DNA from: Clostridia bacterium
GTDB taxonomy: Bacteria > Bacillota > Clostridia > TANB77 > CAG-465
DNA length: 64,000 nucleotides
Assembly: GCA_045536565.1 (NCBI GenBank)
Contig: JAZSNU010000011.1
Span: 49,335 to 113,334, forward strand
Direction of reading: 5' to 3'
In this document: positions 1-64,000 of the stretch, piece after piece
Layout: every line of letters begins with the position of its first letter
Numbering within the stretch: position 1 is the stretch's first letter
Made by a program: the position numbers and the translations under genes
The notes under the pieces: generated by a model
What the model saw: the letters and a program-made list of their open reading frames with translations, nothing else
The model's database searches: none
What the model was told of the DNA's origin: nothing

Positions 1-747
1 GAAAATAATATACCAATTACTATAATAGGAAATGGAAGTAAGTTGTTAGTTACTGATAAAGGAATCCGAGGAATAGTAATAAAAATAAGCAGTAAATTCA
101 GTAATTATACAATAGATGGCGAGTATGTAACTGCTTGTGCTGGAATGTCAATGCCTAAACTTTCAAGAATCGTTATGAAAGAAGGTCTTTCAGGTTTAGA
201 GTTTGCATGTGGAATACCAGGTGTATTAGGTGGCGGAATTAGAATGAATGCAGGTGCATATGGCTCTGAAATATCATCTGTATTAGTTAGGACAACATAT
301 ATTGATGATGAGCTAAATATAAAAACATTAGAACATGATGAGCACAATTTCTCATATAGATATAGTTATTTTAAGGATCATCCATCTTTCGTTATAATAT
401 CAGCAGAGTTTAAACTTGAAAGAAAAGATATTTCTAAAATAAAGGAAAAAATGGATGAAAATTCAAAATCTAGAAAAGAAAAACAACCACTTGAATATCC
501 TAATGCGGGAAGTACTTTTAAAAGACCAGATGGGTTTTATGTAGGAACAATGCTTGAAGAATTAGGACTTAAAGGGTATAGAGTTGGGGATGCAGAAATA
601 TCTACTAAACATGCTGGATTTATAGTAAATAGAGGAAATGCAACAGCAGCAGATGTAATGGCAGTTATAGAATATTCGAAAAATAAGGTTTATGAAAAAT
701 ATGGTGTAAAATTAGAAAATGAGATAGAAATAATTGGTGAAATGTAA
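1..747 (+). CDS. murB: UDP-N-acetylenolpyruvoylglucosamine reductase MurB, C-terminal part (5' end lies outside the window)
   Basis: The frame is open from base 1. MurB C-terminal motifs are present (PNAGSTFKRP, ISTKHAGFIVN). It ends at TAA 745-747. Confidence 0.75.
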   Translation, partial: ENNIPITIIGNGSKLLVTDKGIRGIVIKISSKFSNYTIDGEYVTACAGMSMPKLSRIVMKEGLSGLEFACGIPGVLGGGIRMNAGAYGSEISSVLVRTTYIDDELNIKTLEHDEHNFSYRYSYFKDHPSFVIISAEFKLERKDISKIKEKMDENSKSRKEKQPLEYPNAGSTFKRPDGFYVGTMLEELGLKGYRVGDAEISTKHAGFIVNRGNATAADVMAVIEYSKNKVYEKYGVKLENEIEIIGEM

Positions 748-787
748 AATAACGAAAGTAATTTATATAAGGAAAAGAGGATAAAAA

Positions 788-2368
788 ATGCGAGTATTAT
801 TAGAATGGCTTAGACCAGGAGTAAAAGTTAAAAGATATATATTGTTACAACTTGTATCAATATCAAGTTTAGTATATGCAATTTCAACACTTATAGCAAG
901 AGAAAATATGGCTTTTAGAACACTTATTGCATATATTGCATTAATTACAATAGCGTTGTTTTTAACAATCTATTCATTCATATTAGCACAAAGAAGTGTG
1001 CTTATGGCAACACTTAAAGGTCTAGCATATAAAGGAAAAAATGTAGATATTAGAAGATTGTTATACACAGAAAATGTACTAAAAAAAGGACCGAAGGTAG
1101 TAATTATTGGTGGTGGAAAAGGTTTATCTAATATATTAAGTGGATTAAAAGAATATACATCTAATATAACATCAATTGTATCAACATTTGATGATGGTGG
1201 AAGTACAGGAAGATTAATGGAGCAAATGGACATATTACCACCAGGGGATATTAGAAAATCTGTAATAGCATTATCAGAAGCAGGGCCTACTATGGAAAGT
1301 TTACTTACATATAGATTCCAAGGCGGAACAGTTGATAATCATTCACTAGGTAATCTATTTATAGCGGCACTTACTGAAATAACTGGAAGTTTCCCAGGTG
1401 CAATTCAAAAAATGTCAGATATATTCAATGTAAGAGGGAAAATATTACCTGTTACTATTGGTAAAGCCAAATTATGTGCTGGTTTAGAAAATGGTGAAAT
1501 AGTTGTTGGTGAAAATAATATTCGTCCAAGAGTGTTAGAATCAAAAAGTAAAATCAAACAAATATTTTTAAAAGATGGAGAGGTTACACCAGCAGATGGG
1601 GTAATAGAGAGTATAAGAAATGCAGATGTAATTGTAATTGGACCAGGTAGTCTGTATACTAGTGTTGCATGTAATTTCTTAGTTAGAGATTTAGGTAAAG
1701 CAGTTATTCAATCAAGAGCTAAAAAAATATTTATATCTAATCTTATGAATGAACCAGGAGAAACACTTGGTTATACACTTGCTAAGCATGTTAATGAAAT
1801 AGAAAGATACATTGGTAAACATGTAATAGATTATTGTATTTGTAACAATGGAGAAGTTACAAAAGAAATGATAAAAGACTTTAACCAAGGCGAATCAACA
1901 CCAGTTACAATGGATTTAGATAATATTAAAAATAGAGCAATATCTATAATTCAAGAGGATTTAGTGGTTACTGCTCCAAATAGTATATTACATGATAATC
2001 ACAGAGTATCTGAAATTATAATTGAAATAGCAAAGAGAAAAAAAGGTGGAAAATTAAATCTACTAAAAATAAAGAAAAAACACAAAGTAGTCGCTAAAAA
2101 GTTAAATAATAAAGCGGGTACAAGTAAATCAAAGAAAATAGAGGATATAAACATATCTGAAATAACAGCAAAAAAACATAAAGAGGCTATTAAAAAAGCA
2201 GAAACAAAAGTTGCTGCAAAAAGCAAAGTGAATGCACAAGTAAATAAAAAAACAGTTGCAACTAAGAATATTGATACAAAAAATACTGCTGATATAAAAG
2301 ATATAAAAGATGAAGTTAAAAAGATAACTTCAAAGAAAACAGCAGTAAAAACTGAAACAAATAAATAA
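788..2368 (+). CDS. YvcK/CofD-family gluconeogenesis factor with an N-terminal TM segment and a ~110 aa Lys-rich C-terminal extension
   Basis: RBS AGAGG precedes the ATG at 788. It has the VVIIGGGKGLSNIL glycine-rich motif and the LPPGDIRKS signature of the UPF0052/CofD family. The C-terminal tail is extremely K-rich with KKxxK repeats. Confidence 0.7.
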   Translation: MRVLLEWLRPGVKVKRYILLQLVSISSLVYAISTLIARENMAFRTLIAYIALITIALFLTIYSFILAQRSVLMATLKGLAYKGKNVDIRRLLYTENVLKKGPKVVIIGGGKGLSNILSGLKEYTSNITSIVSTFDDGGSTGRLMEQMDILPPGDIRKSVIALSEAGPTMESLLTYRFQGGTVDNHSLGNLFIAALTEITGSFPGAIQKMSDIFNVRGKILPVTIGKAKLCAGLENGEIVVGENNIRPRVLESKSKIKQIFLKDGEVTPADGVIESIRNADVIVIGPGSLYTSVACNFLVRDLGKAVIQSRAKKIFISNLMNEPGETLGYTLAKHVNEIERYIGKHVIDYCICNNGEVTKEMIKDFNQGESTPVTMDLDNIKNRAISIIQEDLVVTAPNSILHDNHRVSEIIIEIAKRKKGGKLNLLKIKKKHKVVAKKLNNKAGTSKSKKIEDINISEITAKKHKEAIKKAETKVAAKSKVNAQVNKKTVATKNIDTKNTADIKDIKDEVKKITSKKTAVKTETNK

Positions 2369-2402
2369 TTAATATTTAACATATGAAGAGGTAAGCAATA
2401 AT

Positions 2403-4232
2403 ATGAGTATATACAAAAAAGGTATTAATACACTAGATTCAGTAAGGAATTTAGAATATGTAATGTCTAATAATTCTGGTATATACATGAGTCAAGCCGT
2501 GATAGGTGAAAATGTGGCACCTTACCACGGCTTATTCATAAAACAGAATGAAAAACAAGATGAAATATATTTATCAAAATTAATAGAGCAAATAAAAATA
2601 GGTACTAAACTATACACGATTTCAGATTTGTGTACAAATGAAGAAAATTATGGTGGTGTAGAGTATTTAGAAAGTTTCGATAGGTACCCAGTACCAAGTT
2701 TTAAATATAATATAAATAGTGAGGTGTGTTTTGAAAAGACATATACCATGTCACCAGATAATGTACTTTGCATAAATTATGACATAGAAAATATGGGTAC
2801 AGAAAAGGTAAATATTAAGGTTTTACCACTTGCAAATAAAAGAAATATATTTAATCCTAAAAGAGAGAGCATGTTAAAATTAAATGCAGATAAAGTAGAA
2901 GATGGATGTAAGGTGACTTTAAGTATATTAGAAAAAAAATATCTGTATTTGAAAAGTTTAGAATCTAATTTTGTATTAAAGCCACACTATATAAATGGTA
3001 TAAATTATACATATAGTCTATCTAAGGATGATACAAAAACATATTTGGAGGATGTATATGTTCCTGGGTATTTTGAGTTTAATATAAAACCAAAATCAAA
3101 ATTTAATGTTAGTATATTTGTGTCTTTAAATGATATTGATATACTAAAAAAAGAATATAACCAAAGAATAATGTACAATAATCAAATAGAAAAAAATAAA
3201 ATGATGACTATTGGAATAGATGAAAATTTTTATGAATTAAAGCATCTTGCGCTTTCAGCAGGTGAGTTAAATTATATAGACAACGAGCAGAAAAAATTTG
3301 TGCTTTTAAATAGCATGCCAAATGTGTATAAAAACTCTGAGCATCTAAAACAAACTATAAAATCCATTCACGGTAACTATATCTTGTTAAACAGAAATAA
3401 AGAAGCATATAGGATATTAGATAGTATAAAATATAGGATAGAAAAGGAAAAAGAAGAATATACAAAAAAAGATTATTACGAGATACTTTTCATGTACATT
3501 GAAGCGTTAGCAAAATATTTTAATTTAGAGGTAGCATCGGCAAAAGAAAAAATTGATATTTACATGTATGTTAGAGAAAAGATAACAGAAATTTTAAATA
3601 ATGATAAAGATTTTAACATATTAGATGAAAGCTATATAGTAACAATAGATGATAAAAAATATCTAGCAGTTAATATCTATTGGTATAACGCACTTAAAAT
3701 ATATTTAAATATATCAGAGCCAAATGATGAATATGCATCCAAAGTATATGAAATAACAGAAAAGCTTAAAGATAATTTAATAGATGTTTTTTATGATGAT
3801 GAAAATAGAGTGCTAAAATATGAGGCATCAGAAGATGCATATGCAAGTTCAGATATGCTACTTGCAATGGATTTAAGTAATCCTTTAATACATGATAAAA
3901 TAGCAATGAAGGTTATAGATACTGCATTTAAAGAATTATACACACCGTATGGAATTAGAAATTTCTCAATAAAATCAGATAAGTATGATGGTTATGTTTA
4001 TCCATATCTCATGGCATCATTTGTAAATGGTAATTTAAGATTAAATGGTGTAACAAGGGCAAGTCAAAAAATAGCATATAATTTGGTAAAAGAATTACTT
4101 ATGGAAATAAACAAAAAGACAGTAGGTACAATTAAATATAGATATGATGAGAAAAGTAAAAAAGCATATGGAATGCCAATAAATTCACTAACAAATTCTG
4201 AGATAATTAGGTTATATAATATGCTTATATAA
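2403..4232 (+). CDS. Hypothetical 609-aa protein, possibly an amylo-alpha-1,6-glucosidase/GDE-like N-terminal domain
   Basis: Long ORF with an RBS. An N-terminal segment ...GENVAPYHGLFIK resembles the R-YHGLL motif of GDE_N-type proteins. I see no other recognisable motif. Confidence 0.35.
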   Translation: MSIYKKGINTLDSVRNLEYVMSNNSGIYMSQAVIGENVAPYHGLFIKQNEKQDEIYLSKLIEQIKIGTKLYTISDLCTNEENYGGVEYLESFDRYPVPSFKYNINSEVCFEKTYTMSPDNVLCINYDIENMGTEKVNIKVLPLANKRNIFNPKRESMLKLNADKVEDGCKVTLSILEKKYLYLKSLESNFVLKPHYINGINYTYSLSKDDTKTYLEDVYVPGYFEFNIKPKSKFNVSIFVSLNDIDILKKEYNQRIMYNNQIEKNKMMTIGIDENFYELKHLALSAGELNYIDNEQKKFVLLNSMPNVYKNSEHLKQTIKSIHGNYILLNRNKEAYRILDSIKYRIEKEKEEYTKKDYYEILFMYIEALAKYFNLEVASAKEKIDIYMYVREKITEILNNDKDFNILDESYIVTIDDKKYLAVNIYWYNALKIYLNISEPNDEYASKVYEITEKLKDNLIDVFYDDENRVLKYEASEDAYASSDMLLAMDLSNPLIHDKIAMKVIDTAFKELYTPYGIRNFSIKSDKYDGYVYPYLMASFVNGNLRLNGVTRASQKIAYNLVKELLMEINKKTVGTIKYRYDEKSKKAYGMPINSLTNSEIIRLYNMLI

Positions 4233-4249
4233 AGAAAAGAGGAAAAAGT

Positions 4250-4825
4250 ATGATAGTACTTGGGATAGATCCTGGTTTTGCAAGATTAGGTTATGGTATT
4301 ATTGATTATTCAAATAATAAATATAAAGTGATAGAATATGGAACAATATCTACCAAAGCAGGTGAACCATTAGAAGAAAGACTAAGAAAAATAAACCAAG
4401 ATTTAAATGAGATTATATCAAAGTATAAAATAGAGGCAGCATCTATTGAAGAACTGTTTTTCAATACTAATACAAAAACTGCTATACATGTTGCAGAAGC
4501 AAGGGGAGTAATTTTGTATACAATAGCAGCAGCAAATATACCAATTAATGAGTATACACCTCTTCAAGTAAAACAAGCATTAGTAGGATATGGTAGGGCA
4601 GATAAAAAACAAGTTATGGATATGGTAAAAAGGACATTAAAATTAGAACAAATGCCAAAGTTAGATGATACAACAGATGCATTAGCACTTGCCATATGTT
4701 ACATATATAGTTATAAATATGAAAGGTTTGATAAAAAAGGCGGAGGTAATAAATTAGAACTTTTAATAAAAGAATATGAAAATAAAGAAAAAAACAGGAT
4801 AAAAAAGAATTGTAAAGGTAAGTAA
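4250..4825 (+). CDS. ruvC: Holliday junction resolvase RuvC with a short Lys-rich C-terminal extension
   Basis: The N-terminus MIVLGIDPGFARLGYGII is the classic RuvC catalytic-Asp motif. RBS GAGGAAAAAG sits upstream. It is 191 aa against the usual ~165. Confidence 0.85.
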   Translation: MIVLGIDPGFARLGYGIIDYSNNKYKVIEYGTISTKAGEPLEERLRKINQDLNEIISKYKIEAASIEELFFNTNTKTAIHVAEARGVILYTIAAANIPINEYTPLQVKQALVGYGRADKKQVMDMVKRTLKLEQMPKLDDTTDALALAICYIYSYKYERFDKKGGGNKLELLIKEYENKEKNRIKKNCKGK

Positions 4826-4888
4826 CAGCAAGTCTAAAATAACATATAATACACTAAATAGATTAAAATTCTAGGAGGTGTATTTTTT

Positions 4889-5860
4889 ATGTCCTTAGGA
4901 CTTGCATTAAGTGGAGGTGGTGCAAAAGGAGCAGCACATATAGGTGTTATAGAAGCCTTAATGGATAATAATATAAAAATAGATTACATATCAGGAACAA
5001 GTAGTGGAAGTATAATAGCAGCAATCTATGCAGCAGGTTATACACCAAATGAGATGCTTAGGATAATAACAAAGGTGATGAAAAATGGTAGGATAATAGA
5101 TTACGATAGAGGGGTAGCCTTTAAACTAATGAGCGTACTATTTTCAAAAAAGATTAATCTTTCTGGCTTTATAAAAGGAGATAGGATTGAAAGAGTAATT
5201 AGAGAGTATATGAACATGAAAGGTATTAAAGATATATGTGATATTAAAATGCCACTTGCAATACCTATTGTAAATGTAAGAACAGGCGAAGTTGTATATT
5301 ATACAAATGATCCGGTAAGATTTGTGCAGGATAAAGAGGGTATTTTTAAAAGCATAGAAAATAATACATATATTGAAAATGAAGATGTTGTTCAAGAGAA
5401 AGCAAATATTAGTGATAAACATTATGATGATATTCCAGAATATAGGACAAAAGGTGATATAGCAGACATTGTTAGAGCAAGCATAAGTTTTCCTGGTGTA
5501 TTTAGACCAAAAAGAATAGATAATGAACTATATATTGATGGTGGAGTAAGGGTAAATACACCTGTAAATGTATTAAAAAGAATGGGGGCAGATAAAGTTA
5601 TTGCTGTTTCATTTGATTGCAACAAAATAGATAAAAATAATTTAAAAAATGTTATAGGAATAACAACACAGGCTTTTGATATATTAACACATGAAGCAAG
5701 TGAAAGTGAGCAAGATAATGCTGATATAAATATAAGAGTATGTGCAAAAAATATTTCTTTGCTTGATTTTTCGAAATCAGTTTTTTTAGCAAAAAAAGGA
5801 TATTATTTAGTAAATAATAATATAGAATATATAAAAAGCAAATTAGGAATAGAAATGTAA
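4889..5860 (+). CDS. Patatin-like phospholipase
   Basis: It has the oxyanion hole GLALSGGGAKGAAHIG, the nucleophile elbow GTSSGS (GxSxG) and a DGG motif carrying the catalytic Asp. RBS AGGAGG is upstream. Confidence 0.8.
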   Translation: MSLGLALSGGGAKGAAHIGVIEALMDNNIKIDYISGTSSGSIIAAIYAAGYTPNEMLRIITKVMKNGRIIDYDRGVAFKLMSVLFSKKINLSGFIKGDRIERVIREYMNMKGIKDICDIKMPLAIPIVNVRTGEVVYYTNDPVRFVQDKEGIFKSIENNTYIENEDVVQEKANISDKHYDDIPEYRTKGDIADIVRASISFPGVFRPKRIDNELYIDGGVRVNTPVNVLKRMGADKVIAVSFDCNKIDKNNLKNVIGITTQAFDILTHEASESEQDNADINIRVCAKNISLLDFSKSVFLAKKGYYLVNNNIEYIKSKLGIEM

Positions 5861-5943
5861 AAATAAGGGAATAATAAATTCATGATTTATCTTTCAAAAT
5901 ATAATAAATTTAATAGTTATATTAAAGAGGAGGAAGATAGTTT

Positions 5944-6492
5944 ATGAATACCATAGAAAGTTATGCAAAACTAAATGAGTTATGCGTTAATATGATACCG
6001 ATAGGAAAGTCAAAACTATTAGATGATGCGGATTATGATTTCTATTTTGCTATATCAGATATATTATCTAATCAAGTTGTAATGTCATCTGATAAAATAA
6101 TGCATCATTCTAAAACTTCTTGTTATAGACATATGTTTAATGTTGCATATTATAGTTATAAAATGTGTAAATTTTTAAAACTAGATTATGTTTCTGCTGC
6201 AAGAGGAGCAATGCTACATGATTTATATCTATATACATGGCATAAAGATCGCGGTGTTGTAATGGAACTTTTAAAAAGACATTTATGGGTACATCCTAAA
6301 ATAGCACTTGTAAATGCACTTAAAAACTTTGAACTCAATGATATTGAAAAAGATATTATTGCAAAACATATGTGGCCAGTTACTATTAAACTTCCTAAAT
6401 ATACAGAAACATTTATTGTGGGTATAGCAGATAAGTTTTGTTGTATTATGGAAATATTTCATGATATATTTAGAAGAAAAGATAAAAATTAA
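5944..6492 (+). CDS. HD-domain phosphohydrolase-like protein
   Basis: An H...HD-like signature (HMFNVAYY...MLHDLYLY) matches an HD/HDIG metal-dependent phosphohydrolase fold. RBS GAGGAGG is upstream. Confidence 0.5.
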   Translation: MNTIESYAKLNELCVNMIPIGKSKLLDDADYDFYFAISDILSNQVVMSSDKIMHHSKTSCYRHMFNVAYYSYKMCKFLKLDYVSAARGAMLHDLYLYTWHKDRGVVMELLKRHLWVHPKIALVNALKNFELNDIEKDIIAKHMWPVTIKLPKYTETFIVGIADKFCCIMEIFHDIFRRKDKN

Positions 6493-6581
6493 GATTAAGA
6501 TAAGAGAATATATATAATATATTTCCTTGTCTTATTTTTTAATCCATGATATAATGACAGCTATATTAAGGGAGGTAAGAT

Positions 6582-7463
6582 ATGTTTTTTTCAAAAATAA
6601 AAGAAACATTTACAAGTAAAATAAGTAATATATTTAGTTCAAATAAAGAGCTAGATGAAATAATAGATGAGATAGAGGAAACTTTGGTTTGTGCAGATAT
6701 TGGTGTAGAAACTGCCATGGAAATTTGTGACAATATAAGAAAGAAAGCAAAGGTTGAAAAGGATAAATCAGAAGAAATTATAAAAAATATACTAAGAGAA
6801 GAACTTATTAATATATTGGAACAAGCAAATGAAATAAAAGAAGAAAAGATAAGTGATAAAAAATGTATTCTTGTAGTTGGAGTAAATGGAGTGGGAAAAA
6901 CAACATCTATTGCTAAGATTGCTAACATGTATAAAGAGCAAGGTAAAAAAGTTTTATTGGTTGCAGGAGATACATTTAGAGCGGGTGCAGTAGAGCAACT
7001 ACAAATTTGGGCAGATAGATTAGATATACCTTGTATAACAGGAAAAGAAAATGCAGATCCATCTTCTGTTATGTTTGAAGGCTCTAAAATGTTCAAAGTA
7101 TCAGATTATGATATTTTAATATGTGATACTGCTGGAAGACTTCATAACAAAAAGAATTTAATGGATGAGCTTGATAAAATGAAAAGAACAATAGAAAAAA
7201 ATATCGATAGTAATATTATTGAAGTATATATGGTTTTAGATAGCACAACTGGACAAAATGGTGTGCAGCAAGTAAAAAGTTTCTATGAAAGAACAAGTAT
7301 TGACGGCATAGTATTAACAAAATTAGACAGTACAGCAAAAGGTGGAGTAGTATTTAGCATACTTAAAGAGTTAAATATACCAATTAAATATATTGGTACA
7401 GGAGAAAAAGTAGAGGATATAGCAGAGTTTAATGCTAAGGAATTTGTTGAAAGTATTGTGTAG
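6582..7463 (+). CDS. ftsY: Signal recognition particle receptor FtsY
   Basis: It has the SRP-GTPase NG domain: GVNGVGKTT P-loop, DTAGR, TKLD. At 293 aa it is the short Firmicute form without an A-domain. Confidence 0.85.
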   Translation: MFFSKIKETFTSKISNIFSSNKELDEIIDEIEETLVCADIGVETAMEICDNIRKKAKVEKDKSEEIIKNILREELINILEQANEIKEEKISDKKCILVVGVNGVGKTTSIAKIANMYKEQGKKVLLVAGDTFRAGAVEQLQIWADRLDIPCITGKENADPSSVMFEGSKMFKVSDYDILICDTAGRLHNKKNLMDELDKMKRTIEKNIDSNIIEVYMVLDSTTGQNGVQQVKSFYERTSIDGIVLTKLDSTAKGGVVFSILKELNIPIKYIGTGEKVEDIAEFNAKEFVESIV

Positions 7464-7468
7464 AATAG

Positions 7469-7507
7469 AACATCCTATCAAGTTTAAAGATAACTTGATA
7501 GGATGTT
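7469..7507. terminator. Bidirectional rho-independent terminator between ftsY (+) and engB (-)
   Basis: Perfect 16-bp inverted repeat aacatcctatcaagtt/aacttgataggatgtt around a 7-nt loop. Confidence 0.6.
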
Positions 7508-8062
7508 TAATATGTTTTCTACGCCTATTTTGTTTTCGCTAGAGAAAGCTACTATTTCACTATCTGCAAATAATCTTTTTCTAATTATTTGCATCATTTC
7601 TTCTGCTTTGGTTTTAGATAATTTGTCAGCTTTGTTTGCAACAATAGTACATGGTATTTGTTTTTCTGCTAGCCAATCGTACATGGCTCTATCATTTTCG
7701 GTAGGCTCATGTCTTATATCTACTAAAAAGAATATATGTCTAATATTTAAAGTTTTTTCTAAGAAGTTATTTGTTAATTTATTTATATTTTCTTTTTCTT
7801 TTAGTGACATTTTTGAAAAACCATAACCGGGAAGGTCAACTAAGTAAAATTCGTTGTTTATATTAAAGTAGTTTATACTTCTTGTTTTACCAGGATTACT
7901 ACCAACCTTTGCAAGTTTTTTGTTATTTGTAAGTGCATTTATAAAGGAAGATTTGCCAACATTAGATTTTCCAACCATAACAAAAGTAGGTAAGTCATCT
8001 TGTATTAAATCTTTATTGTTAAATATTGATTTTACAAATTTAGCATTTTTTAAATATTCCAT
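7484..8062 (-). CDS. engB: Ribosome biogenesis GTP-binding protein EngB/YsxC
   Basis: It has the P-loop GKSNVGKSS and DLPGYG (G3), with the length and architecture of the YihA/EngB family. Confidence 0.8.
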   Translation of the reverse strand: MEYLKNAKFVKSIFNNKDLIQDDLPTFVMVGKSNVGKSSFINALTNNKKLAKVGSNPGKTRSINYFNINNEFYLVDLPGYGFSKMSLKEKENINKLTNNFLEKTLNIRHIFFLVDIRHEPTENDRAMYDWLAEKQIPCTIVANKADKLSKTKAEEMMQIIRKRLFADSEIVAFSSENKIGVENILNILSSYL

Positions 8063-8069
8063 AGTTTTT

Positions 8070-8121
8070 TATCCTTTCAAAAAATATAGCTTTCAAATAT
8101 ATATAAGTTATACTTGAAAGC
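8070..8121 (-). terminator. Rho-independent terminator downstream of serS
   Basis: Hairpin gctttcaa...ttgaaagc at 8089-8121 followed on the minus strand by a T-run (plus-strand aaaaaa). Confidence 0.55.
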
Positions 8122-8140
8122 TATTATTTAATATACTTTA

Positions 8141-9421
8141 TTATTTTGCTTTTGGTAACTCTATCTTAGTTTTTCCACCCATATAAGGAACAAGTACATC
8201 TGGAATAGTTACTGTTCCATCTTCGTTTTGGTAGTTTTCTAAAATAGGGATTAAAATTCTAGGTGATGCAATAGCAGTATTGTTTAATGTGTAAACATAT
8301 TTTGTAGTGCCATCTTCATCTCTATATTTTATATTACTTCTTCTTGCTTGGAAATCATTAAATGATGAGCAAGAGTGAGTTTCTGAATATGCATTTCTAG
8401 AAGGCATCCAAGCCTCAATATCATGTTTCCTTATTTGTCCTATACCAATATCACCAGTACAAACTTGAACAACTCTATATGGTATTTTTAAATCTTGAAG
8501 AACTTCTTCTGAGTTGTTTAATAAGAAGTCGTGTATTTTGTATTGTTCATCACTATCAGCAGCACAAATAGCTACTTGTTCTATTTTAGTGAATTGATGC
8601 ACTCTATAAAGACCTCTTGTATCCTTACCATATGTACCTGCTTCTCTTCTAAAACAGTTAGAGTAACCAGCATAAAGGATAGGTAAGTCTTTTTTATCCA
8701 ATGTTTCACCGTTATGATAAGAAACAAGAGATACTTCTGATGTACCAACTAAGTATAACTCGTCTTCTGTTATTGCATAGGCTTGTTCTCTTCCAAGAGG
8801 GAAGTAACCTGTTCCTCTCATTGCAATATCTTTTACCATAACAGGTACAGTCATAGGGCAGAATCCTTTTGATACTAATTTATCTAGAACATATCTACAA
8901 ACAGCCATTTCTAAAAGTACAGCATCATTTTTTAAATAATATGTACGAGAACCAGCAATTTTTGAAGCATGTGCAAAATCCATTAAATCTAACATTTGAC
9001 CTAATTCTACATGGTCACGAGGTTCAAAATCAAATTTTCTAATTTCACCCCATGTTCTAAGTTCTACATTATCGTTTTCGTCTTTTCCGATTGGAACTTC
9101 TGGTAGAGTAGGATTTGGTACAGTAAGCATAATGCTATCAAACTCATCTTTTAGAGGTGCAACTTCTACTTCCATATTTGTTATTTGTTCTTTTAAACTT
9201 TTAACATAAGCAATTTTTTCTTGTTTTTCTTCGCTCGATAAGGATGGTATTAAGCTAGATAGCTTGTTCCTTTCTTCTTTTAATTCGTCTAGTTTTTGAT
9301 TAAGTAATTTTAACTGATTATCAACTTCAAGTAATCTGTCGATATCTACATTAAATAATTTGTCTTGTGCAGCTTTTTTTACAACATCTGCATTTTCTCT
9401 AATAAATTTTATATCTAACAT
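8141..9421 (-). CDS. serS: Seryl-tRNA synthetase
   Basis: N-terminal coiled-coil arm (MLDIKFIREN...) plus the class II core (FRREAGTYGKDTRGLYRVHQF motif 2, GDIGIGQ). 426 aa. Confidence 0.9.
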   Translation of the reverse strand: MLDIKFIRENADVVKKAAQDKLFNVDIDRLLEVDNQLKLLNQKLDELKEERNKLSSLIPSLSSEEKQEKIAYVKSLKEQITNMEVEVAPLKDEFDSIMLTVPNPTLPEVPIGKDENDNVELRTWGEIRKFDFEPRDHVELGQMLDLMDFAHASKIAGSRTYYLKNDAVLLEMAVCRYVLDKLVSKGFCPMTVPVMVKDIAMRGTGYFPLGREQAYAITEDELYLVGTSEVSLVSYHNGETLDKKDLPILYAGYSNCFRREAGTYGKDTRGLYRVHQFTKIEQVAICAADSDEQYKIHDFLLNNSEEVLQDLKIPYRVVQVCTGDIGIGQIRKHDIEAWMPSRNAYSETHSCSSFNDFQARRSNIKYRDEDGTTKYVYTLNNTAIASPRILIPILENYQNEDGTVTIPDVLVPYMGGKTKIELPKAK

Positions 9422-9564
9422 AATATTCCTCCTTAAATATACTACTTATTATATTATAATTATCCCAATATTTCAATTGTTTTATTAATTTAAAGATGAA
9501 AAAATAATGAATTTGAATAAAAAAATAATAATTACAAAAACTATTTATATATAATAGTGAAAGG

Positions 9565-9798
9565 ATGATAAAAATGAAAAGAAGAAAAGATAACGAATAT
9601 GATGGGAATTTAAAAATAAATTGTAATGTATCTACTTGTGCTCATAACTGTGTAGAGGATAGTACTTGTTTATTAAAAGAAATAAAAGTGGCTAGAATAA
9701 AGGCAGATGAAAGTGGAGATGCAGATAAAGACACAGCATGTCATAGTTACAAATACTTAGGACATGAAAATTCTAGTTTGGGTAATTTTAGAATGTAA
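9565..9798 (+). CDS. Small Cys-rich DUF1540-like protein
   Basis: 77 aa with the C-x-V-x-x-C-x-H-N ... C pattern (CNVSTCAHNCVEDSTC) typical of Firmicute DUF1540 proteins. Confidence 0.45.
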   Translation: MIKMKRRKDNEYDGNLKINCNVSTCAHNCVEDSTCLLKEIKVARIKADESGDADKDTACHSYKYLGHENSSLGNFRM

Positions 9799-9869
9799 AA
9801 ACTGAAAGAAAAGTGTAAAAAAATAGTGTAAGGATGTTAAAATTCCTTACACTTTTATATATTCATTTA

Positions 9870-12188
9870 TTATTTACTGTTTAGCACTATATTGTTATTA
9901 TTTAACTCTAAAACATATTTCTTGTTTTCTTCTAGTTCATTTTTTATATATTTAAGAGCGATTAAATCTTCAATATATTTAGTAATAGTTCTTTTTAATG
10001 GTCTTGCACCAAACTTATTGCTAAATCCTTTATTTAGAATAAACTCAGCAACTTCATCAGTATATGAGATATTCAAGTTTTTCTTTTTTAATTCTTCTAT
10101 AAATTCATCTAAAAGTAGTTTGGTTATATTTAAAGAATCTTTCTTGTTTAATTTATTAAATACAACTATATCATCAATTCTATTTAAGAATTCAGGTGAG
10201 AAGAACTCTTTTAAAGCATGACTTACTTTTGTTTTTAACATGTCGTCTTCAATATTGTTATTTGCAAAACCATAACCTTCGTTTTTAAAGTTTGTTCCAA
10301 GATTAGATGTAAGAACAATTATAGTATGCTTAAATGAAACGGTTTTACCTTGTGAATCAGTAAGTCTACCATCATCTAAAACTTGAAGTAGCATATTGAA
10401 TATACTTGGATGAGCTTTTTCTATTTCATCAAATAATACAATACTATATGGATTTCTTCTAACTTTTTCAGTTAAATATCCAGCCTCATCATATCCAACA
10501 TATCCAGGAGGAGAACCAATAAGTTTTGAAATGCTATGTTGCTCCATATATTCTGACATATCTAATCTAATTATTGCATCTTCACGGTCAAATAATTCAT
10601 AAGCAAGAGCCTTTACAAGTGCTGTTTTACCAACACCAGTAGGTCCTACAAAAATGAAAGATGGTGGGTTATCGCTGTTTTTAATATTAGCCCTTTTCCT
10701 TAAAATAGAGTTATATAGTGTAGTTATTGCGATTTGTTGTCCTATTATTTTTTTACTTAAATTATTTTCTAAGTTAAGAAGTTTTTCTGTTTCTTTTTGA
10801 GATAATCTAGATGCTGGAATATTTGTCCAAAGTTCAACAACTCTTGCTAGATTATCAAAAGACAAAACAGGTTTTTTAGCCTTTTTATTTAAGTCAGATA
10901 AACTAGCCTCTAAGTTACATTGCATTGTCTTTAAGTTTGCTGCTTTTTCATATGTTTCAGGGCTTTCTGTGTCATTTATATTTGCAAGCTCAAATTCAGC
11001 ATCTTCTATTTGACTAGAAATTTCTTCTAATTGTTTTTCAATGCTTTCTATTTTATTTAGTGTTTTGTTATCTAAGTATACACGAGAACAAGCCTCATCT
11101 ATTAAATCTATGGCCTTATCAGGCAAAAATCTATCGTGAATATATTTTTTAGATAAGTTTATACTTTGAATAAGTGCATCATCTGGTATTATAACCTTAT
11201 GGTGTTTTTCGTAGTATGGTCTGATACCTTTTAATATTTCTAGTGTATCGCTAAAATTAGGCTCTTCTAAAATTATAGGTTGGAATCTTCTTTCTAGTGC
11301 AGCATCTTTTTCAATAGTTTTTCTGTATTCTTTTAAAGTTGTAGCACCAATAATTTGGATATCACCAGTAGCTAGGGCAGGTTTTAGCATATTTGCTGCA
11401 TTCATTGAATTGTCATGGTCGATAGAACCCATTATAGTATGCATTTCGTCTATTGCTAGTATTACATTAGAGAAAGATTTACACTCATCTATAATTCCTT
11501 TCATTCTTGCTTCAAATTGCCCTCTAAATTGAGTACCTGCAACAACAGCAGCCATATCAAGTAGGTAGATTTGTTTATCTTGTAATCTTTGTGGAACTTG
11601 TTTATTTGCTATCTTTATTGCAAGGCCATTCATAACAGCTGTTTTACCAACACCAGGTTCGCCAATTAGTGCAGCGTTATTTTTAGAACGACGGTTTAGA
11701 ATTTGTATTAATCTTTCTAACTCTTTGTCTCTACCAACTACATTATCTAATTTACCTTCTTTTGCAAGTTTTGTTAAATTAGTACCATAAACATCCAAGT
11801 ATTTAGCCTTTTTATTTTCCTTTTTTTCTTTCTTTTTAGTTTTAACAGTTTGTCCACTATTTTCTTCTATATCATCATCCATTGCCATATTTTCTGGATC
11901 AAAGCTACTAAAAGGATCAAATCCTAAATTATCAAAAGAGCCGAATATATTTGGCATAGAATCAGGATCAAATTTTCCAAGTAGTCCTTCAAACTGTTTT
12001 GTGATATTTTCCATTTGCTCAGGAGTTAAATTATCTACTGAATCTACAACTGATTTTATAGGGTCGATTCCTCTTTTTTTAGCACAATCTATACATAGTC
12101 CTTCACTAAATGTAGGTTTATTGTTTTCTTTATCAAATTTATTTACAAATATGACTGCCATATTTTTTTTACAAACAGAACATAACAT
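9870..12188 (-). CDS. clpE: ClpE-type AAA+ Clp ATPase with an N-terminal zinc ribbon
   Basis: I set the start at the ATG at 12188, which is preceded by GGAGG. The protein begins MLCSVCKK...CIDCAKKRG (CxxC...CxxC), where ClpC would carry Clp-N repeats. It has two AAA modules (GEPGVGKT, GPTGVGKT) and a ClpP-docking loop region. Confidence 0.8.
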   Translation of the reverse strand: MLCSVCKKNMAVIFVNKFDKENNKPTFSEGLCIDCAKKRGIDPIKSVVDSVDNLTPEQMENITKQFEGLLGKFDPDSMPNIFGSFDNLGFDPFSSFDPENMAMDDDIEENSGQTVKTKKKEKKENKKAKYLDVYGTNLTKLAKEGKLDNVVGRDKELERLIQILNRRSKNNAALIGEPGVGKTAVMNGLAIKIANKQVPQRLQDKQIYLLDMAAVVAGTQFRGQFEARMKGIIDECKSFSNVILAIDEMHTIMGSIDHDNSMNAANMLKPALATGDIQIIGATTLKEYRKTIEKDAALERRFQPIILEEPNFSDTLEILKGIRPYYEKHHKVIIPDDALIQSINLSKKYIHDRFLPDKAIDLIDEACSRVYLDNKTLNKIESIEKQLEEISSQIEDAEFELANINDTESPETYEKAANLKTMQCNLEASLSDLNKKAKKPVLSFDNLARVVELWTNIPASRLSQKETEKLLNLENNLSKKIIGQQIAITTLYNSILRKRANIKNSDNPPSFIFVGPTGVGKTALVKALAYELFDREDAIIRLDMSEYMEQHSISKLIGSPPGYVGYDEAGYLTEKVRRNPYSIVLFDEIEKAHPSIFNMLLQVLDDGRLTDSQGKTVSFKHTIIVLTSNLGTNFKNEGYGFANNNIEDDMLKTKVSHALKEFFSPEFLNRIDDIVVFNKLNKKDSLNITKLLLDEFIEELKKKNLNISYTDEVAEFILNKGFSNKFGARPLKRTITKYIEDLIALKYIKNELEENKKYVLELNNNNIVLNSK

Positions 12189-12406
12189 TTTTATATTACC
12201 TCCAATTAATTTACAAAGTATATCATAAAACGAGGATAAATACAAGCTTAATGGCATGTCTAAAAATGTAAAAAGTGTTTGTGAAACTATTTAAAGAAAC
12301 GAATATAATTAAATGTAATTTACATAATAATAAAAATGTGATATAATCATATAAGATCAACAAAACTATGTATTAATTTATAATTAAGTTATGGGAGGAA
12401 AAAAGA

Positions 12407-12694
12407 ATGAGTAATAGAAGTAAAACAAGAAAATATGATGAAAGAGTTAATGATGTCAAAATTATGGGAAAGTATATTGTTGAAAATAGCGCAACTATAC
12501 GGCAAGCAGCAGATTACGGTGGAATAAGTAAAACAGTATTACATAAAGATATAGAAAATATCCTTTCAAAAGAGGATTCAAAACTGTATGATAAAGTAAG
12601 AAAAGTTCTTGACAAAAACAAAGCAGAAAGACATAGTCGGGGAGGATTAGCAACAAAAATAAAATTTGCTAAGGATAAAAATAACAGAGATTAA
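12407..12694 (+). CDS. spoIIID: Stage III sporulation transcriptional regulator SpoIIID
   Basis: 95 aa. GKYIVENSATIRQAADYGGISKTVLHKD is the SpoIIID helix-turn-helix, and it ends HSRGGLATKIKFAK like B. subtilis SpoIIID. RBS GGGAGG is upstream. Confidence 0.85.
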   Translation: MSNRSKTRKYDERVNDVKIMGKYIVENSATIRQAADYGGISKTVLHKDIENILSKEDSKLYDKVRKVLDKNKAERHSRGGLATKIKFAKDKNNRD

Positions 12695-12706
12695 AATCTC
12701 TGTTAT
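12672..12706. terminator. Bidirectional terminator between spoIIID and the convergent MFS gene
   Basis: Inverted repeat aacagagatt..aatctctgtt followed by attttgtt. Confidence 0.55.
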
Positions 12707-13971
12707 TTTGTTAATTTATAATTTATATCTTTTTCCGCATATTGTTCTGGTTTTAAACCCAATCTAGGACGCATATAATCTAAGATAAGTAGTATAGTCA
12801 TAATGAAGATTACACCAAATATAACATATGCAATTCCTATGTTTGTAATTTCTAGAAGTTTACTTGCTAAAAATAATAGTGAAAATGTACCAAGCATTTC
12901 GGATAAATAATATACAGACATTATTTTAGGTCTTATAGCACTAGTAGTGAAGTTGTTTAAATATTTTTTCATTATAACTCTATAACTTCCTTTGAAAAAG
13001 TTTTGCAAAGCAAAAACTATAAATCCTATAAATAATAATATATTTGTATTAAATCCTATCAGATGAGGTATACCTACAAACAAGAAAACAGAAATATATA
13101 TAATAGATATATATGCTAATGTTTTTTTCTTTTTCTTATCTTGGAATTTATCTTGGTATGAAGAACCTATTGCGGATATTATGCTAAGCGCTGATGTTAT
13201 AAGTCCAAACATAACAGATGATACTTCTATGTCTGTCATGAAAGCCTTTGAAAAGTTGTTTGCAACAGAAACTACTCCTGCAAAAACACAAGCAAAGACA
13301 AGTAACGCTTTCATTCTTTCACTTTTAAATATAAATTTAAATCCAAGTTTCATATCTTCTATATATTCAGTATGACTTAATTCTTTATTGTTTTTTGTCA
13401 TTATTGTACTTTCGTCAAATTTAAATGATAATATTGTAGATGTAAGCATTGATAGAGCGCATAGTACAATAGGTATATATGGGTTTATTACATATAAATA
13501 ACCTGATATTATAGAGGCAACAGCTTCTGTATAAAAATAGTATGAAGAACCTTTCGCTTCAACTTTTGCTGAATCATTCTCTATATGTTCTTTTTTCATA
13601 ATTGTAAATAGGAAAGGGGATTCGGATACACTTTTTAGAGCAAATCCAAATGCCATTTGGATGTCTCCTAGCATTACAGTTGAAAAAGAATTTGCTATTA
13701 TATATGTAAGTACGCCAGTTGTACAAAATATGTTTCCTAAAACAATACATTTTTTATATCCTATTTTATCAACAACAAATGTTACGGGTATTTGAAATAT
13801 CATTTGAAAAGCACTATACAAAGAACTAAGTAAAACAATATTAGCAACTGATATTCCTTTTACATTGTGCAAAAAAAGCATTTGTATTGCATAATAGAAT
13901 AATAAATCGTACGCAAATAATTTATATATTGGAAATAATTTAATGTTTTTAAAATTTATTTTAGATTCCAC
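12703..13971 (-). CDS. MFS-type membrane transporter
   Basis: 422 aa with about 12 predicted hydrophobic helices and a central loop, the generic MFS topology. Confidence 0.6.
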   Translation of the reverse strand: MESKINFKNIKLFPIYKLFAYDLLFYYAIQMLFLHNVKGISVANIVLLSSLYSAFQMIFQIPVTFVVDKIGYKKCIVLGNIFCTTGVLTYIIANSFSTVMLGDIQMAFGFALKSVSESPFLFTIMKKEHIENDSAKVEAKGSSYYFYTEAVASIISGYLYVINPYIPIVLCALSMLTSTILSFKFDESTIMTKNNKELSHTEYIEDMKLGFKFIFKSERMKALLVFACVFAGVVSVANNFSKAFMTDIEVSSVMFGLITSALSIISAIGSSYQDKFQDKKKKKTLAYISIIYISVFLFVGIPHLIGFNTNILLFIGFIVFALQNFFKGSYRVIMKKYLNNFTTSAIRPKIMSVYYLSEMLGTFSLLFLASKLLEITNIGIAYVIFGVIFIMTILLILDYMRPRLGLKPEQYAEKDINYKLTK

Positions 13972-14116
13972 TTTTATAACCTCTCATATGTATATATAAA
14001 AATTATATTAAAAGTAAAAAGATAATTCAATATAAAGCACAAAAAAATAGGAGAAATCTCAAAAAAATGTAAGAAAAAACTACTGAAATAAAAGTATTAT
14101 TCCAATAGATAAATAG

Positions 14117-14317
14117 TTATATAGTCCAGCTTTTAATATCTTTTAATGCAAAACCTCTTTCAGCACCTTTTTCTATATCAATAGCATTTAAAATCCATTG
14201 TTCTTCTTTATGCCAATCAGTAGATTTAAATTCAATATTAATAGGCAATATTTTTCTAGTTCTAGTTTCATCTTTCCAGTTAGTATAAAGTATTTTAACA
14301 ATTTTATCTTTATCCAT
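14117..14317 (-). CDS. Small hypothetical protein (66 aa)
   Basis: I set the start at the ATG at 14317, which is preceded by AAGAGGTG. It begins MDKDKIVKILYTNWKDE... Confidence 0.4.
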   Translation of the reverse strand: MDKDKIVKILYTNWKDETRTRKILPINIEFKSTDWHKEEQWILNAIDIEKGAERGFALKDIKSWTI

Positions 14318-14504
14318 AAAATCACCTCTTATACATATAAAATACAAAAATTAATCAATAGTTTCATAATAATACGATGTTTCAATACCTTTGAATATTG
14401 TATATAAATCAAAATTATAAATATCATTACTTGAAAATAATTTTTTGCATTTTCTAAATATTTTATATCAATTTTATTCATATAAAACATTTCATATATA
14501 CAAT

Positions 14505-14528
14505 AAGCCCATCCGTATGGTTGGGCTC
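14505..14528 (-). terminator. Hairpin downstream of tRNA-Trp
   Basis: agccca tccgtatggt tgggct inverted repeat just 3' of the tRNA on the minus strand. Confidence 0.4.
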
Positions 14529-14536
14529 AATAAATT

Positions 14537-14610
14537 TGGCAGGGGTAGAGAGATTCGAACTCCCATGAACGGTTTTGGAGACCGGCATGCTACCATTGCA
14601 TCATACCCCT
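14537..14610 (-). tRNA. trnW: tRNA-Trp (anticodon CCA)
   Basis: The reverse complement reads AGGGGTATGATGCAATGGTAGCATGCCGGTCTCCAAAACCG...GGGAGTTCGAATCTCTCTACCCCTGCCA. It has a cloverleaf with a T-loop GTTCGAATC, anticodon loop CTCCAAA and an encoded 3' CCA. Confidence 0.8.
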
Positions 14611-14719
14611 TTATTTAATACTTGTATAGTATAACATATAAATGATAAAAATATCAATACTAAAATGTATATTTTATGAAATTTGTAATTAATACTAAAT
14701 ATTGAATGTACTTAAAATG

Positions 14720-14748
14720 TTTACATAATATAAGAGATGTGGTATAAT
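14720..14748 (+). promoter_or_regulatory. SigA-type promoter upstream of ORF 14806
   Basis: -35 tttaca at 14720-25, 17-nt spacer, then extended -10 tgg tataat at 14740-48. Confidence 0.45.
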
Positions 14749-14805
14749 ATAAGTATATGAAGTGATATATTAAAAAATGATTATTTATTTTAAGGAGGAA
14801 AATAT

Positions 14806-15222
14806 ATGAATTTGGGTCAGCTATTGCACGAACTTGAACGGTCGTTCAAGGAAATGATAAGCGAAACCAAGGATTATCTCCATAATCCTGTTATAAAAGA
14901 TTTTGTAAGTCAAAAGGAAGCAGATTACCGGGAATTTAGAGAATTAGTATCTGAATATGATAGACAACTTATAGTTCCTAAAATTATTGAAAGATTTCAA
15001 AAACGGAATGTTGAATCAAAATTTTACGGTATGTGTGTAAGATATGATAAATATTTTGATTATAACAAACAAGTAAAAGCGGAGTTAGAAAACGAAATGT
15101 TTAGAACTGCTTTTAAGAAAGAAACAGCTAATGACATTCAGTTCGATGCCGATTATGCGATTCCTGATGAACTTGACAAAAAAACTTTTGACAAATTATA
15201 TGGAGAAGAAGTTGCTAGTTAA
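14806..15222 (+). CDS. Hypothetical protein (138 aa), compositionally GC-richer than its surroundings
   Basis: RBS AAGGAGG is upstream. The codon usage is less A/T-biased than neighbours (gggtcagctattgcacgaacttgaacggtcgttcaagg). I recognise no motif. Confidence 0.5.
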   Translation: MNLGQLLHELERSFKEMISETKDYLHNPVIKDFVSQKEADYREFRELVSEYDRQLIVPKIIERFQKRNVESKFYGMCVRYDKYFDYNKQVKAELENEMFRTAFKKETANDIQFDADYAIPDELDKKTFDKLYGEEVAS

Positions 15223-15323
15223 ATACTAGCAATTTTTTTCTGTAAAATGTAATTAGTATTTATTGGATTAAGAATAATTGAATATTGAACTTAAAAATGA
15301 TAAAATATACACATGGTGATTAG

Positions 15324-16052
15324 ATGTATTATGAAATAAAAGATAATAACAAAAAAGAATGGATAGTTTTATTACATTGTATATGTGCAAATATGCATAT
15401 TTTTGATGCATATTTAGATAAATTAAGTGAGAGATATAACATATTAAGTATAGATTTACCTGGGCATGGTGAAAGTAGAGAATATAGTGATAAAATTGGG
15501 TTTAAAGAGGTTGCAGAAAAAATAATTAAAATTACGGAGGAAAACAATATAGATAAATTTGCAATTTGGGGGATATCTTTGGGAAGTGTTGTTGCAAAAT
15601 ACATTTTACAAATGGTACCTCAAAAAATAGATAAAATAGTATTTGAGAGTCCTGCTTTTTATATTGAAAATAAAGTGTATTTATCTATGTTTAGATTATT
15701 TAATAAAGTTAAATATATAATACCAAAAACCATATATCTTAAATCTTTTATATATGCTGTTATTCCAGGAAAAAACAGAAAATATATGAGAAAAGATATG
15801 TATGATATGTTAAGAAAATCAAATTATAACATATTGAGTATTTGGTTAGGACTTTTAAATAATGAATATAAATGTAAGAATTTTGATACTTTAAATAATT
15901 CTAATATTGATAAATATTATATATTGGGTGATAAAGATTATATATTCAAAAATGGAACAATTAATAATATAAAAGAAAATGAATATAACAAAGTAATTAT
16001 TGAGAAAAACTGTGGACATTTATGTCATTTAGAAACGACTATTTCAATTTAG
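15324..16052 (+). CDS. Alpha/beta-hydrolase fold protein (paralogue 1)
   Basis: It has an HGxS-like LPGHGES, a nucleophile elbow GISLGS and a C-terminal GHLCHLE, probably the His of the triad. Confidence 0.55.
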   Translation: MYYEIKDNNKKEWIVLLHCICANMHIFDAYLDKLSERYNILSIDLPGHGESREYSDKIGFKEVAEKIIKITEENNIDKFAIWGISLGSVVAKYILQMVPQKIDKIVFESPAFYIENKVYLSMFRLFNKVKYIIPKTIYLKSFIYAVIPGKNRKYMRKDMYDMLRKSNYNILSIWLGLLNNEYKCKNFDTLNNSNIDKYYILGDKDYIFKNGTINNIKENEYNKVIIEKNCGHLCHLETTISI

Positions 16053-16159
16053 AGATAGTTGTTTTTATAATTCGCCAACTTGACATAAATATAGGAGGGT
16101 GATATAATAAAGGGCGTATTAAATGGTAAAAAACGATTCTAATTAGGAGGTTTGGAAAT

Positions 16160-16939
16160 ATGATATATAAAGAAATAGATAATAAGAAGAATAAGTGGAT
16201 AGTATTAATACACTGTGTTTGTGGAAATGAAAAAATATTTAATGAGCAATTATCATTATTAAAACAGTATTATAACATAGCAATCGTACGGCTGGCAGGA
16301 CATGAAATTGATTCTAAAATTAACGAAGCAACATTTAGCTATGTTGTAGAGAAAATTCGTGATTTTGTTTTGAAAAAAAGGACAAAGATTGATTTGTTAG
16401 GTGTATCAATAGGTGCAATGATTGCTACAAAGTATTTAACAATATACCCTGATGATGTAAACAAGGCATATTTAATAGGTAATATATATGGGTTTTCATT
16501 ACCATTGTTTAAAACTGGTTATATGCTCTTAACAAGAGTTAATAAACTATTACCAAGAAGTGTTTATATGTATTTTATTACAAAGCTTATATTGCCAGGA
16601 AAAAAAGAACATTCTCAGAGAAAGAAATTATATAAATATTCATTGAAAATGAAACCAGAATTTTTATATTTATGGATGTCTGAAATGGGAAAGTTTATAC
16701 TACAAGGCGAAGGCTACTTGAATGTGACTTTATCTAATAACAATAACAATAACATTAAACTTATATATGGTGAGCATGATAATATGTTTTTGAATTGGGT
16801 TAAAAAAAGATTAAAAGGTAGAGATAAATCTATATTACATATTATGAAAGATTCAGGACACTTGTGTAATATTGATAATCCTAATAGCATTAATACAATT
16901 ATAAAGGAGGATAACGATGAAGAATTTGGCTATAATTGA
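16160..16939 (+). CDS. Alpha/beta-hydrolase fold protein (paralogue 2)
   Basis: Its N-terminus MIYKEIDNKKNKWIVLIHCVCGN parallels the first copy's MYYEIKDNNKKEWIVLLHCICAN. It has a GVSIGAM elbow and SGHLCNIDNP near the C-terminus. RBS AGGAGG is upstream. Confidence 0.55.
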   Translation: MIYKEIDNKKNKWIVLIHCVCGNEKIFNEQLSLLKQYYNIAIVRLAGHEIDSKINEATFSYVVEKIRDFVLKKRTKIDLLGVSIGAMIATKYLTIYPDDVNKAYLIGNIYGFSLPLFKTGYMLLTRVNKLLPRSVYMYFITKLILPGKKEHSQRKKLYKYSLKMKPEFLYLWMSEMGKFILQGEGYLNVTLSNNNNNNIKLIYGEHDNMFLNWVKKRLKGRDKSILHIMKDSGHLCNIDNPNSINTIIKEDNDEEFGYN

Positions 16940-17537
16940 TATTGATGGAACTATTACAGATTTTTATAAAGTTGACCGCGAAATTATTTCTGAGTTGTAT
17001 GGGAATAATAAAGTTATAAAATTATTAGATAAAATTCTATGGAAAATAAATTCTATGGATATTATAACTAATAGATTTTTTATTTTTAAACTAAGAATTA
17101 TGCTGTATAGTTTTCTTAATAAATCTAGTTTCGATAAGGATTTTGAAACATATAAAGAAAAATATATAGCTTACGCAAAACATTATTTTAAGACTTTTAT
17201 GAAGAACGAATATGTAACTATAAAAGAAAAAGGATTAAAAGTTCTTTTGCTTACATGTGACCCGTTTGACGGTTTTTGTGATAATAGAGTTACAGTTGTT
17301 CAAAATAAAATTGGATATGTACTCGATAATGTTTTAGGTAAATACGATAAAATCTATGTAATAGGTAATAATTATATGGATGATATAAAAATAGGATTAA
17401 GACTTAGAAAAAAAATAAAAGAATCTGGCAGCGTAAGTGTTTTTTATATTGGTAATAGCTCAGTGCTCAAAAGATACTTGAAAAATAAAGATGTTTTTAC
17501 TTTTCAATATCTAAAAGATGCAGTTAAGAAAATATAA
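16917..17537 (+). CDS. HAD-superfamily hydrolase-like protein
   Basis: IIDIDGTITDF is HAD motif I (DxDGT). It overlaps the preceding gene by 23 nt and has a GIGNNYMDD-like motif near the C-terminus. Confidence 0.45.
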   Translation: MKNLAIIDIDGTITDFYKVDREIISELYGNNKVIKLLDKILWKINSMDIITNRFFIFKLRIMLYSFLNKSSFDKDFETYKEKYIAYAKHYFKTFMKNEYVTIKEKGLKVLLLTCDPFDGFCDNRVTVVQNKIGYVLDNVLGKYDKIYVIGNNYMDDIKIGLRLRKKIKESGSVSVFYIGNSSVLKRYLKNKDVFTFQYLKDAVKKI

Positions 17538-17657
17538 ACCATCAATTATTTTATTAATTTGGTGGTTTATATTATGCATATTTTTAATACTACATTAATA
17601 TAATATAAATAGGGCGAATGAGTAAAAATATAATAATTTATTTAAGGAGGTTTCAAT

Positions 17658-18059
17658 ATGAATAATTTTGTTATTGAAAAGAAAAGGTTAAAATGTAAAA
17701 ATCAGGAACCAATTATCAAACATTATGTGTTAGGGTATATTTTAGAGTGTATTGTTCGAAAAGATTATAACATTAAACTTAATATTGAAAGATTTTTAGT
17801 ATACGAACTAAAAATTATATCTTTAAGTACATTTTTAAATTGTATTCAAAAGATAAGATTAAGTAGAACGCTTGAGGGTGATGAAAATATCATAAAATGT
17901 GCTGATTTATTAGACATGATTGAAATTATTAAATATGATTATTTTGCACAAACAAGAATAGTAGAAAAATTACAAACTTATGCAGAAAATTATGATGACG
18001 GAATATACATAAATTCAAAAATGGCAGTAACTAATTTCTCTATTGTTAAGAATTTCTGA
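17658..18059 (+). CDS. Hypothetical protein (133 aa)
   Basis: RBS AAGGAGG is upstream. I recognise no motif. Confidence 0.4.
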   Translation: MNNFVIEKKRLKCKNQEPIIKHYVLGYILECIVRKDYNIKLNIERFLVYELKIISLSTFLNCIQKIRLSRTLEGDENIIKCADLLDMIEIIKYDYFAQTRIVEKLQTYAENYDDGIYINSKMAVTNFSIVKNF

Positions 18060-18064
18060 TTTTT

Positions 18065-18099
18065 AAGAGATATCAAGGATGATATCTCTTCTTTTTTTT
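18065..18099 (+). terminator. Rho-independent terminator
   Basis: aagagatatca agg tgatatctctt followed by T8. Confidence 0.7.
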
Positions 18100-18173
18100 G
18101 TAAAAAAGGTTTACAAAATTTGTTAAATAGTTTACAATAATAGTTGTAATTTTATTTAATAAAGGAGAAAAAG

Positions 18174-19784
18174 ATGATAGCAGCAAATAATGTAACATTA
18201 AGATTTGGAAAAAGAGTATTGTTTGAAGATGTAAATATTAAATTTACAGCAGGAAATTGTTATGGATTAATAGGTGCAAATGGTGCAGGAAAATCTACAT
18301 TTTTGAAAATATTATCAGGAGAAATAGAACCAAGTAATGGTGAAATAAATATAACTACTGGTGAGAGAATGTCAGTACTTAAACAAAACCATTATGAATA
18401 CGATGATTTTGATGTTCTTACCACTGTTATAATGGGAAATCAAAAGTTATATAGCGTAATGAAAGAAAGAGAAGCTATATACATGAAAGAAGATTTTTCA
18501 GATGAAGATGGAATAAGAGCAGGAGTATTAGAGGCGGAATTTGCAGAAATGAATGGCTGGGATGCAGAGTCAGATGCAGCGATACTTTTAAATGGTTTAG
18601 GAATAGAAACAGAATTGCATCAAAAATACATGAGAGAATTAACAGGTGCTGAAAAGGTAAAAGTACTTCTTGCACAGGCTTTGTTTGGAAACCCAGATAT
18701 ATTACTTCTAGATGAGCCAACAAACCATTTAGACATTGAGGCTATAAGATGGCTTGAAGAGTTTTTAATTAATTTTGAAAATACAGTTATAGTAGTATCT
18801 CACGATAGATATTTCTTGAATAAAGTATGTACTCATATAGCAGATATTGATTATGGAAAAATACAATTATTTGTTGGTAACTATGATTTCTGGTATGAAT
18901 CAAGTCAGTTAATACAAAGACAAATGAGAGAGGCAAACAAGAAAAAAGAAGATAAAATTAAAGAACTTCAAGAATTTATAGCAAGATTTAGTGCTAATGC
19001 TTCTAAATCTAAACAAGCAACTTCAAGAAAGAAAATGTTAGAAAAAATCGAACTAGATGATATAAAACCATCTAGTAGAAGATATCCATATATAGATTTT
19101 AAACCAGATAGAGAAATAGGAAATGATGTACTTGTTGTAAAAAATGTTTCTAAAACTATTGATGGTGAAAAAGTATTAGATAATGTAAGTTTTACACTTA
19201 CAAAAGATGATAAGGTAGCTTTTGTTGGGGATAATGTTATTGGAATAACAGCTTTGCTAGGTATTTTAGCCGGAGATATAGAGCCAGATTCGGGTGAGAT
19301 TAAGTATGGTCAAACAATTACTACATCATATTTCCCAAAAGATAATACTAAATATTTTAGTAATGAAGTGAGCCTTCTTGATTGGCTTAGAGAATATTCA
19401 AAAGAAAAAGATGACACATTTGTAAGAAGTTTCTTAGGTAGAATGCTATTTTCAGGTGAAGAAGGATTGAAGAAAACAAATGTAATATCGGGAGGAGAGA
19501 GAGTAAGATGTATGCTTGCTAAAATGATGTTATCAGGTGCAAATCTTCTTATTCTTGATCAACCAACAAACCATTTGGATATGGAATCTATTACTGCATT
19601 AAACAATGGAATGATATCATTTAAAGGTGTATTATTATTTGCATCATATGATCATCAATTTGTTCAAACAACAGCAAATAGAATTATAGAGGTAAAAAAG
19701 GACGGAATAGTAGATAGAAGAACTACATATGATGAATATTTAGATTATAGTGAGTCGGCGAGAAAATCAGTAAATGAAGTATAA
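18174..19784 (+). CDS. ABC-F family ATPase with two ABC cassettes and no TM domain
   Basis: Two Walker A sites (GANGAGKST, GDNVIGIT-type degenerate second) and two ABC signatures (LTGAEKVKV, ISGGERVRC), joined by a charged linker. The architecture is the EttA/Uup/YdiF type. Confidence 0.8.
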   Translation: MIAANNVTLRFGKRVLFEDVNIKFTAGNCYGLIGANGAGKSTFLKILSGEIEPSNGEINITTGERMSVLKQNHYEYDDFDVLTTVIMGNQKLYSVMKEREAIYMKEDFSDEDGIRAGVLEAEFAEMNGWDAESDAAILLNGLGIETELHQKYMRELTGAEKVKVLLAQALFGNPDILLLDEPTNHLDIEAIRWLEEFLINFENTVIVVSHDRYFLNKVCTHIADIDYGKIQLFVGNYDFWYESSQLIQRQMREANKKKEDKIKELQEFIARFSANASKSKQATSRKKMLEKIELDDIKPSSRRYPYIDFKPDREIGNDVLVVKNVSKTIDGEKVLDNVSFTLTKDDKVAFVGDNVIGITALLGILAGDIEPDSGEIKYGQTITTSYFPKDNTKYFSNEVSLLDWLREYSKEKDDTFVRSFLGRMLFSGEEGLKKTNVISGGERVRCMLAKMMLSGANLLILDQPTNHLDMESITALNNGMISFKGVLLFASYDHQFVQTTANRIIEVKKDGIVDRRTTYDEYLDYSESARKSVNEV

Positions 19785-19883
19785 ATTATATAAGGTGTAT
19801 ATAGAAATATATATGCCTTTTTCTTTGTCTTGTAACCTTTTCTTGCAAAATATCATAGCATATATCATATGGAGGTATTGTAT

Positions 19884-20906
19884 ATGGATATAATTGTACA
19901 AAAATATGGTGGTACATCGGTTGCAGATAAAGAAAAATTGGAACAAGTTTGTAATAAAATAATAAATACATATAACAAGGGGATAGGTGTAGTGGTTGTT
20001 GTATCAGCACAGGGAAAGACAACTGATAATTTAATATCCAAAGCAAAAGAATATACACAAGAAACATATGAAAGGGAAATGGATTTACTTTTATCTACTG
20101 GTGAAATTCAAACAGTAGCACTTTTATCCATGATGTTAAAAGATAAGGGATATAATGTAATGTCAATGACAGGTGAACAAGCAGGTATAATTACAAATGG
20201 TGATTATGGAAGTGCAAAAATAGTAAAAATTATAAAAGAAAATATAGAAAAATATGTTTATGATGGAAACATTGTGGTAGTTGCAGGTTTTCAAGGTGTA
20301 GATAAATTTGGAAATATTAATACATTAGGTAGAGGTGGAAGTGATTTATCTGCTGTTGCAATTAGTGTAGCACTTGGTGCAAAAGAATGTCAAATTTATA
20401 CAGATGTAGATGGCATATATACGGCAGACCCAAGAATTGTAAAAAATGCAAAATTGTTAAAGTCATTATCGTATGAAGAAATATTAGAGGCGGCAACAGC
20501 AGGAGCAAAAGTATTACATAATAGGTCGGTTGGTGTTGGGCGTATATATGATATGCCAATTAGGGTAAAAAATACTTGTAATGAAACAAGGGGTACAGAA
20601 GTTATTAATATAAAATATGATGATAAAGGTGAAATTTTAGAAAATTATGGTGCAAAGATAATTACTAAAAATGATGATGTATCTAAAATAACAATAGTAG
20701 GTGATAGTCTAATTTCTTATCCAGAACATTTTAATAAGATATTTACATTAGCAGCAGATAATAAAATACAATTAATTATGATATCATTTAGTGAAACAGC
20801 TATTAATATTATAGTAAAAAAAGATGTAGCTGAAAGATTTACTAATATATTGCATGATGAGATAATTGATGGAAGAGCAAAAGATAATAATATAGATGAA
20901 AATTGA
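19884..20906 (+). CDS. Aspartate kinase (short form, ~340 aa)
   Basis: I set the start at the ATG at 19884, preceded by GGAGG. KYGGTSVADKEK...VVVVVSAQGKTTDNLI is the aspartokinase N-terminal nucleotide-binding signature. The C-terminal region is ACT-like. Confidence 0.65.
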   Translation: MDIIVQKYGGTSVADKEKLEQVCNKIINTYNKGIGVVVVVSAQGKTTDNLISKAKEYTQETYEREMDLLLSTGEIQTVALLSMMLKDKGYNVMSMTGEQAGIITNGDYGSAKIVKIIKENIEKYVYDGNIVVVAGFQGVDKFGNINTLGRGGSDLSAVAISVALGAKECQIYTDVDGIYTADPRIVKNAKLLKSLSYEEILEAATAGAKVLHNRSVGVGRIYDMPIRVKNTCNETRGTEVINIKYDDKGEILENYGAKIITKNDDVSKITIVGDSLISYPEHFNKIFTLAADNKIQLIMISFSETAINIIVKKDVAERFTNILHDEIIDGRAKDNNIDEN

Positions 20907-20949
20907 TATTAAATGTTTAGAGCGTTAAATCAATATAAAATAGTGTGTA

Positions 20950-20990
20950 AAATGATGTGAAATAAGTATACTTCACATCATTTGCTTATT
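20950..20990 (+). terminator. Terminator after the aspartokinase gene
   Basis: aaatgatgtgaa...ttcacatcattt 12-bp inverted repeat. Confidence 0.5.
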
Positions 20991-21024
20991 AATAATATGT
21001 GAAAGATTGCTTGTTTGGAAAAAA

Positions 21025-21054
21025 TTGACAAAGTTCCCCTTTGTGTTGTATAAT
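21025..21054 (+). promoter_or_regulatory. SigA-type promoter for the rSAM-precursor operon
   Basis: TTGACA at 21025-30, 18-nt spacer, TATAAT at 21049-54. Confidence 0.5.
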
Positions 21055-21111
21055 ATTTCTATCAATAAATTTGCATAATTATTTAATAATATTATGAAAG
21101 GGGAATTTACT

Positions 21112-22443
21112 ATGCAATTATCAAAGTTTTTTCACGCGATACCTATAAACAATGAAATCTATGCTCTATATAACTCTTTGTTAATGGATATTATTTTTGT
21201 TAACAAAGAAGAATATACGGATATAGTGTTACTTAGATCCGCGGATATAGATACATTAAAAGAATATGGTATATATGTAGAAGATGAATCTAGGGACGAA
21301 GATGCACTTCTAGTTATGCAAGAGGAATATGAAAAACTTAATCGGAAAATTGAAATAATGTATTTTATTGTTTCTACTGGGTGTAATCTTAAATGTAAGT
21401 ATTGTTTTGAGGAAGAAAGTAAGCATAATAATCATAGTGAGATTAATATGAGTTATGAAATCGCTATGACAGCTGCTAAAAAGTATGTTGAATATTTGGA
21501 AAGGCATGATATTGAAAAACCACAGGTTATATTTTATGGTGGGGAGCCATTAGTAAATTGGGATATTGTAAAAAGTGTTATAAATTACATATCTTCATGT
21601 AATTCTAAGGTTAAATTTAATATTGTTACTAACGGAACATTGATTGATGATGAAAAAGCTAAATACATTTCTGAACATGATGTAGAAGTTGGTATTTCGC
21701 TCGATGGCCCTAAATGTATTAATGATTATAACAGGATATTTAGAGTTGAAAATAATAGTGTTTATGATACTGTTATGAAGAAAATAGATATACTAAAAAA
21801 TTACAAATGCAAATATGGTTTATCAATTACAATATCTCAAGCATTAATTGATTCTAAAGACAAGGTTTTAGAGTGGTTAAAGACATCAGGTCTTCAGAGT
21901 GTTTTTTATAATTTATATCATTATGGAGAGGTTTCGGATACTTGGGAAGATTTTTATAATGAAATGAGTAATTATCTAATAGAGTCATATAATAATCTTT
22001 CAACTATTGGAATTGCTGATGGTAGACTTAATAGAAAAATCGATAGTTTATTGGACAACAAAATAAAATTCTCTGATTGTGCTGCTGTTGGTGTGAATCA
22101 ATTGACAATAAAGCCAAATGGTGATGTTATAGTTTGTCATGGATATGTAAAAACAGACAAGTATGTTTTAGGAAATATTAAAGACAAAGCTATTGAAGAA
22201 CTAGCATATTCTGAAGGTACAAATATCTGGAAAAGCCTGGCTCCAATATATAATGAAGAATGCTTGAAATGTGATTCATTATATATATGCGGTGGTGGCT
22301 GTTCTATGCAATCGGAAGCTTTATTTGGAGGAGTGCAAAATATCGACAGAGCTTTTTGTATTCATTCTAAAAAAAGTTTGTATTGGTTGCTTGAAAGGCT
22401 GTATGAAGCCTCTATAGAACAAATAAATAAGAAAGGAGAATAA
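21112..22443 (+). CDS. Radical SAM / SPASM-domain peptide-modifying enzyme (sactisynthase/ranthipeptide-maturase-like) with an N-terminal RRE-like domain
   Basis: Probable start is the ATG at 21112 (AAAGGGGA RBS); the ORF-track start is 21094. It has CNLKCKYC (CxxxCxxC) about 95 aa from the N-terminus, and two C-terminal auxiliary-cluster motifs CAAVG...VCHGY and CLKCDSLYICGGGC (SPASM). The ~90-aa leader-binding-like N-terminal extension precedes the rSAM core. Confidence 0.8.
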   Translation: MQLSKFFHAIPINNEIYALYNSLLMDIIFVNKEEYTDIVLLRSADIDTLKEYGIYVEDESRDEDALLVMQEEYEKLNRKIEIMYFIVSTGCNLKCKYCFEEESKHNNHSEINMSYEIAMTAAKKYVEYLERHDIEKPQVIFYGGEPLVNWDIVKSVINYISSCNSKVKFNIVTNGTLIDDEKAKYISEHDVEVGISLDGPKCINDYNRIFRVENNSVYDTVMKKIDILKNYKCKYGLSITISQALIDSKDKVLEWLKTSGLQSVFYNLYHYGEVSDTWEDFYNEMSNYLIESYNNLSTIGIADGRLNRKIDSLLDNKIKFSDCAAVGVNQLTIKPNGDVIVCHGYVKTDKYVLGNIKDKAIEELAYSEGTNIWKSLAPIYNEECLKCDSLYICGGGCSMQSEALFGGVQNIDRAFCIHSKKSLYWLLERLYEASIEQINKKGE

Positions 22444-22448
22444 GCAAC

Positions 22449-22616
22449 ATGTTGAAGTCTTCGAAGAAATCCTTGAAAAAGGTACTTCCAAAAGAAGCAA
22501 AAACATTCGCATCTACATGCGCATGCGGAATTTGCAGTGGTGGAAGTGGAAACTGCAAAGGTTGCCAGGATAAAAATGTAGACACGAAAACTGTCAAACA
22601 GATTTATTCTAAGTAA
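22449..22616 (+). CDS. 55-aa Cys-rich RiPP precursor peptide (absent from the ORF track because it is under 60 aa)
   Basis: The ATG lies 6 nt after the rSAM stop with GGAG upstream. It translates as MLKSSKKSLKKVLPKEAKTFASTCACGICSGGSGNCKGCQDKNVDTKTVKQIYSK, a Lys-rich leader followed by five Cys within an 18-residue Gly/Ser-rich core. The local GC is higher than the flanks. Confidence 0.7.
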   Translation: MLKSSKKSLKKVLPKEAKTFASTCACGICSGGSGNCKGCQDKNVDTKTVKQIYSK

Positions 22617-22620
22617 CCTA

Positions 22621-22665
22621 AAAAATGTACTAGGTAAGTGATAGTTCACTTACCTAGTATTTTTA
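22621..22665. terminator. Bidirectional terminator after the precursor peptide
   Basis: actaggtaagtga/tcacttacctagt 13-bp perfect inverted repeat flanked by A5 and T5. It overlaps the last codons of the convergent gene. Confidence 0.65.
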
Positions 22666-23195
22666 CACCAATTTTGAAATTCAATAGAACTTATATGATA
22701 AGAGGGTTTGATATATTTATTACATATATAAAACTCATCTGACAAGACTTCATTAAATGTATTTTTTATATATTCTTTAAAGTAAAATGATATAGTATTT
22801 ATCGCATCAATTTCAGAGTTGTATTCAAATATTCCGTTTTCATTATTAGAAGAGTTATCTTCTATATTGTACCATTTGCCATTTAATGAATATAATATAA
22901 ATGTATGGGTTTGATGTATATCTAAATCATCGTTTTTATATTCTAGATAATATGTGTTATTTGGAATATTGTTTGAATTAAAATAATATCTATATAACTC
23001 TACAACATCCCAACACCATGCACATTTATTTTTTAAAGTATCGTGTGGAGATTGAAGTATATATAATTTATCAATATCTACATGTTCAAAATCATTGGGA
23101 TAATACTTATTGCCAAAAGTATCTACAAATCCATATTTAATTTCTTGTTTAACATATTTATATAATTCAGAAGGGTTCATTTCTAAAAAATTCAT
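22650..23195 (-). CDS. Hypothetical Cys/His protein (181 aa), a possible papain-like or transglutaminase-like peptidase
   Basis: I set the start at the ATG at 23195, preceded by GGTGAT. It has NKCAWCWD (a candidate nucleophile Cys) and HQTHTF about 45 residues later. The fold assignment is an inference only. Confidence 0.4.
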   Translation of the reverse strand: MNFLEMNPSELYKYVKQEIKYGFVDTFGNKYYPNDFEHVDIDKLYILQSPHDTLKNKCAWCWDVVELYRYYFNSNNIPNNTYYLEYKNDDLDIHQTHTFILYSLNGKWYNIEDNSSNNENGIFEYNSEIDAINTISFYFKEYIKNTFNEVLSDEFYICNKYIKPSYHISSIEFQNWCKNTR

Positions 23196-23475
23196 TATAA
23201 TCACCAAGCAAATAATAGCATAATATTTAGAAAAATTCAAGTTTTGTATGAGTTAAACAATATTGATTATCCTCTCGCATTATGATATATTACAGTTATG
23301 GAGAGTTAGTTTATGAATAGTAAATTTGATGAATATTATTCTGCTTTTTTGGATATAGATAATGCAGTTAAAATAAATAACATATGGTATATTCGGAACA
23401 GACAATAGAGATATTCCCTTAAATAAAGAGTTCTTTTATCCAGTTATATTAACAAAATATAATGGGAAAATATAT

Positions 23476-24063
23476 TTGTCTGTTTCTAATAAATACTATG
23501 ATGTTATATTAAACACTATAAAAGATATTGATTTTACATTGCTTAGTAACAATGAAATTATTTCTATATTCCAAAATATATTTTCAAACATGATAGATAA
23601 TTTTGAAGTAAAAGAAATGTATAGAATGTGTAAAGATACAATAATAAGTATATTAGATAGTAAGGCCGTACTTTTAAATAATGATACAAAACAGTATTTT
23701 ATGAATACTGGAAATAGAGCAAGTGATGTTAGTTTTAAAGAAAAGAAATGGGAACAGCTTAAATATATATTAGATAGTGAAATGATATATATTGTTCCAA
23801 GTGATAATAAGATTTCATCAATTGCATTTACATCAGATATTTATTATAGAGGGGCTAATATTGTTGTAAATACTAATGAAAAATATAGAAGAAAAGGGTA
23901 TGGTAAGATGGCAGTAGCAGCTCTTACAAATTCAATATTGGAAAAGAAGTTATTACCTATATATTTTGTAAATGTAAATAATGAGTCATCTATAAATCTT
24001 GCAAAATCATTAGGATATAAAAGTATGGCTTTGGAAATAGTTTTATGCGTAAAAAATAGATGA
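23476..24063 (+). CDS. GNAT-family N-acetyltransferase
   Basis: C-terminal motif A region RRKGYGKMAVAAL plus a downstream beta-strand, the typical GNAT core. Confidence 0.55.
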   Translation: MSVSNKYYDVILNTIKDIDFTLLSNNEIISIFQNIFSNMIDNFEVKEMYRMCKDTIISILDSKAVLLNNDTKQYFMNTGNRASDVSFKEKKWEQLKYILDSEMIYIVPSDNKISSIAFTSDIYYRGANIVVNTNEKYRRKGYGKMAVAALTNSILEKKLLPIYFVNVNNESSINLAKSLGYKSMALEIVLCVKNR

Positions 24064-24104
24064 AACATTAATAATTATGTAATATATACTTTTCACTTTG
24101 TGGG

Positions 24105-24133
24105 TTGACATAAAATTGAAAACGCGGTATAAT
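24105..24133 (+). promoter_or_regulatory. SigA-type promoter
   Basis: TTGACA at 24105-10, 17-nt spacer, TATAAT at 24128-33. Confidence 0.5.
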
Positions 24134-24166
24134 TATATTATAAAAAAATATTAAGGAGGATTTCTA

Positions 24167-24739
24167 ATGAAATGCTGTTTTTTGTTTAGAAGTAAAATAC
24201 CCGCTGAAAATTTGTTTAAATTTCTCAAAAATGAATTAAAAGGTGAAGTAAGGCTAACAAGTTATATTGGTTATCCAATAATTTATGTTCAAGAAGATGA
24301 ATATGAGACTGCAATTATAAAAGGTTCTCAGTACGCTAAAAGATATACACTTGACTGTTGGTGGCTTGATATAAGTCAAAGAAGAGTGATTATTCCATAT
24401 GTTCCTGTTGCATATGCTGAAATCTATAAAGAAGGTAAGTTTGAAGATGGTTCTTGGAAAAAATCTACAACTGATAAAATAAGGGCACTTACAAAACTTG
24501 CAAGTAAAGCACTGAAAAGAGAGGTAATATTTGAAGAGACACCATGTAAAGATGTTCGATTTTACATTAAGAGAACAGACGATATGCATGAAATTCATCA
24601 GACACAAAGAGTAATGTTTTCAAAAGTTTTTGCTACTTCCGTTCAAAATGTTATATTTAAAAGAGCCGTTTTATGTGATTATTTTGGAAAACATATAATT
24701 CAAATGAAAGATGTCGAAGAAATAGGAGAAGATAATTAA
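24167..24739 (+). CDS. Hypothetical protein (190 aa)
   Basis: RBS AGGAGG is upstream. No motif recognised. Confidence 0.45.
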   Translation: MKCCFLFRSKIPAENLFKFLKNELKGEVRLTSYIGYPIIYVQEDEYETAIIKGSQYAKRYTLDCWWLDISQRRVIIPYVPVAYAEIYKEGKFEDGSWKKSTTDKIRALTKLASKALKREVIFEETPCKDVRFYIKRTDDMHEIHQTQRVMFSKVFATSVQNVIFKRAVLCDYFGKHIIQMKDVEEIGEDN

Positions 24740-24810
24740 TGGTATTAACTAAGTATTGCTGTTAGTATGTGTTTACTGTTAACACTATATAATTATTAGG
24801 AGGATTTTTT

Positions 24811-25002
24811 ATGAAATTATTTTTACGGGTAATAGGATTTTTGCTTATTGCAATGGGTATAATTACAATAGGATACATATCAATAACCAATTGGAAAGAT
24901 TCTGAATTAATCATATACATGAATCATTGGAAAATAGTGATACCATCAATCATTTCGGTATTTGTTGGTTATTTCATGTTGTATATTTCAGAAAAACATT
25001 AA
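24811..25002 (+). CDS. Small two-TM membrane protein (63 aa)
   Basis: RBS AGGAGG is upstream. It has two hydrophobic helices and is followed by terminator aaagctgca..tgcagcttt at 25007-25036. Confidence 0.5.
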   Translation: MKLFLRVIGFLLIAMGIITIGYISITNWKDSELIIYMNHWKIVIPSIISVFVGYFMLYISEKH

Positions 25003-25174
25003 CTTTTAAAGCTGCATTAATATTGCAGCTTTTTCATTTATAAAAAGTAACTTGTTGTTATTTTTTTATAAAATTATTTGCATAATATTATAATAGTTCT
25101 TTATAATATTATTACCATATATTTGATTGACAACAAATAGCATAAATGATAAAATACCAAACAGGTGATGATAT

Positions 25175-25822
25175 ATGAGTAAGGATAGAAAAGCATTGAT
25201 AATAGTACTTGTTTGTATAATTTTGTTATTATCATTTGCTTTAATATATTTAAATACAGATTTGTTTAAGAAAACAGAAGTTGGAACGGTTATTGATAAT
25301 AATGTATCACAAAATATTAGATTTTATAGAGATTATCCAGGTGTGAATGAGGAAAATGTATACTATTATGCTACATATGATGAAATTATAGAAGTTCTAA
25401 CAACTGGAACAGGTATCGTTTTCTTTGGTTTTCCTGCTTGTCCTTGGTGTCAGGCATACGCACCAGTTTTAGATGAAGTTGCAAGAGAAAGAGATGTAGA
25501 AAAAATTTATTACCTAGATATAAAGGAAATGAGAGAAAAAGATACCGATGAGTATAAAAAATTAGTTGAATTAACAGATGGATATCTAGAAAAAGATGAA
25601 AAAGGTAATAAAAGGATATATGTTCCGGATTCGTATTTTGTTAAAGAGGGTAAAATAGTTGGACATAATAATAGCATGAGCATGTTATCAGGAGATAATG
25701 TAACAGAATACTTTGACGAGGAAAAAAGAAAAGAATTAAAAAATGAGCTTATAGAGTTAACAGAAAAAGTGTATGAACCTGTGTGCGATGATACTACTGT
25801 AAATGTATATGGTGGATGTTAA
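25175..25822 (+). CDS. Membrane-anchored thioredoxin-fold protein (CPWC active site)
   Basis: N-terminal TM helix, then GFPACPWCQAYAPVLDEV, a CxxC thiol-disulfide oxidoreductase motif. Confidence 0.55.
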   Translation: MSKDRKALIIVLVCIILLLSFALIYLNTDLFKKTEVGTVIDNNVSQNIRFYRDYPGVNEENVYYYATYDEIIEVLTTGTGIVFFGFPACPWCQAYAPVLDEVARERDVEKIYYLDIKEMREKDTDEYKKLVELTDGYLEKDEKGNKRIYVPDSYFVKEGKIVGHNNSMSMLSGDNVTEYFDEEKRKELKNELIELTEKVYEPVCDDTTVNVYGGC

Positions 25823-25929
25823 TATTGTTTATTAAATAGTACAAATTTATTTAAGTTTGTACTATTTTTTGCATATTTAATTAAATTTGAGAATATATAT
25901 TAAGTATATAAAACGAGGAGGATAAATAA

Positions 25930-26223
25930 ATGGAAGATAAAAAAATAACACAAACAAATAAAATATTAAATCATAATATCGTAATGGAGAATAGAGAAAA
26001 AGTTATAATAACAGGAATTATAGATATTCATAGTTTTGATGATGAATTAGTTTTAACTGAAACTGAAATGGGCATACTAACAATCAAGGGAAGAGATTTA
26101 AAGATGAATAAACTAAATTTAGATAATACTGAATTAGTAGTAGAAGGTCAGATAGGAATGCTGCAATATAACGATGTGGATAGTATGAAAAAAGGCGGAA
26201 TGTTTAATAAAATATTTAAATAG
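25930..26223 (+). CDS. yabP: Sporulation protein YabP
   Basis: 97 aa. VMENREKVIITGIIDIHSFDDELVLTETEMGILTIKGRDLKMNKLNLDNTELVVEG follows the YabP family pattern. Confidence 0.75.
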   Translation: MEDKKITQTNKILNHNIVMENREKVIITGIIDIHSFDDELVLTETEMGILTIKGRDLKMNKLNLDNTELVVEGQIGMLQYNDVDSMKKGGMFNKIFK

Positions 26224-26238
26224 TAAGGGCGAAATAAA

Positions 26239-26718
26239 ATGGAGTTAAAGGAAGAAACGGTAACTTTTTTTACATTTATAATAGTGGGAATAATTATTGG
26301 TATAGTATTTGATTTTTTTAGAGCGTTAAGGAGAGTAAAAAAATATAACGAAAAATATATATGTGTTCAAGACATATTGTTTTTTATAATAATAAGTATA
26401 GTTTTGATGAGTACTTTAATATATAAATTAGAGTATAGTTTAAGACTATATTTATTTTTCTCTCTGTTTTTGGGAATAGTAATATATATTTCTACGATAA
26501 GTTCATATGTAATGAAGATATATATATCGTTTATAAAAATATTTAGTAGTATAATTTGTTTTGTATTAATGCCAATTAATATGTATAAACAATGTTTTAT
26601 GACAATATATAACTTTTTAGTAAAAAAATCAAAAAAATGTTGCAATAAATTTCATAATATGATATCTTATTTGTATAAACAGTATAAATATAAATTACAT
26701 AAGATAAAAATAAAATAA
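26239..26718 (+). CDS. yabQ: Spore cortex biosynthesis protein YabQ
   Basis: It has the DFFRALRR motif after the first TM helix and lies immediately downstream of yabP, as in Bacillus. Confidence 0.7.
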   Translation: MELKEETVTFFTFIIVGIIIGIVFDFFRALRRVKKYNEKYICVQDILFFIIISIVLMSTLIYKLEYSLRLYLFFSLFLGIVIYISTISSYVMKIYISFIKIFSSIICFVLMPINMYKQCFMTIYNFLVKKSKKCCNKFHNMISYLYKQYKYKLHKIKIK

Positions 26719-26728
26719 GAGGGAAGAA

Positions 26729-27025
26729 ATGTATAAAGGAAAAAGTAAAAAATGTAAAAGAAAACTAAACTTTACAAGAATATTACTAATTGGTGGTTTG
26801 GCATATTTTACATCTATATTTTGTGTTCAACAGTTTAAAATAAATGAATATAAAGTTCAAGAAGAATATTACAGTGAGGCTATATCAGAAATAGAACAAG
26901 AAAAAGCAGAATACCAAAATTTGGCTAGTCAGTCTGATACAGTAGAATATATAGAAAAAGTGGCAAGAGAAGAATTAGGACTAGTAAAACCATATGAAAA
27001 AATATTCATTGATGTGAATAAATAA
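26729..27025 (+). CDS. divIC: Septum formation initiator DivIC/FtsB-like
   Basis: 98 aa with a single TM and a coiled coil. It keeps the conserved yabP-yabQ-divIC order. Confidence 0.6.
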   Translation: MYKGKSKKCKRKLNFTRILLIGGLAYFTSIFCVQQFKINEYKVQEEYYSEAISEIEQEKAEYQNLASQSDTVEYIEKVAREELGLVKPYEKIFIDVNK

Positions 27026-27050
27026 ATTATACTTAATAATTACCGTAATT

Positions 27051-27085
27051 AAAGGAGAAAGTTTTCACTTTCTCCTTTATTCTAT
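27051..27085. terminator. Bidirectional terminator between divIC and the VanW-like gene
   Basis: aaaggagaaag tttcac tttctccttt. Confidence 0.55.
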
Positions 27086-27799
27086 TTCTATAAGTTTTAC
27101 AGTTACTTCATGACCGTCTGTACTTGCAGATATTTTTATATCATTTTCTCTATTATTTATAAATTTAAGGTTTGCACCACCATATAATACACTTGCATCT
27201 TTATCTTGCGGAACATAATATACGCGCCTGCTATGTGCATGCCTTTCTGTAATTTCTAGTCCTGCTATGAGAGCTGAATTATATAGTGTACTGCTTATTT
27301 GACAAATTCCTCCGCCATATATTTTTATTTTCTTTCCATTTCCGTTAAATCCTGTTGCTTCTTCATATCCTTGCTCTTTCCCCATAGGTCCTATTGTATC
27401 ATTAAAAGAAAACTCTTGTCCTTTTTCTACAATTGCTCCATCTAATTTATCAATTGCTAATGTTATATTGTGTATCCTAGATTCTTCTGTATCATATATT
27501 GTAGTTGTATAAGTAGCAATTTCTACTTCTTTCTGAGCATTTTGTATATTTATGTTTTCTGCGTTTTGATCAATAGTTATATCAATATCTCCTAAAATGT
27601 TTGTACTTTCATTTTCTTTATCATCACTAGCATTTTCATTATCCGCAACATTTATATATGAACTAGATTCTTTTACTTTGTTATCTCTTAAAGTTTTTAT
27701 CGGTGAATATGTGATTGAAATTATACCCCAAATTGTGCCACCAAGGATGGCTGTGATAAATAGAATTAAAAGAATATTTTTTATTTTTTCTTCGTTCAT
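27077..27799 (-). CDS. VanW-family protein
   Basis: N-terminal TM, then a C-terminal GGGICQISSTLYNSALIAGLEITERHAHS VanW signature. Confidence 0.7.
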   Translation of the reverse strand: MNEEKIKNILLILFITAILGGTIWGIISITYSPIKTLRDNKVKESSSYINVADNENASDDKENESTNILGDIDITIDQNAENINIQNAQKEVEIATYTTTIYDTEESRIHNITLAIDKLDGAIVEKGQEFSFNDTIGPMGKEQGYEEATGFNGNGKKIKIYGGGICQISSTLYNSALIAGLEITERHAHSRRVYYVPQDKDASVLYGGANLKFINNRENDIKISASTDGHEVTVKLIEIE

Positions 27800-27913
27800 G
27801 ATTTTCCTCCAAAATATATAAATATTCTGTGAATATATTTAATATATATACAAAGAAAAATAATAAAAAGACATTAATTGTTTTTTTAATTAATGTCTTA
27901 TACATTTTTAAAA

Positions 27914-28144
27914 TTAACACTCATTCTTATTATTGCAAAAAAACAAAATAAAAATAATTATAACTATTATAATAGGTAATATTCCAGAAAAATTAAAGCC
28001 AGTATGGCAATTATTGTTATTACCATAGTTGTTGCAAGAATTATTATTGTTATTACAATTATTTGTATTCATGTAATCATTAAAATTTGAACAATTTTTG
28101 TTTTCATCTATTACACAATTATTTGAATTATTGTCATTAAACAT
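27914..28144 (-). CDS. Asn/Cys-rich small membrane-anchored protein (76 aa)
   Basis: I set the start at the ATG at 28144, preceded by AGGAG. It translates as MFNDNNSNNCVIDENKNCSNFNDYMNTNNCNNNNNSCNNYGNNNNCHTGF..., then a TM helix ending CNNKNEC. It has 7 Cys and lies directly downstream of the peroxiredoxin on the same strand. Confidence 0.45.
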   Translation of the reverse strand: MFNDNNSNNCVIDENKNCSNFNDYMNTNNCNNNNNSCNNYGNNNNCHTGFNFSGILPIIIVIIIFILFFCNNKNEC

Positions 28145-28174
28145 ATTATCAACTCCTACTATCATATATTAAAT

Positions 28175-28891
28175 TTATTTAATTTGTTTTTTATTAAAAC
28201 AAAGATACCAATCCATACAATCATATTCCTTCATATGTTCTGCTTTTTCTAACATTTCAGCTTGATTTTTTGGAGCAGGTGATATTGTAGGCATTCCAGG
28301 AATCCAATTGGCTGGTGTTGCTACCTTATTCACATCAGATTCTTGAAGTGCTTCAACCATTCTTAGTATTTCACCAATGTTTCTACCAAGGGATGCAGGG
28401 TATTGTAAAATTGCTCTGATTTTACCTTCTGGACAAATTATATATACACTTCTTACAGTTGATTCGTTGTTATTGTTCATCATGCCATATAATTTAGCAA
28501 TTTTTGAATGTTTATCGTCTATTATTGGGAAAGGTACTTTTATACCGGTATTTTTGTAAATGTCATATACCCAAGAAAGATGTGAAGTCATATTATCAAC
28601 TGAAAGTCCAAGTAATTCACAATTTCTTTTTTTAAATTCTGGATAATATTTACTAAATGATATAAATTCGGTTGTGCATACAGGTGTGAAGTCTCCTGGA
28701 TGACAAAAAAATACAAGCCATTTCCCTTTATAATCACTTAACTTACATTCACCAAATGTTGTATTTGCACTAAAATCTGGTGCTTTATTTTCGATCATTA
28801 AGCATTTTGAGTTACATTCGTTATATGTATAATTTTTATTATCTAGCATATTTGAGCAATATCTTGCGTTTTCATCGTTAATATAATCCAT
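28175..28891 (-). CDS. Peroxiredoxin (Prx/AhpC-TSA family) with a Cys-rich N-terminal extension
   Basis: I set the start at the ATG at 28891, preceded by GGAGG. FTPVCTTE is the peroxidatic Cys motif. The N-terminal 30 aa carry 3 extra Cys (CSNMLD...YNECNSKC). Confidence 0.8.
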   Translation of the reverse strand: MDYINDENARYCSNMLDNKNYTYNECNSKCLMIENKAPDFSANTTFGECKLSDYKGKWLVFFCHPGDFTPVCTTEFISFSKYYPEFKKRNCELLGLSVDNMTSHLSWVYDIYKNTGIKVPFPIIDDKHSKIAKLYGMMNNNNESTVRSVYIICPEGKIRAILQYPASLGRNIGEILRMVEALQESDVNKVATPANWIPGMPTISPAPKNQAEMLEKAEHMKEYDCMDWYLCFNKKQIK

Positions 28892-29161
28892 ATATTTACC
28901 TCCTAATATATGGTATACATTGGACAAAAAACATGTTACAAAAAAATAAAATATGGGAAAAAATTTGGCAACCAAATACATATTGATTGTTAGATGTATT
29001 TAAGAGTCAAAATGGTGAAAATTGTTTAATATGTTGTGAAAATACATAAAACTATTCTGAATAATAAATTATAATTTTAAAATAACATTTTTAATTGTTA
29101 CAAACAATATAAAAAAATATTTCCTCTTTTTAATATACAATAATTTCAGGGAGAGGATAGT

Positions 29162-29788
29162 ATGGTAGAAAAAATTAGTAATAGTATTCTTAACATATTA
29201 TCTGATAAAGATGATTCAGAGGAACAAAAAGAAATATTACTTTTTGGAATAACTAGGATAGTAGAAGATATACCTAAGTATATAGGTATGATTATAATTT
29301 GCTTGTTATTAGGAGTAATAAAAGAATTTGCCATTGTTATGGGTGTAACTATAATATATAAAACTTTTACTGGTGGGGTACACTTACATACAAATATTGG
29401 GTGCTTTATAGGGTCTCTTCTATCAGTTCTGTGTTGTATTTACTTACCAATTTTATTAATAGAATTTACCAATTTGATAATACCGTTTTATGTATTTGTA
29501 TATATCTTCTCGATATATGTAATATTGGTTTATGTACCAGCGGATGTTCCTGAAATTCCTATAATAAATAAGGGAAGAAGAAAAAGGGATAAGATTATGT
29601 CTTTTATTATACTAAACTTATTATACATATTATGTTTGTTTGTTATAAAAAATCCAGTATATGTAGGTATAGTTTTGGTAACGATTTTAAATATAGACAT
29701 AATGACAACTAGAACAATATATAAATTATTTAAAAATGAATATGGGTATGAAACATATGTCCCAGATGAGCTATTAATGACAGAGTAA
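29162..29788 (+). CDS. agrB: AgrB-family AIP processing/export membrane peptidase
   Basis: Multi-TM 208-aa protein with the conserved FTGGVH (GGxH) and C-x-x-x-S region of AgrB. RBS GGGAGAGG is upstream. Confidence 0.75.
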   Translation: MVEKISNSILNILSDKDDSEEQKEILLFGITRIVEDIPKYIGMIIICLLLGVIKEFAIVMGVTIIYKTFTGGVHLHTNIGCFIGSLLSVLCCIYLPILLIEFTNLIIPFYVFVYIFSIYVILVYVPADVPEIPIINKGRRKRDKIMSFIILNLLYILCLFVIKNPVYVGIVLVTILNIDIMTTRTIYKLFKNEYGYETYVPDELLMTE

Positions 29789-29855
29789 TTTTACTAACCA
29801 TGGGGTAAGATTATCTGTTTTTAATATATATAAATGATTTTTAGGAGGTATTTTA

Positions 29856-29970
29856 TATGAAATCATTATTAAGAAAAATAGCAAAAACATATGCTAAATC
29901 AACAACTAATACTTGCTTAGCATGGATGTTCCACGCAAACAAAGCTCCAAGAACTTTAATAAAAAAATAA
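29856..29970 (+). pseudogene. agrD: AgrD-like autoinducing-peptide precursor, reading frame apparently broken in an A6 run
   Basis: The ATG at 29856 follows AGGAGG. As written it reads MKSLLRKNSKNIC-stop. The +1 frame starting at 29872 continues ...IAKTYAKSTTNTCLAWMFHANKAPRTLIKK-stop. One fewer A in agaaaaaat at 29871-79 restores a canonical 37-aa AgrD: an amphipathic leader, the Cys-containing core TCLAWMF, and a charged P-x-x-L tail. Confidence 0.55.
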
Positions 29971-29991
29971 CAAGAATATATATTTAAAATA

Positions 29992-30029
29992 TTAGCAAGC
30001 CTCTAAATTACACAAAGAGGCTTGCTTAA
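29992..30029. terminator. Bidirectional terminator between agrD and agrC
   Basis: ttagcaagcctct...agaggcttgcttaa 13-14-bp inverted repeat. Confidence 0.6.
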
Positions 30030-30031
30030 TG

Positions 30032-31378
30032 TTATTTATCGAATGTTAATGTTTGTGTAAAGAACTTGGTATCATAGTCAACATTTGGAACAATATCACC
30101 TTTGTTGTTTTTCTTGAAGAATTTAAGAACTTCATATAGCCCAAAACCAGAAGGGTTTTCTTTTGTAGAATAGTCTTTTTCAAACATTTTAATTACATCT
30201 ATTTTACTAGGATTTTTAACAGAATTACCTATTATGATAACATCTTGTTTTCTATTTTCATCATAATACATTTCTAATTTTAGTTTTCTATCTTTGGATT
30301 CTAATGCTGCTTCAATTGCATTATCAAGCAATATACCAATTATTCTTGATAACTCGAAACTTGGAAAATTAATTTTTGCTACATCGCATGCTATATCAAG
30401 AGAAAGTGTTAGATTATTATCTCTTGCATAAAGCATTTTACTAACTACTACACCATATATAGCAGGGTCGTTAATTACCTTTGGTGATAATATTGATAGT
30501 AGGTTAATATCATTAAAACCATGTAATAGATTTTTACAATATGATTTTACACCATCAATATTTCCAACAGCTAGGTAACCGTTTATCGATTGAACCATAT
30601 TACCCATATCATGCTTAAAACCACGAATATTTTCATTTATTGTTGCTAATGCTTTATTATGGAGTTTTGTATTTTCTAATTCCAGTTCTGTATCTTTAAA
30701 AAGAGTCCTTTTTTCCATATACCAAAAAGAAAAAATAGAAACAACTAATAATTGAATTGTATTTATAATTACAAAAGTAGCAGGATAATTATAATCATTT
30801 GAAAACATGAAGAACATTGTAGGCATTAATGTTAAAATAATTATAAGTCCTTCATATAATATAAATTTATAGTTGATTTTTCTTGTTTTAACAAAAATTT
30901 TATTTAACTTATACCTAATTGCTTTATCTATGCAAAGAATAAAGATTCCATAAATTAGGCTAGTTATAATGCTAATAGTATAATATATAAATTTATTATT
31001 AATAATACTATCCATAGAATCAACAAATACTGATAATATTATAACTGTTATCATATCAAATATAAATGGTATAAAAACACCAATTACAGAGATTATTATG
31101 GATTTAATTATATTTGCATGAAATACAAAATGTGCTATAAGACAAGAGGTTATAATTATTATAGTAGGTTTTATAAAAGATACATCTATCAAATATGTAT
31201 GTAGAAATGTTGCAAACAATGCAATTGGAAGCATATATAAAAAACTTACAAACAGTTTTTTATAACGGTAAACTTCTTTACATATAATGTTTGCTAATAC
31301 ATAAATAGTATAAACTTGTGTAAATGATACTATAATTGTAGATATGATATACAATAAAATTTCTAATAATTTTTCCAT
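30032..31378 (-). CDS. agrC: AgrC-like (HPK10 subfamily) membrane sensor histidine kinase
   Basis: 6-7 N-terminal TM helices, an H-box RGFKHDMGN, and C-terminal GHKL N/G boxes (LLDNAIEA, GFGLYEV). Confidence 0.75.
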   Translation of the reverse strand: MEKLLEILLYIISTIIVSFTQVYTIYVLANIICKEVYRYKKLFVSFLYMLPIALFATFLHTYLIDVSFIKPTIIIITSCLIAHFVFHANIIKSIIISVIGVFIPFIFDMITVIILSVFVDSMDSIINNKFIYYTISIITSLIYGIFILCIDKAIRYKLNKIFVKTRKINYKFILYEGLIIILTLMPTMFFMFSNDYNYPATFVIINTIQLLVVSIFSFWYMEKRTLFKDTELELENTKLHNKALATINENIRGFKHDMGNMVQSINGYLAVGNIDGVKSYCKNLLHGFNDINLLSILSPKVINDPAIYGVVVSKMLYARDNNLTLSLDIACDVAKINFPSFELSRIIGILLDNAIEAALESKDRKLKLEMYYDENRKQDVIIIGNSVKNPSKIDVIKMFEKDYSTKENPSGFGLYEVLKFFKKNNKGDIVPNVDYDTKFFTQTLTFDK

Positions 31379-31399
31379 AATTTATAATTCCTTTCTATA

Positions 31400-32074
31400 T
31401 TAAGTTATATTTCCCATTGGACAAGAGATAGATTCGGTGAAAAACACTTTACTATCTAGTTTGTTAACTTCTGTTATTGCTTCGGTATTAATAATATATG
31501 ATCTATGATTTCTAATAAAAATATCATTAGGTAGTGTTTTATAAATATTATTAAGTGACATAGAGGATTCATAAACACAGTTCCTAGCATGTATATAGGT
31601 TTTATTAAATTTTCTTTCAATAAAGAAAATATCATTTGCCCTAATAGATAGACCTCTTTTTATGTTTATAAATACTTTGTTTTCAGAAGATGAAAATTCT
31701 TCTTTAAACCTATTAAATATAGCTGTAAGTGCAGAAGTTGAAATAGGTTTAAGTAAATAATCAAAAGTTTTACATTTGAAAGATAATAATGAATATTCGT
31801 AATGTGCAGTAAGAAATACTAAATAGAAATTCTTGTTTATTTTTCTTAAATCTGTTGCAAATTCAACACCATTTTTACCACCATTTTGAAAATCCACATC
31901 TAAAAATAATATATCTATATTGTTATTTTTAATTTCATCATAAATTATATTTTGGTTATCCGTTACAGTTGTAATTTCAGCATCTATATCTAGTTCAATT
32001 ATTATTGATTCCATAAGTTTTGCAATGTTTTCGATACTCTTTAAGTTATCATCACATAAAGCAATTTTTAACAT
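31400..32074 (-). CDS. agrA: AgrA-like LytTR-family response regulator
   Basis: N-terminal receiver (MLKIALCDDN...FLDVDF) and a C-terminal LytTR DNA-binding domain. The gene is immediately upstream of agrC on the same strand. Confidence 0.75.
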   Translation of the reverse strand: MLKIALCDDNLKSIENIAKLMESIIIELDIDAEITTVTDNQNIIYDEIKNNNIDILFLDVDFQNGGKNGVEFATDLRKINKNFYLVFLTAHYEYSLLSFKCKTFDYLLKPISTSALTAIFNRFKEEFSSSENKVFINIKRGLSIRANDIFFIERKFNKTYIHARNCVYESSMSLNNIYKTLPNDIFIRNHRSYIINTEAITEVNKLDSKVFFTESISCPMGNIT

Positions 32075-32245
32075 TAATTTTTACCTCTTTTTTCCAATTT
32101 TATATATTATATAATAATACAAAATTCTAGAAAAATCAACAATAAAATAGTAAACTGACAGTTGCTAAAATAACGCTGGGAGTAACAAAAAAACTTTCAT
32201 AAAATTTAAAAAACAATAATAATATGTATATAGGAGGAATAGTAT

Positions 32246-32542
32246 ATGGCGTGGCTTAGAAACAATATAAAAGAGGTAAATGAGAAGATTAGAGATAAAA
32301 TAAATAAGGTGTTAGAATTACCAACTGAAATGGTAGGTGATACGCTTAGAGTTATAACAATAAATAATGAATATGTGCTAATCGAGGGAAAAAGTAAAGT
32401 AGCAGATTATTTTGATAATTATATAAAAATAAAAACAGAAAAATATACCATTGGTATTGATGGTAGTAATTTAATCATAAAAGAAATAAGTGATATTGAT
32501 TTAATAATAAGTGGGGAAATAAACAACATTTCTTATGTGTAA
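32246..32542 (+). CDS. yqfC: Sporulation protein YqfC (YabP family)
   Basis: 98 aa YabP-like fold. RBS AGGAGG is upstream. It is followed by yqfD, as in the B. subtilis yqfCD-phoH-ybeY-dgkA-cdd-era-recO cluster. Confidence 0.65.
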   Translation: MAWLRNNIKEVNEKIRDKINKVLELPTEMVGDTLRVITINNEYVLIEGKSKVADYFDNYIKIKTEKYTIGIDGSNLIIKEISDIDLIISGEINNISYV

Positions 32543-32556
32543 TATGAGGAGATAAT

Positions 32557-33735
32557 ATGAAAATAAGTAAATTAACAGATAAATTTAAAAAAGGAACAAT
32601 AATTGTAGAGGTAGAAGGATTTTTTGTTGAAAGGTTTTTAAATCTATGTAAGAATAACAATATAGAAATACATGATGTAAAATACATAACAGCAGGAATT
32701 ATAACTTTTAGAATAAGCTCAAATAAGTTTACTCATATTAGAAAAATTGCAAATAAAACTAAATGTAAAGCAAAAATAAAAAAGAAAAAAGGTATATACT
32801 TTGTGCTATTTAGGTATAAAAAAAGAAGAATGTTTTTCTTTTTATTTTTACTAGTGATACTTGCTTTAATTACTTTATCTACATTTGTTTTAAAGATAAA
32901 TATAACTGGAAATAGTAATGTAAGTAATAAAGAAATTTTAGACATCTTAAAAGAAGCAGATGTGTATGTTGGTAAAAACCGTCTGTTTATAGATGAAAGA
33001 AAAGCAGGTAATATGTTAAGAACTAAACTTTATGACATAGCATGGGTAGGTATAGATATAAAAGGAACAAATGTGAATGTTGAAATTGTCGAAAAAACAC
33101 TAATAGAAGATGATGAAAATAAAAATGCGGTAGGTAATATAGTAGCAAATAAATCTGGTATTATAACAAAAATAATTGCAGAAAATGGTACTCCTAGACT
33201 TCTTACTGGTAGTTATATTGAAAAGGGAATGACAGCAATTGAAGGTGTTATAGAAAGTGAATTGATAGGAAATGTAAATGTAAAAGCAAGTGGAATACTA
33301 AGAGTGAAAAGTTCTCATACATTTGAAACTTATGAAAAATATGTTATAGAAGAAAAAGTATATACAAAGAAGAAAAAATATGGTGTAGGAATTAGTATTA
33401 ATGATAAACAATTTACATTAAAATATTTGCCAAAAGAATATATTTATGATATAAATAAAAAAGAGAAAGAATTTAAAATATTTGGCACTTCTATTAAGAT
33501 TATGCTATTTAAATATCCACAATATAATTTAGTGAAGAAAACTAGAACAATTGAGGGGTTACAAGAGATATGTAAAAATAAATATATAGAATATATTAAT
33601 AGTATAATTGATATCGATATGTCTTTACTAAATGAAAAAGTTGAGGTTGTAAAACAAGACGATGGAATAAAATATATAGTTACATATGATTTAGAGGAAG
33701 ATGCAGGTAAATTTCAAAAAACAGGAGAAAAATAG
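32557..33735 (+). CDS. yqfD: Stage IV sporulation protein YqfD
   Basis: 392 aa with a central single TM (FFFLFLLVILALITL). The size and position match YqfD. Confidence 0.6.
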   Translation: MKISKLTDKFKKGTIIVEVEGFFVERFLNLCKNNNIEIHDVKYITAGIITFRISSNKFTHIRKIANKTKCKAKIKKKKGIYFVLFRYKKRRMFFFLFLLVILALITLSTFVLKINITGNSNVSNKEILDILKEADVYVGKNRLFIDERKAGNMLRTKLYDIAWVGIDIKGTNVNVEIVEKTLIEDDENKNAVGNIVANKSGIITKIIAENGTPRLLTGSYIEKGMTAIEGVIESELIGNVNVKASGILRVKSSHTFETYEKYVIEEKVYTKKKKYGVGISINDKQFTLKYLPKEYIYDINKKEKEFKIFGTSIKIMLFKYPQYNLVKKTRTIEGLQEICKNKYIEYINSIIDIDMSLLNEKVEVVKQDDGIKYIVTYDLEEDAGKFQKTGEK

Positions 33736-34232
33736 TGAATATAAACATTGATTTTTATACAGATTATGAGGACGAAAATAAAGTAAAAGAGTATAATAAA
33801 TTTTTAGAAGAATATAAAAATAAAATTGAAAAGATAGTAATAAGGGCATTTGAGTTAAACGGCATATCATTAAACAATATATATATAGGTATAGGAATAG
33901 TAAAAAAAGAAACTATTCATGACATGAATAAAGAACATAGAAATGTAGATAGGGAGACAGATGTACTATCTTTTCCAATGTATGAAAAGGAAGAACTAAA
34001 TAAATTAAATAAAATACCAGAAAATGAAGAAATATCAATAGGTGACATAGTGTTATGTATGGATGTTATAGAAAAGCAAGCAGTAGAATATGAAACTGGT
34101 TTTAACAGAGAAATGTTATACATGATAACTCATGGTATATGTCATCTTTTAGGATATGATCATATTATTGAAGAAGAAAAAAATGATATGAGAAAAATGG
34201 AAGAAATGATATTATTAGAAATAGGAGAATAA
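33735..34232 (+). CDS. ybeY: Endoribonuclease YbeY (rRNA maturation factor)
   Basis: The GTG start overlaps the yqfD stop. HGICHLLGYDH is the zinc-binding H-x-x-x-H-x-x-x-x-x-H motif. Confidence 0.8.
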   Translation: MNINIDFYTDYEDENKVKEYNKFLEEYKNKIEKIVIRAFELNGISLNNIYIGIGIVKKETIHDMNKEHRNVDRETDVLSFPMYEKEELNKLNKIPENEEISIGDIVLCMDVIEKQAVEYETGFNREMLYMITHGICHLLGYDHIIEEEKNDMRKMEEMILLEIGE

Positions 34233-34236
34233 GAAA

Positions 34237-35016
34237 ATGAGTGAAGATTTAAAAGGAAATAATCTTGATGAAAATGTGGACAAGGTTACTAAAAATAAAA
34301 CATGGTTTTCAGCGACTAAAAATGCTTTAAATGGAATTATACAAGCATTTAAAACAGAGAGAAATTTAAGAATTGACTATATACTAGGTGTACTAGTATT
34401 TTGTGCAAGTTTCTTCTTTGATTTTACAAAAACAGAGTTTGCAGCGCTTTGTCTTACAATCGGATTTGTAATATTTGCAGAAATGATAAATTCGACAGTT
34501 GAATATATGGTAGATTTAATTACAGAAAAATATGATGAAAGAGCAAAAGCTGCAAAAGATATTGCAGCAGGTGGTGTACTTATAGCAGCTACAGTTGCGG
34601 TACTTAATGCATATTTCTTATTCATTGACAAGATTAAGGATGCATCAACAATAATGCTTGAAAGAATATTAAGTTCAAATACTCATACATTAGTTGCTAT
34701 ATTATTTGTAGTGGTACTTTTTGTAGTTATATTAAAAGGAATTTTTAGTAAGGATAGAAATCATGTAAAAAGTTTTCCAAGTGCAAGGATAGTAATAAGT
34801 TATGGACTAGCAACATATCTATTAATAATAACACAGAATTTAATTGTAGGAGCAGTATCATTTGTATTATGCTTTATGATAAGTCAGTTAAAAAGAGAAA
34901 ATGATAAAATTACAACCTCATATGTAATACTTAGCGCACTTCTTGGAATACTATTAGTACTAATTGTATATCAAATAACATTAATAAATCCTGTGCTTAC
35001 AGAGGTGATGAAGTAA
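34237..35016 (+). CDS. dgkA: Diacylglycerol/undecaprenol kinase DgkA domain fused to an extra ~130-aa membrane domain
   Basis: The N-terminal 130 aa match DgkA (EMINSTVE, AKDIAAGGVL). It is followed by 3-4 additional TM helices, giving 259 aa against the usual ~120. Confidence 0.6.
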   Translation: MSEDLKGNNLDENVDKVTKNKTWFSATKNALNGIIQAFKTERNLRIDYILGVLVFCASFFFDFTKTEFAALCLTIGFVIFAEMINSTVEYMVDLITEKYDERAKAAKDIAAGGVLIAATVAVLNAYFLFIDKIKDASTIMLERILSSNTHTLVAILFVVVLFVVILKGIFSKDRNHVKSFPSARIVISYGLATYLLIITQNLIVGAVSFVLCFMISQLKRENDKITTSYVILSALLGILLVLIVYQITLINPVLTEVMK

Positions 35017-35070
35017 AATAAAGTGTACGAAATAATCGTACAGTTGAGATAATTAAATTGGAGGTAACAA

Positions 35071-35508
35071 ATGACAAATGAAGAGTTAATAAAAATAGCG
35101 GAAGATACAAGGAAATATTCAAGGTGTAAGTATACTAAATATTCAGTAGGTGCAGCACTTGTTGGAAAATCTGGAAAGATATATACAGGTTGCAATATTG
35201 AGCATAGTATTAGTGGCCTTGCATCATGTGCAGAAAGAGTTGCATTCATGAAGGCTATATCAGAAGGAGAGTCTGAATTTGAGAAAATAGCTGTTGTTGG
35301 AGGTTACCATGGCAAAGACTGTGAACCAATGTTAATTCCGTGTATGGTGTGTGTTCAGTATATGCTTGATTTTGTAGATGATATTAAAGTTGTTTGTTAC
35401 ATAGACTCAAAAATAGAAGAAATGCATTTAACAGATCCAAGATTACTTAGCTTAAATGTTAATAGAAAAGTAAAAATGAAAAAGTTTGATAAAAAGGAAA
35501 ATGAGTAA
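35071..35508 (+). CDS. cdd: Cytidine deaminase
   Basis: CAERVAF (C/H-A-E zinc/catalytic Glu) and PCMVCVQ (PCxxC) motifs. RBS GGAGG is upstream. Confidence 0.8.
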   Translation: MTNEELIKIAEDTRKYSRCKYTKYSVGAALVGKSGKIYTGCNIEHSISGLASCAERVAFMKAISEGESEFEKIAVVGGYHGKDCEPMLIPCMVCVQYMLDFVDDIKVVCYIDSKIEEMHLTDPRLLSLNVNRKVKMKKFDKKENE

Positions 35509-35544
35509 ATAGACAAAATATATATCACTCAGTACATTCATAAA

Positions 35545-36345
35545 ATGTATTGGGTGATTTTTTTGAAGATTATAGATAAAATATTAAAAGATAGTAAAAC
35601 AAGAAATTTTGTAATAGCGGTAATATTACTATTATTAACATATCTAATAATAATATTTTTAACTGAAAATGATAAGAGTTTTAGTAAGGAGTTACCAGTT
35701 AGTAATATGCAAAATACACAAAGTAATAACATGAAAGATATATTAGAAGATGAACTATATGTCATACAAAATATATCCGAAACAGATGAGGCATATGAAA
35801 TAAATATATATTATCCACATACAACAGATAAAGCGTTAAATTCATATATAAATAATAAATTAGATTTATATATTAAAGATATAAAGTATCAAGCGAGTAA
35901 TTATGAAAAAGAAGTAAATAGTGGCAAATATAAATTAAATATTTTATTTAATGTAACAAAAAGTAATAACTACATTTCGTTTATATTCTATGTGACACAA
36001 GATGTGAAGTACTTGCATCCTAATGAATATATTTTTGTAATAAATTATGATAAGTCATTAAAGAAGGTAATAATGCAAGAGGAGATAGAAAATATGTATC
36101 CAAATCTTTACTATAATTTATCAGAATACACATATAAAGAATTGTTAAAAAATGAAAACATAAAAAATATGGGAGCATTAAATATGCTTGAAAAAGGAAC
36201 TCATGCAAATAAATTTAATTTTATGGACATTGCATTTAAGGGAAATAGTCTACTTGTGTTATTTGAAAAATACCAAGTAGCACCGTATGTTTTAGGCTCA
36301 TTTGAGGTTGAAGTGCCACTAGAATATTTAGAAGAAAAAAGATAA
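35545..36345 (+). CDS. Membrane-anchored hypothetical protein (266 aa)
   Basis: N-terminal TM helix with an extracytoplasmic domain. No motif recognised, and the start codon is uncertain. Confidence 0.4.
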   Translation: MYWVIFLKIIDKILKDSKTRNFVIAVILLLLTYLIIIFLTENDKSFSKELPVSNMQNTQSNNMKDILEDELYVIQNISETDEAYEINIYYPHTTDKALNSYINNKLDLYIKDIKYQASNYEKEVNSGKYKLNILFNVTKSNNYISFIFYVTQDVKYLHPNEYIFVINYDKSLKKVIMQEEIENMYPNLYYNLSEYTYKELLKNENIKNMGALNMLEKGTHANKFNFMDIAFKGNSLLVLFEKYQVAPYVLGSFEVEVPLEYLEEKR

Positions 36346-36410
36346 ATATTTTTGTAATTATTGATAAATTATATTGTTATGGTAAAATATCATATATAAA
36401 GAGGTAACAT

Positions 36411-36965
36411 ATGAAAGATTATTATGAACTATTAGAAGTAAATAAAAATGCATCAGATGAAACTATAAAAAAGGTTTTTCGAATGCTAATTAAGAAAAAC
36501 CATCCTGACCTATTTGATGGTGAAGAAAAAATAAAAGCAGAAGAAAAAGTAAAAGAGTTAAACGAGGCATATGAGGTTGTTATAGATAAGGAAAAAAGAA
36601 AAGAATATGATTTGAGGCTTGAAGAGTATAACAAAAAAAGTGAAGAAAAAATAAATATTTTACTAGAAGAAAATGAATATCTAAAAACTGTAATTAATGA
36701 AAAAAATCAACTAATAAAAGAGTTTCTTGCTCAGATGGGTATAAACGAAGATGGTTATGCTGAAACATATGAAAACGATAATATTGCTGAAAATGTTAAC
36801 GATGTGAATATGGAAGATGCATATAATTTATATAACAAAAAAGTATTTATAAAAAAGATAATATCATCAGCAATTATTATAGTTGCAGGTGCAATAATAC
36901 TGTGGGGTGTTACTGGCATAAATTTATTTAAAATATTTATTGATGTGTTTAAAACTATGTTTTAG
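36411..36965 (+). CDS. J-domain (DnaJ-like) protein with a C-terminal TM anchor
   Basis: DYYELLEVNKNASDETIKKVFRMLIKKNHPDL...EAYEVVIDKEKRKEYD is a J-domain including the HPD tripeptide. A coiled coil follows, then a C-terminal hydrophobic helix. Confidence 0.7.
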   Translation: MKDYYELLEVNKNASDETIKKVFRMLIKKNHPDLFDGEEKIKAEEKVKELNEAYEVVIDKEKRKEYDLRLEEYNKKSEEKINILLEENEYLKTVINEKNQLIKEFLAQMGINEDGYAETYENDNIAENVNDVNMEDAYNLYNKKVFIKKIISSAIIIVAGAIILWGVTGINLFKIFIDVFKTMF

Positions 36966-36974
36966 GAGTGTTAT

Positions 36975-37391
36975 ATGGAAAAGAGAATAAGAGCGGCAGC
37001 TATAATATTTGTGGGCCATCAACTAATTACAATATATAGGGAAAAATTTATAAAGGGAATATTAAAGAAATACTATGTTATTCCAGGTGGTGGAGTGGAA
37101 GATGGCGAAGAAATAATAGAAGCAGTAAAAAGAGAAGTATTAGAAGAACTTGGAATAGAAATTGAAGTTACAGATAAATATTTTTATCTTGAAAAAGAAA
37201 ATGCAAAAGAGTATTTTTATTTAGCAAACTATATATCTGGAAAAATCGGAACAGGAACGGGACCAGAATTTACAAGTAGAGATATACAAAAATATGGTAG
37301 TTACGAAGTGAAATTAGTTGATAAGGATAATATACCAAATATTAATTTATTACCACCAGAGGTTAAAGCGTATATATTGCAAAATATGTAA
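36975..37391 (+). CDS. NUDIX hydrolase
   Basis: Nudix box GGGVEDGEEIIEAVKREVLEELGIE (GX5EX7REUXEEXGU). The start is 9 nt after the J-domain gene's stop. Confidence 0.75.
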   Translation: MEKRIRAAAIIFVGHQLITIYREKFIKGILKKYYVIPGGGVEDGEEIIEAVKREVLEELGIEIEVTDKYFYLEKENAKEYFYLANYISGKIGTGTGPEFTSRDIQKYGSYEVKLVDKDNIPNINLLPPEVKAYILQNM

Positions 37392-37484
37392 TATATTGTC
37401 GAATAATATCAGAAAAGATTGAAATTTGAATATTTATTGTATAATTTATTATATAAATATTTAAATGAGGGTGGTGTTTGAAAT

Positions 37485-38330
37485 ATGTGTAAAGATCAAA
37501 ATAAATATAAACTAAGTGATGAAGAACATGAAAAAAGGTATAAGACGATTGAGAAACGTGTATTTAGGAAAAAAATTAATGTTGATTTTCCAATTGCAGT
37601 TGTGGTAGGTGGTCAACCTGGTTCTGGAAAATCAGTTTTAATAGAACAAGGAATGCTAGAAATTGGAGAAGATAATACCGTTGTTATAAACGGAGATGAA
37701 TATAGGAAGTATCATACTAAATCAAAAGAAATATTACAAAATGATGAATTAGATTATGCGTTTTATACAGATGCAGATGTTAGGGATTGGACTAAATCAT
37801 TGTTTGACAAAGCAATTGATGAAAAATTCAACTTGGTTTTTGAAGGTACAATGCGTACAAAAACGATTTGTGATACATTGAAACGATTAAAGGAAAAAGG
37901 ATTTGAGGTTAGAGTTAAAGCAATGTCAGTTAATGGATTAGAAAGCTATTTATCTACACTTATTAGATATGAAGAACAAAAAAATGCTGACGGACATGGA
38001 AGAATTACTCCTTCAAAATCTCATTCTGATGCATATACAGGAATGCTAGACACATTAGAAGAAATTGAAAAACAAGGATATTTTGATAGTTTAGAGATAA
38101 TTACTCGTGCAGGAGAATGTGTTTATTCTCATACTTCAAACGGAGAAGTAAAGAGTAAGTATAATATGGGGATAAAAGAAACATTAACAAAAAGCAGAGA
38201 GGAACAATTACCAACACTTGAAAAGGTTAAAGAACAATTAGAATGGCTTACTAAATCTAAGGTGAATAGAGGTGAAGAACCTTATGATATAGGTGAAATA
38301 TTAAATATATTAGACGAAAAACAAAAATAG
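37485..38330 (+). CDS. Zeta-toxin-family P-loop kinase
   Basis: Walker A GGQPGSGKS, a catalytic-Asp region INGDEYR and an EGTMRT motif, which match zeta/PezT signatures GGQxGAGKT, xNADxFR and EGTLR. RBS GAGGGTGG is upstream. Confidence 0.65.
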   Translation: MCKDQNKYKLSDEEHEKRYKTIEKRVFRKKINVDFPIAVVVGGQPGSGKSVLIEQGMLEIGEDNTVVINGDEYRKYHTKSKEILQNDELDYAFYTDADVRDWTKSLFDKAIDEKFNLVFEGTMRTKTICDTLKRLKEKGFEVRVKAMSVNGLESYLSTLIRYEEQKNADGHGRITPSKSHSDAYTGMLDTLEEIEKQGYFDSLEIITRAGECVYSHTSNGEVKSKYNMGIKETLTKSREEQLPTLEKVKEQLEWLTKSKVNRGEEPYDIGEILNILDEKQK

Positions 38331-38391
38331 TATGTACAAATTATGTAAATTATGGTATAATATATTAGGAATAATAAATATGGAGGTAATT

Positions 38392-38622
38392 ATGAGTAAT
38401 AACGAATTAATGAGAAGGGATGTTGCAATTGAAATAATTGCAGAAATGATAGCAGATAATTCAATAAAGCTTGAAACTGAAAAAGATGAAAATCACATTA
38501 AAGAATTGGAAAGTAAAATTGAAAAATTTGAGAGTGAAAGAAAAAAAATATATTTAGGTGACAAAGAAACGATAAACTATGTAATTGATGTTTATGGTTC
38601 ATACCTAAAAGAGCAAAGATAA
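38392..38622 (+). CDS. Small acidic coiled-coil protein (77 aa) immediately downstream of the zeta-like kinase
   Basis: I set the start at the ATG at 38392, preceded by GGAGG. It is followed by terminator atagagctact...agtggctctat at 38625-38662. Confidence 0.4.
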   Translation: MSNNELMRRDVAIEIIAEMIADNSIKLETEKDENHIKELESKIEKFESERKKIYLGDKETINYVIDVYGSYLKEQR

Positions 38623-38862
38623 CAAAAATAGAGCTACTATTAATTTAGTGGCTCTATTTTTATACAACAAACTCCATATTGTTTTTGCTTGTCTTGTAGA
38701 TAGAAGGTGTTCAAGGTTTTTAATAAATTATATTTATTTAATTGTTGTATAAATTATATAATAAAATAAATTTTACATAAAAATCTAGAAAATATGAATA
38801 ATGTGTAGAAAAAAATATTTTTTATGATATAATAATATGTATTGAAAAGAAGGGAGCATACA

Positions 38863-40302
38863 ATGAAAAATAATGAATTTGTTAAAGAAATTACAAATAT
38901 AGAAGATGATTTTGCAAAATGGTATACAGACATTGTTATAAAAGCAGATTTAGCAGACTATACAGATGTAAAAGGATTTGTTGCAATTAAACCGTATGGT
39001 TATGCTATTTGGGAAAATATTCAAAAGTACACTGATGAAAAATTCAAAAAAACAGGTGTTAAAAATGTATATTTTCCAGTATTAATACCAGAAAATTTAT
39101 TAAATAAAGAAAAAGAACATGTAGAGGGATTTGCTCCCGAAGTTGCTTGGGTAACAACTGGTGGACAGGAAACTCTTGAAGAGAGATTGTGTATTAGACC
39201 AACATCTGAAACAGTATTTTCTACATTGTATTCAAAATGGCTTAAATCTTGGAGAGATTTACCATTCGTATATAACCAATGGTGTAATGTACTAAGATGG
39301 GAAAAAGAAACAAGACCATTTTTAAGATCAAGAGAATTTTTATGGCAAGAAGGTCATACAATACATGAAACAGCAAAAGAAGCAGAAGATAGGACAATGC
39401 AAATGCTTGATGTATATGCAGATGTTATAGAAAATGTACTTGCAATACCAGTACTTAAAGGTAGAAAAACAGAAAGTGAAAAATTTGCAGGAGCAGTTGA
39501 TACATATACAGTAGAAACATTAATGCATGATGGAAGAGCACTTCAAGCTGGTACATCACATTACTTTGGGCAAAACTTTACAAAACCATTTGATGTTAAA
39601 TTCCAAGGTAGAGAAGGAAAAATGGAATATCCATACCAAACTTCTTGGGGAGTTAGTACTAGATTAATTGGTGCCGTTATAATGGCACATGGAGATAACA
39701 GAGGACTAAAACTTCCACCTAAAATAGCACCAACTCAAATAGTAATAGTACCTATTGCTATGAATAAAGAGGGCGTTTTAGAGAAAGCAACAGAAATATA
39801 TAATGAACTTTTAGAAAAAGATTATAGAGTAGAATTAGATTCAAGAGAACAAGTATCACCAGGATATAAATTTAATGACTGGGAAATGAGAGGAGTACCA
39901 GTAAGAATTGAAATAGGACCAAAAGATATAGAAAATGGTAAATGTGTAGTTGTAAGAAGAGATACAGCAGAAAAAATACCAGTTGAACTAACAGAGTTAA
40001 AAGATAAAATAGGAAGTATACTTGATGATATACAATCAAATATGTTTAATGAATGCAAAATAAGAGTAGAAGAAAAAACAACAGTTGCAACTGATTTAGA
40101 TGAATTTAAAAAGAACTTAGACGAAAACCAAGGTTATGTAAAAACTATGTGGTGTGGAAGCGCTGAATGTGAAGATAAAATTCATGAACTTACAGGTGCA
40201 AAATCTAGATGTATTCCATTTAATCAAGAACATATTTCAGATAAATGTGTTTGTTGCGGTAAAGATGCAGATACAATGATTGTATGGGGTAGACAATATT
40301 AG
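38863..40302 (+). CDS. proS: Prolyl-tRNA synthetase, archaeal/eukaryote-like type (no editing insertion, C-terminal Zn domain)
   Basis: I set the start at the ATG at 38863, preceded by AAGGGAG. Class II motifs are present (FRSREFLWQEGHT, GTSHYFGQNF). The C-terminal CxxC...CxxC domain ends in ...WGRQY with the conserved terminal Tyr. Confidence 0.85.
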   Translation: MKNNEFVKEITNIEDDFAKWYTDIVIKADLADYTDVKGFVAIKPYGYAIWENIQKYTDEKFKKTGVKNVYFPVLIPENLLNKEKEHVEGFAPEVAWVTTGGQETLEERLCIRPTSETVFSTLYSKWLKSWRDLPFVYNQWCNVLRWEKETRPFLRSREFLWQEGHTIHETAKEAEDRTMQMLDVYADVIENVLAIPVLKGRKTESEKFAGAVDTYTVETLMHDGRALQAGTSHYFGQNFTKPFDVKFQGREGKMEYPYQTSWGVSTRLIGAVIMAHGDNRGLKLPPKIAPTQIVIVPIAMNKEGVLEKATEIYNELLEKDYRVELDSREQVSPGYKFNDWEMRGVPVRIEIGPKDIENGKCVVVRRDTAEKIPVELTELKDKIGSILDDIQSNMFNECKIRVEEKTTVATDLDEFKKNLDENQGYVKTMWCGSAECEDKIHELTGAKSRCIPFNQEHISDKCVCCGKDADTMIVWGRQY

Positions 40303-40311
40303 AAATATTTA

Positions 40312-40348
40312 AAATATAGCAGTAATTATTATTGCTATATTTTTTTTA
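40312..40348 (+). terminator. Rho-independent terminator after proS
   Basis: aatatagcagtaat tatta ttgctatatt followed by T8. Confidence 0.7.
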
Positions 40349-40478
40349 CTTTTAATTTAGTTTTAATGTTGTCAAAATATGTCGAAACTTGCTTAAATAT
40401 CTGTTAAATACTTGCAGTATTTTGTGTGTTTTGATATACTTTAAGTATTAGATTAGGAGCGGAATTGGGGGAAATATA

Positions 40479-43400
40479 ATGGAGAATAAATATGGTTTAA
40501 CATTTCCACAAAAAAACATATTACTTGTTGAAGAGTTTTTTGGTAAATCACCAATAAATACCATAGTTGGTATATTTGAAATAAACAAAGAATTTGACAA
40601 AGAAGTATGCGAAAAAGCTGTAAATAAAATGGTAGAAGTAAACGATGCGTTAAGAATAAAAGTATTCAAAGAAAATGATAATACATTTCAATATATAGAA
40701 AAGTATAATTATTTTAATGTTGATTATTTTGATTTAGAAAATGAGAATGCGGAAAAAAGAAAAGAATTAGAAAATGAACTTACTACAAAACCATTTGAAA
40801 TATTAAATAGTCCGTTATATTATTTTGCAATTGTAAAAACAGAAAAAGATAAAGGACATATTTTTGTTAAACTACATCACCTAGTATCTGATGCATGGAC
40901 ATTTGGTAATGTAGCAACTCAGCTTGCTGAATATGTAGATATGTATACAAAAGGTGAAGATAATGAGATACAAAAGCCATCATATCTTGAATTTATATCA
41001 ACAGAAAATGAATATATATCTTCTGAAAAATTTACAAAAGATAAAATGTTTTGGGAAGAATATTTAGAAGGCTTTGAAGAACCAGTAGGTATAAAAGAAA
41101 ACAACAATAAAACATTAATAGATGCTAAAAGATATACTGTAAGATTAGAAGAAAAACTAAATAATGATATAAAAGAATTTTGCAGGAGAAATAGAGTATC
41201 TCCATATACTGTATTTATGAATGCACTAGCTATATATTTACATAGAGTAACTGAAAAATATGATTTTGTAATAGGTACACCAGTACTTAACCGTTCTAAT
41301 TTTAAAGAAAAGAAAATGATGGGAATGTTTGTAAGTACAATGCCTGTTAGATTTAAAATAGACGAAAAAGAAACATTTTTAGAAATGTGTAAAAAATCAA
41401 GCAGCGAAACGATGTCACTTTTCAGACATCAAAAATATCCTTATTCTATAATGCTGCAAGATTTTAGAGAGAAAAATAATGTAAGCAATAATTTATATGA
41501 AGTAATGATATCTTATCAAAATGCTAGAGCAGAGTATTCTGATAATGAAAAATATTCTAGCGATTGGATATTTAGTACCAAGGTACAAGACCAATTTGCA
41601 ATACACATAATGGATATGGATGAAACGGGAGTACTAGAAGTACATTTTGATTATCTAGTAGATTTGTTTGAAGATATAGAAATAGAGTATATTGCAAAAA
41701 GACTGTTTACTATAATTGACGATGGAATAAACAACAACAAAACAATAGAAACAATAGAAATAATGCCAGAAGAAGAAAAAAACAAAATATTATATGAATT
41801 TAATGATACAAAAGTAGATTATCCAAAAGATAAAACTGTTATAGACCTTTTTGAAGAACAAGTACAAAAAACACCAGAAAATATAGCAATAGTGTTTGAG
41901 GGAAAAGAGTTAACATATAGGGAATTAAGTAATTTTATAGATAAAATTGCATATACACTCAAAAAAAATAATATAAATATAGGTGATAATGTTGCACTTG
42001 TTTTAAAAAGAGGTTTTGAGATGATAGCATCTATGTTTGCTATTATGAAAATAGGAGCATGTTATATACCGATTGATGTAGAATTTCCAAAAGATAGGAT
42101 AAAATACATATTAAATGATTGTAATGCTAAATTAATAGTTACAAATATAGATAATAACGAATACGATTTAAAAGTTTTAAACTTAAATTCTGTACAGGAT
42201 GAAATTCAAGAAAAAGTAGAAAATGAATGTGCATTAGAAAATAATATATACATGATATATACATCGGGGTCTACTGGTAATCCGAAAGGGGTAATTATAA
42301 AACAAAAGAATGTCGTGAATTTGTTATATTCAGCGATAGATGCAGTTGAATTGTATGATAATAGGAATACATATTGTGCATTATCAACATATTCTTTTGA
42401 TATTTCTGTGCTAGAAATATTTTTATCTTTATGTTTTGGACATAAATTAATTATTGCTAATGAAAAACAACAAAAAGAACCATTAGAATTACGAAAATTA
42501 ATAAAAGATAATAAATGTGAAATATTTTTTATGACACCAACAAGAATGCAGATATTATTGAGTGGCGAGGATAGTATATATTGTTTAGAATATGCTAAAT
42601 GTATTATGCTAGGAGGGGAAGCATTTCCTAAAAATATATTTGATAGATTAAGTAAAAATCATAAAATAAGAATATATGATGGATATGGACCAACTGAAAT
42701 AACAGTATGGTCATCTGTAAAAAGAATAACAAATGGTGATGATATTAATATAGGAAAACCACTTAATAATACAACTGCATATGTATTAGATAAAAATAAT
42801 AGATTATTACCTATGTATGTAGAAGGTGAATTGTGCATAGGTGGTTTAGGTGTTGCTGAGGGATATTATAACAAAGATACCTTAACAAGCCAAAAGTTCA
42901 TTATGTTCAATGGAAACAAGATATACAAATCTGGTGATTTGGTTAAAATGAATAGTTTGGGAGAATGTGAATTTTTAGGGAGAATTGATTCACAAATTAA
43001 ACTACATGGATTGAGAATAGAATTAGAAGAAATTGAAAAGGAAATAAATTCGTTTGATAATATAATTCATACAGCAGTTATTGTTGATGAGAAGGAGCGA
43101 TTGGTAGCATATTATACATCAGATGAACAAATAAATGAAAAAAAATTAAAAGAATGTATATCAAAAAAATTACCTAAATATATGGTACCAAATTATTTTG
43201 TGAAAGTGGACAGATTTGAAACTAATTCAGTGGGTAAGATAAACAAGAAAATTTTACCAAAATTGGAAATAAAGAGAAATGTATCAGAAAAACCTACTAG
43301 TAAAGTTGAGAAAACAATAGCAAAAGCAATATGTGAAATATTAGACTTGTCTGAAATAGGCATAGATGAAGATTTTTTTGAATTAGGATTAGATTCATTG

Positions 43401-44759
43401 AAAGCTATCGAATTTATAAGTAAATTATCAGTTAAAAATATATCAGTAGCATATATTGATATTTTTAAAAATAGTAGTGTAAAACAATTAGCAAGTTTAG
43501 TAGAAAGTAAAAAAATAGAATACAAAATATTAGATAAAGATGTTGAAATAGAAAAAGTATTAGAAAATAATAAAAAAACAGAAAGTAAATTAAAAACAAA
43601 AGAATTAGGAAATGTTTTATTAACGGGTGCAACTGGATTTTTAGGTTCTCATTTATTAGCAAACATAATAGATACAACAAACAGTATTGTATACTGTTTG
43701 GTTAGAGGAAAAAAAGAAGTTCCACCTGAATTAAGATTGAAATTAGTTTTACAGGAGTATTTTGGAGAAAAATATTCTGATTGTTTAGGAAAAAGAATTA
43801 TAGTAGTAGAAGGTGATATAGAATTACAAAATCTTACTAAGAAACCAGAAAATAGAATAATTTTATTAAATAATATTGACACAGTAATTCATTCTGCTGC
43901 TAATGTTAAACATTTTGGTGATGATGAAGCATTTTATAAGGCTAACATACAAGGTACTAAAAATATAACTGATTTTTGTGTTGAATATAATAAAAAACTT
44001 ATACATATTTCTACATTGAGTGTGTCAGGAAATATTTTAGAGGGTGGACATATTACTCAAAAATATATTAATGAGGAAATAGAATATGATGAAACGAAAT
44101 TAAATGTTGGACAAAATCTAGAAAATATTTATGCTTTCTCTAAATTTAAAGCAGAAGAATATGTAATAAGAAAAATAAAAAATGGATTGAATGCAAAAAT
44201 AATGAGAATAGGAAACATTACAGGAAGAATGAAAGATGGGAAATTCCAAATAAACGCAAATGAAAATGCATTTGTTGGAAGAATAAAATCTATTATTGAT
44301 ATGAGAATGGTACCAAATAATTTATATGATTTTGATATTGAATTTACACCAGTTGATAAATTGTCAGAAGCTATTATTTTGCTAAGTAAAATAGAAAACA
44401 GTAATAATGTATTTCATGTATATAATATAAACCATGTGAAGTTAAATAGATTTATTGAGATATTAAATAGTATTGGATATCATGTAAGTATAGTTGACAA
44501 AGAAAAGTTTGCCGAAAGAATATTAGAAATAAAAAAAATGAATGAATTTAAAACTATAAGTGGTATCGCAATAGATTTGGATGAAAATAACAACTTACAA
44601 TATGAAACAAATATAAAAATAAAATCAGAAAGTACATTAAATATATTGAAGAAGTTAGGATTTAAGTGGCCAGAAATATATGAAGAATATATTTGTAAGT
44701 TTATACATGAATTATGTGTTAGAAATATAATTGATAAGGGGGATAAAGATGAAATTTAA
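40479..44759 (+). CDS. Single-module nonribosomal peptide synthetase: condensation (starter-type) - adenylation - PCP - terminal thioester reductase (C-A-T-R)
   Basis: C domain: LTFPQKNILL, HHLVSDAWT (HHxxxDx). A domain: LTYRELSNFIDKIA (A1), YTSGSTGNPKGV (A3), YDGYGPTE (A5), GELCIGGLGVAEGY (A6), YKSGDL and GRIDSQIKLHGLRIE (A7/A8), LPKYMVPNYF (A10). PCP: LGLDSLKAIE. R domain: LLTGATGFLGSHLL Rossmann and YAFSKFKAE (YxxxK). RBS GGGGGAAAT is upstream. Confidence 0.85.
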   Translation: MENKYGLTFPQKNILLVEEFFGKSPINTIVGIFEINKEFDKEVCEKAVNKMVEVNDALRIKVFKENDNTFQYIEKYNYFNVDYFDLENENAEKRKELENELTTKPFEILNSPLYYFAIVKTEKDKGHIFVKLHHLVSDAWTFGNVATQLAEYVDMYTKGEDNEIQKPSYLEFISTENEYISSEKFTKDKMFWEEYLEGFEEPVGIKENNNKTLIDAKRYTVRLEEKLNNDIKEFCRRNRVSPYTVFMNALAIYLHRVTEKYDFVIGTPVLNRSNFKEKKMMGMFVSTMPVRFKIDEKETFLEMCKKSSSETMSLFRHQKYPYSIMLQDFREKNNVSNNLYEVMISYQNARAEYSDNEKYSSDWIFSTKVQDQFAIHIMDMDETGVLEVHFDYLVDLFEDIEIEYIAKRLFTIIDDGINNNKTIETIEIMPEEEKNKILYEFNDTKVDYPKDKTVIDLFEEQVQKTPENIAIVFEGKELTYRELSNFIDKIAYTLKKNNINIGDNVALVLKRGFEMIASMFAIMKIGACYIPIDVEFPKDRIKYILNDCNAKLIVTNIDNNEYDLKVLNLNSVQDEIQEKVENECALENNIYMIYTSGSTGNPKGVIIKQKNVVNLLYSAIDAVELYDNRNTYCALSTYSFDISVLEIFLSLCFGHKLIIANEKQQKEPLELRKLIKDNKCEIFFMTPTRMQILLSGEDSIYCLEYAKCIMLGGEAFPKNIFDRLSKNHKIRIYDGYGPTEITVWSSVKRITNGDDINIGKPLNNTTAYVLDKNNRLLPMYVEGELCIGGLGVAEGYYNKDTLTSQKFIMFNGNKIYKSGDLVKMNSLGECEFLGRIDSQIKLHGLRIELEEIEKEINSFDNIIHTAVIVDEKERLVAYYTSDEQINEKKLKECISKKLPKYMVPNYFVKVDRFETNSVGKINKKILPKLEIKRNVSEKPTSKVEKTIAKAICEILDLSEIGIDEDFFELGLDSLKAIEFISKLSVKNISVAYIDIFKNSSVKQLASLVESKKIEYKILDKDVEIEKVLENNKKTESKLKTKELGNVLLTGATGFLGSHLLANIIDTTNSIVYCLVRGKKEVPPELRLKLVLQEYFGEKYSDCLGKRIIVVEGDIELQNLTKKPENRIILLNNIDTVIHSAANVKHFGDDEAFYKANIQGTKNITDFCVEYNKKLIHISTLSVSGNILEGGHITQKYINEEIEYDETKLNVGQNLENIYAFSKFKAEEYVIRKIKNGLNAKIMRIGNITGRMKDGKFQINANENAFVGRIKSIIDMRMVPNNLYDFDIEFTPVDKLSEAIILLSKIENSNNVFHVYNINHVKLNRFIEILNSIGYHVSIVDKEKFAERILEIKKMNEFKTISGIAIDLDENNNLQYETNIKIKSESTLNILKKLGFKWPEIYEEYICKFIHELCVRNIIDKGDKDEI

Positions 44760-46473
44760 TCTAATGGCAGGGATTTTATTATCAATATTAACAGTAATAT
44801 TATTGGTAATTATTAGTATGAAAAAAATAAAGGGGAAAAATGAGATACATTATAGATTTAATAGATTTTTACTTTTATTAGCAATTCCATTTATATCTTT
44901 ACCTTTGCAAATAATTTTTGAGGATATTATAAATCCAATATATTTTGATTATGTTACATATATATTTACATTTTATGGACCAATAGAATTATTATTTGCA
45001 ACAAGATTATATAAAGATAGTAAAGCGGATAATAAAAAACTTAAATTTTTATATATAATTTCAACCGTACTACTAATATTGTTATGGACTAATGATTTAC
45101 ATTATAGTTTTTATGAAGTATATTCTACAAAATTTAGTGAAACAATATACGGCCCTATATTTTATATTGCAACTATATATTGCTATATAATTATCATACT
45201 ATCTATGATAATAACATTAATATCTTCAATAAGGCGTTCGGGATTTTTCTCAGCACAATCACTTATAATTATTTTTGGGGTATTAGTACCGGTAGTAGGT
45301 AACATATTGGGAGTTACAAAAATTATAAATATGACAATTTATATAACACCTATTTTACTAGCAACAACTGCAATTTGTTTTTATATTGCGATAGTAAAAA
45401 TGAAAGCACTAAATGTTATACCAGTTGCTGTAAAAACAATAATGGATACAATGACAGATTCGTTTATTGTAATAAGTAAAGATGGAACAATAGCAGATAT
45501 AAATAGAACATGTATAGAAAAGTTTGCACCTTTAATGGAACTTAAACAAAATGATAATTTATATGAAAAGTTAGAAGGAAGAAAAACAGTAAAACTTGCT
45601 GATATAAAAGCGTTAGTTAAAGAGGCAAACGATAAAAAAGGAACTGTAACATCTGAATTTCATGTTGTAAAAGGTGATTATGATAAGTATTTTGAAATAG
45701 ATGTTCAACCTATAAAAGCAAAGTCTGGTAACGAATATGTAGCATCATTACTATTAATTAGAGATATAACACAAGCAAAAAGAGATATGGAAATAATGAC
45801 TAAAAATGAAAATCTAGTAATACTTGGAGAGCTTGCAGGAGGGGTGGCACATGATATAAATACACCTATTGCGGCAATCAAAAATGGAATAATGATGCTT
45901 AAAGATACCGTCGCTACTGATAATGAAAAGATGTTACTTACTAGAATGGATAGCTGTGCGGATAAGATAATTAATCTTGTAAACAGTATGAGAAATCAAA
46001 TAAGAAACATTGGTAGTGATGAAAAAACAGAAGTTAATATTTCTTCTGTTATAAACGATACATTGATGATTGTTCATAATGAAACGATGAAGAAAGGTGT
46101 TAAAATTAACCTTAATATAAAAGATGAATTAAAGGTAATGGGAAATGCTACTAAACTAGGACAAGTAATAACTAATTTAATCATGAATGCTATACAAGCA
46201 TATGAAAATAATCCTGGTATGATAGATGTAGATGTGTATAAATCTGATAAAAACCAAGCTATGATTATTGTAGAGGATTATGCAGGTGGTATACCAGAAC
46301 ATATAAGACCACACATATTTAAAAATATATTAACAACAAAAGGTGTATCAGGTACTGGTTTTGGTCTATATCTAGCATATTCAGTAATAAAAGGTGCATT
46401 TGGTGGAGATATGCATTTTGAAACCGAAACTGGAAAAGGTACAAAGTTTGTTATAAGTATACCGCTTAAGTAG
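44749..46473 (+). CDS. Orphan sensor histidine kinase (multi-TM sensor, PAS, HisKA, HATPase)
   Basis: I set the start at the ATG at 44749 (GGGGG RBS), which overlaps the NRPS stop by 11 nt. It has about 7 TM helices, a PAS-like segment, an H-box LAGGVAHDINTPIAAI, and N/G boxes NLIMNAIQA and GTGFGLYL. No response regulator is adjacent. Confidence 0.75.
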   Translation: MKFNLMAGILLSILTVILLVIISMKKIKGKNEIHYRFNRFLLLLAIPFISLPLQIIFEDIINPIYFDYVTYIFTFYGPIELLFATRLYKDSKADNKKLKFLYIISTVLLILLWTNDLHYSFYEVYSTKFSETIYGPIFYIATIYCYIIIILSMIITLISSIRRSGFFSAQSLIIIFGVLVPVVGNILGVTKIINMTIYITPILLATTAICFYIAIVKMKALNVIPVAVKTIMDTMTDSFIVISKDGTIADINRTCIEKFAPLMELKQNDNLYEKLEGRKTVKLADIKALVKEANDKKGTVTSEFHVVKGDYDKYFEIDVQPIKAKSGNEYVASLLLIRDITQAKRDMEIMTKNENLVILGELAGGVAHDINTPIAAIKNGIMMLKDTVATDNEKMLLTRMDSCADKIINLVNSMRNQIRNIGSDEKTEVNISSVINDTLMIVHNETMKKGVKINLNIKDELKVMGNATKLGQVITNLIMNAIQAYENNPGMIDVDVYKSDKNQAMIIVEDYAGGIPEHIRPHIFKNILTTKGVSGTGFGLYLAYSVIKGAFGGDMHFETETGKGTKFVISIPLK

Positions 46474-46501
46474 TAGTACATAAAGTTGGAAGGATATAAA
46501 A

Positions 46502-47248
46502 ATGAAACTTTTTTTAACTAGCTCCATAGGAGCAACAAAACATGAGAATGGAAAAAGAGTTCCTGCAAGAATGGATAATAGAAATTTATTTGTGGATAAT
46601 TTAAAAAAGGCAATTCAGGGAACAAATAAATTAGTATATATATCGGGTAATCCTGACTATAACACAAATGAAAAAGTAAAAATATGGTTTAATAATACAA
46701 TTAAATCATTAGAATACGAGAATATAAGATTTAAAGAAAATATATTTGTGGATTATAAAAATTCTAATAATATTTCTGATATTATAAAAGGGGCAGATAT
46801 AATTTTCTTATCGGGAGGAGCGCTACCAGTTCAAAATAATTTTTTTAATGAAATTAATTTAAAAGAATATATAAAAGATTATGATGGTATAATTGTAGCA
46901 CAAAGCGCCGGTTCAATGAATTGTGCTGAAAATGTTTATATTTGCCCAGAAACCTTAGAAGAAGTAAATAATATAAATTTCATTAGGGAAGCAAAAGGTT
47001 TAGGGCTTACCAATATAAATATAATTCCACATTATAATAGCAATAAAGAATTTATGTTTGGCGCAAAGAGGTTTTATCAAGATATTATATATCCAGATAC
47101 TTTCAAGTTTTGTATATATATATTAACGGACGGTTCATATATATATATAAACGAAAGAGAAACTGTTGTATATGGTGAGTGTTATGTTTTTTATAGAGGT
47201 ACTATTAAAAATATATGTTCAAATGGTAACGATATAATATTAGATTAG
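46502..47248 (+). CDS. Peptidase S51 (dipeptidase E/cyanophycinase-like) family protein
   Basis: IIFLSGGA and the nucleophile region VAQSAGSM match the S51 Ser-His-Glu peptidase fold. Terminator 47255-47290 follows. Confidence 0.55.
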   Translation: MKLFLTSSIGATKHENGKRVPARMDNRNLFVDNLKKAIQGTNKLVYISGNPDYNTNEKVKIWFNNTIKSLEYENIRFKENIFVDYKNSNNISDIIKGADIIFLSGGALPVQNNFFNEINLKEYIKDYDGIIVAQSAGSMNCAENVYICPETLEEVNNINFIREAKGLGLTNINIIPHYNSNKEFMFGAKRFYQDIIYPDTFKFCIYILTDGSYIYINERETVVYGECYVFYRGTIKNICSNGNDIILD

Positions 47249-47317
47249 TAAATAAGAAATTCATGTATAAAACATGAATTCTTGTTTTTATATAGTAAAT
47301 AATATCAAGGTGAGAAT

Positions 47318-47905
47318 ATGAAAGAAGTAGAAATAACATTAAAAGTAAAGGATAGTTTGGATGAATGTATTAAAAAATTAAAAAATCAAAATTTTAAAGT
47401 TATAAGAAATAGTGTTGTTGATGATTTGTATATGACACAAAATAAAAATATGTTAAATAAAGATAATATTGATGATATATTAAAAACCTGTGTGCTTATT
47501 AGATACCTAAACGCAAACGGTAAAGAATTTAAAAAGATAACATATAAAAATAAAGTATATAATAATGGTAATATAGTTTCTGAGAAAAAAATAAATGTAG
47601 ATTGTTTAGATTTAATAAAGGCAAGGGAATTGTTTGAAGCATTAGGTTTTGAAGAATTAGTTAGAGTAAAATATATAGTAACAGTTCTTTCTGATGGTAA
47701 TAAAGAATTCGCTTTTCAAGAGGTTGAAAATTTAGGCCTTTTAGTAGAATATGAAAGCACTAAAAATATGGATAATTGTACCGATGAAGAAATGCTTAAG
47801 GAAAAAGATAATATGATAGAAGAAATTATAAAAACTGGCATATATGTTGATGAAAAGTCGGATGTAAAGAAAGCATATGAGTTAATAAAAGACAGTATGT
47901 TATAG
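47318..47905 (+). CDS. CYTH-domain protein (CyaB/thiamine-triphosphatase-like)
   Basis: The N-terminus MKEVEITLKVKD matches the CYTH ExExK signature. It is about 195 aa. Confidence 0.5.
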   Translation: MKEVEITLKVKDSLDECIKKLKNQNFKVIRNSVVDDLYMTQNKNMLNKDNIDDILKTCVLIRYLNANGKEFKKITYKNKVYNNGNIVSEKKINVDCLDLIKARELFEALGFEELVRVKYIVTVLSDGNKEFAFQEVENLGLLVEYESTKNMDNCTDEEMLKEKDNMIEEIIKTGIYVDEKSDVKKAYELIKDSML

Positions 47906-48086
47906 TAAAGATAATGCTAATTAAATATTAAAATATATTTACATAACATTTGACATTTTAACATAATAGTAGTATAATTAACTTCCATTAAAAAAAACAT
48001 CTTATACAAATTTGTAAAGGAGGATAGTAAAAAGCAGAGGTGAGTAAGACTCGCTTTAAAATATATAATTATTAAGGAGGAAGATT

Positions 48087-48548
48087 ATGCAATACTTATT
48101 AACACGCGAGGAGTATGAAAGATTAGAAAAAAAAGAAATGGATTTATTAGACGAGAAAACTTCAATTAGAATTAGGTTAAAAGAAATTGCTTTGTCGACA
48201 TCTGAATTTGAGGAAGATCAAGAATATAAATTGTTGATGAAAAAGTTGGATTATATTATTCCTGTAAAACTAAAACAGATTAGAGAAAAAAAGAGACTAG
48301 CAAAAATAATTGAGCAGGATAAAATTGAGTTTGATGGGGAAACCGTTACCATAGGAACAAAGGTATTACTAGATTATGGAGATGAACAGATTGAGTTTTC
48401 ACTCATGGCTATTGATGAAATTGATTCGGATAATGGTATAATTTCATGTAATTCTCCAATTGCGAAAGTAATATTAGGTAGGAAAAAAGGGGATACCGTT
48501 AAGTTCTTAGACGGAACGGTAAAAATAGTTGAGGTTTCTTCTATTTAA
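48087..48548 (+). CDS. GreA/GreB-family transcription elongation factor homologue
   Basis: N-terminal coiled coil (LTREEYERLEKKEMDL...) and a C-terminal FKBP-like domain ISCNSPIAKVILGRKKGDTVKF...VKIVEV. Confidence 0.6.
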   Translation: MQYLLTREEYERLEKKEMDLLDEKTSIRIRLKEIALSTSEFEEDQEYKLLMKKLDYIIPVKLKQIREKKRLAKIIEQDKIEFDGETVTIGTKVLLDYGDEQIEFSLMAIDEIDSDNGIISCNSPIAKVILGRKKGDTVKFLDGTVKIVEVSSI

Positions 48549-48680
48549 TAATTAACATATAGATATACTTTAATTCACAGTAATTAAGGTATATCTTTTT
48601 TTATACAAATATTTAGTATTAGCTAGCTTTTTTTACATAAATATTGTAAAATATATGTATATAAATAAGGAGAGATAAAT

Positions 48681-49997
48681 ATGGCAGATGTAAGAAAAGT
48701 AAAAGCAAGAACATTACCAGGTTTTATGGAGCTTATGCCTGATGAACAAATATTATTTAATAAAATGTATGATAGTATAAGAAAATCATATGAAAAATTT
48801 GGGTTTATTCCACTTGATACACCAATTTTGGAATCATCAGAAGTTCTTCTTGTCAAAGCAGGAGGGGAAACTGAAAAACAAATATATAGATTTACAAAAG
48901 GTGATACAGACATGTCAATGAGATTTGATTTAACTGTACCACTAGCAAAATATGTTGCAATGCATGCAGGTGAACTTACTTTTCCTTTTAGAAGATATCA
49001 GATGAGTAAAGTTTTCAGAGGAGAAAGACCACAAAAAGGAAGATATAGAGAATTTTATCAATGTGATATAGATATAATTGGAGACACAGAGTTAAACATA
49101 TTAAATGATGCTGAGATACCTTCAATAATATATACAACTTTTAAAGATTTAGGATTTGAAAGATTTGTAATAAGAATAAATAATAGAAGAGTATTAAATG
49201 GATTTTTTGCAAGTTTAGAACTTGGAGATAATGTAGCAGATATATTAAGAATAATTGATAAACTTGAAAAAATAGGTGAAGAAGCGGTAGTAGAATGTTT
49301 AAAAGAATTAAATATAGATGAACAAAAAATATTAAGTATAATGTCTTTTATGCAAATAGACGGAACACCTGAGAATGTAATATCATCATTAAGAAAGTTA
49401 AATATATCTAATGAGGATTTTGCACAAGGCGTAGATGAATTAGAACAAGTAGCAGCAGGCGTTGTTGCATTTGGAATACCAGAAAGTAACTTTAAAATAG
49501 ATCTAAAAATAGCAAGAGGATTAGATTATTATACTGGCACAGTATATGAAACTATGCTTACAGATTACCCAGGACTTGGAAGTGTATGCTCTGGTGGTAG
49601 ATACGATAACTTAGCAGAATATTATACAAATAAAAAACTACCAGGTGTTGGAATATCAATTGGGCTTTCTAGACTATATGCATATTTGACAAGTGAAAAA
49701 GTAATTGCACCAGAAGAAGGAAGTACTGCAAAAGTATTAGTTGTTCCTATGGTAGAAGATATGTCAGAAGTATTTAAAATAGCAAATGAAATAAGAAAGA
49801 AAGATATTAATACTGAGGTTTGCTATAATAGAAAAAATATGAAGAGCATGTTAAATTATGCTAATAAGCTAAAAATACCTTATGTTGTATTTGTAGGTGA
49901 AGATGAAATAACTAACAATGTATTAACACTTAAAAATATGAATACAGGAAATCAAGAACAAATAAAAATATATGAAATACAAAAATATATAATATAA
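48681..49997 (+). CDS. hisS: Histidyl-tRNA synthetase
   Basis: Class II motif 2 FRGERPQKGRYREFYQCD (compare FRYERPQ.GRYRQF.Q), motif 3 GGRYDNL, and a C-terminal anticodon-binding domain. 438 aa. Confidence 0.8.
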   Translation: MADVRKVKARTLPGFMELMPDEQILFNKMYDSIRKSYEKFGFIPLDTPILESSEVLLVKAGGETEKQIYRFTKGDTDMSMRFDLTVPLAKYVAMHAGELTFPFRRYQMSKVFRGERPQKGRYREFYQCDIDIIGDTELNILNDAEIPSIIYTTFKDLGFERFVIRINNRRVLNGFFASLELGDNVADILRIIDKLEKIGEEAVVECLKELNIDEQKILSIMSFMQIDGTPENVISSLRKLNISNEDFAQGVDELEQVAAGVVAFGIPESNFKIDLKIARGLDYYTGTVYETMLTDYPGLGSVCSGGRYDNLAEYYTNKKLPGVGISIGLSRLYAYLTSEKVIAPEEGSTAKVLVVPMVEDMSEVFKIANEIRKKDINTEVCYNRKNMKSMLNYANKLKIPYVVFVGEDEITNNVLTLKNMNTGNQEQIKIYEIQKYII

Positions 49998-50004
49998 TAG
50001 TAAA

Positions 50005-50033
50005 AGAGCCAGACAGTTAGTCTGGTTCTTTTG
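50005..50033. terminator. Bidirectional terminator between hisS and the convergent small gene
   Basis: agagccagac agtt agtctggttct followed by tttg. Confidence 0.6.
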
Positions 50034-50040
50034 TCATTGT

Positions 50041-50325
50041 TTAGTCAAGTGATACTTTTGATAGAACATCTGATAGTAATTGACTTTCGTTTAATATTTC
50101 CCAGTAGCCATTTACCTTAGTAACATTTATTTGGTTTGGAAACGCATAGCATATTTTGTCTAATATTTTCCGTGAAAGATTAGATATCCCTAATGTTTCA
50201 CATAGTGAATCGTGTACATCAATTTTAACAGAAGTGTTTATATCCATGATATTAAGTTTTAATGTACATCTACCATCAATGCTTTTTAAGTATTTAACAG
50301 TTGCTTTGTAAATATCTGATCTCAT
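50041..50325 (-). CDS. Hypothetical protein (94 aa)
   Basis: RBS AGGAGGAATTTC is upstream on the minus strand. No motif recognised. Confidence 0.4.
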   Translation of the reverse strand: MRSDIYKATVKYLKSIDGRCTLKLNIMDINTSVKIDVHDSLCETLGISNLSRKILDKICYAFPNQINVTKVNGYWEILNESQLLSDVLSKVSLD

Positions 50326-50528
50326 TTGAAATTCCTCCTTATACTAATATATATTAATAATTTGTATGATAAAATAATTTGTAGGTATATTATAGCATAA
50401 AATATATAATATTCAATATAACTAAATTAGTATTTACATATATATTAGTGTAAAGTAAGGTTTTAGGACTTGTAATTAATATGGTTTTGTATTAAAATAT
50501 TATATGTTAAAAAGGAGAGCGAGTATAA

Positions 50529-51917
50529 ATGAAAGAAGTAACAATGCAAGATTTAGTAGCACTATGTAAAAATAGAGGATATATATTCCCAGGTTCAGAA
50601 ATATATGGAGGATTATCTAATACTTGGGATTATGGACCACTAGGAGTAGAATTTAAAAATAATATAAAAAGAGCTTGGTGGAAAAAGTTTGTAGATGAAT
50701 CAAGACACAATGTAGGACTTGATGCAGCTATTCTTATGAATCCACAAACTTGGGTAGCATCAGGACACGTAGGAGGATTCTCTGATCCACTTATGGATTG
50801 TAAAGCATGTAAAACAAGACATAGAGCAGACAAATTAATTGAAGATTATTTACAAGAAAAAGGTACACCAGAGGTTGTTGATGGTTGGTCAGATGAACAA
50901 ATGGTGAACTTCATAAAAGAAAATGGTGTAGTTTGTCCAGATTGCGGAAAACAAGATTTTACAGATATTAGAAAATTTAATCTAATGTTTAAAACATTCC
51001 AAGGAGTAACAGAAGATTCAAAATCTGAAATATATTTAAGACCAGAAACAGCACAAGGTATATTTGTTAACTACAAAAATGTATTAAGAACTACAAGAAG
51101 TAAAATGCCTATGGGTATAGCTCAAATAGGTAAATCATTCAGAAATGAGATAACACCTGGTAACTTTATATTCCGTGTTCGTGAATTTGAACAAATGGAA
51201 CTTGAATTTTTCTGTGAACCAGGAACAGATATAGAATGGTTTAATCATTGGAAAGAATATTGTAAAAACTTCTTAGTAAGTTTAGGTATGGATGAAGAAA
51301 AACTAAGAATGAGAGATCATTCACCAGAAGAACTTTCTTTTTACAGTAAATGTACAACTGATATAGAATTTAAATTCCCATTTGGCTTTGGTGAATTATG
51401 GGGAATCGCGGATAGAACAGATTATGATTTAAGTCAACATATGAAACATTCAGGAGAAGATTTTACATACACAGATCCAATGGATCCTTCTAAAAAATAT
51501 ATACCATACTGTATAGAGCCTTCTGTTGGTGTTGAAAGACTTGTTTTAGCGTTCTTATCTAGTGCATATAAAGAAGAGGAAGTATCAGAAGGAGATACAA
51601 GGGTTGTATTAAAATTACATCCTTTCTTAGCACCAATAAAAGTAGCAGTACTTCCACTTTCTAAAAAATTATCTGATAAGGCAAACGAAGTTTATGAAAA
51701 ACTAGTTAAAAAATATAGATGTGAATATGATGAAGCTGGAAGCATCGGTAAAAGATATAGAAGACAAGATGAAATAGGAACACCATATTGTGTAACAGTA
51801 GATTTTGATACACTAGAAGATGAATGTGTAACAGTAAGAGATAGAGATACAATGGAGCAAGTTAGAATTAAAATTGATGAACTTGAAAAATTCATTGATG
51901 ATAAAATACAGTTCTAA
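50529..51917 (+). CDS. glyQS: Glycyl-tRNA synthetase (dimeric alpha2 GlyQS type)
   Basis: 462 aa. The N-terminus ...[28 protein letters not shown] is characteristic of GlyQS. Class II motifs are present, and the C-terminus is an anticodon-binding domain. Confidence 0.85.
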
Positions 51918-52011
51918 TTTATAAAGTATATTTAATAAAAGGATATATGTCATTTATGTGTGGCATATATCCTTTTGCTTTGTCGGAAATAATAGACCAG
52001 GGGCGTTGTAA

Positions 52012-52040
52012 TTGACATAATAATCAAAATGTGTTACAAT
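52012..52040 (+). promoter_or_regulatory. SigA-type promoter (extended -10)
   Basis: TTGACA at 52012-17, 17-nt spacer, tgt TACAAT at 52032-40. Confidence 0.5.
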
Positions 52041-52091
52041 AAGAGAGTAAATATTATAAAAACTAATCAAATTTGAAAGGTGGAAAATAAG

Positions 52092-52814
52092 ATGGATAAT
52101 AAAAAAAATATGACGGAAATGGATGTTGCAAAAAGAGAATACAATCTGGTTAAATGGTTTATGTGTAGTGGTATGAAAAATTGTATTACGGATAGATGGT
52201 GCGATGAGATAGATAAAATACTTATAGATACAGATTACCAAAAAAGAGCTATAAAGCTTGTAACAAATGATATAGGAATAACAACCCTAGCTGGAATTAT
52301 AACTCCTAGTATTTTAATTACAAATTCGCATGTTGTGGATTCAGAAATATTAGACGAGCTTTTGAACAATATAATGTTAGGGTATATTGACGAAGAAAAG
52401 AGCGAGCGAATTTTAAATTTTGTGGATTTATTTGGTCTTTCATATCTAGAACAGATACTTATGTATGATGATATTAAGCTGAAAAGAGAGTATCAAAAAA
52501 TAATATCTGATGAAGTTATATCCAAATATAAGAGTGGTATTGACCTTGATCTACTAAAACTTTTCTTTATGTGTTATTCGATAGATAATGAATATAAAGA
52601 AAAAGTAGTAGAAATTATGTTAGAAGATGATTTGTATATGTTACAAGAAAGTCTTGAAAATGATACTATAAATGCATTATCTTATGTTATAAAAGAAACA
52701 AATGATGTAGTTGGTATTATTGATGAAGAAGATGAATGTGACGAGCTAGAAGAAGAAAAAATCTCTGTATTTGAAGATGTTATGAAACTCATTGATAAAA
52801 GATTAAACTCATAG
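52092..52814 (+). CDS. Hypothetical acidic protein (240 aa)
   Basis: I set the start at the ATG at 52092, preceded by GGTGG. The C-terminus is rich in D/E. No motif recognised. Confidence 0.45.
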   Translation: MDNKKNMTEMDVAKREYNLVKWFMCSGMKNCITDRWCDEIDKILIDTDYQKRAIKLVTNDIGITTLAGIITPSILITNSHVVDSEILDELLNNIMLGYIDEEKSERILNFVDLFGLSYLEQILMYDDIKLKREYQKIISDEVISKYKSGIDLDLLKLFFMCYSIDNEYKEKVVEIMLEDDLYMLQESLENDTINALSYVIKETNDVVGIIDEEDECDELEEEKISVFEDVMKLIDKRLNS

Positions 52815-52915
52815 TTTATTTTAGTGTTCTAAATTTAATTATTTAGAACACTTTTTCTATTTAAAAAATATAAATTATAGTGTATAATATGTATATATAA
52901 ATATGGAGGCAAGTT

Positions 52916-53833
52916 ATGTATAAAACAGGATATGTAGGAATAGTTGGTAAGCCAAATGCCGGTAAATCTAGTTTAGTAAATAAAATGGTAGGATTTAAGG
53001 TTGCAATAACAACACCTAAACCACAAACAACTAGATTTAATATTAGAGGAATAAGAACAAGTGAAACTTCTCAAATTATATTTATAGATACACCAGGTGT
53101 TCATACGCCTAAACATAAATTGGGTGAATATATGATGAAAGGTGTTAGCATGGCAGTATTAGATACTGATTGTATTATATATCTAGTAGATGCTACAAAA
53201 CCGGTACTAGACGAAGCGAATAAAAAGATAATGAATGATATTGTTAAGGCTAAGAAAAAAATAATATTAGTAATTAACAAGATAGATAGTATAAAAAAAG
53301 AGAATATATTAAGAATTATAGAAGAGTACAATAAGTATATAACAAGTATAGATGGTAAGTTCATAGATATAATTCCAATTTCTGTGTATAAAAATGATGG
53401 ACTAGACATTTTGGTAGAAGCAATAGAAAAAATATTACCAGAAGGTGAAGCTATATTTGAAGAAGATGAAATAACAGATATTTCCGAAAGAGATATAGCA
53501 GAAGAAATTATTAGAGAAAAAGCATTATCGTATTTAGATGAAGAAATACCACATGGAATTAATGTTAAAATAGAAAAAATGAAATTAAGAACAACTGAAA
53601 ATGGTAATGAAGTTTATGATATTGATGCTGAAATAATATGTAAAAAGGATTCACATAAACCAATTATAATAGGTAGAAATGGGGATATGCTTAAAAAGAT
53701 ACAAAGTAATTCTAGAAAAGAAATAGCTGCCATGACAAATACGAGAGTTAATCTTAAAATTTGGGTGAAAGTTAGGAAAGATTGGGAAAATGTTGATAAC
53801 TTCTTGGGAAATATAAAGGACAAGATTCGCTAA
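52916..53833 (+). CDS. era: GTPase Era
   Basis: P-loop GKPNAGKSS, DTPG, NKID, and a C-terminal KH domain (VNLKIWVKV). Confidence 0.85.
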   Translation: MYKTGYVGIVGKPNAGKSSLVNKMVGFKVAITTPKPQTTRFNIRGIRTSETSQIIFIDTPGVHTPKHKLGEYMMKGVSMAVLDTDCIIYLVDATKPVLDEANKKIMNDIVKAKKKIILVINKIDSIKKENILRIIEEYNKYITSIDGKFIDIIPISVYKNDGLDILVEAIEKILPEGEAIFEEDEITDISERDIAEEIIREKALSYLDEEIPHGINVKIEKMKLRTTENGNEVYDIDAEIICKKDSHKPIIIGRNGDMLKKIQSNSRKEIAAMTNTRVNLKIWVKVRKDWENVDNFLGNIKDKIR

Positions 53834-54038
53834 AATTAGGTATAATAAGACAAGATAAACTGTATAGAATGTAAAAAAACACATACAATATTACTAGGTG
53901 ATATGTGTATGAGTGAAGATATTGCTTGGGAAGAATTTGAAAAAACAGGAAAAATAGAAAGCTATTTAAAATATGCAAAAATAAGAAGTATAAATAATAG
54001 ATTTAAAGAAGAAATAGGTATTATTAAAGGAGATATTA

Positions 54039-54788
54039 GTGAGGTTAATAAAGGTAAAAGGGATAGTAATTAAAGAAGTTCAATATAAAGAAAATGATAA
54101 AATAATCACTATTATGACAGATAAATTAGGTAAGATTTCTTGTATGGCAAAAGGGGCAAAAAAGAATAATAGTCCCCTTTTGTCTTCCTCTCAATTTTTA
54201 GTGTATAGTGAATTTTTGTTGTATAAAGGGACAAACTTTTATCATATAAATTCTGCTGAAATGATAGAATCTTTTTATGATTTAAGGATAGATTATGATA
54301 AACTGGAAAAGGCATTTGATGTAGCAAAACTTCTTAATAAACTCGCATATGAAGAGGATGAAGAAACAGGAATATTATCTTTGTTTCTTAACACGCTGTA
54401 TATTATAGCAAATAAGGACAAGCAATTTGATTTAGTTAGAAATACATTTTTATTAAAACTACTTTGTCTTTTAGGTTATACACCTCATTTATATAAATGT
54501 TCAAAATGTAATGAGAAAATGTTTGGGGATAACAATAGCGAACAGACAAAATACTATTACGATAGAACAACAAATTCTGCTGTTTGTGATACTTGTTATA
54601 ACAATATAATAGGAAATGATAAAATGGAAATAAGAAAGTATAAAGAAATATCAGAAGGAGCACTATATGCAATGCTTTATGTTATTTCTAGTGAAATAAA
54701 AAAAGTGTTTAGTTTTGATATAAAGGGAAAAACATTAAATGAGTTTTCTGACTTTGTAAATGAATATTATTTATCACAAATAATGTAA
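54039..54788 (+). CDS. recO: DNA repair protein RecO
   Basis: The GTG start is preceded by AGGAG. An N-terminal OB-fold (GIVIKEVQYKENDKIITIMT) and a C-terminal Cys4 zinc motif (CSKC...CDTC) are present. It keeps the era-recO order. Confidence 0.75.
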   Translation: MRLIKVKGIVIKEVQYKENDKIITIMTDKLGKISCMAKGAKKNNSPLLSSSQFLVYSEFLLYKGTNFYHINSAEMIESFYDLRIDYDKLEKAFDVAKLLNKLAYEEDEETGILSLFLNTLYIIANKDKQFDLVRNTFLLKLLCLLGYTPHLYKCSKCNEKMFGDNNSEQTKYYYDRTTNSAVCDTCYNNIIGNDKMEIRKYKEISEGALYAMLYVISSEIKKVFSFDIKGKTLNEFSDFVNEYYLSQIM

Positions 54789-54888
54789 AATGTTTGTGCA
54801 TAGGTGTAATTTTGAAAGAGATTATATAATGAGAAAATTTCAAAGCGTAATTTTTGCACTTTGAAAAAAGTATAGATAAGAGAAATAG

Positions 54889-54917
54889 TTGACAAATATT
54901 TTTAAATATGTTATTAT
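54889..54917 (+). promoter_or_regulatory. SigA-type promoter in the recO-downstream intergenic region
   Basis: TTGACA at 54889-94, 17-nt spacer, TATTAT at 54912-17. Confidence 0.45.
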
Positions 54918-54959
54918 GAATATATAATATAAATATTACATAAAATATTAGGGAACATT

Positions 54960-55175
54960 CAGTTTGGTTCGTTGAATGTCTACCTTGTGAAAGTTATTTT
55001 AAGTCACTTATTCATTACGAATGAGTGTCATTTTTTTATTTCTACTACTAACAAAGTTAGGAGAGATAATATGATGCAAAGATAGCGTAGAAATTTAAGT
55101 ATAAATAATCTCTTTTGCATTTATCAAACCTCCTTTCTATTTCAAGAATGGAGGTAGACACTCAACAACTGATAT
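54960..55175 (+). ncRNA. Candidate structured non-coding RNA of unknown class, with its ends joined by a long closing helix
   Basis: The 5' segment ugaaugucuacc (54972-84) can pair 11/12 with ggtagacactca (55153-65) about 170 nt downstream. In between lie a hairpin plus U-run (55003-55040) and a second hairpin cctcc..ggagg. The region has no ORF and is preceded by a promoter. Confidence 0.35.
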
Positions 55176-55705
55176 TCCCTAAGTGTATTATATAACGCTG
55201 ATAGCGTTTTTGCAATAATAAATATAAAATTTATATAATTTGTTAAAAACTAAGTGTTAGCAGTTTGAAAAGGAAAAACTCAACTGGGTAAGTGCGATTT
55301 TGGAAAACAATACAACTGGTAACAATTTGCTACTAGTTGTATATAATTTTACTAATTTTTAGGTAATTTTTTGTTGTTATCTAAATATTTATCCATTAGC
55401 CCTAAAAGATCATTCATATAAAAGAATTTGTTTTTAGCATTAATCATATCATTTTTTATTAAGTTTTGTTTTTTTAGATTCTATAGATTTTCTGCTTTGA
55501 GGTCTCATTCGCGCTAACATCTGATTATATTGAGATACAACCATTTTCAATCCTTTTTAGTAAGCTTTACTTTAACACAGTTGTTGATGTTAAATATTTT
55601 TTTCTTTCATTAACTGAAAAATATATTATGAATTATTAGTAAAATATGTTGATATTTTGTATAATTTGGTATATATAATAAATATTAATAGTAGGAGTTG
55701 ATTAT

Positions 55706-56242
55706 ATGGAAAATTTATTTAAAAAAATGATGTTACCCTCAATAATTTCATCAATTGTTTTTATGATTTCAGGTATTGTAATATTTATGAATCCAGAGGA
55801 AACTCTTAAAATAATAGCACAAATAATTGGTTGGATGACAGTAGGGTTTGGGGTAATAGGAATATTTCAATATATACAAAATAAAGAGGAAGCCTCATTT
55901 AAACTTAATTTGCTATACATTATAACTACTATAATATTAGGAGCAATAATTATATATAATTATAAGTTTGTAAGTTCTATAATACCGGTTGTTTTAGGTA
56001 TATGGATTTGTTTTGATAGCTTTATAAAACTAAGACTAGCAATAGGTATAAAAAATATGGGAATAGATAATTGGAAATATCCTTGTGTTATGAGTATATT
56101 ATCATTAATAATCGGAGTTTTCTTGCTATTTAATCCTTTTGGTGGTGCTGTTATAATGATGAAAATAGCAGCAGCGTGTATAGTAATATATTCAGTATTT
56201 GATATTATACAAGACTATACAATCTTCAAGTATTTGAAATAA
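55706..56242 (+). CDS. HdeD/DUF308-like small multi-TM membrane protein
   Basis: 178 aa with 5-6 TM helices in a repeated pattern. RBS AGGAG is upstream. Confidence 0.45.
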   Translation: MENLFKKMMLPSIISSIVFMISGIVIFMNPEETLKIIAQIIGWMTVGFGVIGIFQYIQNKEEASFKLNLLYIITTIILGAIIIYNYKFVSSIIPVVLGIWICFDSFIKLRLAIGIKNMGIDNWKYPCVMSILSLIIGVFLLFNPFGGAVIMMKIAAACIVIYSVFDIIQDYTIFKYLK

Positions 56243-56402
56243 ATATAAAAGTTAGTTTATATTATATAAATAATATAGATTAACTTTTTTGTATAATATA
56301 TATTTAAAATTTAAATTTCTCTAAAAAAACAATAAATTTAATTGCTATTGAATTGGTAATGAAGTATAATGAATAATATAGATAGCAAAGGGGTGAGCAT
56401 GA

Positions 56403-57497
56403 GTGTATAGCATGGGTCTAGGTCAAGAAGAAGTAGTAAGTAGAAAAGAATATTTAAAGAAGAAAAAAAGACAAAAAAGAAAGACTATATTTGATAAAAT
56501 GGGCAAAAGAACTTGGCTTATGCTTGCATTTATACTTGCTATTTCTTGTTATGTTATATATCAATTTGGTATATATAACAAAAAACATAGATTAGTTCAA
56601 ACCCTTCCAGATGAAATATCTAGTATGAAAGAATATAAAATATATTATGTTAGTGAGTCTTATACATATGATGGTAAAAATCAATTAAAAAGTATGTCTA
56701 CAACCTCTAATGAAAAAGAAACAATAGATGAAGGACTTGGTATTACTCAAATTACAATAAAAGATAACCATATATATGGAATTATAGATGGAAGTTTAGT
56801 AAAAATAATAAAAGATGGCAGAAAGAATAAAGTAGAAAAATTAGTAGAAAATAATGTAAAAGGCTATTGTATATATGGTGAAAATGTATATGCATATATG
56901 GAGGGCGAAGGTGTCGAAACTGGTATATATAAACTAGGTAAAAAGAATAAAACGGAAAAAATAATATCAGTATATGTAAATCAATTACTAATAGATAAGA
57001 ATAATATATATGTAGTAAATGGTGATAAAAATATAATTAAATATGATAAAGATGGAAAAAATGAAACGATAGTTGTAAATAATGGTTCTGCTGTGGGAGT
57101 GATACAGGATTTAGATAATATATATTTTGTAAATGCTGCTGATAATAACAAGTTGTATAGAGTAGTTAAAGAAACAGGAGAAATATCTCATGTAACTAAT
57201 GAAGGAACAACTTGTGGATGGTATACAGGTATGAATGGATATGCATTTATGGGAGTATATGATAATACTTTGTATTACATTAATACAAAAGATGGTAATA
57301 AATTATATAAAACTGTTGTAGGAAGCAGTGAAGATATAAAAATATTAGAAGATAATATTCAGATATTAGATGTTATTAACAGCACTATTTTCTATAAAGT
57401 AGTAGGCGATATAGGGGTATATAGATATGATACTGTAAATGAAATTTCATCACAAGTAACAAGTGCAAGAGTTGTTGAATTTGCAGCAGAAGAATAA
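56403..57497 (+). CDS. Membrane-anchored protein with repeated Y-x-x-N/D-G-N-K-L-Y beta-propeller-like repeats (DUF5050-like)
   Basis: GTG start (ATG alternative at 56412), one TM, then repeats NIYVVNGDKNIIKY / NIYFVNAADNNKLYRV / NTLYYINTKDGNKLYKT. Confidence 0.5.
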   Translation: MYSMGLGQEEVVSRKEYLKKKKRQKRKTIFDKMGKRTWLMLAFILAISCYVIYQFGIYNKKHRLVQTLPDEISSMKEYKIYYVSESYTYDGKNQLKSMSTTSNEKETIDEGLGITQITIKDNHIYGIIDGSLVKIIKDGRKNKVEKLVENNVKGYCIYGENVYAYMEGEGVETGIYKLGKKNKTEKIISVYVNQLLIDKNNIYVVNGDKNIIKYDKDGKNETIVVNNGSAVGVIQDLDNIYFVNAADNNKLYRVVKETGEISHVTNEGTTCGWYTGMNGYAFMGVYDNTLYYINTKDGNKLYKTVVGSSEDIKILEDNIQILDVINSTIFYKVVGDIGVYRYDTVNEISSQVTSARVVEFAAEE

Positions 57498-57560
57498 AAA
57501 ATACAATGAATTAAGAATAGATTAAATATAAATTCTCATAATATTACAGATGGTGATGTT

Positions 57561-58025
57561 ATGAGAATTCGTTTATTTAATAAAAAAGATTTAGAAGAAG
57601 CTACACAGCTTATATTAATTTCATATAAAAAAGAAGATAAGAAAAATAAATGGACAAAAGAGATGGCGGAAAAATATATTCTTATGCATTTTAGAATGAA
57701 TAAAGATTTGTGCTTTGTTGCAACAGAAAATAATAAAATTATCGGAATAGGACTATGTATAGTTAAACCTAGTTATAATAAAGAGATAATAGATTCACAT
57801 ATATTAATAGTCCATCCCGATTATAGGAGGAAAAAGATCGCTACCAAACTGTTAAAAAAGATAATTGACAAAGCAAGTAATAAGTATGGTATTGATGAAA
57901 TTGAAAGTAGTGTAACATCTTTAACGAATTTTCCAATAGCATGGTATGAGAGCATTGGATTTAAAGAGAAAAAACATTACACACTTATTAAGGCAAATAT
58001 TCAACATGTTTTAAAGTCTATATAA
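57561..58025 (+). CDS. GNAT-family N-acetyltransferase
   Basis: HPDYRRKKIATKLLKKI motif A (R-x-x-G-x-A/G variant) and a length of about 154 aa. Confidence 0.6.
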   Translation: MRIRLFNKKDLEEATQLILISYKKEDKKNKWTKEMAEKYILMHFRMNKDLCFVATENNKIIGIGLCIVKPSYNKEIIDSHILIVHPDYRRKKIATKLLKKIIDKASNKYGIDEIESSVTSLTNFPIAWYESIGFKEKKHYTLIKANIQHVLKSI

Positions 58026-58032
58026 TATATAG

Positions 58033-58998
58033 TTATACTCCTGCAAACATTGCTACAACAACATAACCGTATATAGAACTTTTTGATATTCCTATACCAA
58101 CATAGTTGTATGATGTGGATAAAAGATTTTCTCTATGAGTAGAAGAATTTATCCACGAATTTACAGCGGCTTCTAGACTTGGATTTCCAGCAATATTTTC
58201 TCCTGCCGTTTTATAACTTAGTCCATAATTTTTCATCATTTCAAATGGAGAGCCATAAGTAGGAGATGTATGTGAAAAATATTCTTTTGTTGTCATATCT
58301 TGTGCTTTTAGTCTTGATATTTTTAATAATTTTGAGCCCATACTAAGTTTAGATACGCCATTTTTTGCTCTGTAATCATTAATTAGATTAAGAACATATT
58401 GTTCGTCCTCTGTTCCAACTATTCCTGTATTTGAATTTGTGCTTGTGTTAGTATTTGCAGAGCTTCCTGATACGGTAACATAGTCTTTACTAATCATACC
58501 AACAGTATTATCTGATGTTATAGTTAAATAGAAGTTATTAATAGTTCCAATTATTTTTATACTTGTTCCTTTGGTAAGTTTTGTTATTTTTGCAAAGTTA
58601 GTTCCAGGACCTCTTCTTAAATTAACACTATCACCAGATACAGTTGCAAGTTTTGAACCGATGTTAGTATATGTGGATGCACCTTTGGGAGCAGCAGAAC
58701 TAGATTTTACATAATCTTTGCTAACATAACCTACTTGATTATTACCTAGTTGGACAATATAGAAATTACCAGATTCGCCAACCATTTTAACACTAGTTCC
58801 TTTTGAAAGAACTGTAATTACAGATGAACTAGTAGTAGGTTTTGTTCTAAAATTAGTTCTATCTGTTAATGTACCATATTTGGGATTTAAACTTTTAACT
58901 GTTGTATATGCAAAAACATTGGAACACAAAAATATGCATATAACAAGAAATATAAATGTTATTTTGCTATATTTCATCTTTTTAAATATTTTGTTCAT
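58033..58998 (-). CDS. Secreted protein with a signal peptide, two SH3b domains and a C-terminal CAP/SCP (YkwD-like) domain
   Basis: N-terminal signal sequence. Two ~65-aa repeats GT..D..NFR..P.TSS.VI..L.KGTS.K..G..NNFY are SH3b. The C-terminus YSHTSPTYGSPFEM...GENIAGNP...STHRENLLS matches CAP-domain motifs. Confidence 0.65.
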   Translation of the reverse strand: MNKIFKKMKYSKITFIFLVICIFLCSNVFAYTTVKSLNPKYGTLTDRTNFRTKPTTSSSVITVLSKGTSVKMVGESGNFYIVQLGNNQVGYVSKDYVKSSSAAPKGASTYTNIGSKLATVSGDSVNLRRGPGTNFAKITKLTKGTSIKIIGTINNFYLTITSDNTVGMISKDYVTVSGSSANTNTSTNSNTGIVGTEDEQYVLNLINDYRAKNGVSKLSMGSKLLKISRLKAQDMTTKEYFSHTSPTYGSPFEMMKNYGLSYKTAGENIAGNPSLEAAVNSWINSSTHRENLLSTSYNYVGIGISKSSIYGYVVVAMFAGV

Positions 58999-59123
58999 TA
59001 TATATCACCTCATTTGATTATTAATAATATATATGTATAACTTGTACAATTTATTCCATTAATTTTAAAATATGTATAAAATTTCCAAATATATAAATAA
59101 TAAATATAAAGAGGTGAATAATT

Positions 59124-60337
59124 TGAAGTTAATAGATGGAAATTTATATTTTAAGAAAATAAGTAAAAACAACATGCAATATCAGTATCTAAATCAAAAC
59201 ATATCATGTGATGTACTTATAATAGGTGCAGGTGTAAGTGGAGCAATAACAGCATATTATATGGCAGAAGAAGGATATGATGTTGTTTTAATAGATAAAA
59301 ATATAGTTGGATATGGAAGTACTAGTTCTAATGTTGGAATACTAGACACACAATTAGGAATAGAAGTAAGTAAACTAGTAAAAAGTATTGGTGAAAAGAA
59401 AACTAAAAAGTGTAGTACATTAATGTTAGATAGTATAGAAGAATTAAAGAAGATAGTATCAAAACTAGGAAATAAAAATAGTATTAATTTTAAGAAGTTA
59501 AATTCGTTATATTACACAGATAAATTTATGAACAAAAATGGAATTATAAAAGAATATAACACAAAAATAAATTTGGGAATATGTACAAATTTTATAACAG
59601 AAAATAGTATTATAGATTTAAAATATGGTATAGAGCAAAAAAACGCTAGTGCTACTATGAATGTGTATGAATTTACAAAAGAAATTGTAAATTATATATC
59701 TAAAAAAGAAAATGTTAGAGTATATGAAAATACAGAGGCTTGTGATATAAAAAGTAAGGATGATTATATAAAGATAACAACTAGTAATGATTTTAAAATA
59801 AAAGCAAATAAGGTTATAATTACAGAGGGTGCAGAAGTAGTTAAATATTTTCCGGAAATATCTATTGATTTGTATAAAACATATAATATAGTTACAGAAC
59901 CTATTGAAAACCTTAATAATTATGCTCTTGATTTTACAGCGAGAAATATGGATGTCCCTTTTAATTATCTAAGATTTACAGATGATAATAGAATAATATT
60001 TGGAGGACAGATAACAAAAGTTACAGATAAAGAATTAAATGAAGAAACTTCAAAGCAAATAGCAAATGTAAGATATAGAAAGTTGTTTAAAACACTTCAA
60101 GAAACTTTCTATAACCTAAAAGATATAACGGTTAAGTATTGTTTTAGTGGTATATTTGCAGAAACAAAAGATTCACTTCCAATTATTGACGAATTACCTG
60201 GTTTGCCTAATGTATATTGCAATTTATCTTATGGAATAAATGGAATACTTTTTTCTGTAATAGGTGCAAAAATGTTAAAAGAAATAAACAGAGAATATTA
60301 TGCAAGAGATATGCATATGTTTGGAATAAAGAGATAG
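59124..60337 (+). CDS. FAD-dependent oxidoreductase (DadA/glycine-oxidase-like)
   Basis: Probable TTG start at 59124 after AAGAGGTG. The dinucleotide-binding motif DVLIIGAGVSGAITAY...DVVLIDK is present. Confidence 0.6.
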
Positions 60338-60460
60338 AAGGATAAGTGGTAGGAATATAAAAAGTAATATTCTTGCCTTTTTATTTTTTATAAGTATATT
60401 ACCTTGAATATTTTTTTCTAATATAGTAGTATATAGGTATAAGTTTGAGGGGGATGTAGC

Positions 60461-61075
60461 ATGTCAAATCCAGGTAAGTTATATAGCATTTCGTCAGTAT
60501 TTTTTGGAGTGGTTTCTGTTTTAACTTCGTTCATATTTTTTATAGGTTTTCCAGCAGCAGTTTTAGGAATAACTTTTGGTTTTTTTGCAGTTAGAAGATA
60601 TTACAGAAAATCTGGTACAACTGCAATTATACTAGGAATTATAGGTATAATAATTACAATAATTGTCTTTGTAAATATAGTAAGTGCTTTAAATGTAGAT
60701 AGTTTAATTGCAGGTAAATGGAATGCTGAAACAGGAGAAAGAATGGAGTTCTCAGATAGAGGTGCATATGTTTGGTATCCAGATAATTCAAATTTAAATG
60801 AATATTCAAATGGATATTATGAATTATCGTCAGGGATATATAAAAATGGGAGAAAATATACAATGGGATATACAGTAACATTAAAACAAGCTAAATATAC
60901 AACTATAAGTGGAACTGATGAATTACAACTTACCCAAAAATGGCTTATATATACACCAGATGAAGAAGTTTTAGAAAGCGGAAGTGATAACTACGAAATG
61001 ATGAATTTAGATACTGGTAGAGTAGTAAAGATAACAAAAGAAAAAACCAAATTGTTTGGAATATTTAGTATATAA
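60461..61075 (+). CDS. Membrane protein with an N-terminal DUF4190-like two-TM region and an extracellular domain
   Basis: Two Gly-rich TM helices (GFPAAVLGITFGFFAV, AIILGIIGIIITIIVF), then a soluble domain. Confidence 0.45.
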   Translation: MSNPGKLYSISSVFFGVVSVLTSFIFFIGFPAAVLGITFGFFAVRRYYRKSGTTAIILGIIGIIITIIVFVNIVSALNVDSLIAGKWNAETGERMEFSDRGAYVWYPDNSNLNEYSNGYYELSSGIYKNGRKYTMGYTVTLKQAKYTTISGTDELQLTQKWLIYTPDEEVLESGSDNYEMMNLDTGRVVKITKEKTKLFGIFSI

Positions 61076-61099
61076 TGGGGTGTTTTATATGGGAAGAAG

Positions 61100-62303
61100 G
61101 AAAAAATATAAAGTAAATTACAGCAAACTAATATTTTCATTATTGATAATTGCTGCTTTGACCATAGGTATAGTATTTGCAATAAAAGCTATTGCAAATA
61201 CTGATAATGTAGATATATATTTATATGAAGAAAATGATAGTGAAGAGCCAGAAGTACCAAAAGAACCAGAAGAGTATACATTAAAAATTAGTGCGGGTGG
61301 AGATTTGCTAATACATGATACAGTTTTTAAATCAGTAAAAAATTCCGATGGTACATATAATTTTGACCCTATATTTGCAGATATAAAATATATATTTGAA
61401 GAAGCTGATTTATCATTAATAAATTTAGAAGTACCTGTTGCAGGGAATATATATGCACCTTCTAATTATCCTAATTTTAATAGTCCAGTAGAACTTTTAG
61501 ATGGTGTTAAAAACATGGGAGTAGATATAGTATCTACTGCAAATAACCACGCATTAGATAAAGGCCTTAATGGTCTTAACGAGACTATAAAAAATGCTCA
61601 GGAAAGAGAAATTGGGGTTGTAGGAACATATCTTACAGAAGATACAAAACCTTTAATAATCGAAAGAAACAATATAAAAGTTGGTGTTGCAGCATATACA
61701 TATGGAACAAATGGTATACCTATTCCAAGTTCGGCTCCATATTGTGTAAATATAATTAACAAAGATGCAATGAAAAGTGATATAGACTATATGAATGAGC
61801 AAGGTGTAGATTTTAAAATATTCTTAATGCATTTTGGACAGGAATATCAAACTACTCAAAATAGCAGTCAAGAAGATTTGGCTAATTTCCTTGTAAACAA
61901 TGGAGTAGATATAGTGTTCGGTTCACATCCACATGTTCCTCAGCCATATGAAATAAAAAATGTAACATTAGAAGATGGAACAGAAAAACAAGCCTTTGTT
62001 ATATATTCACTTGGTAATTTTGTATCACATCAAGCTGATTATTATACAAAACTAGGTGCAGTTGCGTCAGTTACTGTATCTAAAAAAGGTGAAGAAAAGA
62101 AATTAGTTGAACATAAAGTAACACCTATATATACATATATAAAAACAATAAGTGGAAGAAAACAATTTAAAGTTGTCCCACTAGAAAAAGCTATATACGA
62201 ATATGATAATGGGGTTACAACTTATTCTGCTAGCGAGTATAATAGTTTTAAAAAAATGCTAACAGACACAAGTTCTATATATGATAAATTAAATAATAAT
62301 TAA
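61100..62303 (+). CDS. CapA/PgsA-family (poly-gamma-glutamate capsule synthesis-like) metallophosphoesterase
   Basis: I set the start at the ATG at 61100 after GGGGTG. It has an N-terminal TM. VSTANNHALDKG and a GSHPHV motif are typical of CapA/YwtB. Confidence 0.65.
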
Positions 62304-62304
62304 T

Positions 62305-63606
62305 ATGGAGGAAAGTGTGAATAACAAAATACATAGTAATGAAATAGATAAATTAATAGATGATGTATCACAAAAATTTGGTTATGAGGAAGAGTTAAAT
62401 TCTGCTCTAAAAAGAATAGTTCCATATATGATAGATGGAAAAAGTGAAGAAGTTAAGAGTATGTTGTTTGATACTTTAAATAGAGTGAAAATTTTTGTTT
62501 TACCATATGGAGCAAACAGAGAAGATATAGAAAAATGTCAAAATGAAATATTTGTAAAGCAGAATGTAACTTTTGTAGAACCGGATAGAGGAGAATATGA
62601 TAACGGTGATGCAAAAGGTGGCTATGTAGATGAAGCTATTTTTGATGAAAATATGAATATAGTAGGTAGGCAAAGTTATATTGCTATAACAAAATTATCA
62701 AAATATTCAGATATAGCTAAAATTTATGATACAGATATTAATCTGAGCCATTTAATACACGAACTAGGACATGCTTGGGCTGCTGAAAAAGATGAGTTTG
62801 TGCAAAAAGAAAATGGTGATTATGTCTGTAATATTGGCACATATACACCTGAGTATAAAGTGGATAAACAAAACAGAATTTCCACTAGGATAAGCAATGA
62901 TGGAATGATGATAGAGGATGCATTAAATACTATCCAAGAGGAAGATGTATTGTGTAGGGTGCTTAACATAAACAGCATTGATCAAATTAAGTTTAAAGGA
63001 TATATACCTTCTAGTTATCATGGACTTATAGCAGATTTAATGAAAAGTTATGTAGTAAAATATGGAGAAGAAAGTTTTGAAGAATATAGATATTTTAAAA
63101 ATAAAGAAACTATAAAAAGTATAGAACAATCACTTGAAGAAACAGAAGCATGGTCATATATGCAGACAGATGATTATAAAAAATACAAAAAAGGAAAAAT
63201 TAATAAGGTAAATGAACTAGATATAACAGATGGAGCTAAGCGATTAATAAATAATTTGTTCGAAAAATATGAAGAAGAATATTTCCCTGATAATTCAAAA
63301 TTTACTCCTATGCAAAAATTAGAAAATGTTTTTATGCAAATTATAAATTTTGGAAGTGTAAAATATAATATTGATATCAAAAATTTAAAGAATAGTGAAA
63401 TATATAATCAAGTAGTATATTCAATGATAAATGAAGGATATGTGATGAAAAATCAAGCAAAAGAAATAATTAAAGAAGATAATACAAAAGAGGAAAGTGC
63501 TTTTATAAATGAACTAAAATCAAGTGTGAAGACAGCCGGAAAAGCAGATCTAGAAAATAAAAAGGTAGGAAATATGGTTGAAAATAAACAATATGAAAGC
63601 AGATAG
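62305..63606 (+). CDS. Hypothetical protein (433 aa)
   Basis: RBS GGAGG is upstream. A possible HExxH-like LIHELGHAW could indicate a zincin-like metallopeptidase, but that is weak. Confidence 0.4.
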   Translation: MEESVNNKIHSNEIDKLIDDVSQKFGYEEELNSALKRIVPYMIDGKSEEVKSMLFDTLNRVKIFVLPYGANREDIEKCQNEIFVKQNVTFVEPDRGEYDNGDAKGGYVDEAIFDENMNIVGRQSYIAITKLSKYSDIAKIYDTDINLSHLIHELGHAWAAEKDEFVQKENGDYVCNIGTYTPEYKVDKQNRISTRISNDGMMIEDALNTIQEEDVLCRVLNINSIDQIKFKGYIPSSYHGLIADLMKSYVVKYGEESFEEYRYFKNKETIKSIEQSLEETEAWSYMQTDDYKKYKKGKINKVNELDITDGAKRLINNLFEKYEEEYFPDNSKFTPMQKLENVFMQIINFGSVKYNIDIKNLKNSEIYNQVVYSMINEGYVMKNQAKEIIKEDNTKEESAFINELKSSVKTAGKADLENKKVGNMVENKQYESR

Positions 63607-63627
63607 AGTAGTATTTTAAAAAATTAG

Positions 63628-63656
63628 TTGACAAAATATATAACAGAGTGTATAAT
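63628..63656 (+). promoter_or_regulatory. SigA-type promoter upstream of ylxM
   Basis: TTGACA at 63628-33, 17-nt spacer, TATAAT at 63651-56. A hairpin tgtaaagc..gctttaca plus T-run follows immediately (63659-63690). Confidence 0.5.
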
Positions 63657-63711
63657 AGTGTAAAGCAAAAACGCTTTACACTATTTTCTTGGTAATTGAG
63701 GTAGAAATATT

Positions 63712-64000
63712 ATGGAGAAAAATTTAGAGTTTACTCAGTTATATGAAATATATGGACAAATGTTAACTGCTCGTATGCAAGATATATTTGAGCAATATTA
63801 TTATTCTGATTTATCTCTAAGAGAGATAGCAGCAAATAATAATATATCATATCAAGCAGTAAACGATTCTATAAAAAAATCTGAAAAGCAATTACTAGAA
63901 TATGAAAAAAATATAAAGGCATTGGAAATGAAACAAGATGTATTGTATTTAATAGAAAATAGTAACAATTCAAAAGAGATTGATAAAATAGCTAGGAAAT
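63712..64000 (+). CDS. ylxM: YlxM/p13-like putative DNA-binding protein (UPF0122), 3' end outside the window
   Basis: MEKNLEFTQLYEIYGQMLTARMQDIFEQYYYSDLSLREIAANNNISYQAVNDSIKKSEKQLLEYE closely parallels B. subtilis YlxM, which precedes ffh. RBS GAGGTAG is upstream. Confidence 0.7.
   Translation, partial: MEKNLEFTQLYEIYGQMLTARMQDIFEQYYYSDLSLREIAANNNISYQAVNDSIKKSEKQLLEYEKNIKALEMKQDVLYLIENSNNSKEIDKIARK

Follow-up and report, generated by a model that had tools for sequence, protein, structure and literature searches.

A candidate RiPP cassette of a radical SAM/SPASM enzyme and a cysteine-rich peptide in a sister clade of FibroRumin

The 64-kb window (the whole stretch of DNA that was analysed) carries a compact locus that is interpreted, with a probability of roughly 0.7, as a RiPP cassette in which one promoter drives a bicistronic message for a radical SAM (rSAM)/SPASM maturase and its 55-aa substrate, with thioether-forming steps proposed for the modification. 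On the basis of sequence comparison, the two gene products are a genuine RiPP pair whose family is a sister of FibroRumin and distinct from SCIFF, and by analogy the modification is most likely to consist of thioether cross-links. The RiPP reading is founded on the anatomy of the operon, the rSAM/SPASM domains, matches to peptide-maturase HMMs, and the RRE-like topology of the N-domain, as well as on TigE and CteB as structural neighbours, a CteB-like Cys pattern, adjacency of enzyme and precursor in 18/18 loci, and selection on the core. Additional support comes from the control scores of FibroRumin proteins, the residues F-Y-V-S-H-G at catalytic-proximity positions, and a StsA-like core motif (PMC10288494).

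RiPPs modified by rSAM/SPASM enzymes are a rich source of both new enzyme chemistry and narrow-spectrum gut-microbiome antibiotics, and neither the enzyme nor the precursor of the clade described here is covered by a curated model. The outcome of this work comprises an enzyme-substrate pair, a minimal core, a conserved motif in the tail, two candidate hydrolases for processing that are specific to their clades, and a natural presence/absence polymorphism, with which co-expression can test the family directly. Moreover, since most members of this clade and of FibroRumin share their catalytic-proximity residues, a result obtained for the window clade would assign the function of FibroRumin by extension.

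The locus is arranged in the order promoter, rSAM/SPASM gene, Shine-Dalgarno sequence, 55-aa ORF, and a hairpin in common with a convergent gene encoding 181 aa (Table 1). The promoter-like site is the best of 33 sites and the sole 12/12 match in the 2.9 kb that were scanned (20700-23600), and is located 58 nt ahead of the probable rSAM start. The rSAM stop codon (22441-22443) is separated by 5 nt from the precursor ATG, for which AGGAGA is placed at a spacing of 9 nt. Two terminator-like sites were found versus 0.4 expected, and the hairpin extends over the final 10 nt of the convergent gene. The GC content of the peptide ORF (0.38) exceeds that of its flanks (0.21-0.30) and of the whole window (0.267), which is attributed to Cys and Gly codons. 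The window contains no second rSAM and no other credible Cys-dense small ORF. An exporter was not found near the cassette; the upstream ABC protein (18174-19784) has two ABC_tran domains and ABC_tran_Xtn without a membrane domain, and is therefore regarded as an ABC-F type protein and not as an exporter. A first-pass annotation had proposed the CxxxCxxC and C-terminal Cys clusters of the rSAM enzyme, the 55-aa ORF just after its stop codon, the five-Cys core, the elevated GC content, the promoter, the bidirectional terminator, the lack of an adjacent ABC exporter, and a convergent gene with the motifs CAWCWD and HQTH; all of these were recovered, including the peptide sequence as quoted.

Table 1. 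Features of the locus, with positions in the window
Feature	Position	Strand	Basis or remark
Sigma-70-type promoter-like site, TTGACA-18 nt-TATAAT	21025-21054	+	12/12 consensus match; predicted from sequence
Radical SAM/SPASM peptide maturase, 443 aa	21112-22443	+	Pfam domains, NCBIfam matches, homologues
RRE-like N-domain, residues 13-82 (449-aa numbering)	21130-21339	+	Three strands then three helices in AF2 model
CxxxCxxC for SAM-binding [4Fe-4S] cluster, C97/C101/C104	21382-21405	+	Invariant in 41 homologues
SPASM region, C329-x13-G343-x4-C348...C390-x2-C393-x5-C399-x3-C403...C422	22078-22359	+	Motif and PF13186
Shine-Dalgarno AGGAGA for precursor	22434-22439	+	Within 3' end of rSAM gene; read from sequence
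55-aa precursor peptide	22449-22616	+	Conserved ORF with Shine-Dalgarno sequence, adjoins rSAM
Lys-rich leader, residues 1-21	22449-22511	+	Part of 55-aa precursor
Cys/Gly-rich core STCACGICSGGSGNCKGCQDKN, residues 22-43	22512-22577	+	Part of 55-aa precursor
C-terminal tail VDTKTVKQIYSK	22578-22613	+	Part of 55-aa precursor
Bidirectional intrinsic-terminator-like hairpin	22628-22659	both	14-bp stem, 4-nt loop, T-runs on each strand
Convergent transglutaminase-fold cysteine-protease-like protein, 181 aa (P0127)	22650-23195	-	Candidate accessory gene

The longest ORF of the rSAM gene (21094-22443, + strand) encodes 449 aa, and its residue numbers are used throughout. The true start is probably M7, because homologues begin with MxLSKFF and a GGGG-rich Shine-Dalgarno sequence precedes 21112; the resulting length equals that of P0007. 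The Pfam matches were all above gathering thresholds, i.e., Radical_SAM (PF04055) with 67.2 bits (versus 29.5), Fer4_12 with 44 bits, and SPASM (PF13186) with 32.9 bits (versus 21.5). The search for homologues yielded 1181 proteins; across the 41 homologues compared, six of the seven SPASM Cys were invariant and C399 was nearly so. The CxxxCxxC motif with PF04055 and the seven-Cys SPASM region (pattern Cx9-15Gx4C...Cx2Cx5Cx3C...C) with PF13186 both place the enzyme in the Radical SAM/SPASM superfamily.

The AF2 model of the enzyme (pLDDT 90.7) has TigE (8vpo), CteB (5why/5wgg), and anSME (4k37) as its nearest solved structures, at identities of 20-24%, and ChlB is also a neighbour. The model aligns full-length with the RRE-bearing RiPP maturases TigE and CteB (448-474 columns, TM 0.69-0.72; 0.66-0.69 for the CteB structures). 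In its N-terminal part, DSSP assigned the elements E13-17, E22-27, E33-37, H38-45, H52-57, and H65-82 at a pLDDT of 92-95, and this modelled beta3-alpha3 topology lends support to the RRE-like extension of about 90 aa that had been suggested in the first-pass annotation. The domain is a structural prediction; RRE-dependent RiPP maturases carry a PqqD-like winged helix-turn-helix of three strands and three helices, either fused to the enzyme or beside it, and Pfam gave no PqqD match here.

When compared with curated models, as the first-pass annotation had suggested, the enzyme remained below the cut-off of every NCBIfam equivalog and the peptide matched none of the models. The best full-length matches of the enzyme were all peptide maturases, namely FibroRumin (TIGR04136, 237.4 bits versus 400, aligned over the full length), PapB (157.9 bits versus 340), and nif11 (149 bits), whereas the anSME models stayed far below their cut-offs (TIGR03942, 136.6 versus 349 bits; NF010321, 106.2 versus 441 bits), so that the enzyme does not group with a non-RiPP rSAM family. 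A relationship to the anSME models and structures can be detected, which would suit a sulfatase-maturating enzyme of anaerobes, or another enzyme outside the RiPPs, that has a 55-aa ORF beside it by chance; these scores already contradict that explanation, the anSME alignment begins at residue 92, and the RRE-like N-domain is missing from anSME, leaving it a practically negligible probability. PapB (freyrasin; NF047865), which forms Cys-to-side-chain thioethers, is the second-best HMM throughout the clade (158-180 bits). Its models lack the N-terminal 90 aa or so, with an alignment that starts at residue 89, and the Cys-x3-Asp repeat of its substrates is absent here.

A divergent SCIFF (six-Cys-in-forty-five) system shares more of the architecture. 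Like the locus of the SCIFF maturase CteB (thermocellin; PDB 5WGG/5WHY), the window carries a minimal two-gene cassette of an rSAM and a Cys-rich peptide without exporter, in a Clostridia-like genome; both enzymes combine an RRE (modelled here) with rSAM and a seven-Cys SPASM region, and CteB is the best PDB sequence match (E = 9e-31). Nevertheless, identity to CteB amounts to 20-21%, the SCIFF maturase model TIGR03974 gave 134.7 bits versus a cut-off of 425 and thus much less than the FibroRumin model, and the SCIFF precursor model TIGR03973 did not match the peptide. The gene order is reversed as well, with the precursor downstream instead of upstream, and the peptide has five Cys in another motif. 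The HMM thresholds contradict the SCIFF reading, which is considered very improbable, in line with the earlier suggestion that the peptide belongs to a distinct family.

FibroRumin is a system defined bioinformatically by the TIGR04136 maturase and TIGR04135 Cys-rich precursors. The window family resembles it in the full-length HMM alignment, which includes the N-terminal domain, in a Cys-rich substrate with leader, CxC-rich core, and conserved C-terminal tail, and in catalytic-proximity residues that are usually F-Y-V-S-H-G. However, the rSAM enzymes are only 25-37% identical, and positive controls reached 779 (L016) and 708 bits (L009) on TIGR04136 as compared with 217-252 bits for the window clade. 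FibroRumin control precursors scored 62.5 and 54.9 bits on TIGR04135 (threshold 45 bits), whereas the window peptide and three clade relatives gave no match at E<=10. Furthermore, FibroRumin-type precursors are located upstream of the maturase (L009, L011, L013, L014, L016, L017, L018, L020), mostly as 2-3 tandem copies with a single one in L014, L017, and L020, whereas the precursor considered here is single and downstream, and its [VI]KxxYxK tail differs from the acidic ..(D/E)WE tail of FibroRumin. Judged by maturase score, precursor score, and gene order, the window family is not a member of FibroRumin, and it is assigned to a sister clade that lies outside every curated model. A literature search found no paper on the window family or on FibroRumin.

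The five Cys of the peptide are C24, C26, C29, C36, and C39. The core is unchanged across six homologues, and its 22 codons differ from those of the closest relative (L001) by 11 synonymous and 0 non-synonymous changes, which indicates purifying selection on the precursor core. Throughout the clade the Cys are the best-conserved residues of the precursors, a minimal core could be defined as STCxCGxCSGGxGxC, and a C-terminal h-x-x-[IV]-Y tail, also written [VI]-K-x-[IV]-Y-x-K, is conserved. The peptide matched no Pfam or NCBIfam model even at E<=10. The fifth Cys is absent from the precursors of L164 and L166, and 11-14 Cys are present in those of L169 and L170, so that the cross-link pattern cannot be uniform across the clade. 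A profile of the precursor alignment retrieved only 6 proteins from 1.84 billion representatives, from which it is evident that small ORFs are under-called. Two candidate homologues were set aside: P0169, one of these 6 proteins (1657 aa, 21 stretches), is probably a false positive caused by low complexity, and P0162 (471 aa), although placed in the peptide cluster, is unrelated.

An adjacent Cys-rich precursor was present in 18/18 loci of the clade, counting those with an rSAM at least 38% identical and readable flanks, and the outer flanks of these loci differ. These comparisons show the rSAM and the 55-aa peptide to be a conserved and co-inherited pair, and an ORF with an invariant core, synonymous-only change, a strong Shine-Dalgarno sequence, and synteny in all of these loci is difficult to reconcile with a chance ORF beside a non-RiPP enzyme. 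The first-pass annotation had made its RiPP reading depend on the enzyme not belonging to a non-RiPP family and on the peptide being conserved and co-localised with it, and it is borne out on both points.

In the proposed mechanism, transcription from the single promoter would give a bicistronic message from which the maturase and then the substrate are made. The modelled RRE-like domain would bind the Lys-rich leader and possibly the C-terminal tail as well, after which the CxxxCxxC cluster, as is general in the family, would cleave SAM to a 5'-deoxyadenosyl radical, and the radical would remove hydrogen from one of the core's acceptor carbons. A core Cys thiolate would then form a C-S thioether, probably while it occupies an open site of auxiliary cluster I as in CteB, and this step may be repeated for 4-5 Cys with a loss of 2 Da each. 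Candidate acceptors are the C-alpha of the conserved Gly-x-Gly, which would give sactionines like those of StsA and BlaA, or the side chains of Asn, Asp, Thr, or Lys, which would give ranthionines, where sulfur is joined to a beta or gamma carbon. The StsA core CxCxCx4GxGxG forms Cys-Gly sactionines with Gly C-alpha as acceptors, and StsB, an MftC-like enzyme, works with a separate RRE protein (PMC10288494). The resemblance to the StsA/StsB and BlaA/BlaB sactipeptides lies in the motif alone, with closely spaced Cys followed by Gly-x-Gly (CxCxxCxGGxG in the window peptide).

Homology alone does not fix the reaction, because the nearest solved structures differ in what they catalyse, i.e., thioether formation by CteB, cyclopropane formation by TigE, and conversion of Cys to formylglycine by anSME, and the identity to any characterised enzyme is just 20-24%. 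The same enzyme-substrate pair could therefore yield a C-C cross-link, a cyclopropane, an epimerised residue, or an oxidised Cys, with the Cys serving in disulfides or metal binding; TigE as the top structural match, with anSME nearly as near, is in keeping with this. Such a product is nonetheless considered unlikely, since the Cys are conserved above all other precursor residues throughout the clade, the next-best HMMs of the enzyme are the PapB and SCIFF thioether synthases, and auxiliary cluster I has the three-Cys pattern of CteB, in contrast to anSME, with no additional Cys in the stretch from C329 to C348. Besides, the six positions close to the catalytic site, as defined in CteB, are F-Y-V-S-H-G in 18 of the 24 rSAMs examined (window clade and FibroRumin) and F-F-T-S-H-Q in the thioether-forming CteB, with 3/6 identical and a fourth similar.

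The longest convergent ORF spans 22650-23240 (- strand), and the start called by NCBI is 23195. The 181-aa product contains CAWCWD and HQTHTF motifs, its fold is of the papain/transglutaminase type, and the Cys-His-Asp triad is conserved. Transglut_core (PF01841) was below threshold (12.7-13 bits versus a gathering value of 23, E = 0.13-0.16), and the distant homologue P0150 matches the transglutaminase-like domain PF04473 (DUF553) at 3.4e-6. Identity to the CPR-C4 protease and to vasohibins (PDB 7PJO, 6J4S) is 9-16%. This CPR-C4/vasohibin-like protein might either trim the leader or tail of the peptide or protect the producer. A dedicated peptidase common to the whole clade was not found. Transglutaminase-fold cysteine proteases are known leader peptidases of lasso-peptide RiPPs (PMC10885120), and no lasso-type domain (transglutaminase-like, C96) was among the matches listed for the 181-aa protein.

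There is about an even chance that the convergent gene is not a leader peptidase, and instead is an orphan-capable self-protection (immunity-like) gene or a mere conserved neighbour beside which the cassette recombines. Homologues occur without a nearby rSAM in L161 (two in tandem), L171, and L173, the gene is missing from sister clades that keep precursors, and it forms a separate, convergent transcription unit. Moreover, L173 is an empty-site allele of L166 in which the protease gene is intact, with only the last 4 codons and the terminator differing. Against this, 6/6 independent window-clade cassettes are positioned tail-to-tail with the protease-like gene despite differing outer flanks, the conserved triad predicts an active enzyme, and the lasso-peptide leader peptidases are of the same protease type.

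An exporter or immunity gene common to the whole clade was not found, a double-glycine motif is missing from the leader, relatives in Bacilli/Mollicutes MAGs lie among housekeeping genes (UvrA, Lgt), and the CxC-rich cores, in which as many as 14 Cys occur, look like metal-binding peptides. These features would suit an intracellular or signalling peptide (metal-binding, redox, or regulatory, as discussed for SCIFF) better than a secreted antimicrobial. This function is nevertheless judged somewhat unlikely, because two loci that are 99.5% identical differ in whether they carry the cassette (occupied in L166, empty in L173) and the cassette often resides in variable or mobile regions, which is typical of accessory bacteriocin-like genes. 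Such surroundings include a TraG-like ATPase with a relaxase (L169/L170), recombinases (L172), and an integrase fragment with AAA_21/RloB (L162). The thioether-forming cassette remains the preferred reading over a new RiPP class, a quite unlikely proposal in which an undescribed rSAM modification of the Cys/Gly core would be guided at least in part by the C-terminal Tyr follower and not by an N-terminal leader alone, with the protease of the window's lineage trimming the C-terminus or acting as an orphan-capable immunity protein, and which together with FibroRumin would be widespread among uncultured gut bacteria of the Clostridia, Bacilli, and Mollicutes-like groups.

Two further associations were dismissed. 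The GNAT gene at 23476-24063 is not considered part of the cassette, since it has no homologue beside other window-clade cassettes, nor did tblastn match it with the GNAT that precedes the rSAM gene in the Bacilli clade. A role in anti-phage defence was rejected as well, as PADLOC gave only a generic rSAM-core likeness to pVip (58 bits, residues 85-243). With respect to distribution, the scan of metagenome contigs gave only three clade members (L081-L083), and closer relatives came from Logan, ENA, and NCBI protein records. Public metagenomes contain more than 120 clade rSAM clusters at an identity of at least 37%, and the cassette family occurs mostly in uncultured gut bacteria.

On sequence grounds, the locus belongs to a family, so far neither characterised nor curated, that is sister to the FibroRumin rSAM/SPASM RiPP system; its first-pass interpretation as a sactipeptide or ranthipeptide candidate stands as far as computation reaches, and the finding is real and offers a well-defined experimental target. 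The best NCBIfam match of the rSAM protein was the FibroRumin maturase model TIGR04136, matched at full length with 237 bits where 400 are required, and genuine FibroRumin maturases from genomes scored 708-779 bits. The protein fell below the cut-off of every NCBIfam model matched (PapB 158/340, nif11 149/519, anSME 137/349, SCIFF 135/425 bits). SCIFF and PapB memberships are thereby ruled out, as is the non-RiPP anSME family, and the earlier proposal of a distinct, non-SCIFF family is upheld. Precursors of true FibroRumin loci lie upstream and match TIGR04135 at 55-63 bits, whereas even at E<=10 neither the window peptide nor any of three relatives from its clade matched this model. In an identity matrix of 24 rSAMs two blocks were apparent, with 34-71% identity within the window clade, 48-80% within the FibroRumin clade, and 24-37% between them. 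The rSAM has 1181 homologues at E<=1e-3, the best 120 of which are all at least 37% identical; nearly all are unnamed and derive from metagenome assemblies, and the nearest relatives of the cassette carry the label uncultured Clostridium or Clostridia bacterium.

The anatomy of the operon was read directly from the DNA (table). The rSAM gene, the 55-aa Cys-rich ORF and the convergent ORF were recovered as the first-pass annotation had given them, and its promoter, bidirectional terminator and neighbour start were all found again, the last in agreement with database protein P0127. Homologues of the rSAM begin with MxLSKFF and the closest, P0007, has 443 aa, so that M7 is probably its true start; the longest-ORF extensions (21094-21111 for rSAM, 23196-23240 for the neighbour) are probably not real. 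If the neighbour gene starts at 23195, a minus-strand promoter-like site (23240-23212) lies upstream of it. The GC content noted as raised over the peptide ORF was 0.38, versus 0.21-0.30 in the surroundings and 0.267 window-wide, because of its Cys and Gly codons. The upstream ABC protein (18174-19784) is of the ABC-F type without membrane domains, and no exporter therefore adjoins the cassette, in keeping with the first-pass annotation. Within the 64-kb window, the rSAM is the sole CxxxCxxC protein and the peptide the sole credible Cys-dense small ORF.

Coordinates of cassette features in the window and of example genes at homologous loci (L168, L007)
Feature	Position	Strand	Basis or remark
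rSAM gene, longest ORF	21094-22443	+	ORF listing and direct reading
rSAM gene, probable true start (M7)	21112	+	N-termini of homologues
55-aa peptide ORF MLKSSKKSLKKVLPKEAKTFASTCACGICSGGSGNCKGCQDKNVDTKTVKQIYSK	22449-22616	+	ORF listing and direct reading
Shine-Dalgarno AGGAGA of the peptide	22434-22439	+	9 nt before ATG, within the end of the rSAM gene
Convergent neighbour, longest ORF	22650-23240	-	ORF listing and direct reading
Convergent neighbour, database start (P0127, 181 aa; M16)	23195	-	database record and homologues
Promoter-like TTGACA-18-TATAAT	21025-21054	+	consensus scan; sole 12/12 match in 2.9 kb
Hairpin, 14-bp stem, T-runs on both strands	22628-22659	both	consensus scan
Four-gene module, example	L168:3537-6552		GNAT overlaps rSAM start
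RlmA-like methyltransferase, example	L007:5168-6007		

The conservation and co-localisation of the peptide were surveyed at every locus with an rSAM at least 38% identical, of which 18 had readable flanks: six window-clade cassettes (the window, L001, L162, L164, L166, L172), four from Bacilli/Mollicutes (L002, L003, L008, L168), and three further groups (L169 and L170; L081, L082 and L083; L005, L006 and L007). A Cys-rich ORF of 51-81 aa adjoins the rSAM in all 18, usually directly downstream on the same strand; in L006 the precursor is convergent, and in L007 it lies upstream in divergent orientation. L004 only seems to break the rule, since its contig ends at the point where L007, nearly identical to it, has the precursor. 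This genomic pairing shows the peptide to be a real, co-inherited substrate of the rSAM. Across the 18 loci the precursors contain 4 to 14 Cys and combine a [FYMV]-[AGS]-[SN]-x-C core entry, a CxC(G)xC cluster, usually a Gly-rich stretch, and a C-terminal tail h-x-x-[IVLM]-Y-x-(K). Six database homologues have in common an invariant core STC[AS]CGICSGGSGNCKGCQDKN behind a variable leader. Codon comparison with the closest relative, L001, shows selection acting on the peptide core, with 11 synonymous and no non-synonymous differences over its 22 codons, and 7 and 8, respectively, in the leader. A profile search against 1.84 billion proteins returned just six representatives, which mainly shows that such small ORFs are rarely called; variant P0156 (75% identical) is present on 148 contigs. 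The 43-aa record P0168 is family-identical through ..STCACGIC and then diverges (TFPLAYTQNNRCPY), as though the copy had been frameshifted or had decayed.

The class of the enzyme is defined by Pfam matches to Radical_SAM, Fer4_12 and SPASM, each above gathering. In an alignment of 41 homologues C97/C101/C104 of the CxxxCxxC motif are invariant, as are six of seven SPASM cysteines (C329, C348, C390, C393, C403, C422), the seventh (C399) being kept in at least 90%. Of the SPASM/twitch alternatives left earlier, these seven cysteines point to a full two-auxiliary-cluster SPASM and not to a twitch domain. In the AlphaFold model (pLDDT 90.7), three strands (13-17, 22-27, 33-37) and three helices (38-45, 52-57, 65-82) precede the TIM-barrel core. 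The RRE-like extension proposed earlier thus has PqqD-like topology in the model and counts as modelled, not proven, since this N-domain gave no Pfam PqqD match.

The nearest solved structure by sequence was CteB (E = 9e-31), followed by anSME and TigE, and by fold the order was TigE, CteB, anSME, ChlB (TM 0.64-0.72, identity 20-24%). As TigE forms a cyclopropane, CteB a thioether and anSME formylglycine, global similarity does not settle the reaction. According to HMMER alignments, the enzyme and CteB both lack the additional Cys of anSME between the first two SPASM cysteines (...CGMNGTCTC... in anSME, ...CAAVGVNQ... in the window rSAM), an absence by which a site on auxiliary cluster I reportedly stays open and binds a cysteine of the substrate. 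At six CteB positions near the catalytic site (F112, F152, T186, S210, H363, Q364; PMC10288494), the window rSAM has F-Y-V-S-H-G (three identical, one similar) and anSME F-Q-Q-S-D-F. The cysteine pattern and these residues lean towards CteB-type thioether chemistry. F-Y-V-S-H-G recurs in 18 of the 24 rSAMs and in the majority of each block, suggesting that the window and FibroRumin clades share a reaction.

In the proposed mechanism, the RRE would dock the leader (the conserved tail may dock there too), reductive SAM cleavage would yield a 5'-dA radical that abstracts hydrogen from an acceptor carbon, and a Cys thiolate on auxiliary cluster I would form the C-S bond, repeated 4-5 times. The hairpin of StsA (CxCxCx4GxGxG) is built from sactionines that join Cys to Gly C-alpha (PMC10288494); since the window core, CxCxxCxGGxG, recalls this arrangement, Gly31, Gly32 and Gly34 are the favoured acceptors, with Asn35, Asp41, Asn43 and Thr23 as ranthionine-type alternatives. 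The patchy distribution of the cassette and its frequent mobile-region context favour, not decisively, an accessory, bacteriocin-like role over housekeeping.

In favour of linkage, all six independent window-clade cassettes stand tail-to-tail with a homologue of the protease-like neighbour, within wholly different outer flanks (among them NRPS and histidine kinase; AAA_21 and RloB; a 964-aa protein; AAA_14/DUF4143 and ABC exporters; recombinases). Against linkage, protease-like homologues also occur at L161 (two in tandem), L171 and L173 with no rSAM nearby. L173 is an empty-site allele of L166 with 99.5% identical flanks, in which 24 bp (L173:1945-1968) replace a 3.05-kb segment (L166:3508-6553) containing a split AAA_14/DUF4143 gene, the rSAM and the peptide. 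The junction coincides exactly with the 3' end of the protease-like gene, which is intact but differs in its last four codons and in its terminator hairpin; no target-site duplication was seen there. In the window clade the cassette never occurs without the protease-like gene, whereas the latter often occurs without the cassette, as expected of an orphan-capable immunity gene or a recombination anchor; the asymmetry would also fit a general peptidase exploited by the cassette. Transglutaminase-fold leader peptidases have precedent in lasso peptides (PMC10885120), and the protease-like gene is absent altogether from the sister clades. The linkage evidence cuts both ways, and the odds on the role of this neighbour are about even. 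Directly upstream of the L166 protease-like gene, on the same strand and apparently in one operon with it, are two ABC_membrane + ABC_tran half-transporter genes (L166:7131-10785), probably not cassette-specific since L173 has them too. The tandem copies at L161:5303-6552 are accompanied by a third on the same contig (P0146) and by nucleotide metabolism genes (dCMP deaminase, deoxynucleoside kinase, nucleoside deoxyribosyltransferase); the 12.5 kb examined contain no rSAM.

Other clades have other partners. The four gut Bacilli/Mollicutes MAG loci hold a conserved module, with differing outer flanks, of GNAT, rSAM, a 59-60-aa precursor with six Cys, and a MIIDTHSHVG protein (313-328 aa; weak Amidohydro_2 similarity, E about 0.01). 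Because bottromycin biosynthesis relies on an amidohydrolase to take off the follower peptide (PMC10885120), the MIIDTHSHVG protein is a second candidate processing enzyme, and the module could be an alternative to the window-clade cysteine protease. At L004-L007 an RlmA-like methyltransferase (Zn_ribbon_RlmA plus methyltransferase domain) lies directly upstream of the rSAM; the four are only ~40% identical to one another, and L005 has a second methyltransferase. The L169 and L170 cassettes are flanked by a TraG-like ATPase (769-777 aa) on one side and a 311-aa Replic_Relax protein on the other, which suggests a mobile element. Their precursors (L169:5339-5584, L170:5352-5549) are far richer in Cys, with 14 and 11, in runs such as CNCTCNCSCTSPCNCNCGC, and keep the ..IYK/..IYS tail; the partner rSAMs are ~50% identical.

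Elsewhere in the window, a Spore_YabQ homologue (26239-26718) and the whole-window GC of 26.7% indicate a very AT-rich, spore-forming Firmicute. A 77-aa ORF at 9565-9798, with four Cys and a His arranged as ..CNVSTCAHNCVEDSTC.., is unrelated to the cassette and presumably resembles small DUF1540-type proteins.

Follow-up and report, generated by a model that had tools for sequence, protein, structure and literature searches.

A predicted agr-type quorum-sensing locus in two converging arms from an uncultured gut Clostridia bacterium

Gene content and layout of the locus

An agrB gene that faces a histidine kinase gene and a LytTR response regulator gene on the opposite strand raises the question of whether these genes form one peptide quorum-sensing system, or two unrelated systems that adjoin. 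We examined such a locus in a 64-kb window (the whole stretch of DNA that was analyzed) from an uncultured, low-GC gut Clostridia bacterium. An ORF check of the window returned ORFs at exactly the coordinates noted in a first-pass annotation. The features of the locus are as follows, each with its coordinates, strand, and basis.

29013-29043, + strand: candidate LytTR (AgrA-like) binding site, a direct repeat (custom scan; putative binding)
29047-29082, + strand: candidate activator-dependent agrBD core promoter with a weak -35 (read from sequence; putative)
29162-29788, + strand: agrB, membrane endopeptidase/cyclase, 208 aa (Pfam AgrB)
29857-29970, + strand: agrD, 37-aa autoinducer precursor (ORF, ribosome-binding site, orthologue alignment)
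29994-30026, no strand assigned: hairpin between the converging stop codons, probable bidirectional terminator (folding; presumed termination)
30032-31378, - strand: agrC-like HPK10 histidine kinase, 448 aa (domain, profile, and PDB matches)
31400-32074, - strand: agrA-like response regulator, 224 aa, with receiver and LytTR domains (Pfam)
32111-32139, - strand: candidate constitutive sigma-A promoter of the regulator-kinase operon, TTGATT, 17 nt, TATTAT (consensus scan; putative function)

The product of agrB matches the Pfam AgrB family (PF04647) with E=1.1e-30 and 106.8 bits against a cutoff of 23, in keeping with its initial assignment. It has several hydrophobic segments and carries His74 and Cys81, 7 residues apart, in a GGVH-x6-C motif that is invariant in 6 orthologues. 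S. aureus AgrB has the same 7-residue spacing, between H77 and C84. NCBI annotates the AgrBs of relatives as “accessory gene regulator B family protein”.

The kinase consists of a polytopic sensor (approximately residues 1-220, with about seven hydrophobic segments in residues 1-218), His256 within an FKHDMGN H-box, an LLDNAIEA N-box, and a GFGL motif, and it contains a HATPase_c_5 domain (Pfam, E=1.3e-10). Among NCBIfam models, staphylococcal AgrC matches it best (E=1.6e-29); the alignment covers almost the entire protein, with a score below the equivalog cutoff. In the PDB, sequence matches to the kinase were limited to S. aureus AgrC, whose FRHDYVN lines up with FKHDMGN. Profile and alignment agree in this respect with the earlier identification of an HPK10-type kinase bearing this H-box. 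NCBI has an identical protein (P0001), and an exact-sequence look-up among contigs matched none.

The regulator was likewise correctly described as a LytTR response regulator, as Pfam detected both Response_reg (E=2.1e-10) and LytTR (E=1.3e-16) domains. The receiver residues D8, D9, D59 (the phospho-acceptor Asp), T89, and K109 are present. Against the staphylococcal AgrA model the protein scored 49.5 bits, where the cutoff is 400, so it is not an equivalog; it scored no better against this model than against those of BtsR or LytR. Its PDB sequence matches include ComE, and S. aureus AgrA is absent from them. Only 21 nt separate the regulator gene from the kinase gene downstream, and a single operon for the two is therefore probable.

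All four components of an agr-type set (AgrB, an AgrD-like peptide, an AgrC-like kinase, and a LytTR regulator) could thus be identified, as had been proposed. ORF positions and strands also bear out the proposed convergent arrangement, with agrB-agrD on the + strand and regulator-then-kinase on the - strand, and the converging stop codons are separated by 61 nt. The locus occupies a chromosomal site with yabPQ-divIC on one side and yqfCD on the other. Its neighbors encode a peroxiredoxin (the gene divergent from agrB, by domain search), VanW, YabP/YabQ/DivIC, YqfC/YqfD, YbeY, DAG kinase, and cytidine deaminase. The yabPQ-divIC and yqfCD flanks do no more than hint at a link to sporulation. 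Steiner et al. are said to have found in 2012 that agr affects sporulation in the spore-forming C. acetobutylicum. Related gut-metagenome loci that span all four genes numbered 13, and every one of them kept both the four-gene layout and the flanks, down to 40% kinase identity. Judged from its sequence, the locus is a complete and probably working agr-type peptide quorum-sensing system, and we are confident in reading it as a self-contained agr-type cyclic-peptide module that is split into two converging transcription units.

The peptide precursor and its likely receptor

The first-pass annotation had placed an agrD-like peptide gene on the + strand, and we assign it to a 37-aa ORF at 29857-29970 with the translation MKSLLRKIAKTYAKSTTNTCLAWMFHANKAPRTLIKK. 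It begins 68 nt past the end of agrB and is preceded, at a distance of 8 nt, by an AGGAGG ribosome-binding site. The precursor can be divided into an amphipathic leader (hydrophobic moment 0.59, versus a shuffle mean of 0.29), a core of C20-LAWMF, an invariant His26, and a tail, KAPRTLIKK. Nine AgrD orthologues, of 36-37 aa, align without internal gaps and conserve the leader and tail. The core, [C/S]x5 and then His, is hypervariable across the 9 loci, with Ser instead of Cys in L001 and L009. Relative to S. aureus AgrD-I, the window AgrD is shorter, its tail is basic rather than acidic, and it has one residue more between Cys and the conserved Pro. With this extra residue and the [C/S]x5-His pattern, the core may form a six-residue macrocycle.

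The window AgrD had no match among Pfam, NCBIfam, and TIGR04223 models, even at E<=10, as would be expected if the ORF had arisen by chance and the locus had no functional peptide gene. Against that stand the strong ribosome-binding site, the recurrence of an ORF of this length at this position in 9 loci (ends conserved, core variable), and the orthologues that do match TIGR04223 (quorum_AgrD, cutoff 19), with 19.9 bits for L006 and 18.4 bits for L004. Furthermore, the C-x10-P-[KR]-x-L spacing equals that of AgrDs annotated on Clostridium plasmids. The conservation pattern effectively refutes a chance ORF, to which we attach almost no probability.

We then considered which signal the kinase perceives. 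Only the AgrD core and the kinase sensor are hypervariable, while the kinase half, the regulator, and AgrB are conserved among relatives. Kinase identity to close relatives is about 32%-36% in the sensor half versus 84%-90% in the kinase half. The closest genomic relative of the window, L010, has flanks of ~91% nucleotide identity, with 53%-67% identity only across 30740-31300, the sensor-coding part; the kinase sensors of the two are only 36% identical. The sensor of L010 is instead closest (51%) to those of L003 and L008, and all three share an xGWFF AgrD core. When all 36 locus pairs were considered together, AgrD-core identity did not correlate significantly with sensor identity (rho 0.25, p 0.15), and therefore the case for co-variation rests on the comparison of L010, L003, and the window.

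A pairing of this kinase with this peptide has one competitor, namely that the kinase and regulator are an independent LytTR two-component system, either of the bacteriocin or competence type or answering another signal, beside an orphan agrBD pair whose receptor is encoded elsewhere, as in C. difficile Agr1/RgaSR. Clostridia often carry orphan agrBD pairs (PMC8534292, PMC8748961), the two arms of the locus form separate transcription units, and a generic LytTR regulator with ComE among its PDB matches would be at home in such a system. However, the similarity of the kinase to AgrC extends along its whole length, the hypervariability of its sensor half parallels that of the AgrD core, and the four genes are separated in none of the 13 related loci. 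None of the hallmarks of ComDE/BlpHR systems (a double-glycine leader peptide, a C39-peptidase ABC exporter, or immunity/bacteriocin genes) was found near the locus, there is no space alongside the kinase-regulator arm for a further peptide gene, and the 64-kb window holds no second AgrB, kinase, or regulator paralogue. A ComDE/BlpHR-type pair, which the first-pass annotation had named as the finding that would overturn an agr assignment, does not fit the AgrC-like kinase, the sensor-core co-variation, and the constant linkage. We consider an independent two-component system very improbable; the kinase is very likely the cognate receptor of the AgrD peptide.

Candidate promoters and operator, and the junction hairpin

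LytTR direct repeats had been anticipated upstream of both arms; the agrB arm has a candidate, and the regulator arm has none. A general repeat search upstream of agrB reported no direct repeat, and it was a custom scan that revealed the pair, a unit of T(G/T)GTGAAAAT that occurs twice. The copies are TGGTGAAAAT at 29013-29022 and TTGTGAAAAT at 29034-29043, 21 bp apart from start to start, and GTGAAAAT-N13-GTGAAAAT is the single exact pair of its kind in the 64-kb window. In 9/9 loci examined, a [G/A]TGAAA pair lies at -148 to -151 and -127 to -132 from the agrB start codon, within AT-rich spacers that have otherwise diverged; repeat spacing among the relatives ranges from 19 to 22 bp. Downstream of the repeats, the candidate agrBD core promoter offers two possible -10 elements, TATAAT at 29070-29075 and TAAAAT at 29077-29082, and TTTAAAAT in this region is common to the window and L010.

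The region upstream of the regulator gene yielded a conserved sigma-A-like promoter, a small palindrome, and nothing else. The orthologous spacers share a TTG(A/C)-...-TATTAT/TATGAT block, and neither they nor the window spacer contained a LytTR or GTGAAA-type direct repeat.

Collectively, these features suggest how the locus would operate. AgrB, through His74/Cys81, would cut the C-terminal tail from the 37-aa AgrD, and the core would be cyclized through Cys20 to a (thio)lactone of presumed chemistry and ring size. A second protease would cut off the amphipathic leader, and after its release the peptide would be detected by the AgrC-like kinase through the polytopic N-terminal half. The kinase would autophosphorylate on His256 and pass the phosphate to Asp59 of the LytTR regulator. 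Once phosphorylated, the regulator is predicted to bind the two GTGAAAAT repeats and activate agrBD, giving positive feedback on signal production. The regulator-kinase operon would be read from its own sigma-A-like promoter, and since this promoter is without such repeats, we propose that the receptor is constitutive. The hairpin between the stop codons would insulate the two arms by terminating transcription from either side.

A terminator shared between the arms had been placed at 29992-30029, and folding located a hairpin there, at 29994-30026, whose terminator activity we presume. It has an 11-bp GC-rich stem (29994-30004/30016-30026) and an 11-nt loop, with a dG of -21.1 kcal/mol on the + strand and -18.7 kcal/mol on the - strand (z -5.9 and -3.9, respectively); 0/200 shuffles folded as well. 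A simple terminator scan did not flag it because of the 11-nt loop and the U-tracts, which are weak to modest on both strands. Strong hairpins of different sequence occur at the same junction in L001-L004 and L006, and the convergent Clostridium plasmid loci have a junction hairpin too.

Weak U-tracts on both strands of a single hairpin, with arms only 61 nt apart, also allow the layout itself to be regulatory. Transcription that starts at the autoinduced agrBD promoter and runs through a leaky hairpin would then yield RNA antisense to the kinase-regulator operon, or collide with transcription of that operon, adding negative feedback or bistability to agr signaling. The tight junction does recur in relatives and in the Clostridium plasmids, where the gap is 6-8 nt. 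Every junction nonetheless has a strong hairpin, with a pair of them in L004 and L006, which are more distant relatives. This conservation favors insulation over interference, and we regard a regulatory role for convergence as unlikely.

Known agr systems and the regulator genes of relatives

Next, we compared the locus with known agr systems. With S. aureus agrBDCA it shares the same four components, an H-box that aligns to AgrC, the phospho-acceptor Asp59, direct repeats with a 21-bp period upstream of agrB, and hypervariability limited to the peptide core and kinase sensor. It differs in being two converging units, with the regulator before the kinase, rather than one operon; in a receptor arm that is not visibly autoinduced; and in kinase and regulator scores far below the staphylococcal equivalog cutoffs. 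In addition, no RNAIII-like RNA was detected by Rfam in 27500-33000. The variable segments (the agrD core and the kinase 5ʹ half), contiguous in S. aureus, are separated in the window by ~0.8 kb of conserved kinase-domain sequence. The difference in gene order from staphylococcal agrBDCA that had been reported is real, though the layout is unusual relative to Staphylococcus only.

Comparison with annotated clostridial agr loci, which the first-pass annotation had recommended, revealed the same layout on plasmids of cultured Clostridium. Those of C. estertheticum and C. tagluense (NZ_CP086251, NZ_CP086156, and NZ_CP087101) have an identical convergent architecture, with a LytTR regulator before a GHKL kinase, a junction hairpin, and the C-x10-P-K-x-L spacing in AgrD. 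Their AgrBs are only 26%-31% identical to that of the window. Furthermore, these loci are plasmid-borne and adjoin ABC-transporter or radical-SAM genes, whereas the window locus is flanked by sporulation genes on the chromosome. Four Clostridium plasmid loci were searched for direct repeats upstream of agrB and gave a single clear pair, ATGTC(A/G)TTC at 21 bp in L012. Other Clostridium plasmids have colinear agrBDCA or a third arrangement.

Among other clostridial systems, C. difficile agr2 (agrACDB) is regulator first, “in the reverse order” from S. aureus (PMC3754575, PMC8534292), a likeness to the window drawn from published gene order alone, and it is possibly one agrACDB transcript (PMC3754575). 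As cited in the same source, agrBD and agrCA of C. acetobutylicum are predicted to be separate transcription units; production and reception genes are thereby separate as in the window, but in a colinear B-D-C-A order that is not convergent and regulator-first. The C. difficile RgaS-RgaR/Agr1 circuit, which controls sporulation, resembles the proposed regulation, as its LytTR regulator RgaR activates agrB1D1 via VirR-like direct repeats and the spoZ promoter has critical G residues at -51 and -72, 21 bp apart (PMC10602386). RgaSR differs in being unlinked to agrB1D1. The phage collection gave only distant Staphylococcus, Listeria, and Enterococcus matches, with no clostridial phage agr3 kinase among them.

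The layout is not new, since the same convergent, regulator-first order is annotated on the C. estertheticum and C. tagluense plasmids. Knowledge of agr architecture is for that reason unchanged, and the locus is an ordinary further example of a known agr type, already annotated in cultured Clostridium. What it contributes is a well-resolved agr system of a spore-forming, low-GC gut lineage of uncultured Clostridia. Natural pherotype diversity is clear, with many AgrD cores, the Cys/Ser switch, and sensor domains ~33% identical. Together with a clean candidate operator, this diversity makes the locus convenient for studying how signal and receptor co-evolve when their variable parts are non-contiguous. 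It also suits the synthesis of candidate gut autoinducing peptides.

The sole element likely to surprise a specialist is a possible recoding site outside the window. In several relatives, the regulator gene contains one extra base at a rare Arg codon and is still under purifying selection. We tentatively suggest, with some doubt, that the orthologous agrA-like gene in at least six related lineages may need a programmed +1 ribosomal frameshift. The shift is proposed to take place at CGG, or in one case AGG, an Arg codon that is hardly used, with a Gly codon next in the +1 frame; in L003 and L002 the site reads GGT-CGG-(A/T)AAAAA. If true, the frameshift would gate the quorum-sensing response at translation. 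The regulator frameshift site was also sought in two metagenome pattern scans, which gave no match. The window regulator gene is the in-frame allele, reading GGT GGT AAA AAT.

Gene content and layout of the agr locus

The first-pass annotation placed four agr-type genes in this part of the window (GC content of the whole window, ~26%); the ORF list agrees exactly with their coordinates and strands, and domain and family searches back each assignment.

29162–29788, plus strand: agrB (Pfam AgrB, E = 1.1e-30)
29857–29970, plus strand: agrD candidate, 37 aa
30032–31378, minus strand: AgrC-like kinase, 448 aa (Pfam HATPase_c_5)
31400–32074, minus strand: response regulator, 224 aa (Pfam Response_reg and LytTR)

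AgrB carries His74 and Cys81 within GGVHLHTNIGC, spaced 7 residues apart as in the catalytic His/Cys pair of S. aureus AgrB. In the kinase, ~7 hydrophobic segments in residues 1–218 precede His256, an N-box (LLDNAIEA), and GFGL. The reported FKHDMGN H-box is present and aligns with FRHDYVN of S. aureus AgrC, which provided the only solved structures matched by sequence. Staphylococcal AgrC was likewise the top curated NCBI family (E = 1.6e-29, near-full-length alignment including the membrane half), with a score far under the equivalog cutoff. The regulator, in which D8, D9, D59, T89, and K109 were found, is a generic LytTR regulator: scores against the BtsR, LytR, and AgrA models were each well under their cutoffs, and of its PDB sequence matches, which did not include S. 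aureus AgrA, ComE was the best over the full length.

Features of the AgrD candidate are an amphipathic leader, Cys20, and the tail KAPRTLIKK. This peptide had no match in Pfam or NCBIfam, and TIGR04223 (quorum_AgrD, cutoff 19) matched orthologues at two of the related loci compared here, L006 (19.9 bits) and L004 (18.4 bits). Nine AgrD peptides of 36–37 aa aligned without internal gaps, with conserved ends (leader MK.LL.KI...YAKSTTNT, tail H...P[KR].LIK) around a hypervariable [C/S]x5 core. The spacing C-x10-P-[KR]-x-L agrees with that of AgrDs annotated on Clostridium plasmids. S. aureus AgrD-I has one residue fewer between Cys and the conserved Pro, and the predicted ring could therefore comprise five or six residues. 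Ser replaces Cys at the cyclization position in L001 (7389–7502, TNTSLMWWL) and L009 (4384–4497, TNTSFAWLF), a substitution that would make the signals of these two loci lactones instead of thiolactones, in one and the same lineage.

ORF order bears out the inverted, convergent arrangement claimed relative to S. aureus. The variable segments are therefore non-contiguous: whereas they form one block in S. aureus, the agrD core and the kinase 5′ half lie apart here, separated by ~0.8 kb of conserved kinase-domain sequence. This layout, in which the regulator and kinase genes run toward agrD and agrB, with the regulator first, was found at 13 of 13 related loci spanning the four genes (those named for this count are L001–L004, L006, L008–L010, and L017, plus L011–L013 from plasmids). 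A reference-genome search yielded no close kinase relative among cultured species; its top matches were three uncultured Clostridia gut MAGs (L001–L003, ~60% identity), and metagenomic relatives in the protein database number in the hundreds. Autoinducing-peptide families are abundant in human gut microbiomes (PMC11953309). Chromosomal loci are flanked on one side by yqfC-yqfD-ybeY-dgkA and on the other by peroxiredoxin/VanW/divIC-yabQ-yabP. As layout and flanks persist down to 40% kinase identity, the locus is a stable, vertically inherited feature of the lineage, not a recent insertion.

The suggested comparison with annotated clostridial agr loci recovered the same layout on three Clostridium plasmids. 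Searching plasmids with AgrB (tblastn) led to annotated Clostridium agr loci; three of six plasmid loci inspected (C. estertheticum NZ_CP086251 and NZ_CP087101, C. tagluense NZ_CP086156) have exactly the window's architecture, with a hairpin at a 6–8-nt junction. Unlike these, a C. taeniosporum plasmid is colinear (agrBDCA), as is the E. raffinosus plasmid locus, and another C. estertheticum plasmid has a third arrangement. The agr2 locus of C. difficile, "agrACDB," is regulator first, the reverse of the S. aureus order (PMC3754575, PMC8534292), and agrBD and agrCA of C. acetobutylicum are predicted to be separate transcription units (cited in PMC3754575). The convergent, regulator-first layout is thus already known, and this locus adds another member.

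Probable pairing of kinase and peptide

The kinase and regulator might instead belong to a separate LytTR system of the ComDE/BlpHR type, with its own peptide gene elsewhere, which the first-pass annotation had named as the case against an agr assignment. Among closer relatives, identity to the window is 32–36% in the polytopic sensor half of the kinase (orthologue alignment), 84–90% in the kinase half, about 70–93% in AgrB, and 74–95% in the regulator (L001, L010). For the closest relative, L010, with flanks at ~91% nucleotide identity, identity falls to 53–67% only at 30740–31300, where the kinase gene encodes the sensor half, with lesser dips at the agrD core and mid-agrB. Its sensor is nearest those of L003 and L008 (51%, against 36% to the window), and all three share an xGWFF AgrD core. 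This variation in sensor and peptide core is the pattern of agr specificity groups, which speaks against a separate system. A global rank correlation between AgrD-core and sensor identity over all pairs was not significant, so the argument rests on the specific comparisons among L010, L003/L008, and the window. Also against a separate system, the 64-kb window contains no further paralogue of AgrB, the kinase, or the regulator, and there is no double-glycine peptide or exporter near the locus. Together these points uphold the agr-type assignment of the four genes, with the kinase very likely the receptor for the AgrD peptide.

An extra base in the regulator gene of relatives

The window's regulator allele is in frame (equivalent site near 31875–31890, minus strand). 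In relatives, which span at least six lineages, nine sequenced alleles are 3n+1 nt long.

L002, 5310–5985
L003, 5307–5982
L008, 2307–2982
L017 and L018, 3293–3965
L020, 17–692
L021, 1311–1986
L023, 542–1217
L024, 524–1199

The extra base always lies directly 5′ of GG(A/T)AAAAA, in the site NNN-[C/A]GG-(A/T)AAAAA. The 0-frame there reads CGG (AGG in L018), with a stop within 1–7 codons; the +1 frame reads a Gly codon, and skipping the base restores the conserved GKNGVEF. CGG is nearly unused (2 occurrences among the 14,942 codons of long ORFs in the window). Six protein clusters (90% identity) contain the split form, which was also seen in >15 contigs, with samples and assemblers that are independent of one another. 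After base removal, pN/pS matches that of intact gene pairs (W-L010, where W is the window, 0.08; L001-L009, 0.14), with both halves at 0.06–0.16; the downstream part gave 0.06 for L003-L008 (4 nonsynonymous versus 18 synonymous changes), 0.14 for L003-L021, and 0.16 for L002-L024. Both halves thus remain under purifying selection. The downstream ORF lacks a conserved start codon (ATG in L003, ACG in L008, none in L017/L018), and a simple tree does not place the split alleles in one clade.

Our best reading is that the agrA-like gene of these relatives may undergo programmed +1 frameshifting at a "hungry" Arg codon. Alternatively, the extra base may yield a split regulator protein. It may also represent recurrent reversible inactivation, for which S. 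aureus agr phase variants are a precedent (PMC6686034). In L017 and L018, contigs from the same study, yqfD (1634–2810) is also split between two ORF calls, of 167 and 216 aa, through either real disruption or systematic assembly error, and the proposed frameshift is therefore to be read with caution in that lineage.

Candidate regulatory sites, junction hairpin, and neighboring genes

LytTR direct repeats had been predicted upstream of both arms. Those 5′ of agrB were found, as TGGTGAAAAT (29013–29022) and TTGTGAAAAT (29034–29043), 21 bp start to start. An exact GTGAAAAT-N13-GTGAAAAT pair occurs once in the whole window, namely here, and single GTGAAAAT sites number seven, all on the plus strand. 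A [G/A]TGAAA pair stands at −148 to −151 and −127 to −132 from the agrB start in 9/9 chromosomal loci examined, spaced 19–22 bp apart amid diverged, AT-rich spacers. The pair matches LytTR operator geometry and is a candidate binding site. RgaR, a LytTR regulator of C. difficile, acts through VirR-like direct repeats to activate agrB1D1, and critical G residues for RgaR lie at −51 and −72 in the spoZ promoter (PMC10602386). The prediction failed for the regulator gene: its upstream spacer holds no such direct repeat but a conserved sigma-A-like promoter, TTGATT-17-TATTAT. Given this difference, signal production (agrBD) would be autoinduced and the receptor arm constitutive. A small palindrome, AACT-N3-AGTT (32153–32163), lies 5′ of the −35 of this promoter, within the spacer common to divergent yqfC; kept in the window and L001–L003 and degenerate in L006, it may be bound by another regulator.

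A hairpin is present where the bidirectional terminator had been proposed, in the 61-nt gap between the converging stop codons. Its 11-bp GC-rich stem (29994–30004/30016–30026) gives a ΔG of −21.1 kcal/mol on the plus strand and −18.7 kcal/mol on the minus strand, and 0 of 200 shuffles folded as well. The U-tracts are weak, and the hairpin went unreported in a consensus terminator scan. All relatives checked have a strong hairpin at this junction, though unrelated in sequence, and the more distant L004 and L006 have two each; this favors insulation of the arms over antisense interference.

Sporulation gene groups lie on both sides of the locus, yabP-yabQ-divIC (25930–27025) and yqfC-yqfD (32246–33735), and may hint that quorum sensing is tied to sporulation. 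Divergent from agrB is a 1-Cys peroxiredoxin gene (AhpC-TSA and 1-cysPrx_C; 28175–28981, minus strand). L001–L003, L008–L010, and L017 share this divergent arrangement; L004 and L006 do not. Its start is probably listed too far upstream and lies at ~28891, since orthologues begin at MD(Y/N)IN(D/E)EN; any redox connection with the LytTR regulator would be speculative. Directly 3′ of the peroxiredoxin gene is a conserved small ORF of 62–83 aa (27914–28165, minus strand; L003 9178–9366, L001 9153–9359, L002 9171–9410), with an Asn/Cys-rich N-terminal part, a hydrophobic C-terminal segment, and a terminal CNN(K/N)NEC motif.

What the first reader, a model, noticed from the sequence alone, without database searches (positions are those of the whole stretch)
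29856..29970. agrD-like precursor gene interrupted by a single-base length change in an A-homopolymer
As written, the ATG at 29856 (AGGAGG 8 nt upstream) gives MKSLLRKNSKNIC-stop. The +1 frame from 29872 reads IAKTYAKSTTNTCLAWMFHANKAPRTLIKK-stop. Removing one A from the A6 run at 29873-29878 fuses these into a textbook 37-aa AgrD (MKSLLRKIAKTYAKSTTNTCLAWMFHANKAPRTLIKK). That peptide has an amphipathic N-terminus, a Cys-containing core that would form a thiolactone, and a basic C-terminal tail with P-x-x-L. This is a genuine frameshift (an inactive or slippage-modulated quorum-sensing signal) or a homopolymer sequencing error.
Basis: seen in the sequence. Interest (0 to 1): 0.6.

Follow-up and report, generated by a model that had tools for sequence, protein, structure and literature searches.

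The report
Intact agrD gene; frameshift was miscounted
The reported frameshift is a counting error: the gene is intact and encodes a small quorum-sensing signal-peptide precursor in an otherwise ordinary agr-type cell-to-cell signalling locus of an uncultured gut Clostridia bacterium.

Summary
The frameshift is not in the sequence. The ATG is at 29857, not 29856. The homopolymer is A5 (29874-29878; 29873 is G), not A6. The same AGA-AAA-ATA codons occur in six other independent assemblies, and the ORF is intact in all 22 related agrB loci examined.

The AgrD interpretation holds on context and architecture. The ORF lies 68 nt downstream of agrB, which matches Pfam AgrB and keeps the K/G/H/C catalytic spacing. 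It faces a convergent LytTR regulator plus AgrC-like kinase operon. No Pfam or NCBIfam AgrD profile recognises the peptide.

Among 29 gapless relatives, the five residues after Cys/Ser20 are hypervariable, while H26 and P31 are invariant. A 93%-identical agrB relative carries a different core (CYGWFF). Its kinase is about 35% identical in the sensor half and about 91% in the catalytic half, as in agr specificity groups.

The spacing matches Clostridium acetobutylicum-type AgrDs, so I predict a six-residue ring, CLAWMF. A conserved direct repeat about 146 nt upstream of agrB is a candidate regulator site.

Verdict: an ordinary, intact agr locus and a new member of a known kind.

The parts
29015..29041 (+). 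Direct repeat GTGAAA-N15-GTGAAA with a 21-bp period. It is a candidate binding site for the LytTR response regulator, which would make the agrBD promoter autoinducible.
   Evidence: It is the only match to TGAAA-N14-18-GTGAAA in the 64-kb window (0.8 expected by chance, so not significant alone). The same repeat, with a 20-22 bp period, lies 145-149 nt upstream of the agrB start in 14 related loci whose intergenic sequence is otherwise diverged. Binding is inferred, not shown.
29162..29788 (+). agrB: the membrane peptidase/cyclase that would process AgrD.
   Evidence: Pfam PF04647 AgrB, E 1.1e-30, 106.8 bits against a cut-off of 23. K67, G72, H74 and C81 are invariant in 17 homologues. They have the same spacing as S. 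aureus AgrB R70/G75/H77/C84, the residues required for activity (PMC10196373). Several hydrophobic segments are present.
29843..29848 (+). Ribosome-binding site AGGAGG, 8 nt before the agrD ATG.
   Evidence: Read directly from the sequence. Related loci have AGGAGG or AGGGGG at the same position.
29857..29970 (+). agrD-type autoinducing-peptide precursor gene: intact, 37 codons plus TAA.
   Evidence: Searches show the open frame. The exact peptide is in the protein collection from an NCBI contig of 121,731 bp, and three other members of its cluster are also 37 aa. Twenty-nine relatives align without gaps.
29874..29878 (+).
   Evidence: The run is identical in L024, L001, L002, L003, L004 and L005.
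29914..29931 (+). Codons 20-25 (C-L-A-W-M-F): the predicted (thio)lactone ring region and hypervariable core.
   Evidence: Mean column entropy is 2.43 bits at positions 21-25, against 1.00 in the leader and 0.85 in the follower. There are 28 distinct cores among 29 sequences, and position 20 is Cys in 22 and Ser in 7. The six-residue ring is inferred from the gapless hhalign register with C. acetobutylicum-type AgrDs.
29932..29967 (+). Codons 26-37 (HANKAPRTLIKK): the basic C-terminal follower that AgrB would remove. H26 and P31 are invariant.
   Evidence: The follower has four K/R and no D/E.
29988..30033 (.). Strong hairpin between the convergent agrD and kinase genes, probably a bidirectional terminator. 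Its G+C-rich core is 29994-30004 paired with 30016-30026.
   Evidence: Minimum free energy -21.1 kcal/mol, z -5.35, and 0 of 200 shuffles fold as well. The terminator scan missed it because the loop is 11 nt.
30032..31378 (-). AgrC-like sensor histidine kinase. The membrane sensor half is residues 1-225 (30704-31378). The H-box KHD is at residue 255, followed by a GHKL ATPase domain.
   Evidence: Pfam HATPase_c_5, E 1.3e-10. The best NCBIfam hit is staphylococcal AgrC, E 1.6e-29, below the equivalog cut-off. About 6-7 hydrophobic segments lie in residues 1-220. The sensor half is hypervariable compared with L024.
31400..32074 (-). AgrA-like response regulator (receiver plus LytTR DNA-binding domain), first gene of the regulator-kinase operon.
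   Evidence: Pfam LytTR E 1.3e-16 and Response_reg E 2.1e-10. NCBIfam AgrA scores E 3.9e-13, below the equivalog cut-off.

Best explanation
The gene at 29857..29970 is an intact agrD-type gene with no frameshift. It belongs to a complete agr-type peptide quorum-sensing locus: agrB-agrD on the + strand, converging on a LytTR regulator plus AgrC-like kinase operon on the - strand. Proposed mechanism (inferred): the 37-aa precursor is held at the membrane by its basic amphipathic leader. AgrB (Cys81/His74) cleaves off the basic follower HANKAPRTLIKK and closes a thiolactone between Cys20 and the new C-terminus. The spacing to the invariant His26 and Pro31 suggests this C-terminus is Phe25, giving a six-residue ring C-L-A-W-M-F. 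An unidentified peptidase then removes the conserved leader (...YAKSTTNT). The released cyclic peptide is sensed by the polytopic sensor domain of the convergent kinase. The kinase phosphorylates the LytTR regulator, which probably binds the conserved 21-bp-period GTGAAA direct repeat upstream of agrB and closes a positive feedback loop. Shown here: the intact frame, the gene identities, the conservation pattern and the signal/receptor co-divergence. Inferred: ring size, tail length, regulator binding and the regulated phenotype.
For: The frame is intact and the run is A5, with the same codons in six other assemblies. AgrB, the GHKL kinase and the LytTR regulator are identified by Pfam above its cut-offs. 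The AgrB catalytic K/G/H/C spacing is invariant. A 36-37 aa ORF follows agrB in all 22 related agrB loci (21 from the genome scan plus L024), using ATG, GTG or TTG starts. It is also present on two short metagenome contigs, L001 and L002. The 29-sequence alignment is gapless, with a hypervariable hydrophobic core after Cys/Ser20 and invariant H26 and P31. Between the window and L024, DNA identity is about 90% across the locus but falls to 40-55% over the kinase sensor half. At the protein level the sensor half is 35% identical and the catalytic half 91%, while the AgrD core changes from CLAWMF to CYGWFF. L006 and L007 have identical cores and keep 76% sensor identity. Among 16 close pairs, core identity correlates with the sensor/kinase identity ratio (Spearman 0.69, p 0.003; the pairs are not independent). 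hhalign against six C. acetobutylicum-type AgrDs gives 74% probability and E 2.7e-5, gapless, pairing C20=C34, H26=Y40, P31=P45 and L34=L48. Those AgrDs are predicted to form six-membered rings, and the synthetic C. acetobutylicum peptide R6T0 was used as the added AIP in that study (PMC10301443). The upstream direct repeat is conserved in position. The leader is amphipathic: hydrophobic moment 1.48 against 0.73 +/- 0.36 for shuffles, reached by 2.9% of shuffles.
Against: Neither the peptide nor any of its 28 relatives matches Pfam AgrD at E <= 10. The window peptide has no NCBIfam hit at E <= 1. The follower is basic, whereas the acidic residues just after the cleavage site are essential in S. 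aureus (PMC10196373). The kinase and regulator score far below the staphylococcal AgrC/AgrA equivalog cut-offs. Across all 136 locus pairs, core identity does not correlate with the sensor/kinase ratio (rho -0.03). Only close pairs show the trend. The direct repeat alone is not significant within the window, and the more distant loci L015-L023 lack it in the agrB upstream region. No peptide, read-level or expression data exist, and the organism is known only from metagenome assemblies.
Confidence: 0.88

Rival explanations
1. One reading: agrD is interrupted by a one-base length change in an A homopolymer. This would be a pseudogene, a slippage-modulated switch or a sequencing error.
For: None in the sequence.
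Against: The window has A5 and an open frame. Six other independent assemblies carry identical AGA AAA ATA codons, and all 22 related agrB loci have intact ORFs. A five-base run is short for efficient slippage (general knowledge).
Confidence: 0.02
2. The gene is an intact AgrD, but the mature signal has the canonical five-residue ring (C-L-A-W-M, cleaved after Met24) rather than six residues.
For: Five-membered rings are described as far more common than six-membered ones (PMC10301443). The reported C. perfringens ring is CLWFT (PMC6534674). Trp at ring position 3 and hydrophobic residues at positions 4 and 5 are frequent in the family.
Against: There is one more residue between Cys and the invariant His/Pro than in the C. 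perfringens-type arrangement as I recall it (CLWFT-HQPEEP; my own knowledge, not checked here). The profile alignment with the six-ring C. acetobutylicum group is gapless. Position 25 is always hydrophobic (F/L/W/I/V), like a ring residue, and the invariance begins at position 26.
Confidence: 0.3
3. The small ORF is not the AgrB substrate. It would be an unrelated small basic membrane peptide or toxin that happens to follow agrB, and the kinase senses something else.
For: No AgrD profile matches it, and its follower lacks the acidic residues needed in S. aureus.
Against: Its position and orientation after agrB are invariant in all 22 related agrB loci. Cys/Ser sits at a fixed position before a hypervariable hydrophobic core, and the conserved Pro lies in the AgrD register. 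The core co-diverges with the kinase sensor domain. No other candidate ORF lies between agrB and the kinase gene.
Confidence: 0.05

Closest known systems
Clostridium acetobutylicum-type agr system (separate agrBD and agrCA operons; AgrD ...GKCVLVTLYEPKMPEELL; synthetic AIP R6T0 with a six-membered ring and no tail) - PMC10301443
   Same: agrBD is separate from the kinase/regulator operon. The register is the same: Cys, five residues, an aromatic or His residue, x-P-K-x-P-x-x-L (hhalign gapless). The host is a spore-forming member of the Clostridia.
   Different: The precursor is much shorter (37 aa against 53-59). The follower is basic (HANKAPRTLIKK) rather than acidic (YEPKMPEELLKENIDK). The two operons converge and the order is regulator then kinase. 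No LanM-like CA_C0082 homologue is adjacent to the agr genes; the flanking genes are a peroxiredoxin gene and yabP-family/yqfD genes. Some relatives use Ser instead of Cys.
Staphylococcus aureus agrBDCA with its four specificity groups
   Same: It has AgrB with the same catalytic spacing, an amphipathic leader, a Cys-initiated hydrophobic core, a conserved Pro in the follower, an HPK10-type polytopic kinase and a LytTR regulator. The AIP core and the receptor sensor domain are hypervariable between close relatives while the rest of the locus is conserved. A candidate direct repeat of 21-bp period lies upstream of agrB (AgrA boxes: my own knowledge).
   Different: It is not a single agrBDCA operon. 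No RNAIII-type effector was found (Rfam gives only a tRNA in the window). The follower is basic, whereas D33/E34 are essential in S. aureus. A six-residue rather than five-residue ring is predicted. The kinase and regulator fall below the AgrC/AgrA equivalog cut-offs.
Clostridium perfringens / Clostridioides difficile AgrD (ring CLWFT followed by HQP..P)
   Same: A His immediately follows the predicted ring. More distant family members have the follower HQPKAPR, close to the HQPEEPKSL motif that I recall for C. perfringens (my own knowledge). A conserved Pro in the charged C-terminal region is reported in PMC6534674.
   Different: There is one extra residue between Cys and His, and the precursor is shorter. 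In this locus the cognate kinase and regulator are encoded next to agrBD.
Lactone (Ser-cyclised) AIPs, described as rare cases in PMC8251862
   Same: Seven of the 29 aligned family members, plus L013, have Ser at the cyclisation position in an otherwise conserved context. This suggests lactone variants.
   Different: The window peptide itself has Cys. Here Cys and Ser alternate between close relatives within one family.

Membership tests
AgrD (Pfam PF05931 / NCBIfam cyclic lactone autoinducer peptide) | Significant match to the curated AgrD sequence profile | tested here: not met
   The window peptide has no Pfam or NCBIfam hit at E <= 1. None of the 29 family members hits Pfam AgrD at E <= 10.
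AgrD (functional class: AgrB-processed autoinducing-peptide precursor) | Small ORF immediately downstream of, and co-oriented with, agrB | tested here: met
   There is a 68-nt gap after agrB and an RBS 8 nt upstream. The same arrangement is found in all 22 related agrB loci.
AgrD (functional class) | N-terminal amphipathic leader | tested here: met
   The helical hydrophobic moment of residues 1-15 is 1.48, against 0.73 +/- 0.36 for shuffles; 2.9% of shuffles reach it. The support is modest.
AgrD (functional class) | Conserved Cys (rarely Ser) opening a short, hydrophobic, hypervariable core | tested here: met
   Position 20 is Cys in 22 and Ser in 7. Positions 21-25 have entropy 2.43 bits against about 0.9 in the flanks, and are almost entirely F/L/W/V/M/I.
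AgrD (functional class) | Charged C-terminal follower with a conserved proline at a fixed distance from the ring | tested here: met
   P31 is invariant, at Cys+11. This is the same register as the C. acetobutylicum-type AgrDs. A conserved Pro is a stated AgrD feature (PMC6534674).
AgrD (S. aureus paradigm) | Acidic residues directly after the cleavage site (D33/E34, essential for AgrB cleavage) | tested here: not met
   The follower is HANKAPRTLIKK, with four K/R and no D/E. The requirement is described in PMC10196373.
AgrD (functional class) | Processed to a secreted cyclic (thio)lactone or lactam peptide | not testable with these tools
   This needs LC-MS of culture or heterologous agrBD supernatant.
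AgrB (PF04647) | Profile match above the gathering score, and catalytic His/Cys with the R/K and G positions | tested here: met
   The score is 106.8 bits against 23. K67/G72/H74/C81 are invariant with the spacing of S. aureus R70/G75/H77/C84. The correspondence is judged by spacing, not by a direct alignment with S. aureus AgrB.
AgrC-type (HPK10) sensor kinase | Polytopic N-terminal sensor, H-box, and GHKL domain of the HATPase_c_5 type | tested here: met
   About 6-7 hydrophobic segments lie in residues 1-220. KHD is at residue 255 and conserved in 17 loci. PF14501 scores 41.6 bits against 22.
Staphylococcal AgrC / AgrA equivalogs (NF046015, NF046049) | Score above the NCBIfam equivalog cut-off | tested here: not met
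   The scores are 103 bits against 500, and 49.5 against 400. These are relatives, not orthologues in the strict sense.
AgrA-type LytTR response regulator | Receiver plus LytTR domains | tested here: met
   PF00072 scores 41.2 bits and PF04397 scores 61 bits, both above their cut-offs.
Canonical agr locus | Single agrBDCA operon with a divergent RNAIII effector | tested here: not met
   agrBD converges on a regulator-kinase operon, and this arrangement is conserved in relatives. There is no Rfam hit other than a tRNA.
agr specificity groups (pherotypes) | Co-divergence of the AIP core and receptor sensor domain within an otherwise conserved locus | tested here: met
   Window versus L024: AgrB is 93% identical, the kinase catalytic half 91%, the sensor half 35%, and the core changes from CLAWMF to CYGWFF. 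L006 and L007 have identical cores and 76% sensor identity. Cross-inhibition is not testable here.

The most novel reading that the evidence does not exclude
These peptides form a compact (36-37 aa) AgrD subfamily of uncultured gut Clostridia that current profiles do not detect. Its members would have an all-basic follower and a six-residue ring. Thiolactone (Cys) and lactone (Ser) forms would interchange between close relatives. Discrete pherotypes would co-evolve with the sensor half of a convergently encoded kinase, so commensal gut lineages would run staphylococcus-like signal interference.
Probability: 0.4. Interest if true: 0.4.

Novelty: new member of a known kind. Interest (0 to 1): 0.2.

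Why it matters
As flagged, the finding does not matter: there is no frameshift, pseudogene or phase switch. The remainder is a complete agr-type quorum-sensing locus in an uncultured, low-G+C, spore-forming gut Clostridia lineage. Its modest value has two sources. First, standard AgrD models do not recognise the signal gene, so profile-based annotation may fail to name it. Second, the family gives a clean natural example of signal/receptor co-diversification and Cys/Ser exchange outside the staphylococci. It also yields directly synthesisable predictions, cyclo-CLAWMF against cyclo-CYGWFF.

Tried and rejected
- **Exact-sequence contig look-ups for the window's AgrD and AgrB:** nothing on record. 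The window's own contig could not be retrieved, so read-level or strain-level data for this genome were not available.
- **Pfam and NCBIfam on the peptide, and Pfam on all 29 relatives:** no AgrD hit.
- **PDB sequence search with the AgrB profile:** no solved relative.
- **Full-text search for the family's motifs (YAKSTTN, HQPKAPR and others):** no paper found.
- **Terminator scan:** it found nothing because the hairpin loop is 11 nt. Direct folding found the hairpin.
- **The repeat finder on the agrB upstream region:** it missed the 6-7 nt direct repeat. Alignment of orthologous upstream regions and a pattern search found it.
- **Correlation of core identity with sensor divergence over all 136 locus pairs:** null (rho -0.03). 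Only the 16 closely related pairs carry signal.
- **Promoter assignment:** the sigma-70 scan gives no more sites than shuffles (36 against 33 +/- 5), so no promoter is asserted. Possible -10 elements near 29060-29075 and at 29139-29144 remain guesses.
- **Phase variation at the A5 run or at the terminal A7 run (29961-29967):** considered and rejected, because there is no length variation among assemblies.

Full report
**1. The observation**

The window around the finding reads TTTAGGAGGTATTTTATATGAAATCATTATTAAGAAAAATAGCAAAAACA... starting at 29840.
- The ATG occupies 29857-29859; positions 29856-29858 read TAT.
- The only A-runs in this part of the gene are A5 at 29874-29878 and A5 at 29883-29887. 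Position 29873 is G.
- The mechanical ORF list contains 29857..29970 as a single 37-codon ORF.
- Its translation is MKSLLRKIAKTYAKSTTNTCLAWMFHANKAPRTLIKK*.

The AGGAGG box "8 nt upstream" fits the ATG at 29857. The frameshift is not in the sequence.

**2. Comparison with related strains**

- The exact peptide is in the large protein collection, from an NCBI contig of 121,731 bp. The three other members of its cluster are all 37 aa.
- DNA was retrieved from two short metagenome contigs (L001, L002), from a Logan assembly whose AgrB is 93% identical (L024), and from species-representative MAGs (L003-L005). All of these show the identical codons AGA AAA ATA and an open frame.
- A genome-collection scan with an AgrB alignment returned 21 loci. 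All are metagenome-derived genomes or scaffolds labelled Clostridia or Clostridium.
- With L024, that makes 22 related agrB loci. Every one carries an intact 36-37 aa ORF after agrB. Most start with ATG. In L022 and L020 the position of the expected Met reads Val and Leu, so I infer GTG and TTG starts.
- An exhaustive phmmer search added eight more relatives, all 37 aa.

**3. What the locus is**

- The upstream ORF 29162..29788 is AgrB: Pfam PF04647, 106.8 bits against a cut-off of 23.
- In 17 homologues K67, G72, H74 and C81 are invariant. Their spacing equals that of R70, G75, H77 and C84 of S. aureus AgrB, the residues required for peptidase activity (PMC10196373).
- Converging on agrD from the other strand is an operon of two genes.
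  - One is a receiver-LytTR response regulator (31400..32074).
  - The other is a 448-aa kinase (30032..31378) with about 6-7 hydrophobic segments in residues 1-220, an H-box (KHD at 255) and a HATPase_c_5 GHKL domain. Its best NCBIfam hit is staphylococcal AgrC, below the equivalog cut-off.
- Between the convergent genes lies a hairpin of -21.1 kcal/mol with z -5.35.
- The flanks are housekeeping and sporulation genes: VanW-like, peroxiredoxin, YabP family, YqfD and YbeY (from L024).
- The window has 26.7% G+C.
- The convergent arrangement is conserved in the relatives.

**4. Is the small ORF really an AgrD?**

By profile it is not recognised. The window peptide has no Pfam or NCBIfam hit, and none of the 29 family members hits Pfam AgrD even at E <= 10.

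By architecture and context it is.
- The 29 sequences align without a single internal gap.
- M1, A13, H26 and P31 are invariant.
- Position 20 is Cys in 22 sequences and Ser in 7.
- The five following positions are almost purely F/L/W/V/M/I and are hypervariable. Their entropy is 2.43 bits, against 1.00 in the leader and 0.85 in the follower, and there are 28 distinct cores among 29 sequences.
- The leader is amphipathic, with modest support (2.9% of shuffles reach the observed moment).
- The stated AgrD features are an amphipathic leader, a ring-forming core and a conserved Pro in a charged tail (PMC10196373, PMC6534674). All are present.
- The main departure is charge. The follower HANKAPRTLIKK has four basic and no acidic residues. 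In S. aureus the two acidic residues after the cleavage site are essential.

**5. Evidence that the signal is in use**

- The window and L024 are about 90% identical in DNA across the whole locus.
- Identity falls to 40-55% over 30750-31350, which encodes the membrane sensor half of the kinase.
- At the protein level the sensor half is 35% identical and the catalytic half 91%.
- The AgrD core changes from CLAWMF to CYGWFF, and two residues after His26 also change, while the leader and the distal follower stay almost the same.
- This is the pattern of agr specificity groups.
- As a control, L006 and L007 have identical cores and retain 76% sensor identity.
- Among the 16 closest locus pairs, core identity correlates with the sensor/kinase identity ratio (Spearman 0.69, p 0.003; the pairs are not independent).
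- Over all 136 pairs the correlation vanishes (rho -0.03), as expected once divergence saturates.

**6. Ring size (inferred)**

- The family has Cys, then five residues, then invariant His, with Pro at Cys+11 and Leu at Cys+14.
- I compared it by profile with six C. acetobutylicum-type AgrDs copied from supplementary Figure S1 of PMC10301443.
- The alignment is gapless: C20=C34, H26=Y40, P31=P45 and L34=L48, with probability 74% and E 2.7e-5.
- Those AgrDs are predicted to give six-membered rings. The synthetic peptide R6T0 is the C. acetobutylicum AgrD peptide added as AIP in that study's assays.
- The Ruminiclostridium cellulolyticum signal was synthesised from Cys coupled to WFWSY, which is also six residues (PMC8251862).
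- I therefore predict the ring C-L-A-W-M-F, with roughly 0.6 confidence against 0.3 for the canonical five-residue C-L-A-W-M.
- Tail length cannot be predicted. If there is no tail, rearrangement to a homodetic lactam is possible (PMC8251862).

**7. Regulation (inferred)**

- Upstream regions of agrB are poorly conserved overall.
- They share a direct repeat (G/A)TGAAA-N-GTGAAA with a 20-22 bp period, always 145-149 nt before the agrB start.
- It occurs in the window (29015-29041, period 21) and in 14 related loci.
- It occurs only once in the 64-kb window. On its own that is not significant, since 0.8 matches are expected.
- Its fixed position across diverged loci is a phylogenetic footprint.
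- Direct repeats at about 21 bp are what LytTR regulators such as AgrA bind (my own knowledge).
- The more distant loci L015-L023 lack this motif upstream of agrB.
- No promoter is asserted, because the sigma-70 scan is no better than shuffles.

**8. Comparison with the known, and verdict**

- The locus works like an agr system. It is closest in register and operon split to the C. acetobutylicum type.
- It differs in several ways: a much shorter precursor, a basic follower, a convergent regulator-kinase operon, no adjacent LanM-like gene, and Cys/Ser alternation among relatives.
- agr systems and many predicted AIPs of gut bacteria are already described (PMC11953309). I found no paper containing this family's motifs.
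- The flagged anomaly is a reading error.
- The underlying feature is an ordinary, intact agr locus: a new member of a known kind, with mild points of interest.

Noticed in passing
L003 2190-2303; L008 4675-4785; L009 4679-4789; L010 4619-4729; L011 4679-4789; L013 about 4680-4790; L014 4684-4794; L015 1250-1363: In these related loci the cyclisation position carries Ser instead of Cys (for example TTNTSLMWWLH and TTTSSMLWFFH) in an otherwise conserved AgrD context. This suggests lactone rather than thiolactone signals, interchanging with Cys forms among relatives.
   Followed up: partly
window 30704-31378 (- strand), compared with L024 2090-3430: The sensor half of the AgrC-like kinase is only about 35% identical between two genomes whose flanking genes are about 90% identical. 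This is a sharp island of divergence matching the changed AgrD core.
   Followed up: yes
window 29015-29041: A GTGAAA direct repeat with a 21-bp period sits at a fixed distance (145-149 nt) upstream of agrB in 15 loci, leaving an unexplained leader of about 85-100 nt before agrB if the promoter is adjacent to it. A second conserved -10-like element, TATACAAT at 29137-29144, lies just before the agrB RBS.
   Followed up: partly
window 29961-29967: An A7 run (ATA AAA AAA TAA) forms the last codons of agrD. A length change here would alter only the last residues.
   Followed up: partly
window 28175-28981 (- strand): The mechanical ORF for the 1-Cys peroxiredoxin is 268 aa, but the orthologue called in L024 is 239 aa. 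The real start is probably an internal Met about 29 codons in (MDYINDEN...), so the agrB upstream intergenic region is about 90 nt longer than the ORF list implies.
   Followed up: no
L020 about 4755-4868; L022 about 2680-2795: In these two loci the position of the expected initiator Met reads Leu (L020) and Val (L022). I infer TTG and GTG start codons from the translated frames, not from the DNA. An ATG-only gene caller would truncate or miss these ORFs.
   Followed up: partly
window 14540-14610 (- strand): This single tRNA gene is the only Rfam family match in the 64-kb window.
   Followed up: no
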